Shown in pieces: positions 1 through 32,854 of a stretch of DNA of 32,854 bases. Position numbers and translations under genes: made by a program. Each line of letters starts with the position of its first letter. The first letter of the stretch is position 1. Under the pieces are notes generated by a model. The model was given only the letters and a program-made list of their open reading frames with translations. It did no database searches and was not told where the DNA came from. The stretch lies in sequence record DRR378314_1972; one strand, written 5' to 3'.

Positions 1-202
1 CGTTCTTGCCCAGATCCTGCATCACGCCCAAGGCAACCGTGGATTTGCCGCAGCCGGATTCGCCAACCAGCCCCAGCGCCTCGCCCGGCATCACGGAGGC
101 CGAGAAATCCATCACCGCCGGAATTTCTCTCAGCCGCGTAAAGAATGAAATCGACAGCTTATCAATCTCAAGGATCGGCCCGTCATATGCTTCTTTAACC
201 AT
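1..202 (-). CDS. ABC transporter ATP-binding protein (DppD/OppD-like), N-terminal part, truncated by the window edge
   Basis: Manual translation from ATG at 202: MVKEAYDGPILEIDKLSISFFTRLREIPAVMDFSASVMPGEALGLVGESGCGKSTVALGVMQDLGKN. It contains Walker A GESGCGKS, has a GGGAG RBS upstream, and follows two permease genes. Not in the ORF track. Confidence 0.9.
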   Translation of the reverse strand, partial: MVKEAYDGPILEIDKLSISFFTRLREIPAVMDFSASVMPGEALGLVGESGCGKSTVALGVMQDLGKN

Positions 203-240
203 CGTCTACTCCCTTTCGGCAAGGCCGCAACCGGGTGCGT

Positions 241-283
241 TTCATCTTGCCTGTAAATTCCGGGGTCCGGGGCAGAGCCCCGG
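241..283 (+). repeat. REP-like intergenic palindromic element, copy 1
   Basis: TTCATCTTGCCTGTAAATTCCGGGGT followed by the hairpin CCGGGGC-AGA-GCCCCGG (267-283). A related copy lies on the minus strand at 17265-17314. Confidence 0.6.
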
Positions 284-295
284 CATGCCCCGACA

Positions 296-1753
296 TCAGT
301 CGCGCAGTGACTCCTCACGCAGACCATCCGCCAGCAGGTTCAACCCCAGAACCAGACTCAACAGTGACAGCGCCGGTGCAATCGCCGCATGTGGATATAA
401 CGCCAGCAAGCGCCGTCCCGCGTTGATCGTTGATCCCCAATCAGGGCTTTCGCTTTCCAGCCCCAACCCGAAGAACCCCAAGGTTCCCAAAAGGATCGTG
501 GTATAGCCGATGCGCAGGCAGAAATCGACAATCAGCGGGCCGCGGGCATTGGGCAAAATCTCCCACAGCATGATATACCATGGCCCTTCGCCGCGGGTCT
601 GTGCCGCCGCCACATAGTCGCGTGTCTTGATGTCCAGCGCGAGGCCACGCACGATACGAAACACCGTGGGCGAGTTCACAAAAACCACCGCGACAAAAAC
701 CACCAAAACCCCGTCGTCGATGTCAAAGCCATCCAGAAAACTTGGCAGACCCCAGATCTTATCCGGCACCGCATAGCCATCGGTCGAGATCAACGACAGG
801 TAGAGCCAGCCCAATACCCCCAGCACACCAATCAGCAACGGCGTGCGCAGGGAGGGTTGGGTGTAGAACCGTGAATTCAGCAGGATCGCAACAAAGATCA
901 GCGGAAAGACAAAGAGGAAGATCGCCATATAATTGGGAATGCCGGTCAATACGATCTCAGGTGTCACCAGCAGGTAGAACAGCAAGATCACCGGGAAGGC
1001 GAGGATCAGGTTGGCCAGAAAGGACAGTAACGTGTCCAGTTTACCGCCGTAATACCCTGCAGGCAGCCCCAATGTGATCCCGACCATAAAGGCAAAAATG
1101 GTCGCCATTGGCGCAATCTGAACCACCACCCAGGACCCTTTGATCAACCGGCTGAACACATCGCGTGCCAGATTGTCGCCGCCCAGCAAAAACCACTGGT
1201 AATCGCCTTCCTCAGCCCCGCGCAGCGGTGTGCCCGGCAGTTTGTTTTTCATACCGGAAACCTGGCTCAGGCTGTCATGGGTCACCAGCATGTCAAACAC
1301 GCCCCCCATGACCCCGGTGAACACCCAGAACATCACAATGCCGAAACCGATCATCCCCACGGTGCTGTCAAACAGCTTGCCGTAAAGCCCCAGTTTCCGC
1401 TTGTAGAAGATGGAGACCGCAAAGGTTGCGATCAGCGCAATCCAGACCGGCAGGAACTGCCGTGACATCGCGCCGAAAATTCCCGCACCCGGCCCCATGA
1501 TCACACCGGCAATCAGATAGACCAGCACCAGCGCAATTGTGCCAAGGAACAGATAGCCGGTGATCATGTTCAAAAACCCCGACGCCCCCTTATCTGCAGC
1601 CAGAGTGCCATCCGCACTGACCGCGCGGCTGCCGGATGACGGCACCAGTGAGGCAAGTGTCGAAACAACGATGGACAGGAACAACAACCCGACCACGAAG
1701 TAGAAAATATAGTTGAGCCCCGAAAGTGAGCCCGTCCATGTCAAAGGTTCCAT
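296..1753 (-). CDS. ABC transporter permease, DppC/OppC-like, extended (485 aa)
   Basis: Multi-TM protein with LGGDNLARDVFSRL (DppC GTD..GRD-like motif) and an EAA-like loop DYVAAAQTRGE. The C-terminus GLNLLADGLRE is typical of the family. Confidence 0.9.
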   Translation of the reverse strand: MEPLTWTGSLSGLNYIFYFVVGLLFLSIVVSTLASLVPSSGSRAVSADGTLAADKGASGFLNMITGYLFLGTIALVLVYLIAGVIMGPGAGIFGAMSRQFLPVWIALIATFAVSIFYKRKLGLYGKLFDSTVGMIGFGIVMFWVFTGVMGGVFDMLVTHDSLSQVSGMKNKLPGTPLRGAEEGDYQWFLLGGDNLARDVFSRLIKGSWVVVQIAPMATIFAFMVGITLGLPAGYYGGKLDTLLSFLANLILAFPVILLFYLLVTPEIVLTGIPNYMAIFLFVFPLIFVAILLNSRFYTQPSLRTPLLIGVLGVLGWLYLSLISTDGYAVPDKIWGLPSFLDGFDIDDGVLVVFVAVVFVNSPTVFRIVRGLALDIKTRDYVAAAQTRGEGPWYIMLWEILPNARGPLIVDFCLRIGYTTILLGTLGFFGLGLESESPDWGSTINAGRRLLALYPHAAIAPALSLLSLVLGLNLLADGLREESLRD

Positions 1754-1767
1754 GTGCGTGCCCTCCC

Positions 1768-2853
1768 TTAAGAAATGCGAATGCGGGGATTAAGGTAAAC
1801 GTAACCGATATCGGAAATCAGCTGTGTCACCAGAACAACGGCAACAGAGACAACCGACACCGCCAATAGCAACTCAATGTCATTATTGCCCGCCGCCTGA
1901 ACCAACAGCCAGCCAAACCCCTTGTAGTTAAACAGGGTTTCAACAATCACCACGCCGTTCAGCAGCCATGGGATCTGCAACATGATCACAGTAAACGGCG
2001 CAATCAGCGCGTTGCGCAGTGCGTGTTTCAGGACGATATCCGAAAACTTCACCCCTTTCAGCCGCGCGGTGCGGATATATTGCGCGGTCATCACCTCCGC
2101 CATAGAGGCCCTTGTCATGCGCGCGATATACCCCATGCCATAAAGTGAAATGGTCAGCACCGGTAAGAAGAAGTTCCAAAAGTTGGCGTCTTTCATTGCC
2201 GAAGTGGCAGATCCCAGAAACAGGGTCTTGCCGTCTATCCAGCCCAGATCGGCCAAGATCGGTGAAAGGCCAAATTTCGACGAGGCCAGCAGCGCGATAA
2301 AAATCACCCCGGACACATATTCAGGTGTGGCCGTTGTCGCGATGGAGAAGGTCGAGAGCGACCGGTCCAGCTTTGATCCTTCGCGCATGCCTGCCAGCAC
2401 CCCGACGATCAGAGCAGAGGGCACCATCAACAGCAACACGCACAGCATCAGCTTGCCGGTGAGGGCCAATCGTGTAGCTACCGTCGCGCCAACCTCTTCC
2501 TTGAAGACCGTTGAATACCCCCAGTCCCCCTGGATCACACCGCAACGGGTGCGGCGGTCCGCCTCGGGGGTATCCGCGTCAAAACAGCGGCCAAATGTTG
2601 TGCCGTCGTCTTTTTCGGTCACCCAACCGGGCATTACACCCAGCCATTGACCAAATTTGACGGGCAGGGGCTGTAAGTACCCCCGATCGTCCAAATACGA
2701 GGTTACAGCCTCGTCTGACATGCGAAAGTTGCCTTGGGTCTTCGCGAGCTTTTCGAGATTCGGATAAAGATTGGTCAGCCAGAACACGATGAAGGTCAGG
2801 CAGAGTGCCGTCAGCAACATCACGCCCAGCCGGCGCAAGATGAAAATTCCCAT
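1768..2853 (-). CDS. ABC transporter permease, DppB/OppB-like
   Basis: N-terminus MGIFILRRL, GDWGYS, YIRTARLKG EAA loop, KHALRNAL, and C-terminus YVYLNPRIR. Confidence 0.92.
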   Translation of the reverse strand: MGIFILRRLGVMLLTALCLTFIVFWLTNLYPNLEKLAKTQGNFRMSDEAVTSYLDDRGYLQPLPVKFGQWLGVMPGWVTEKDDGTTFGRCFDADTPEADRRTRCGVIQGDWGYSTVFKEEVGATVATRLALTGKLMLCVLLLMVPSALIVGVLAGMREGSKLDRSLSTFSIATTATPEYVSGVIFIALLASSKFGLSPILADLGWIDGKTLFLGSATSAMKDANFWNFFLPVLTISLYGMGYIARMTRASMAEVMTAQYIRTARLKGVKFSDIVLKHALRNALIAPFTVIMLQIPWLLNGVVIVETLFNYKGFGWLLVQAAGNNDIELLLAVSVVSVAVVLVTQLISDIGYVYLNPRIRIS

Positions 2854-3155
2854 GTAGTGCCCCTGTTGGTGGCCAGACAGGGTTATCCCCGTCCGTATTA
2901 TGCTGCCTTATGGCTGGCTATTGATTTAGAAAGCCCGAAAGCTCCCTTGTCAGGATCGATGCTGGTGTCGGAGGTCCCCATTTCCCGGATACTGCCACAT
3001 TCCCGCTTTTTTGCCGGTGTTTCAGCTGCATCTTCTATCCTCTACAGGTCTATCAGGCACAGGTTGACGGCCAAGGTCAATGTCTGCGACCGCCGGATTT
3101 TGGAAATTTTGCGACATTTTCATTCGTCAAAAACGACATATGCCAAGGAATGGTT

Positions 3156-3977
3156 TTACGGGACCCGCTCTGCCTTGCTGCGTAGGCTGCTTGGTGACTG
3201 GCCGGTATGCTGTTGCATGAAGCGGGTGAAATAGGCAGCTGAACCAAAGCCAAGAAATGCAGCGATCTGCTTGGCGGGGTGGGAGGTTTCCGCCAACAAC
3301 AGGCGGGCGTCATGCAAGACGCGTTCGCTTAACAATCCGGCTGCAGTTTTACCTGTGGCAGATTTAACGGCGCGCGTCAGATGGGTTGGGGTTACCTCAA
3401 GTGCCTTCGCGTAGTCAGCCATTGGCGCACCTGAGCGATAGCGTTGTGAGACCAATGCACAAAATCGCGCGCTCAGCCGTTGCGCCGCGTTTGGACGGTC
3501 TGGCGCGTGGGCAAGGTCCAGCATCTGGCGGCGCAGCCAGACCGACATCAAGGTGGCATGACCTTCCAGCGCATCCTCGCGCAGGGGACGTGTTCCCTGA
3601 TCTTCGCGCAGGCCTGCTTCGATCAGGCTGGTCAGCTCTGACTGGGCCTGCACCTCGCGGATGCGCAGATGGCGGGGGATTTCAGGCAGGCGCAAATCGG
3701 TTGCGGCGGGGACCAGTACAACATGGCCTATGCTTTGGCGGCCCATATCCATGGCAAAGAGGGAACCCGCAGGTACAAATAACGCATTATGCGCCCCGAT
3801 GCCGCGTCTTATGCCGTCCAGCAGAACCCGCCCCTGTCCTCGGGTGATCCAGACCAAGACATGGTAATCCTGATCATGTGCCAACTGCCGACGCCACGCG
3901 CCCCCCTGATTGAACAGGGCCAAAGTCTGAAACTGGATGGCGCTTGGCGAAAACTGCATGGGGTATTGCATAACCAC
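3156..3977 (-). CDS. AraC/XylS family transcriptional regulator
   Basis: N-terminal cupin-like region and C-terminal double HTH (YAKALEVTPTHLTR; IAAFLGFGSAAYFTRFMQQHTGQSPS). The start may instead be ATG at 3971 or 3959. Confidence 0.9.
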   Translation of the reverse strand: MVMQYPMQFSPSAIQFQTLALFNQGGAWRRQLAHDQDYHVLVWITRGQGRVLLDGIRRGIGAHNALFVPAGSLFAMDMGRQSIGHVVLVPAATDLRLPEIPRHLRIREVQAQSELTSLIEAGLREDQGTRPLREDALEGHATLMSVWLRRQMLDLAHAPDRPNAAQRLSARFCALVSQRYRSGAPMADYAKALEVTPTHLTRAVKSATGKTAAGLLSERVLHDARLLLAETSHPAKQIAAFLGFGSAAYFTRFMQQHTGQSPSSLRSKAERVP

Positions 3978-4033
3978 AATTCAGAAGCAGGTAAATCCAG
4001 TATCTTGGTGGGAAAAGATCGCTTAACTGTAAG

Positions 4034-4918
4034 TTATTCTGGTGACAGCTTGCGCCAGTCAGACATCTTATTGCGCATCCAGGTGCGTTGTCGTTTGGCA
4101 AAGCGGCGTGTGGCAACGACCGCCTGTTCGCGTGCTTGGTCCAAGGTGATCTGCCCCTCCAGATATGCCATCAATTCGGGCACACCGATGGCGCGATGAG
4201 CGGGCAGGGCCGGGTTATAGGTCGGACGCACGGCCTCTGCCTCTGCCAGTGCCCCGTCTTCCAACATCAGATCGAAACGTTTGGCGATCCGGGCATTCAA
4301 CCATTCCTTATCGACATCAAAGACAAAGGGATGACAGGCCTCCAACAGCAAGGCGGCAGGGCCGGTGTTGTCCTGCCATGCCGCAAGCCCCTTGCCAGTT
4401 GCCGTCACGACCTCCCAAGCCCGCTGCGCTCTTGCGCGGTTCTGGGTATCAATCCGCGTCAGGGTTTGCGTATCAAGGCCAGCAAGCAGGTCGGCAAGGG
4501 GCAGATCATCCCCGCGGGCCCGGATCTCGGCCGGGGTTTGCGGGATCTCGGCTAGCCCTTTGGTCAGAGCGGTAAAATACAGCCCGGTGCCCCCGGTGAT
4601 GATCAAACGTTCACCCTGTGCCAAAAGTGCCGTAACCTCGCGCAACCAATGCCCTGTCGAATAGGCATCCTGCGCCGCGATATGACCGTATAGCGCGTGC
4701 GGGGCCTGTGATTCCTCATCCACGCTGGGCCGCGCGGTGATTACCCGCCAGCAGTCATATACCTGCGACGCATCGGCGTTCACGACGATTCCGCCCTGTT
4801 TCTCGGCGATCTCCAAGGCTAGTGCGGATTTGCCGCTGGCAGTCGGCCCTGCGATCAAAACGTGTTTTTCCGGAGAAATCTCGCGGGTCGCGGCAGAAAG
4901 AACGGCGGATAGGTGCAT
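4034..4918 (-). CDS. miaA: tRNA dimethylallyltransferase
   Basis: GPTASGKS P-loop, [19 protein letters not shown], and [11 protein letters not shown] motifs. Confidence 0.97.
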
Positions 4919-4948
4919 TTCTTGGCCAACCCCTGTCAGTGCGCATTG

Positions 4949-4974
4949 AAACTGTCCTCTATTTGGGACAGTTT
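4949..4974. promoter_or_regulatory. Inverted repeat in the divergent miaA/pyrH promoter region
   Basis: AAACTGTCC (4949-4957), N8, GGACAGTTT (4966-4974), flanked on both sides by TGCGCA. It overlaps a TTGAAA -35-like hexamer at 4946. Confidence 0.45.
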
Positions 4975-5012
4975 GCGCAAAATTGAAACACCTCTCCCGA
5001 AAGGTTCCCCCA

Positions 5013-5741
5013 ATGACCGCAGCCCCCTCTGAAGCGAGTTTTGACCGTGTGATGCTGAAAATCTCAGGGGAGGCGCTGATGGGAGATCAGGGTTTCGGCC
5101 TGCATCCCCCGACGGTAGAGCGGATCGCGCGCGAAGTGCAAAGTGTGCATCAACTGGGTGTTGAAATCTGCATGGTGATCGGTGGCGGTAACATCTTTCG
5201 CGGCCTGCAGGGCAGCGCACAGGGGATGGAGCGGACCACGGCGGACTACATGGGCATGCTGGCCACGGTGATGAACGCCCTGGCGATGCAATCCGCTCTT
5301 GAGGGGCTGGGCATCCACACCCGTGTGATTTCCGCGATTACCATGAATGAAGTCGCCGAACCCTATATCCGCCGTCGCGCCGTGCGCCATCTTGAGAAAA
5401 AGCGGGTCTGCATCTTTGCTGCCGGCACCGGCAACCCCTATTTCACCACAGATACCGCCGCGACCCTGCGCGCCAATGAGATGTCCTGTAGCGCGATTTT
5501 CAAAGGCACCAAGGTGGATGGGGTATATGACAAGGATCCGGCGAAATTCGCCGATGCCAAACGTTATGATACGGTCAGCTATGACGATGTGCTGCAAAAA
5601 CGTCTGGGTGTCATGGATGCCTCGGCCATTGCGCTGGCGCGGGACAACAACCTGCCGATCATTGTGTTCTCACTGGATGAGCCGGGTGGTTTCCGCGGTA
5701 TTCTGGCCGGTGAGGGCACCTATACGCGGGTGCAGGGCTAG
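5013..5741 (+). CDS. pyrH: Uridylate kinase
   Basis: [44 protein letters not shown] at 5013 follows AAGG and is preferred over the TTG at 4983. Confidence 0.98.
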
Positions 5742-5850
5742 CTGTGGCACCTCTCAAGGCATCTGGTGTTTCTGATGCCGATTTTCTATACCGTTAACCA
5801 AGCCTAAATACCGCGTCGATAAACGCATCAAGACCACGGGGACCGACCAT

Positions 5851-6414
5851 ATGTCAGACGATTTTATGCTGGACACAGACGACCTTGAGCGCCGGATGAA
5901 AGGGGCCATCGCGTCGCTGAGGACTGAATTCGCATCTTTGCGCACGGGCCGCGCCTCTGCCTCTATGCTGGAGCCGGTGATGGTGGATGCCTATGGCTCC
6001 ATGACGCCGATCAATCAGGTAGGAACCGTCAACGTGCCGGAACCACGCATGGTTACGATCAATGTCTGGGACAAGGGTCTTGTTGGTAAGGTCGAAAAGG
6101 CAATCCGCGAAAGTGGTCTGGGGATCAACCCGCAGCTGAACGGCACCATCATCATGTTGCCAATTCCCGAATTGAACGAAGAGCGGCGCACGCAATTGAC
6201 CAAAGTTGCCGGATCTTACGCCGAGAATGCCCGCGTTTCGATGCGCAATATCCGGCGCGATGGAATGGACCAAATCAAAAAGGCCAAGGCCGATGGCATG
6301 TCCGAGGACGACCAGAAAATCTGGGAAACCGAAATGCAGGACCTGACCGACAAGTTCACCAAGATGGTTGATGAACAGCTTGAAATCAAACAAGCCGAGA
6401 TCATGCAGGTTTAA
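5851..6414 (+). CDS. frr: Ribosome recycling factor
   Basis: [32 protein letters not shown] motifs, and position after pyrH. Confidence 0.98.
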
Positions 6415-6474
6415 GCCTGATATCACGGGAACCTTCCCAGGGAGGTTTTGCATAAGACTGATAGCACAGCCCCG

Positions 6475-6499
6475 AAAAGGCGTGTGAAACCGCCTTTTT
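6475..6499 (+). terminator. Putative intrinsic terminator or attenuator between frr and uppS
   Basis: AAAAGGCG-tgtgaaac-CGCCTTTTT hairpin with a T-run. Confidence 0.5.
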
Positions 6500-6518
6500 A
6501 ACGGAGCCGAGCACAACT

Positions 6519-7259
6519 ATGACCGATACTTCTGATGCATCAGACGAGAAGGTCGAAGGCTGTCCGCGCCATGTGGCGATTATCATGGATGGCAATGGGC
6601 GTTGGGCGACACAGCGCGGCAGGCCGCGCCTGTTTGGACACCACGCCGGTGCCCGCAGGGTGCGCGAGATTGTGCAGGCCTGTCCCGATTTCGGGGTTAA
6701 GTATCTGACAATTTTTGCATTCTCCACCGAGAACTGGAAACGCACGCAGGTCGAAGTTGCCGGGTTGATGAGCCTGTTTCGCCGGTACATCAGCAAAGAA
6801 ACCCGCCATCTGAGCGAACAGGGAGTGCGGGTGCGGTTTATCGGTGACCGGTTGCGGCTGGATAACAAGCTGATCCAACTGATGAATGATTTGGAAGAAG
6901 CCACCGCCCATAATGACAAGGTCAACCTGACCATTGCAATCAACTATGGTGGCCGCGACGAGGTGGCCCGCGCCACACAGCGTCTTGCCCAAGACGTTGC
7001 AGCAGGGCGGCTTGATCCTGACAGTGTGGATGAAGAAACGCTGCCAAGGTATTTGGATACTTATGTTTTACCTGATCCAGACCTTGTGATCCGCACCAGT
7101 GGCGAAGCGCGGATTTCCAACTTTTTGCTGTGGCAATCAGCCTATGCGGAATATGAATTTATCGACACGCTCTGGCCTGATTTCAGTCGGGAAGAATTTG
7201 GTGCATTATGTGCCTCCTATGGCGGACGCGACCGCCGGTTCGGTGCGGTCAAGACATGA
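6519..7259 (+). CDS. uppS: Undecaprenyl diphosphate synthase (isoprenyl transferase)
   Basis: HVAIIMDGNGRWA, FSTENWKR, NYGGRDE, IRTSGEARISNFLLWQ. Confidence 0.97.
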   Translation: MTDTSDASDEKVEGCPRHVAIIMDGNGRWATQRGRPRLFGHHAGARRVREIVQACPDFGVKYLTIFAFSTENWKRTQVEVAGLMSLFRRYISKETRHLSEQGVRVRFIGDRLRLDNKLIQLMNDLEEATAHNDKVNLTIAINYGGRDEVARATQRLAQDVAAGRLDPDSVDEETLPRYLDTYVLPDPDLVIRTSGEARISNFLLWQSAYAEYEFIDTLWPDFSREEFGALCASYGGRDRRFGAVKT

Positions 7260-7262
7260 GCG

Positions 7263-8063
7263 GTGACAATGGCTAATTCTGTGAAAAACTGGACTGATCT
7301 GAAAGCCCGTGTCGGGGCAGGGATCGCCATGATTGTGATTGGATTGATTGGGATCGCTTTTGGCGGGCATCTGTTTCACCTCCTTGTCGGGATGATCTGT
7401 GGATTGATGGTTTGGGAACTGGTCGGGATGCTGCGCCCGGGGGTTTTGCATCTACAGCTGCAATTGGGGGTGCTGACCGGGGTTACTGTATTCATCGCGC
7501 CCTATCTGCCGGTTTGGCTGGCTTTGCTGCTCTTTGTTATTCTGGTCGCTTTTGGAGTCAGTCAGTTTCGCGTGAACCGCCGGATCTACGCGGCCTTTGC
7601 GGGGATGATCCTCTTGGCGGGGCTGTCCTTGATGCATCTGCGTGATTTCTATGGTTTCGGCTGGGAAATGTGGTTGGTGCTGGTTGTTGTTGTCACGGAT
7701 GTTGCCGGTTACTTCGCGGGCCGAATGATCGGCGGCCCGAAATTCTGGCCGGCCGTCAGCCCAAAGAAAACCTGGTCCGGTACAGTTGCGGGCTGGATCG
7801 GCGCGGCGATTGTGGGGCTGCTGTTTTCGATTAATACCGGCGTTGGTATTCAGCTGGTGGTGATTTCTGTATTGATCGCAATGGCTTCTCAAATGGGGGA
7901 TGTCGCGGAATCGGCCCTGAAACGTAAGATGGGAGTCAAGGACAGCTCCAATCTGATCCCCGGCCATGGTGGCCTGATGGACCGGTTCGACGGTATGCTG
8001 GGCGCGGCGCTTTTCCTTTTGCTGGCCAGTCCGTTTCTTGGCCTGCCTACAGGTTTCAACTGA
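7263..8063 (+). CDS. cdsA: Phosphatidate cytidylyltransferase
   Basis: SPKKTWSG, GDVAESALKR, KDSSNLIPGHGGLMDRFD signature. The start is GTG 7263 or ATG 7269. Confidence 0.96.
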   Translation: MTMANSVKNWTDLKARVGAGIAMIVIGLIGIAFGGHLFHLLVGMICGLMVWELVGMLRPGVLHLQLQLGVLTGVTVFIAPYLPVWLALLLFVILVAFGVSQFRVNRRIYAAFAGMILLAGLSLMHLRDFYGFGWEMWLVLVVVVTDVAGYFAGRMIGGPKFWPAVSPKKTWSGTVAGWIGAAIVGLLFSINTGVGIQLVVISVLIAMASQMGDVAESALKRKMGVKDSSNLIPGHGGLMDRFDGMLGAALFLLLASPFLGLPTGFN

Positions 8064-8066
8064 TCC

Positions 8067-9239
8067 ATGCGACGCGTAAGCGTTTTAGGTGCCACCGGTT
8101 CCATCGGGCAGAATACGCTTGATCTGATCGCGCGCGCGCCAGAGGATTACGATGTTGTTGCCCTGACCGGGGCCAGCAATATCGCACAGCTGGCAAAAGA
8201 TGCCATTGCATTAAAGGCTGACATTGCTGTTACCGCTGAGGATCACCGGCTGGAGGATCTGCGCGCGGCCCTTGGCGGCTCCGGCGTGGCGGCGGCGGCG
8301 GGGGCGGCAGCAGTAGCCGAGGCAGCAGCGCGCCCTGCGGATTGGACCATGTCGGCAATTGTCGGGGCGGCGGGGCTTGCACCGGGCATGGCGGCGCTGG
8401 CGCAGGGAGGCACGCTGGCACTGGCGAATAAGGAATCGCTGGTCTGTGCAGGCCCTCTGGTGATGGAGACCGCCCGCCAACATGGCACCCGCATCCTGCC
8501 GGTGGATTCAGAGCATTCAGCGATTTTTCAGGCCCTTATCGGTGAAGAGATGGCGGCGGTTGAACGCATTATCATCACGGCCAGCGGCGGCGCGTTTCGT
8601 GATTGGCCGCTGGAACGGTTGGCGGAGGCGACGCTGGATCAAGCCTCAAGCCATCCCAATTGGGACATGGGCCAACGGATCACCATCGACAGCGCATCCA
8701 TGTTTAATAAAGCCATGGAGGTCATTGAAACACATGAATTTTTTGGAGTTGATCCGTTAGGTATTGAGGTCATTGTCCACCCGCAATCCATGGTGCATGC
8801 GCTGGTCGGTTTCAAAGATGGTGCGCTGATGGCACATGTGGGCCCCGCCGACATGCGCCATGCGATTGGATTTGCCCTGCATCATCCAGATCGCCAACAT
8901 CTTCCGGTAGAGCGGCTGGATCTGGCAGCCATTGGCCGTTTTGACTTTAGCACGCCGGACGAACGGCGGTGGCCCGCCCTGCGCCTTGCCCGCGAAACCA
9001 TGCAGTCGGGCGGCATGATGGGGGCAGTGTTTAATGCGGCCAAGGAAACCGCGTTAGATGGGTTCATTGCAGGGCAGATCACCTTTGTGCTGATGGCCGA
9101 TGTGGTCGAGGATACATTAACCGGGTTTGATGCGTCAGCTGGCCTTATTGCTGACACCATGACCCTTGATAACGTGCTGCAAATAGACCATTTGGCACGT
9201 AAGGCGGCACGGGACGCCATTCATAAAAGAGCAGGGTAG
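8067..9239 (+). CDS. dxr: 1-deoxy-D-xylulose 5-phosphate reductoisomerase
   Basis: LGATGSIG, LANKESLV, LPVDSEHSAIFQ, HPNWDMG, TIDSASMFNK. Confidence 0.98.
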   Translation: MRRVSVLGATGSIGQNTLDLIARAPEDYDVVALTGASNIAQLAKDAIALKADIAVTAEDHRLEDLRAALGGSGVAAAAGAAAVAEAAARPADWTMSAIVGAAGLAPGMAALAQGGTLALANKESLVCAGPLVMETARQHGTRILPVDSEHSAIFQALIGEEMAAVERIIITASGGAFRDWPLERLAEATLDQASSHPNWDMGQRITIDSASMFNKAMEVIETHEFFGVDPLGIEVIVHPQSMVHALVGFKDGALMAHVGPADMRHAIGFALHHPDRQHLPVERLDLAAIGRFDFSTPDERRWPALRLARETMQSGGMMGAVFNAAKETALDGFIAGQITFVLMADVVEDTLTGFDASAGLIADTMTLDNVLQIDHLARKAARDAIHKRAG

Positions 9240-9243
9240 AACT

Positions 9244-10590
9244 TTGGATATTCTTGGGCTGATACCGCAATTTGGCGGGCTGATCTGGACTTTATTGGCG
9301 TTTGTCATCGCGCTTTCGGTGATTGTCGCAATCCATGAATACGGTCATTACATTGTCGGGCGTTGGTGCGGGATCAAGGCGGATGTGTTTTCGCTGGGGT
9401 TTGGTCCGGTGCTGTGGTCCGGCATGGATAAACGCGGCACCAAGTGGCAGATCGCCGCTTTGCCCTTTGGCGGCTACGTCAAATTTGCAGGTGATGCCAA
9501 TGCGGCCTCCGGCAAGGATGAAGCGGCCATGGCTGCTGTGGCTGACAACCCGGAAGCGGCACGCCATACGATGCACGGCGCACCGCTTTGGGCACGCACA
9601 TTAACCGTTGCCGCAGGGCCGGTGTTCAACTTTGTGATGTCGATCCTGATCTTCTTTGCCGTGGCGTTCAGCACCGGTGTTGCCCGTGATCCGCTGACCG
9701 TGGGTGAAATACGCGCATTGCCACAAGGGGCCGCTGAACTGCAGGCCGGGGACGAGATTGTCGCCGTGCAGGGCAATACAATCCCGCAAAGTGATCCGGC
9801 CTATCGTGAATTCATTGACGGCCTGCCCAAGACACCAACGCTGTCTTATGACGTGCGCCGTGACGGGCGCGAGATCGCGGTGGAGGGGCCTTATCTGCTG
9901 CCACCTGTGATCCTGCAGGTTGTGCCGCAATCCGCCGCCATCGCCGCCGGTCTGGAGGCCGGTGATGTGATTACAGGCATCGACGGCACGCCGATCTATG
10001 CTTTTGATGAATTGAAATCGGCGGTTGAAAGCTCTGACGGGGCGGCGCTGGCCCTGACCGTCTGGCGCAACGGAGAAACCCTTGATTTCACCATGACGCC
10101 AAAAGTCGTGGACGAACCACAGGCGGACGGGTCGTTCAAACGGGCCTTGCGCATTGGTATCGCAGGCGGCATGGCGTTTGAAGCGGCCACAGATACCCCA
10201 AGCGTGGGTGCGGCCCTGTCCGGCGGGGTGCAGAATACCTGGCGCATCATCACCGGATCCCTGTCTGGTTTGCGCGAAATGATTGTGGGCAATATCAGCA
10301 CCTGCAACTTGAGCGGGCCGGTCGGCATCGCCCAGACCTCGGGTGCGATGGCCAGCCAGGGGGCTCAGTCGTTCATCTATTTCATTGCGGTGCTCAGCAC
10401 GGCTGTGGGCTTGCTGAACCTCTTCCCGATCCCGGCGCTGGATGGGGGGCACCTGATGTTTTACGCCTATGAGGCGGTGACCGGCAAACCGCCAAGCGAC
10501 AAGGCGCTGAAGGTGCTGATGACAATTGGATTGAGCATGGTCCTGGCGCTGATGGTCTTTGCGCTGGGGAACGATCTGTTCTGCCCTTGA
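9244..10590 (+). CDS. rseP: RIP metalloprotease RseP
   Basis: HEYGH zinc motif, PDZ-like central region, NLFPIPALDGG motif, TTG start. Confidence 0.96.
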   Translation: MDILGLIPQFGGLIWTLLAFVIALSVIVAIHEYGHYIVGRWCGIKADVFSLGFGPVLWSGMDKRGTKWQIAALPFGGYVKFAGDANAASGKDEAAMAAVADNPEAARHTMHGAPLWARTLTVAAGPVFNFVMSILIFFAVAFSTGVARDPLTVGEIRALPQGAAELQAGDEIVAVQGNTIPQSDPAYREFIDGLPKTPTLSYDVRRDGREIAVEGPYLLPPVILQVVPQSAAIAAGLEAGDVITGIDGTPIYAFDELKSAVESSDGAALALTVWRNGETLDFTMTPKVVDEPQADGSFKRALRIGIAGGMAFEAATDTPSVGAALSGGVQNTWRIITGSLSGLREMIVGNISTCNLSGPVGIAQTSGAMASQGAQSFIYFIAVLSTAVGLLNLFPIPALDGGHLMFYAYEAVTGKPPSDKALKVLMTIGLSMVLALMVFALGNDLFCP

Positions 10591-10669
10591 ACCACTAGGG
10601 CAACTGCACCGCTGCTGCGGGCATAAAAATCACCGTTGCGGGCCAATTTGGCAGAATTTTCTGCGGCCC

Positions 10670-10726
10670 GCCACAATTTCGCCTTATTTCGTCAAAATCG
10701 TGCCGCAATGGTTTGCTAGATACAAT
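10670..10726 (+). promoter_or_regulatory. Phased GCC direct repeats and a -10 element upstream of the small ORF
   Basis: GCC/GTC triplets at 10670, 10681, 10691 and 10702 (10-11 nt period). TACAAT at 10721-10726 has no good -35 partner. Confidence 0.4.
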
Positions 10727-10747
10727 TCAACGTAAAGGATTGAACAG

Positions 10748-10873
10748 ATGCAAGCTATTCAAAGCTCTTATCGCGGCCTCAGCCTGTTGATGGCTCTCAA
10801 CTGGGATCGTGTTCTCTATGTCGGGACAATTGCCCTGGCGCTGGTAGCTGGCGCATATCTGGGCAGTCTATAA
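10748..10873 (+). CDS. Small membrane protein (41 aa), function unknown
   Basis: MQAIQSSYRGLSLLMALNWDRVLYVGTIALALVAGAYLGSL*, with an AAAGGA RBS, a C-terminal TM segment, and a downstream terminator. Below the ORF-track cutoff. Confidence 0.75.
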   Translation: MQAIQSSYRGLSLLMALNWDRVLYVGTIALALVAGAYLGSL

Positions 10874-10913
10874 GCCTCCTAACGCCCACATCATGATGTT
10901 TACACGCTGAAAT

Positions 10914-10938
10914 GCACTGCTTGATGTAGTGCTTTTTT
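10914..10938 (+). terminator. Intrinsic terminator after the small ORF
   Basis: GCACTGC-ttgat-GTAGTGC (one G-U pair) followed by TTTTTT. Confidence 0.7.
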
Positions 10939-10951
10939 GCTTTTGCGGGTT

Positions 10952-10980
10952 TTGACAATCCCGCCCGGCTGCCGTACTCA
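10952..10980 (+). promoter_or_regulatory. Sigma70-like promoter for bamA
   Basis: TTGACA (10952-10957), N17, TACTCA (10975-10980). Confidence 0.6.
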
Positions 10981-10988
10981 GAAACCTA

Positions 10989-13373
10989 ATGAAGTCTAAA
11001 GATTGGGTTGAAACCATGAGACTGAGCACGTGGGGCGCAGTGCCTTTCCATCAGGTAAAAACATCGACAATTGCTAAACTGGCACGCAGTGCTTCGGTTT
11101 GCGCATTGTTATCAGTGGCTTGGGTGGCCACTTCGGTGCCGGTACAGGCCCAGCAATATCAATTCAACTCTGTTCAGATCAATGGCAATAACCGCATCGG
11201 TGACGCGGCCATCCTGCGCAGTGCAGGAATCACTCGCGGCCAGCCCATGTCAGGCGGTCAGCTGAATGACGCCTACCAGAAGCTGCAAAACTCCGGTTTG
11301 TTTGAAAGCGTCGAGATCGAGCCACGTGGCGGCACGTTGGTGATTTCCGTGGTCGAGCTGCCGACGTTGAACCGTGTCCGCTTTGAAGGCAACAAGCGAA
11401 TCAAGGATGAAGCGCTGGCACAGTTGATCGGATCGACCGAGCGACGTGTGTTCAACCCGTCGCAGGCCAAATCAGATGCCGCCGCCATCGCAGAGGCCTA
11501 TAGTTCCGAGGGGCGGATCGCTGCCCGCGTACAGCCGCGCATCATCCGCCGTGATCAAAACCGTGTTGATCTGGTGTTTGAAATTTTTGAAGGCGACAAT
11601 GTTGAGATTGAACGTCTGAGCTTTGTCGGCAACCGCAAGTACTCTGACCGTCGGTTGCGCCGTGTTCTTGGCACCAAACAAGCTGGATTTTTCCGCCGTC
11701 TGGTGAAACGCGATACCTTCCGCGAAGGGCAGGTCGACGTTGATAAGCAGCTGTTGCGCGATTTCTATCTGTCCCGTGGTTATGTCGACATGCGCACCAC
11801 GGCGGTGAATGGTGAGTTGACTGAAGAGCGCGACGGCTTTTTCGTGTCTTACAACATCACCGAGGGCCAGCAGTTCAAATTTGGCGAAGTGTCGGTGGTG
11901 TCCCAGATGCCAAATGTCGATGCGGATACTTACCGCAATATCGTGAAAGTGCGCCCCGGGGTGATCTATTCGCCAACCCTTGTCGAAGCAGACATTGCCC
12001 GTCTGGAACGGCAGGCCATTCGTGACGGCGTCGATTTCATGCGGGTTGAACCGCAGATCAACCGCAACGACCGCGACCTGACGCTGGATGTGACCTATGT
12101 GATCAGCCGCGGAAAGCGCGTTTTCGTAGAACGGATCGATATTGAGGGTAACACAACCACGCTGGACCGGGTGATCCGACGTCAGTTTGACAGTGTTGAA
12201 GGGGACCCTTTCAACCCACGTGAGATCCGTCAGGCGGCGGAACGTATCCGCGCGCTGAACTATTTCGAGACTGCCGAGGTCAACGCCCGTGAGGGATCCA
12301 GCGGCGAACAGGTTGTTGTCGATGTGGATGTGGTTGAAAAACCAACCGGTTCTTTGAACTTTGGTGGGTCTTTCTCGAACAACGACGGGGTCGGAGTCGC
12401 GGTCAGCTTTGCGGAAGAGAACTTCCTTGGGCGTGGGCAGAAACTGTCCCTGTCGATTTCGACAGCGGAAGATGCAACGCGTTATGGCATCAACTTTGTC
12501 GAGCCGGCGCTTTTGGGCCGGGATTTGGCCTTTGGTCTGAACATCGACTATGCCGAGACCAATTCAAGCTTTGCCAGCTATGATACCGAGCGTTTGATTG
12601 TGCAGCCCTCCCTGTCATTCCCGGTCAGTGAAAACGGGCGGTTGTCGCTGCGCTATACTGCTGAGCAGATTGACCTATTGGCGCGCGATCCGGCAGAAAA
12701 CGGGTTGACCGTCGGTGGCGATATTGCGGCTGATGCACAGATTTCTTCGGCAATCGGCTATGAATATACCTATGACACCCGGCGCAGCGGGCTGGATCCG
12801 ACAGCTGGCGTATTGTTCCAGTTCAGTCAGGATTTTGCCGGTCTGGGTGGCGACAGCAAATACATCAAAACGGTTGCAAAAGTGACCGGCGAAAAACGTG
12901 TCTTCAACGAGGATGTGACCCTGCGGGCGACCCTCGAAGGGGGCGCGCTGGCGTGGCAGGAAGGTACCAACCGTGTGGTTGATCGTTTCTTGCTGGGGCC
13001 ATCGATCATTCGCGGCTTTGAACCGGGCGGCATTGGTCCGCGCGACACCAGCGGCACGTCAAATGATCCACTGGGCGGTAACCTTTATGTTGCGGCGCGT
13101 TTCGAGGCGGAATTCCCGCTGGGCCTGCCAGAAGAATACGGCATTTCCGGCGGTGTTTTCTACGACGTGGCAAACCTGTGGAATCTGGATGATGTGAACC
13201 TGAACGGCGGCAATGTGCAGGGCGAGGCCGGATCATTCCGCCATGTGGTGGGCGTGTCCCTGTTCTGGACAACCCCTGTTGGTCCGTTGCAATTCAACTT
13301 CTCCAAAGCGCTCAAGAGCGAGGATTTTGACGAAGAGCAATCTTTCGAGATCACGCTGCGCACCCAGTTCTAG
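10989..13373 (+). CDS. bamA: Outer membrane protein assembly factor BamA
   Basis: Signal peptide, POTRA repeats (xxGNxR), IRGF loop-6 motif, WTTPVGPLQF, and C-terminal Phe. The start may be ATG 11016. Confidence 0.97.
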   Translation: MKSKDWVETMRLSTWGAVPFHQVKTSTIAKLARSASVCALLSVAWVATSVPVQAQQYQFNSVQINGNNRIGDAAILRSAGITRGQPMSGGQLNDAYQKLQNSGLFESVEIEPRGGTLVISVVELPTLNRVRFEGNKRIKDEALAQLIGSTERRVFNPSQAKSDAAAIAEAYSSEGRIAARVQPRIIRRDQNRVDLVFEIFEGDNVEIERLSFVGNRKYSDRRLRRVLGTKQAGFFRRLVKRDTFREGQVDVDKQLLRDFYLSRGYVDMRTTAVNGELTEERDGFFVSYNITEGQQFKFGEVSVVSQMPNVDADTYRNIVKVRPGVIYSPTLVEADIARLERQAIRDGVDFMRVEPQINRNDRDLTLDVTYVISRGKRVFVERIDIEGNTTTLDRVIRRQFDSVEGDPFNPREIRQAAERIRALNYFETAEVNAREGSSGEQVVVDVDVVEKPTGSLNFGGSFSNNDGVGVAVSFAEENFLGRGQKLSLSISTAEDATRYGINFVEPALLGRDLAFGLNIDYAETNSSFASYDTERLIVQPSLSFPVSENGRLSLRYTAEQIDLLARDPAENGLTVGGDIAADAQISSAIGYEYTYDTRRSGLDPTAGVLFQFSQDFAGLGGDSKYIKTVAKVTGEKRVFNEDVTLRATLEGGALAWQEGTNRVVDRFLLGPSIIRGFEPGGIGPRDTSGTSNDPLGGNLYVAARFEAEFPLGLPEEYGISGGVFYDVANLWNLDDVNLNGGNVQGEAGSFRHVVGVSLFWTTPVGPLQFNFSKALKSEDFDEEQSFEITLRTQF

Positions 13374-13376
13374 GGG

Positions 13377-13958
13377 ATGCAGGGCGGCGCGCGATCCGCT
13401 GTTTTTGCGCTGGCTCTGATCGGGCTGGCGCAAACTGTTTTCGGGTCCGCCGCTTTGGCGCAGCAGGCCCGTTCCGACACCACTTTAAACCGCGGCAGCA
13501 TTGTCAGCCCGATTCTGACAATCGACTCTGACCGTCTGTTTCTGGACAGTGATTTTGGCAAAAGGGTCGTCGCCGAAGTAGAAGCGAAGGGCACGGAACT
13601 GGCCAGCGAGAACCGCAAGATCGAGGCAGACCTTGAGGCCGAGGAAAAACGCCTGACCTCCGTTCGTGCGACCATGACCCCCGAAGAATTTCGCACCCTT
13701 GCCAATGAATTTGACGAAAAGGTCCAACAGACCCGTCAGGTACAGGCGACCAAGGGACGTGCGCTGAACGCGCTGCTGGATCAGGAACGCGCCGTGTTTG
13801 AACGTGCGGCGGGGCCGGTGCTGGAACGTCTGATGCGCAGTGCCGAAGCGGCAGTGATCCTTGATCTGCGTTCGGTTTTTGTCAGCGCCTCTGCCATCGA
13901 GATCACCGATGATGCCATTTCATTGCTGAATGAAACATTGGGCAGCGGTGCCGAGTGA
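13377..13958 (+). CDS. skp: OmpH/Skp family periplasmic chaperone
   Basis: Signal peptide, LTIDSDRLF...FGKR, a long coiled coil, C-terminal IEITDD, and position after bamA. Confidence 0.85.
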   Translation: MQGGARSAVFALALIGLAQTVFGSAALAQQARSDTTLNRGSIVSPILTIDSDRLFLDSDFGKRVVAEVEAKGTELASENRKIEADLEAEEKRLTSVRATMTPEEFRTLANEFDEKVQQTRQVQATKGRALNALLDQERAVFERAAGPVLERLMRSAEAAVILDLRSVFVSASAIEITDDAISLLNETLGSGAE

Positions 13959-14027
13959 GCCACGCTTGCCCGTCTGTGGTGAAGTTGATAGCTCTAGAAA
14001 ACGCCTCAAGACACCAAAGGACATGAC

Positions 14028-14501
14028 ATGAGCGAGACCACAAGCGACGCACTTTTGCGCGCTGATATCCAGATGATCCAACGCATTCTGCCGCACCGCT
14101 ACCCGTTCCTGTTGGTGGATAAGGTAGAAGAGATCAACGGCACACAATCCTCGGTTGGTTACAAGAACGTCACCATGAACGAGCCGCATTTTCAGGGCCA
14201 TTTCCCCGGCACCCCCATCATGCCCGGTGTCACCATTGTCGAAGCCATGGCGCAGACCGCCGGTGTGATGGTTGGTGTCGCGCTGGAGCAGATGGATAAG
14301 GAAATGCTGATTTACTTTATGTCCATCGACAATTGTAAATTCCGCCGCAAGGTTGTGCCCGGCGATGTCCTGCGCATGGACCTCAAGACAGTGCGCGGCA
14401 AACCCGGTGGCAAGATCTGGAAATTCTCCGGCGTGGCCACGGTTGAGGGCGAGATGGCGGCAGAGGCGGAGTTCATGGCGATGCTGGATCTGCCGAAATG
14501 A
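14028..14501 (+). CDS. fabZ: 3-hydroxyacyl-ACP dehydratase
   Basis: [28 protein letters not shown]. Confidence 0.98.
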
Positions 14502-15280
14502 GCAATATCCACCCCTCGGCGGTGATCGAAGCGGGCGCGCAGATTGACCCTACCGCGAAGGTCGGACCGTTTTGTCTGGTCGGGCCCGATGTGGTGCTGC
14601 ATGCGGATGTCGAGTTGAAAAGCCATGTGGTTGTCACCGGCAATACCGATGTGGGTGAGGGCACGGTGATCTTCGCCTTTGCGGTGATTGGAGAGATCCC
14701 GCAGGATCTGAAGTTCAAGGGTGAGGCCAGCCGCCTCGTGATTGGCAAGCGCAACCGCATCCGTGAACATGTTACGATGAACTGTGGCACGGAAGGCGGT
14801 GGCGGGGTCACGCAGATCGGCGATGATTGCCTGTTTATGGCCGGTTGTCATATTGCCCATGATGCGGTGATCGGGAACCGCGTGATTGTGGTGAATTCCG
14901 TCGCTGTGGCCGGGCATTGTCTCATCGAGGATGATGTCATTATTGGCGGGCTGTCCGGCATTCACCAGTTTGTGCGCATCGGCAAGGGGGCGATCATCGG
15001 GGCGGTGACGATGGTGACCAATGATGTGATCCCCTATGGTCTGGTGCAGGGGCCGCGTGGCGATCTGGACGGGCTGAACCTTGTCGGGTTGAAACGGCGC
15101 GGTGTTGCGCGCGGTGACATCACGGCCCTGCGGGCCGCATTTCAGATGCTGGCGCAGGGGGAAGGCACGTTTCAGGACCGCGCCATGCGTCTGGGTGAAG
15201 AAACGGAAAGTGCCTATGTGCGCGAGATCGTTGATTTTGTCACGGCCGACACGGGCCGCCATTTCCTGACGCCGAAATGA
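14498..15280 (+). CDS. lpxA: UDP-N-acetylglucosamine acyltransferase
   Basis: Hexapeptide repeats, [34 protein letters not shown] overlap with fabZ. Confidence 0.97.
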
Positions 15281-16077
15281 CGCTGGCGTTGATCACAGGG
15301 CGCGGGCGCCTGCCTGCTGAAGTGGCCGCCGCGCAGGAGGTGGCACCGCTGGTCTGCGCCTATGAGGGCATGTTGCCGGATGTGCTTGGGGTTGATCTGA
15401 CCTTCCGGCTGGAAACGCTTGGCACGCTACTGGTTGCCCTTGGCGAACGTGGTGTGACGCGGGTGTGTTTCTGTGGGGCGATTGACCGGCCTGATCTGGA
15501 CCCCGCCAGATTGGACAGCGAGACCCTGCCACTGGTGCCGCTGTTTCAAAAGGCGCTGGCAGCGGGCGACAATGGTGCCTTGCAGGTTCTCAAAGAGATA
15601 TTCGAACAGACCGGGTTTGAGGTGGTTGGGGCCGATACACTGTTGCCTGATCTGGTGGCGGAACAGGGCATGTTGTCCGAAGCCTGGCCGGATGCTCAGA
15701 TGCGCCGCGATGCGGCACGCGGTGAAGCGGTGCTGGCGGGGCTGGCCCCTCTCGACATCGGGCAGGCCTGTGTGATCGGGGCGGAACAGGTGTTGGGCGT
15801 TGAGACCATGGGCGGCACTGATCACCTGTTGGCGACCCTGCCGGAAAAGGCAGCTGGTATGCGGGCAATCCTCTGCAAGGGGCCGAAAACCGGCCAGATC
15901 AGAGAGATTGATCTGCCCACCATTGGCCCTGCAACGATTGAGGCCGCGCATCAGGCGGGGCTGGCAGGTGTTGTGGTGGATGAGGGGGATGTGATCATTC
16001 TTGATGCGGCGCGTTGCACAGAATTGGCGGATCAATATGGTCTGGTGCTTTGGGCGCGCCGCGGGGGGGCGGCGTGA
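15277..16077 (+). CDS. lpxI: UDP-2,3-diacylglucosamine diphosphatase LpxI
   Basis: LITGRGRLP, DIGQA, VETMGGTD, DLPTIGP motifs. Located between lpxA and lpxB as is usual in Alphaproteobacteria. Confidence 0.92.
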   Translation: MTLALITGRGRLPAEVAAAQEVAPLVCAYEGMLPDVLGVDLTFRLETLGTLLVALGERGVTRVCFCGAIDRPDLDPARLDSETLPLVPLFQKALAAGDNGALQVLKEIFEQTGFEVVGADTLLPDLVAEQGMLSEAWPDAQMRRDAARGEAVLAGLAPLDIGQACVIGAEQVLGVETMGGTDHLLATLPEKAAGMRAILCKGPKTGQIREIDLPTIGPATIEAAHQAGLAGVVVDEGDVIILDAARCTELADQYGLVLWARRGGAA

Positions 16078-17234
16078 GGATCTTCATCCTTGCCGGCGAA
16101 CCCTCGGGGGACAAGCTGGGCGGGGCGTTGATGGCAGGGTTGAAAGCGCTGCACCCTGATGTGACCTTTGAAGGGATTGGCGGCCCGATGATGATGGCCG
16201 AGGGGCTGGAAAGCCGCTTTGACATGTCAGAGCTGAGCGTCATGGGGCTTGCCGAGATATTGCCGAAATACCGCGCGTTGAAAGCGCGGATCAATGAAAC
16301 CGCAGCGGCTGTGGTCGAGATGCAGCCGGATGTGCTGATCACCATCGACAGCCCTGATTTTTCCCTGCGGGTGGCGCGACAGGTCAAGGCCAAGAGCGAC
16401 ATCAGATGTGTGCATTATGTGGCCCCGACGGTTTGGGCCTGGCGCCCGCGTCGCGCGGAAAAGATGGCGCGGTTTGTGGATCAGGTCCTGGCGCTGTTGC
16501 CGTTTGAACCGCCTTATATGGAAGCGGCGGGCATGCGCTGTGACTTTGTGGGTCATCCGGTGGTGGCCGAACCGGTGGCGAGCGATGCAGAGGCAGCGGC
16601 GTTCCGGGCACGTCACCACCTCGGCGATGCGCCGCTTCTTCTCGTGCTGCCCGGATCGCGCCAAAGCGAAGTGGCCCGTCTGGGGCCGGTGTTCCAGCAG
16701 GTGGTTGCCCGGCTTGCCCGCGACAAGCCCGAGATGCGGGTTGTTATCCCCGCTGCGGCCCCCGTGGTGGGGGCGGTGCGACGTTTGGTGCAGAACTGGG
16801 ATATGCCACCGGTGGTCTTGAACCCGCTGGATGAGGGGGTGGCCGATCCTTTGGTCGAAAAACGCGCGGCATTCCGCGCGGCGGATGTCGCCCTTGCGGC
16901 CTCCGGGACGGTATCCTTGGAGCTGGCGGCCAGCGAGACACCGATGGTGATTGCCTATGATATGAATTGGGTCAGCCGGCAGGTAATCGGGCGGATGGTC
17001 AAGGTGGATACGGTGACACTGGTCAATCTGGTGTCCGATACACGGGCGGTGCCGGAATATATCGGGGCCAATTGCCGACCCGGACCGATAGCGCAGGCGG
17101 TGTTAAAGGTCTTGGCGGCACCGGAGGCGCAATATGCGGCAATGGCACTGAGCATGCAGCGGCTGGGGCAGGGGGGGGAAGCCCCGGGGATAAGGGCCGC
17201 GAAGGCGGTGCTTGATGGGCTGTCGGGAAAATGA
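16074..17234 (+). CDS. lpxB: Lipid-A-disaccharide synthase
   Basis: AGEPSGD, IDSPDF, HYVAPTVWAWR, LPGSR, ASGTVSLE. GTG start at 16074 overlaps the lpxI stop (GTGA). Confidence 0.96.
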   Translation: MRIFILAGEPSGDKLGGALMAGLKALHPDVTFEGIGGPMMMAEGLESRFDMSELSVMGLAEILPKYRALKARINETAAAVVEMQPDVLITIDSPDFSLRVARQVKAKSDIRCVHYVAPTVWAWRPRRAEKMARFVDQVLALLPFEPPYMEAAGMRCDFVGHPVVAEPVASDAEAAAFRARHHLGDAPLLLVLPGSRQSEVARLGPVFQQVVARLARDKPEMRVVIPAAAPVVGAVRRLVQNWDMPPVVLNPLDEGVADPLVEKRAAFRAADVALAASGTVSLELAASETPMVIAYDMNWVSRQVIGRMVKVDTVTLVNLVSDTRAVPEYIGANCRPGPIAQAVLKVLAAPEAQYAAMALSMQRLGQGGEAPGIRAAKAVLDGLSGK

Positions 17235-17264
17235 CGCGCCAGGGCGCGACACTATTTTAAGTGA

Positions 17265-17314
17265 TGAGGGCTCTGCCCTCAAACTCCCGCAGCATTTAAG
17301 GCCAAAAAGAGAAG
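17265..17314 (-). repeat. REP-like intergenic palindromic element, copy 2
   Basis: The minus strand reads CTTCTCTTTTTGGCCTTAAATGCTGCGGGAGTT-TGAGGGC-AGA-GCCCTCA. It has the same architecture and GGGC-AGA-GCCC hairpin core as 241-283 and lies between convergent lpxB and mnmA. Confidence 0.6.
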
Positions 17315-17350
17315 AAGATCGGTCTGCGGGGCAGTGGTTGGGGGTACAGG

Positions 17351-18493
17351 CTAGCCTTTATGGATCCAGCCACCGCCGAAAATCCGCGTGCTGTCGGGAT
17401 CGTAGAAAACGCAGGCTTGACCGGGGGAGACGCCCTGTTCCGGGGTCAGCAGTTCAACTTCGGCTGTGGTGTCTGACAGGGGGCGCAGGATGGCCTCTGT
17501 CGGGGGGCGGGTTGAGCGGACCTTGACCGCGATATGCCATTCTGACCGGGAGGTCAGGGGCGCATCCCCCAACCAGTTGATTTCACGCACCGGGACAGTA
17601 CGGGTGGCCAGCATGGATTTCGGGCCGACAACAACCTCTTTGCGGTCGGCATCCAGTTTTACCACATAGAGGGGATCGGAAAGCCCGCCGATGCCAAGGC
17701 CGCGGCGCTGGCCCACGGTATAGTTGATGATCCCGTCATGGCGCGCAAGCACCGCACCGTTGGTGTCGACAATGTTACCGGGATCAGCCGCTTCGGGGCG
17801 CAGTTTCAGGATCACAGAGGCATAATCACCATCCGGGACAAAGCAGATGTCCTGACTGTCGGGTTTCATCGCTACGCTGAGCCCGTATTTCGCGGCCAGT
17901 GCGCGGGTATCGTCCTTGGAGGGCAAATGGCCGAGGGGGAAGCGCAGGTAGTCCAATTGCTCTGGCGTGGTGGAGAACAGGAAATAGCTTTGATCCCGGC
18001 TGGCGTCGGCGGCACTGTGCAGCTCGGCACCGGATGCACCCATTTTGCGTTGGATATAATGGCCGGTGGCCATGCAATCGGCCTCAAGATCCTTGGCGGT
18101 TTCCAGCAGGTCCTTGAATTTTACACGCTCATTGCAACGGATGCAGGGCACGGGGGTGGCTCCGCCCAGATAGCTGTCGGCGAATTCGTCAATCACCGCA
18201 TCCTTGAAGACGTTTTCGTAATCCAGCACGTAATGGGGAAACCCCATATCTTCCGCCACACGCCGGGCATCGTGGATGTCGATCCCGGCGCAGCAGGCAC
18301 CTTTTTTCGCAAGGGCGGCCCCGTGGTCGTAGAGCTGCAGGGTGACGCCGACCACGTCATAGCCTTCCTCGGCCAGCATGGCCGCCACCACGGAGCTGTC
18401 GACGCCGCCGGACATCGCGACCACCACACGGGTGTCGGCAGGGGATTTTGCAAAGCCCAGTGAATTCAGCGGGGGGGTCTGATCAAGCGGCAT
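17351..18493 (-). CDS. mnmA: tRNA-specific 2-thiouridylase
   Basis: [46 protein letters not shown]. Confidence 0.98.
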
Positions 18494-18557
18494 GGTTTTC
18501 TCCAGGCGGGTGTTAGGGGGGAATATAGGAAAATCCTAACTACTCACAAGGGGGGGC

Positions 18558-18572
18558 TTCATGCAGCGTTAA
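18558..18572 (+). promoter_or_regulatory. Putative CtrA box upstream of sciP
   Basis: TTCA-N7-TTAA, one mismatch to TTAA-N7-TTAA. sciP is a known CtrA target in Alphaproteobacteria. Confidence 0.6.
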
Positions 18573-18620
18573 GGGCGATGGGGGCAAGCTTCGCGTGGTG
18601 CGAATAAATGGATAGTCCTG

Positions 18621-18899
18621 ATGTATCTTAAAAAAGTGGATGGCCCGCGATCGGTGACCCTGGCAGATGGCAGTGTGATGAGCCGGGCCGACCTGCCCAG
18701 TGCCAAGACCCGGCGATGGGTTGCCTCACGCAAGGCTGCCGTGGTCCGCGGGGTGGTTTACGGGTTGTTGAGCCAGGCCGAAGCGCTTGAACGTTATCAG
18801 ATCAGTGAAGAAGAGTTTCTGGAATGGGTGCGTGCGGTAACCGAACATGGTGAAGCGGCATTGAAGGCAACGGCCGTTCAAAAGTATAGACAACTTTAA
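18621..18899 (+). CDS. sciP: CtrA inhibitor SciP (DUF1153)
   Basis: DLPSAKTRRWVASRKAAVV...GLL...Y.ISEEEF..W family pattern, directly upstream of ctrA. Confidence 0.93.
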   Translation: MYLKKVDGPRSVTLADGSVMSRADLPSAKTRRWVASRKAAVVRGVVYGLLSQAEALERYQISEEEFLEWVRAVTEHGEAALKATAVQKYRQL

Positions 18900-18925
18900 G
18901 TTGTTGCTCTAATTTCCACTCATCG

Positions 18926-18941
18926 GTAACGGGTGGTTAAC
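18926..18941 (+). promoter_or_regulatory. Putative CtrA autoregulatory box
   Basis: GTAA-N7-TTAAC in the sciP-ctrA spacer. Confidence 0.6.
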
Positions 18942-19006
18942 CTTTTTTGTCCAGTTTCTATTCCAATGGCCCATCCCACTGTAAAGATGCCAAACGGAGA
19001 ATGCCC

Positions 19007-19714
19007 ATGCGTGTACTGCTTGTAGAAGATGATCCCACAACATCACGCAGCATCGAGTTGATGCTGACCCACGCCAATTTGAACGTCTATGCGACGGATC
19101 TTGGCGAAGAAGGGATCGATTTGGCAAAGCTGTATGACTATGATCTTATCCTGCTTGATCTGGATCTGCCCGATATGAATGGCCATGAGGTGTTGCGCCA
19201 ATTGCGGTTGAGCCGGATTGCAACACCGATCCTGATATTGTCGGGGTCTGACGATACCGAAAGCAAGATCAAGGGGTTTGGCTTCGGGGCGGATGATTAT
19301 CTGACCAAACCTTTCCACCGGGAAGAACTGGTTGCACGCATTCACGCAATCATCCGCCGCTCAAAAGGGCATTCGCAATCGGTTATCGAGACCGGGCAGA
19401 TTGCGGTGAACCTTGATGCAAAGACTGTCGCGGTCGACAATCAGACGGTGCATTTGACCGGTAAAGAATACCAGATGCTTGAGCTTCTATCGCTGCGCAA
19501 AGGGACAACCCTGACCAAGGAAATGTTCCTGAACCATCTTTATGGCGGGATGGATGAGCCTGAACTCAAGATCATTGACGTTTTTATCTGCAAACTGCGC
19601 AAGAAGTTAAGCACCGCCACAGGCGGGGATAACTACATCGAAACGGTTTGGGGGCGCGGTTATGTGCTGCGCGATCCTGAACCTGTACAGATGGATCTGG
19701 CTGCCTCTGCCTGA
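19007..19714 (+). CDS. ctrA: Response regulator CtrA
   Basis: MRVLLVEDD...[17 protein letters not shown]...[10 protein letters not shown]...[24 protein letters not shown]...[16 protein letters not shown] lies 7 nt before ATG 19007. Confidence 0.98.
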
Positions 19715-19738
19715 GAGGATGCCGTGAAATCACGCTAG

Positions 19739-24012
<4,274 letters not shown>

Positions 24013-24040
24013 CCTCCGCCGGAACATTTTGTTCGCAAAC

Positions 24041-24055
24041 GTTCGCAAAAAGTTC
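24041..24055 (+). promoter_or_regulatory. LexA (SOS) box, alphaproteobacterial type
   Basis: GTTC-GCAAAAA-GTTC is a perfect GTTC-N7-GTTC. There is an extra GTTC at 24031, GAAC at 24022, and GAAC-N7-CAAC at 24079-24093. Confidence 0.8.
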
Positions 24056-24070
24056 TTTACAGTCGGTTAA
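24056..24070 (+). promoter_or_regulatory. CtrA-like box overlapping a -35-like TTTACA
   Basis: TTTA-N7-TTAA, one mismatch, directly adjacent to the LexA box. Confidence 0.4.
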
Positions 24071-24109
24071 AGGAATGAGAACAAAGGGGCAACAAGAGCG
24101 GAGGTTCCG

Positions 24110-24238
24110 ATGACAACGTTAAAAACACTCAAATCCATCGCCAAGCGGTCGAAAGATACGATTGTGCAGGATGCGGTTGGTGCGGCAGCGCTTACAGTGA
24201 TGCTCGTTGGTTGTCTTTATCTGCCTGTTTTTGTTTGA
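24110..24238 (+). CDS. Putative SOS-inducible small membrane protein (42 aa)
   Basis: MTTLKTLKSIAKRSKDTIVQDAVGAAALTVMLVGCLYLPVFV*, with a GGAGG RBS at 24100-24104, a basic N-terminus and a hydrophobic C-terminal TM segment. Below the ORF-track cutoff. Confidence 0.8.
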   Translation: MTTLKTLKSIAKRSKDTIVQDAVGAAALTVMLVGCLYLPVFV

Positions 24239-24258
24239 TTTCTGCCTGCGATCTTATG

Positions 24259-24354
24259 CCGTTTTGCCCCTTTGCATCCGTCCCAAATTGATGCTGTCAG
24301 CGGGTACTGCCTGTCCTTGACTGACACGGGGTTTCTGCCCCAAGGGCAAAACGG
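24259..24354 (+). ncRNA. Candidate structured 3'-UTR or 3'-derived sRNA
   Basis: An 11-bp closing stem CCGTTTTGCCC/GGGCAAAACGG encloses three hairpins (GCATC/GATGC, TGTCAG/CTGACA, GGGG/CCCC). Confidence 0.45.
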
Positions 24355-24378
24355 GTCCCCGTAAGAAACGCTTTCCTT

Positions 24379-24413
24379 GCGCCGCCATCCTTTTGGATGT
24401 GCGGCGTTTTTTT
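24379..24413 (+). terminator. Intrinsic terminator of the small-ORF transcript
   Basis: GCGCCGC-c-ATCC-tttt-GGAT-gt-GCGGCG followed by T7. Confidence 0.8.
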
Positions 24414-24546
24414 GCACTGGTAAGCATACTGGAACCCGTGCCGGGCCTAATGCGTCGCGCCTTAAACTGAGGCCCAAATATCGCTTTTCGCGTTCGTCCA
24501 AAGCGAGAAGCAGCAAATAAGCGATCCATGTTTAAGGCGGGGCGAT

Positions 24547-25002
24547 CTAGGCGTCGCCTGCGGGCTGCATGGCCTGTTCCATGGCCTCAACCATCGCTTC
24601 CATGCTCAACATAATCGAGGCATGGCGGTTTTTATACTCGACCGCCGGGGTCAACACGTCGAACCCGTGAAAAGGGGCGTCAGGCACAGGGCCACCAGAC
24701 TTCAGCATGGCCAGAAGTTGATCTCGGCCCTTTGCTACCACTTCAAGTGAGGCCCCGATTGCACCACCAGCGGCCACGGCGGCGGCGGCCTGACCCAAGG
24801 CGCAGGCTTTCACGTCCTGACCCAGATCGGCCAATTTTCCATCACGCACCTGCACATCGACTGTCACCGCAGAACCACATAGGGGCGAGCGGCGTTTGAC
24901 AGTTGCATCCGGAGCTTCCAGACGGCCCAGATAAGGGATGTCAGCCGCCAGCGCCAAAATGCGTCCGGAATAAAGTTTGATTAAATCGGTGTCGCCTGAC
25001 AT
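24547..25002 (-). CDS. Fe-S cluster scaffold-like protein (IscU/NifU N-terminal family)
   Basis: SPLCGS and KACALGQA motifs. The third motif reads RHASI. Confidence 0.85.
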   Translation of the reverse strand: MSGDTDLIKLYSGRILALAADIPYLGRLEAPDATVKRRSPLCGSAVTVDVQVRDGKLADLGQDVKACALGQAAAAVAAGGAIGASLEVVAKGRDQLLAMLKSGGPVPDAPFHGFDVLTPAVEYKNRHASIMLSMEAMVEAMEQAMQPAGDA

Positions 25003-25067
25003 GTCTGTTTCCTTAGCCGCCTAATGCCTACATAACCTTCCCGTCCGCAGATGCAAATTCATGAAAG

Positions 25068-25433
25068 ATGTCGACCATGTCATTTAATCCATCCGACCTG
25101 ACCTTCAACGATGCCGGTTTGATCCCGGTCATTGCTCAAGACGCAAAGAGCCATGAGGTACTGATGTTGGCATGGATGAATGCAGAGGCGGTCACCCGTA
25201 CCCTAGAGACCCGCCGCGTGACCTATTGGAGCCGGTCACGACAGTCATTCTGGATCAAGGGCGAAACCAGCGGTCATACTCAGGAACTGGTCGAGTTTCG
25301 TTTTGACTGCGATCAGGATTGTCTTTTGGTTCTGGTCAACCAGACCGGCGCGGCCTGTCATACGGGGCGGCGTCACTGCTTTTACCGCGCAGTAAAGGGG
25401 GATGAGGTGGTGGAACTTATTGCGCCTGAATAA
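25068..25433 (+). CDS. hisI: Phosphoribosyl-AMP cyclohydrolase
   Basis: YWSRSR..WIKGETSGH, DCDQD, ACHTGRRHCF. The start is 25068 or 25077. Confidence 0.97.
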   Translation: MSTMSFNPSDLTFNDAGLIPVIAQDAKSHEVLMLAWMNAEAVTRTLETRRVTYWSRSRQSFWIKGETSGHTQELVEFRFDCDQDCLLVLVNQTGAACHTGRRHCFYRAVKGDEVVELIAPE

Positions 25434-25460
25434 GTTAAAGCTTTAGATTAGTTAAGGATC

Positions 25461-26330
25461 CTATCTATCTATTAGTGAGCGAATATCTTGGGTAGTTAAC
25501 CCTTCATTTCGATAGGTCGATATGGCCTGCGCATCGTCTCGTTTGGCAAGCCGCTTGCCCGCATCATCGCGGATCAGCCTGTGGTGGTGATAGCTGGGCA
25601 CCGGCAGGCCCAGCAGTGTTTGCAGAACCACGTGGATTTTCGTCGCTTCAAATAGATCCGCACCGCGCACCACATGGCTGATGCCCTGCGCAGCATCATC
25701 CAGCACCACGGCGAGGTGATAAGAGGTGCCCATGTCACGCCGTGCGATGACGATATCGCCGACCTGGTTGATCACATCTTGACCGGTAAATCTGATCTGG
25801 CCGGTTTCGCCTGCAGGCCCTGCACCTGTCTCGGTGAACTGGAAAACCTGATCGGGATTTTCGATGGCGGCTGCGATGTTAAGCCGCAAGACGGTATTGC
25901 CTTGCGGGCGTTCCGATTGAGACTGCTCCCCATCAGGTCGGCAAGTACCGGGATAGATCAGCCCGTCCGGCCCATGGGTTGGCACACCTTCCTGCGGGGC
26001 GGAAAGTGCAGCGTTGATATCGGCGCGAGTGCAGCTGCAAGGGTAAATATGATTGCTCTTCCAAAGGCTATCCAGCGTGGCCCCATAGACGGCCAGCCGC
26101 TCTGACTGGCGCATCACGGGTGTCGGCCAGCGCAGGCCCAGCCATGCCAGATCATCGTAGATCTGTGCCTCCCATGCAGGGCGCGCGCGGGATTGATCAA
26201 TATCTTCGATCCGCAGCAGGAATTCACCGCCCTGTTCAACGGCCATATCATAGGCCAGCATCGCCGAATAGGCATGGCCAAGGTGAAGCGGTCCGGTTGG
26301 GGATGGCGCAAAACGGGTTCTAAAAGTCAC
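25461..26330 (-). CDS. gluQ: tRNA glutamyl-Q(34) synthetase
   Basis: RFAPSPTGPLHLGH, LRIEDID, CSCTR...YPGTC, YHLAVVLDD, RGADL, RLAKR. At 289 aa it lacks the anticodon-binding domain of GltX. Confidence 0.93.
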   Translation of the reverse strand: MTFRTRFAPSPTGPLHLGHAYSAMLAYDMAVEQGGEFLLRIEDIDQSRARPAWEAQIYDDLAWLGLRWPTPVMRQSERLAVYGATLDSLWKSNHIYPCSCTRADINAALSAPQEGVPTHGPDGLIYPGTCRPDGEQSQSERPQGNTVLRLNIAAAIENPDQVFQFTETGAGPAGETGQIRFTGQDVINQVGDIVIARRDMGTSYHLAVVLDDAAQGISHVVRGADLFEATKIHVVLQTLLGLPVPSYHHHRLIRDDAGKRLAKRDDAQAISTYRNEGLTTQDIRSLIDR

Positions 26331-26935
26331 GCTTTTTCGAGGATATAAACGTTAGATTGCATGTTGATACCCGGCAAATGTGCGCCGCGTTCGTGAAACA
26401 GCAGACGCGCCGCACCACAGTCGGTCCATTCGTTGATCCGTGCCTCATGAACCGGATCTTGAAGCGTGTGATCGTTGAAACTGAACACCAGACGGCCATC
26501 GCGCGGCAGGGCTTTCATCAGCATGTCCAAAACCGAAATGGGCGCAGCCCCGGTGCCAATCACGCCAATGGCGGCAATATTGGCATAGCTGCCTGTTGCA
26601 ATGACGGTGTCGGCCGTCACCTGTCTGGTGCTGCGATAAACACCTTTCTGTGTCGCCTGTGCCAACATTTCCTTTGATATATCAACACCATCGATGGTTT
26701 CAAACCCGGCCAGCTTCAGCGCCAGACCGGACAATCCCGTGCCACACCCGAAATCCAGGAGCGGGGCAGTCAGGTCTGGCGTCATTCCTGCCAGTGCAGC
26801 GGCACATCGCCCCGGTGTAGCATAGCCGTGTTCGCCAACTTCCGTCTCATAGGTTTTGGCCCAGGCGTCGTAGATCTCGCGTGTTTCGGTCTCACCGCTT
26901 GCGGCATAGACCTTGTTCAGAAAAACCTCTGTCAT
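26327..26935 (-). CDS. Class I SAM-dependent methyltransferase
   Basis: LLDFGCGTGLSG motif I and GVDISKEML. Its stop overlaps the gluQ start. Confidence 0.9.
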   Translation of the reverse strand: MTEVFLNKVYAASGETETREIYDAWAKTYETEVGEHGYATPGRCAAALAGMTPDLTAPLLDFGCGTGLSGLALKLAGFETIDGVDISKEMLAQATQKGVYRSTRQVTADTVIATGSYANIAAIGVIGTGAAPISVLDMLMKALPRDGRLVFSFNDHTLQDPVHEARINEWTDCGAARLLFHERGAHLPGINMQSNVYILEKA

Positions 26936-26944
26936 GGCAGAAGT

Positions 26945-28294
26945 TTAGGCGGGCAGTTCACTTCTGTCCAGCCATGCCTGCCAATCCAGTTTGGCGCGAT
27001 CCGTATAGGCCTTGTAACGATCCTTGCGCCCCCGACGTCCCGATTTCAGCCCTTCAACCGGCGGGAAGAGGCCAAAGTTCACATTCATCGGCTGGAAAGT
27101 TTTGGCATCAGCGCCACCAGTGATATGGGTGATCAACGCGCCCATCGCCGTGGTATTCGGTGGGGTTGGGGCAGTGCCGCCCAGCAGCTCTGCCGCGGCC
27201 ATACGGCCGGCCAGCAGCCCCATGGCCGCGCTTTCCACATAGCCTTCAACGCCGGTGATCTGCCCGGCAAAGCGGATATTGGGGCGCGAGCGCAGGCGCA
27301 TCTGGTCATCCAGCAAGGTGGGTGAGTTGATAAAGGAGTTGCGATGAATGCCGCCGAGTCGCGCAAAGGAAGCATCCTCAAGGCCGGGTATCATTTTAAA
27401 AACATCAGTTTGCGCGCCGTACTTCATCTTGGTCTGAAAGCCGACCATGTTGTAAAGCGTGCCCAGCTTATTGTCGCGGCGTAGCTGCACAACGGCATAG
27501 GCTTTGACATCAGGCTGATGGGCATTGGTCAGCCCCACGGGTTTCATCGGGCCAAAGCGCAGGGTCTCGCGACCGCGTTCGGCCATGACCTCAATCGGCA
27601 AGCAGCCGTCGAAATACCCGGCGGTTTCGCCTTCGCGGAACTCGGTCTTATCCGCCGCCAGCAGCGCGTCAATGAAGGCTTCATATTGCTCTTTCGACAT
27701 TGGGCAGTTCAGATAGGCGGTACGCTCTTCCTCGGTCTCGCCCTTGTCATAACGGGACTGCATCCAGGCGCGGTCCATATTGATGCTGTCGAAATAGATG
27801 ATCGGCGCGATGGCGTCAAAAAATGCGAGGGCCTCGGCACCGGTCTCTGCGGCAATGGCTTCGGCCAATGCGCCAGAAGTCAGCGGGCCGGTTGCAATGA
27901 TCCATTGACCGTCTTCTGGCAGGCTGGTGATCTCACCATATTCAACGGTGATATTCGGATGGGCCAACAGGGCGTCGGTGACGGATTGGGCAAAGGGTTC
28001 ACGGTCCACCGCCAGCGCGCCACCGGCGGGCAGCTTGTGCTTATCCGCAGTGGCCATGATTAACCCGTTTGCCGCACGCATTTCCCAATGCAGCAGCCCC
28101 ACGGCGTTTTGTTCTGAATCATCCGAACGGAAAGAGTTGGAACAGACCATTTCCCCCAGCAACCCGGTTTGGTGGGCAAATGTCCCGACATCGGGCCGCA
28201 TTTCATGGATGACGACCTGAACGCCGGCATTTGCTGCCTGCCAGGCGGCTTCTGAACCGGCCATGCCGCCGCCAATGATGTGTAAGGTATCCAT
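26945..28294 (-). CDS. trmFO: Methylenetetrahydrofolate--tRNA-(uracil-54) methyltransferase
   Basis: [63 protein letters not shown] 28294 follows AAAGGG. Confidence 0.97.
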
Positions 28295-28399
28295 GTCAGC
28301 CCTTTGCGGTTTCCTGAAGTTGATCGGATCACCCAACATGGTCGGCCATGGGAAGAGGCAGGTTTGTCAGGGGAAACAGATCACAAGGTGTTTGGGGGG

Positions 28400-28551
28400 A
28401 TTTAGGGCAGCTGCCACATAGGTGCAATGGGCAGCGTCAAAGATCCAATCGGGGGAGGGGGCTGATTTGGGGTCGCCGCTGCAGGGATGGTCGATCAGTG
28501 AGAGGCTGATCTGGAGGGACCTTCTGCTAGGCGGCGACCCAAAATAGTCAG
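28400..28551 (-). ncRNA. Candidate sRNA or structured leader upstream of trmFO
   Basis: A 14/15-bp stem (28465-28479 with 28531-28545) encloses a GATCAG/CTGATC hairpin. Minus-strand loops include CCUCUCA and CCCCCUCCCCC. A further GCTGCC/GGCAGC hairpin lies downstream on the minus strand. Confidence 0.4.
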
Positions 28552-28576
28552 GCGCATCTGCGCTCTGTCATAATCA

Positions 28577-28598
28577 TGCCCCAATTGTGCCCCAATTG
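28577..28598. repeat. Perfect 11-bp tandem repeat, likely a regulator binding site
   Basis: TGCCCCAATTG x2. Confidence 0.6.
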
Positions 28599-28641
28599 AT
28601 AGTCCTGATTTTGCAACAATTGAAAACAGCTTTGGAAACAA

Positions 28642-29427
28642 TCATTGGTCCCAGTCGGGATCGCGTTTTTCAAGGAAGGCATTGATGCCCTCGGCGGTGT
28701 CATCGCGCAGCATGTTTTGCACCATGACCTCGCCGGTATAAGCATAGGCCTCTGCCACGGGCATGGACATTTGGGTGTAAAATGCCCCTTTGCCGATTTT
28801 CACCGCTGCGCTCAGTTTAGCGGCGACAGTTTCGGCCAGCTCTGCGGTTTCCGCTTCAAGGGATTCGGCTGTCACCACACGGTTGATCAGACCCAATGAT
28901 TCTGCCCGTGTCGCGTCGATGAACCTGCCGGTGGTCAACATTTCAAACGCCTGTTTACGGGGGATGTTGCGGGACAGGGCGACCATTGGGGTCGAACAGA
29001 ACAGCCCGATGTTCACTCCGTTCACGCCAAATCTTGTGCCTTCCGCCGCAACAGCCATGTCGCAGGTGGCGACCAGTTGGCATCCGGCAGCGGTGGCGAT
29101 GCCATGCACCTGCGCGATCACCGGCTGTGGCATCGACTGAATACGGGCCATGACGCTGGCACAGCGGTCAAACAGATCCTTGAACGCCGCCGCGCCCCCA
29201 TCCGGTGCCTGCCGCATCGCGGTCATCTGGCGCAGATCATGCCCGGCGCAGAAGGCTTTGCCGCTGCCGGACAGCGTAATCACACGGGTGTCCGGGTCAT
29301 CGGCCAGTTGGTCGAGTGTCGATTGCAAAGCCGCCAGCATCTCGTCTGACAGGGCATTCAACCGCTCGGGCGCGTTCATTGTCAGGTGGGTCACGGCCCC
29401 ACGTTGCGTCACTTGCAAAATTGCCAT
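28642..29427 (-). CDS. Enoyl-CoA hydratase/isomerase family protein
   Basis: NALS, FCAGHDL, PVIAQVHGIATAAGCQLVATCD, EGINAFLEKR crotonase-fold motifs. Confidence 0.94.
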   Translation of the reverse strand: MAILQVTQRGAVTHLTMNAPERLNALSDEMLAALQSTLDQLADDPDTRVITLSGSGKAFCAGHDLRQMTAMRQAPDGGAAAFKDLFDRCASVMARIQSMPQPVIAQVHGIATAAGCQLVATCDMAVAAEGTRFGVNGVNIGLFCSTPMVALSRNIPRKQAFEMLTTGRFIDATRAESLGLINRVVTAESLEAETAELAETVAAKLSAAVKIGKGAFYTQMSMPVAEAYAYTGEVMVQNMLRDDTAEGINAFLEKRDPDWDQ

Positions 29428-29486
29428 CTTGTCACCCTCGTGTTTTCTGCGCCAACTCTAGGGGCAAAAACAAGGGAAGAACAAGC

Positions 29487-29915
29487 ATGGCCGCCGTGAT
29501 GACAGCACAGCAATTGAACGATTTTCTGGGGCAGGTGTTTGAGCAGGTCGCGGATGACTTCCACGTGGATGAGGTCGCAGGCGACCATGTGACCATGCGC
29601 TTGCTGACCTCTGACAAACATCTGCGCCCCGGTGGTACCATCTCCGGGCCGGCGATGTTTGGCTTGGCGGATGTGGCGGCCTATGTCGTGACCCTGGCGC
29701 ATATCGGGCCCAAGGCGCTGGCGGTCACCACCAATTGTTCGATTGATTTCATGCGCAAACCCGAGGCCGGAGTGCCCCTGATCGCCAAGGCGCGGCTTTT
29801 GAAGTTGGGCAAGCAACTGTCGGTCACGGATGTCTTGTTATTTTCGGAAGGGATGGAGGCCCCCGTGGCACGGGCCAGCCTTACCTACGCAATCCCGCCG
29901 AAATCAATGGGCTGA
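29487..29915 (+). CDS. PaaI family (hotdog) thioesterase
   Basis: HLRPGGTISGPAMFGLAD and AVTTNCSIDFMRK. ATG 29487 follows AAGGGA. The longer ORF-track start overlaps the neighbouring gene. Confidence 0.9.
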   Translation: MAAVMTAQQLNDFLGQVFEQVADDFHVDEVAGDHVTMRLLTSDKHLRPGGTISGPAMFGLADVAAYVVTLAHIGPKALAVTTNCSIDFMRKPEAGVPLIAKARLLKLGKQLSVTDVLLFSEGMEAPVARASLTYAIPPKSMG

Positions 29916-29930
29916 CGGGCCATAGCAACG

Positions 29931-29957
29931 AAAAATGGGCCGGAAAATTCCGGCCCA
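29931..29957 (-). terminator. Intrinsic terminator for the DUF1127 gene
   Basis: AAAAA-TGGGCCGGAA-aa-TTCCGGCCCA, giving a T-run on the minus strand. Confidence 0.75.
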
Positions 29958-29990
29958 GTTGGAAGAGATCTGGCGGTTGCCACGGGGATG

Positions 29991-30221
29991 TTACACCCGC
30001 CAGAACACGCGTCGGTATTCGTCACGAACATCGTCGCGTGTCAGTCCCACATCGCTCAGCTGCCACGGCTCCAGTTGCGAAAGCGCAAGCCGTGTGCGGC
30101 GGCGAGTGGCCCATTTCGTCACCACAACCGCGAAACGGACCGCAAGCTGCGCCGCAATCGGCGTGCCTTGCTGGGAGAGAATGCTGGAAGCATCGGTCGG
30201 CATCGGTCTGGTGAGTGTCAT
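29991..30221 (-). CDS. DUF1127 (YjiS-like) small protein, 76 aa
   Basis: W..RRRTRLALSQLEPWQLSDVGLTRDDV...RRVFWR matches the DUF1127 pattern. GAAAGGAG RBS before ATG 30221. Confidence 0.9.
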   Translation of the reverse strand: MTLTRPMPTDASSILSQQGTPIAAQLAVRFAVVVTKWATRRRTRLALSQLEPWQLSDVGLTRDDVRDEYRRVFWRV

Positions 30222-30240
30222 GGGAAACTCCTTTCGTAGA

Positions 30241-30330
30241 ATTGTATTGACACAATATAGCAATTTGCTACAGGATAACGATACAAATACTGATACAAAG
30301 CTGCTAGGGAAATATTGTAATGAGTACAAT
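30241..30330. promoter_or_regulatory. Operator array between the DUF1127 gene and the MocR regulator
   Basis: ATTGT-N6-ACAAT (30241-30256), GATACAAA direct repeats (30280, 30292), and ATTGTA-N5-TACAAT (30314-30330) spanning the regulator's ATG. Confidence 0.65.
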
Positions 30331-31750
30331 TTTGGCGAAAGAGATGCTGCGCGACTCTAAACCCAAGTACAAAGCGGTGGTGGCGATGATCCGGGATCAG
30401 ATTGCGGCGGGTGGATTGTCGGTCGGGGACAAGCTGCCGCCGGTGCGCGAATTGGCCTGGCAATTGCAGATCACACCGGGCACCGTGGCCCGCGCCTATA
30501 CAGTATTAACCGACAGCGGCGTTTTACATGCAGAGGTTGGCCGTGGCACATTTGTCAGTGACCCTGCGACGACAATCGAAAAGGAATCCGGTGAATTACC
30601 GTTGAATTTGATCGAGATAGACGTGGTGCGGCACAATTCCGGCGGTGACGTCAACTCGGTAAACCTGTTTTCCCCGCATCTGCCCAATGGCGGTCAGGTG
30701 GAGTTGATACGAAAGCTGATGGGGGAGATTGCAAAGGATCCACCTTCCGGCATCATGCATTATCCTTCGCGACGCAGTGCAGAACCGGCACGTGAAGCGA
30801 TGACACAATGGTTGCACGGTGCCCCCATTGGTCAGATCGACGCCAATGACATTGTATTGTCCCATGGTGGGCAGAACGCAATTGTATTGGTATTCCAAAC
30901 AATTCTGCGGGGCAGGCGGCCTGTGGTTTTTGTTGAGGAATTGGCCTACCCGGGGTTTCGTCGAGCGGCCGAGCTGGTGCGCGCCGATATTGTACCAATC
31001 GCTTGTGACAAGGATGGGATCATTCCCGAAGCCCTGGCTGCTGCCGCAGAACGTCACCCTGAGGCACAGATCCTGTGTACCTCGCCGGAAGTACACAGCC
31101 CGACCTGTGGCTTTACCCCGATGGAGCGGCGGCTGGCACTGGTCAAAGTTGCCCGTAAGGCGGATTTGCAGATCCTAGAGGATGATTGTTACAGGATCGG
31201 GCGCGCCGAGGGGGAGGGGTATCGACTGCTTGCGCCGGAACGCGGCTGGTACGTGAGCTCCCTGTCCAAATCCGTGACACCAGCGCTGCGGATCGGTTGT
31301 GCCATTGGACCCAGAGGCATGTCAGCGGCGCTGCACCGGTCAGCAGAACATGGGTTTTTCGGCTTGGCCACCCCGATGCTCGATCTATGTGCCGCCCTGC
31401 TGGCCCATCCGCAGTTGCCGCAGATCATGGAAAACTCGCGGCTGGGGGTTGAACGATACGTCAAGGTTGCTGTGAACACTTTGGGCGGGTTTGATCTGCG
31501 TTGGCGTCACGATGTGCCATTTCTGTGGTTAAAGTTGCCACAGGGCTGGCGGGCGTCAGCGTTCTGTCTCGCTGCGGAGAAAGCGGGGGTCCAGATCAGG
31601 GCAGCCGAAGAATTTGCCAGCCGCGATGCGCAAAGTCCGCATGCGGTGCGCATGGCGGTGAACGGTGGTGTGTCGCTGCGCAGCTTTGAGGCCGCGATGG
31701 AGCGGTTGCGCCGGCTTCTGGACAATCCGCCGGAAGAAATCGGCGTATAA
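30320..31750 (+). CDS. MocR/GabR-type GntR regulator with PLP-dependent aminotransferase domain
   Basis: GntR wHTH (GDKLPPVRELA...PGTVARAY...GRGTFV) plus a class I aminotransferase domain (ILEDDCY, SSLSKSVTPALRIG). Confidence 0.93.
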   Translation: MSTILAKEMLRDSKPKYKAVVAMIRDQIAAGGLSVGDKLPPVRELAWQLQITPGTVARAYTVLTDSGVLHAEVGRGTFVSDPATTIEKESGELPLNLIEIDVVRHNSGGDVNSVNLFSPHLPNGGQVELIRKLMGEIAKDPPSGIMHYPSRRSAEPAREAMTQWLHGAPIGQIDANDIVLSHGGQNAIVLVFQTILRGRRPVVFVEELAYPGFRRAAELVRADIVPIACDKDGIIPEALAAAAERHPEAQILCTSPEVHSPTCGFTPMERRLALVKVARKADLQILEDDCYRIGRAEGEGYRLLAPERGWYVSSLSKSVTPALRIGCAIGPRGMSAALHRSAEHGFFGLATPMLDLCAALLAHPQLPQIMENSRLGVERYVKVAVNTLGGFDLRWRHDVPFLWLKLPQGWRASAFCLAAEKAGVQIRAAEEFASRDAQSPHAVRMAVNGGVSLRSFEAAMERLRRLLDNPPEEIGV

Positions 31751-31859
31751 TCCACGATCCGGCTCCCGCAGGGCTGCGAAACATGAGTGAAATGTGGGGT
31801 ATTATATTACCTAATTTATATCTTATTGATTTTGCTTATTTAAATCGTGAATGCCGCGC

Positions 31860-31887
31860 TTGACCCTATGCTTTTCCACTATATAAC
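31860..31887 (+). promoter_or_regulatory. Sigma70 promoter of rplM-rpsI
   Basis: TTGACC-N16-TATAAC, preceded by an AT-rich tract (31800-31845). Confidence 0.6.
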
Positions 31888-31949
31888 CCGGCCATCACTA
31901 CGGGGCAGCGGGCTTTGGTCTTTTGCCACACAACTTTTAGGAATGTCCG

Positions 31950-32411
31950 ATGAAAACCTTCTCAGCAACACCGGCTGACATTGACAAGAAATGGATCATC
32001 ATTGACGCCGAAGGCGTCGTGCTGGGCCGTCTTGCGTCTATCGTCGCCACCCGCCTGCGCGGTAAGCACAAGCCTTCTTTCACGCCTCACATGGATTGTG
32101 GTGACAATGTCATCATCATCAATGCTGAAAAGGTCCAGATGACCGGCAAGAAGCGCGATGAAAAATTCTACTGGCACACCGGCCACCCCGGCGGGATCAA
32201 AGAGCGTACCAAGGCACAGATCCTTGAAGGCGCGCACCCAGAGCGTATTGTGACCCTCGCGGTCAAGCGCATGCTGCCCGGCAACCGCCTGAGCCGTCAG
32301 ATCATGACAAACCTGCGCGTATATGCAGGTGCAGAGCATGGTCACGAGGCCCAAAACCCCGAAGTTCTGGACGTTAAGGCCATGAACCCCAAAAACACGC
32401 GGAGTGCATGA
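31950..32411 (+). CDS. rplM: 50S ribosomal protein L13
   Basis: [37 protein letters not shown]. Confidence 0.99.
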
Positions 32412-32413
32412 AG

Positions 32414-32854
32414 ATGTCCGACGAAATCAACACACTCGAAGACCTCGCACAGGTTGCCGGCGTTGCGGCGACACCCGAAGTCGAATTGACCCCACGCGAG
32501 CCCGTTCGTGACGAGCTGGGCCGTTCCTATGCCACTGGTAAGCGTAAAGATGCGGTTGCCCGCGTCTGGATCAAACCCGGTTCCGGTAAGGTTGTTGTAA
32601 ACGGCAAGCCGCAGAATGAATATTTTGCCCGCCCCGTTCTGCAGATGATCCTGGCCCAGCCATTTGGTATCACCGGCACAGAAGGTCAGTTTGACGTTTT
32701 CGCCACGGTCAAGGGCGGCGGTCTGTCCGGTCAGGCCGGTGCGGTAAAGCACGGTGTTTCCAAAGCTTTGCAGCTTTATGATCCCTCTCTGCGTGGCGCA
32801 TTGAAAGCCGCCGGTTTCCTCACACGCGACAGCCGCGTTGTGGAACGTAAGAAA
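32414..32854 (+). CDS. rpsI: 30S ribosomal protein S9, truncated by the window edge
   Basis: Manual translation from ATG 32414: ...[13 protein letters not shown]...[11 protein letters not shown]...[14 protein letters not shown]. Confidence 0.98.

Follow-up and report, generated by a model that had tools for sequence, protein, structure and literature searches.

A recG-linked unit of the Rhodobacteraceae joins a membrane microprotein under putative SOS control to a structured 3' RNA

Background

In the alphaproteobacteria, the LexA box is the direct repeat GTTC-N7-GTTC. SidA of Caulobacter is an SOS-induced inner-membrane division inhibitor of 29 aa, while TisB/IstR-1 and DinQ/AgrB of E. coli are LexA-controlled type I toxin systems. 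Type I toxins are typically patchy in their distribution and often multi-copy, and long structured untranslated regions are common in their mRNAs. SgrS/SgrT and RNAIII/hld are dual-function RNAs, and small RNAs derived from 3' UTRs are found in Rhodobacter. The family Rhodobacteraceae includes the roseobacters, dominant in many marine surface and algal habitats, as well as the model phototrophs Rhodobacter and Cereibacter. To our knowledge, neither an SOS-induced division inhibitor nor an SOS small RNA has been described for this family, and none appeared in the article texts searched. Full-text searches likewise returned no description of the peptide, the RNA or the operator reported below, a result that covers article text as distinct from supplementary regulon tables. 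Passages of PMC6473078, PMC3688512 and PMC2864571 contain nothing on the locus; those of PMC6473078 mention a "GTTC consensus and GAAC consensus".

Here we describe a locus in a stretch of 32,854 nucleotides (sequence record DRR378314_1972, referred to hereafter as the window), which has 82% of sampled words in common with the nearest genome compared (G001). In the best overall explanation, to which we assign a probability of roughly 0.55, the locus is a conserved, self-contained transcription unit attached to the 3' end of recG in the Rhodobacteraceae, controlled by the SOS response and giving rise to a membrane microprotein together with a structured RNA.

Locus and neighbours

The genes preceding the unit in the window are the following:

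18947-19714: ctrA (NF045991, scoring 428 bits where the cut-off is 350)
19772-21925, + strand: ligA, neighbour upstream of recG
21922-24012, + strand: recG, named RecG by both Pfam and NCBIfam; invariant neighbour 5' of the unit

Both the naming through Pfam and NCBIfam and the coordinates agree with the ctrA-ligA-recG neighbourhood assigned by an earlier reading made from the letters alone. The start of ligA lies 57 nt beyond the end of ctrA, and the ligA stop and recG start overlap in an ATGA at 21922-21925 (+ strand), so arranged that the two genes look translationally coupled. Synteny around the unit is strict on one side and frequent on the other: recG lies immediately 5' of it on the same strand in 49/49 loci, and a convergent SufU/NifU-like gene lies 3' of it in 37/49. 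In 31/47 loci, just 17-18 nt lie between the recG stop codon and the first GTTC half-site of the unit. No terminator was found between the recG stop codon and the operator. As recG has no terminator of its own, read-through from ligA-recG should also reach the unit, whose terminator probably serves recG too. Near the unit, a search for a CtrA box returned just single TTAA half-sites, and this candidate was rejected.

Transcript reads over the locus are few. In the RNA sequencing runs, covered by a small share of each, a few contigs of 151-256 nt lie over recG and the downstream gene and are too sparse to give a start, an end or a level. For a relative, a single metatranscriptome contig (778 nt) reaches into 24353-24387 and is no more informative on start, end or level.

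The 42-residue ORF and its peptide

The coding part of the unit is a single short frame:

24110-24238, + strand: 42-aa ORF with an ATG start; basic amphipathic N-terminal half and C-terminal transmembrane half

This ORF is a genuine gene, maintained by purifying selection. In pairwise comparisons over 47 loci, dN/dS has a median of 0.21 when read in the ORF frame, compared to 1.0 and 2.8 in the shifted frames, and the entropy by codon position is 31, 19 and 54. Among 95 representatives, residues D21, G24 and L36 are invariant and R13, L28 and P39 are conserved in at least 90%. Four of these six positions fall within the membrane helix, and this concentration of conserved residues suggests a specific partner. 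The codons for L38-P39 vary synonymously, and CTGCCT occurs there in just 12/47 loci; an RNA-level constraint on this pair of codons was rejected.

The predicted structure is a single helix covering residues 3-41 (pLDDT 89). With its C-terminal half hydrophobic and no tail beyond the membrane, the peptide is predicted to be a single-helix hydrophobic membrane microprotein. Searches for relatives of known function returned nothing: zero Pfam families at E ≤ 0.01, chance-level matches only in NCBIfam, and "hypothetical protein" clusters only in a protein language-model atlas. "Hypothetical protein" is also the NCBI label that some orthologues carry. A search of 1.84 billion representatives yielded 286 matching clusters; almost all have a length of 38-42 aa, and none of the 286 fuses the peptide to a larger domain. 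The sequence-only reading had proposed a translated microprotein with a basic N-terminus and one transmembrane helix, not recognisable as a member of a characterised family. The gene stands where it was placed, at 24110-24238, with the dN/dS given above and with orthologues in 245/301 genomes of the family; the hydrophobic C-terminal half and the one-helix model favour the proposed layout of the peptide, and the Pfam and NCBIfam searches agree with the absence of a family.

Structured 3' RNA and terminator

The 175 nt separating the stop codon from the terminator are a conserved structured RNA, which had been overlooked in the sequence-only reading. Its elements in the window are these:

24242-24371, + strand: structured 3' RNA domain (fold, covariation, covariance model)
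24242-24247, + strand: unpaired CUGCCU
24248-24250 paired with 24369-24371, + strand: closing helix P1
24252-24269 paired with 24344-24366, + strand: extension of P1
24274-24294, + strand: hairpin 1; as folded in the window, GUCCC at 24280-24284 extends over its inner stem and apical loop
24295-24326, + strand: hairpin 2, with CUGCCU in its loop at 24307-24312
24328-24341, + strand: hairpin 3
24355-24359, + strand: bulged GUCCC
24379-24413, + strand: intrinsic terminator, a 12-bp stem with one bulge followed by U7; stem almost invariant across genera

The minimum free energy fold of the window's RNA (z = -5.2) consists of the closing helix, three hairpins and a bulge, and independent folds of divergent sequences lead to the same architecture. 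A covariance model built from 19 sequences (R1) gave one full-length match directly 3' of the ORF in 48/50 sources. The exceptions, which have the ORF without the full RNA, are L047, with no match, and L054, with a weak match of 53 nt only. Pairing holds for 97.9% of cells in the R1 alignment, while shuffles reach 87.2% and slid controls 23-52%; changes on both sides, compensating each other, occur in 20/27 pairs, and 0/500 shuffles reach the observed values. As this alignment was fitted to the model, the independent support matters: in a plain MAFFT alignment of 36 sequences, the long-range helix P1 also shows compensatory changes, one pair being AU in 17, GC in 12 and GU in 4. Pairs of the G-U type are frequent, which fixes the strand of the structure as that of the ORF. 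Two motifs recur in the domain, CUGCCU being mostly unpaired in 70/79 of its occurrences and GUCCC in 79/91.

No match to Rfam 15 was obtained at E ≤ 1 over 23500-25200, and none reached the gathering score when the 3' RNAs of nine loci were searched along with that of the window. Elsewhere in the window, positions 2013-2190 (+ strand) match RF02647, Cis52_sRNA (the Ruegeria cis52 sRNA), with 90.2 bits against a gathering score of 56.

The strong terminator announced by the sequence-only reading is real by its fold. The hairpin spans 24379-24407 and the U-tract runs to 24413; the 61-nt fold has -26 kcal/mol (z = -4.7), and 0/200 shuffles are as stable. A simple consensus scan for terminators reported zero terminator-like sites and thus missed this hairpin. 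Over 50 sequences six pairs of the stem are invariant and the inner pairs covary, an invariance that, judged from the alignment, exceeds what termination alone would require. An 11-nt perfect complementarity between 24082-24092 and 24264-24274 in the window, considered as a possible 5'-3' pairing, was discarded, being neither conserved in other species nor used in the minimum free energy fold of the full transcript.

These features raise the possibility that the RNA domain is itself the main effector, set free from the transcript as a small RNA derived from the 3' end or as an RNA that sequesters a protein, with the CUGCCU and GUCCC loops acting as seeds or binding sites and the peptide being a separable second function of a dual-function RNA. 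The covariation-backed structure, the conserved and mostly unpaired loop motifs, a terminator stem kept invariant beyond the needs of pairing, and the retention of the RNA in 48/50 loci and in 94/151 genomes of the family under strict filters would all fit such a role. Against it, L047 and L054 keep the ORF without the full RNA, and a purely cis-acting role in the control of mRNA stability or translation explains the same data. We treat this possibility as tentative and less likely than not.

Distribution in the Rhodobacteraceae

A six-frame search found the ORF in 23/25 Sulfitobacter genomes, the two genomes without a match being 64% and 82% complete, and gave no convincing match in 16 genomes from outside the family. 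A profile built from 21 ORF sequences matched 245/301 Rhodobacteraceae genomes, corresponding to 244/300 genera, with a single match in nearly all of them. The RNA model, applied under strict filters, matched 94/151 genomes of the family, 86 of which are also positive for the ORF. In seven of the remaining eight genomes, RNA-positive but ORF-profile-negative, there is a diverged ORF in which the D-x2-G signature is retained. Across the class, the RNA model matched 2/151 genomes, both of them Rhodobacteraceae. Each genome has one strong copy of the RNA, adjoining the ORF. A weak, partial second match of 86 nt (E = 1.8e-6) was seen in one Sulfitobacter genome, at G007:C1:451652-451737 (- strand), away from recG. 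The unit is a feature of the Rhodobacteraceae as a family and not a local oddity.

Putative operator and promoter

Between recG and the ORF, the window holds a dense array of GTTC and GAAC half-sites:

24022-24025, + strand: inverted GAAC half-site, read in the window, not conserved
24031-24034, + strand: extra GTTC half-site, conserved, N6 spacing from box 1
24041-24055, + strand: box 1, exact GTTC-N7-GTTC, putative LexA operator abutting the inferred -35
24056-24061, + strand: inferred -35 hexamer TTTACA, near-invariant across loci
24079-24093, + strand: box 2, GAAC-N7-CAAC, one mismatch, putative second LexA operator in opposite orientation
24100-24104, + strand: Shine-Dalgarno GGAGG, 5 nt before the ATG at 24110

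Box 1 is the sole exact match to GTTC-N7-GTTC in the whole window. This by itself says little: 0.85 matches per window are expected by chance, at least one match is found in 57/100 shuffles, and the genome G001 contains 127 exact boxes against 163 for a reversed control pattern, so that there is no enrichment genome-wide. The box alone is not significant, and its significance rests on conservation and context. In this respect the comparison of orthologous loci is informative, box 1 being exact in 47/47 and the triple GTTC-N6-GTTC-N7-GTTC being present in 45/47. Box 2 takes the form GAAC-N7-[C/G/A]AAC in 46/47 loci, with CAAC as the second half-site in 42 and GAAC in 2 of the 47 compared. The gap from box 1 to box 2 is fixed at 23 nt in 46/46 loci, whereas anything from 0 to 62 nt separates box 2 from the ATG, which indicates that the boxes are part of the promoter and not of the coding region. 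In 46/47 loci the start codon is preceded, at 3-18 nt, by an SD-like motif. Four tandem half-sites are present in several species (L003, L012, L015-L017, L020 and L033), where a fourth GTTC lies ~6 nt further upstream.

The half-sites are invariant across loci and the spacers variable. Stretches beside the half-sites, TTTAC and TGAGAACAAA, are likewise invariant, and conservation covers the whole 75-nt block, beyond the half-sites alone; another factor or a promoter constraint could therefore account for part of the footprint. The diverged lineages help to place the promoter within this block. All seven lineages that are RNA-positive and ORF-profile-negative and that hold a diverged ORF have at least one LexA-type box, and three divergent lineages have a perfect GAAC-N7-GAAC as box 2. 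The place equivalent to TTTACA, 17 nt before the GAACA of box 2, is taken by a canonical TTGACG in L175 and L176. From these diverged promoters we infer that TTTACA is the -35 element, adjoined directly by box 1, and that the -10 and the transcription start lie under box 2; the -10 would then fall within the GAGAACA stretch. A search for the whole promoter architecture gave one match per genome in four of five genomes and none in G009, while its reversed control gave 0 matches in the same five.

Two further candidates in this region were considered and set aside. An EcfG-type promoter (GGAAC at 24021 with CGTT at 24040) has a spacing of 14 nt, and its GGAAC is not conserved. An upstream ATG at 24075, taken as the start of a leader peptide or of a longer ORF, lies among conserved nucleotides that fall into different frames between species. 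In the window this ATG opens a uORF of 12 codons (24075-24113, + strand), which begins in the flank of box 2 and ends in a TGA that shares nucleotides with the main ATG; the conserved nucleotides concerned stand, in other species, in frame with the ORF or in a third frame, and the uORF is probably not a conserved leader peptide.

Probable LexA control

The same motif precedes SOS genes in Sulfitobacter. GAAC-N7-GAAC is found before lexA in 5/5 and before recA in 5/5 genomes of the genus, and in G001 boxes of the same type precede uvrA, an MmcB-like repair gene and two radical-SAM genes, and also a serine resolvase, an ArsR-type regulator, a HEPN AbiU2-like gene and several genes without a family. 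These come from a survey of 20 boxes (L060-L079) chosen for A+T-rich spacers among 100 listed of the 127, and hence from a biased pick; they hint that the SOS regulon of Sulfitobacter is wider or linked to mobile elements. The intergenic boxes of this survey have a T ahead of the first GTTC and another behind the second, flanks that agree with those of box 1 and, in reverse complement, of box 2. Box 1 is oriented opposite to the boxes at lexA and recA.

The alternative to be weighed here is that the unit is not controlled by LexA at all, the GTTC/GAAC array serving another regulator or belonging to the architecture of the promoter, and the unit being a housekeeping 3' extension of the ligA-recG operon. 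Such a reading would draw on the frequency of the box motif by chance, on the conservation of the whole block beyond the half-sites, on the non-consensus form of box 2 in most loci, and on the absence of a terminator where recG runs into the unit. It accounts poorly for a box that stays exact in 47/47 loci while its spacers vary, for flanks equal to those at the lexA, recA and uvrA boxes, for boxes that persist or improve to consensus in diverged promoters, and for the position of the inferred -35 and -10 between and under the boxes. We regard it as rather unlikely. Given the conservation of the boxes and the occurrence of the same motif before lexA, recA and uvrA in the genus, control of the unit by LexA is likely.

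The sequence-only reading had pointed to this exact box, its extra half-sites, the second box and the ribosome-binding site, all of which are present where it had located them. As a check it had proposed looking downstream of recG in other genomes for a conserved ORF with a LexA box, and this combination was found (box 1 in 47/47 and recG in 49/49 loci). Its identification of the motif as a LexA box gains weight from the match to the lexA, recA and uvrA boxes of the genus and from conservation across genera, and is on these grounds probably correct.

Proposed function

We suggest that a sigma-70-type promoter, bracketed by two alphaproteobacterial LexA boxes, would be shut by LexA in undamaged cells and opened upon DNA damage through RecA-stimulated cleavage of LexA. 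The transcript would encode a tail-anchored inner-membrane protein of 40-42 residues, with a cytoplasmic N-terminus, one helix and no periplasmic tail, and would run unbroken into the multi-hairpin RNA domain of ~130 nt and the sequence-conserved terminator. The peptide would most likely bind a specific membrane protein and act as an SOS effector. The RNA domain, in which unpaired CUGCCU and GUCCC are displayed repeatedly, may serve as a riboregulator or bind protein, perhaps once it has been processed; alternatively, it may control the stability and translation of its own mRNA.

As to the nature of the effector, our leading guess, still a tentative one, is a SidA-like brake on division or wall synthesis, a role that would call for binding to a late divisome protein such as FtsW, FtsI or FtsN. 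In our gene assignments, FtsW was told from RodA through NCBIfam and the murG neighbour. The sequence-only reading had left the choice between a DNA-damage checkpoint effector and a persistence toxin. The interpretation as a whole is partly supported; the toxin half fits poorly with a single-copy, strictly syntenic and nearly family-wide gene that has no antisense partner in view.

A type I toxin of the TisB/DinQ kind would be an SOS-induced peptide that depolarises the membrane and promotes persistence, the RNA keeping its mRNA inert or stable. The unit does resemble one in having a small, single-helix, hydrophobic peptide behind putative LexA boxes and a long structured untranslated region. 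Yet no Pfam toxin family matches the peptide; the gene is single-copy and strictly syntenic in about four of five genera of the family; and the polar residues R13 and D21 are conserved under a dN/dS of 0.21. No antisense or antitoxin RNA is visible at the locus itself, though an antitoxin may act in trans from elsewhere: the sequence 3' of the terminator is not conserved and offers no conserved candidate for an antisense promoter, and the G-U pairs place the structure on the strand of the ORF only. Moreover, read-through from recG would endanger the cell if the toxin were potent. We therefore prefer a specific effector to a TisB-like toxin, which we judge distinctly unlikely, on the strength of the single copy, the fixed synteny, the family-wide occurrence, the purifying selection, the conserved polar residues and the lack of a visible antisense partner. 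Read-through from recG remains odd for the preferred reading as well, as it would not be expected of a tightly repressed effector.

A bolder proposal, more probably wrong than right by a wide measure, is that all or nearly all Rhodobacteraceae possess a recG-linked, LexA-controlled dual-function RNA, whose peptide of 40-42 aa would be an SOS brake on the cell cycle, acting in the manner of SidA yet unrelated to it, and whose 3' domain, with its repeated CUGCCU and GUCCC loops and invariant terminator stem, would be a separate riboregulator or protein sponge released in the DNA-damage response.

What is new here, and supported in part, is the union of an SOS-type membrane microprotein, under putative LexA control, with a new structured RNA, the two being linked to recG in a whole family. 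If true, the unit is a testable entry to how Rhodobacteraceae couple DNA damage to the envelope or the cell cycle. A new RNA motif would be gained as well, well supported by covariation over ~50 sequences from many genera.

Comparison with known systems

With the alphaproteobacterial LexA regulon, the unit shares an exact box carrying the flanks of the lexA, recA and uvrA boxes of the genus. It differs from that regulon in having two opposed boxes 23 nt apart together with an extra N6-spaced half-site, and in that its target is an unannotated microprotein and not a repair enzyme.

Like the dual-function RNAs SgrS/SgrT and RNAIII/hld and the 3'-UTR-derived small RNAs of Rhodobacter, the unit combines a small ORF with a conserved structured RNA ending in an intrinsic terminator, and is in this sense a candidate for dual function; unlike them, its RNA matches no Rfam 15 family.

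TisB/IstR-1 and DinQ/AgrB have in common with the unit a LexA-boxed small hydrophobic peptide and an mRNA with a long structured untranslated part. The unit departs from both in the lack of an evident antisense or divergent antitoxin RNA at the locus, in being single-copy, near-universal across the family and fixed in synteny, and in the absence of a Pfam toxin match.

SidA and the peptide are both small, chromosomally encoded, alphaproteobacterial inner-membrane proteins with a single helix (as predicted for the peptide described here), behind boxes of the GTTC-N7-GTTC type, and most of the peptide's conserved residues, four out of six, are in the membrane helix, suggesting a specific partner. 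In contrast to SidA, the peptide is longer (40-42 aa) and has a conserved basic cytoplasmic half, and the unit is invariably preceded by recG and bears a structured RNA at its 3' end. A single-copy, near-universal gene with no visible antisense partner and with conserved residues mainly in the helix would match a specific effector of the SidA kind more readily than a toxin of type I.
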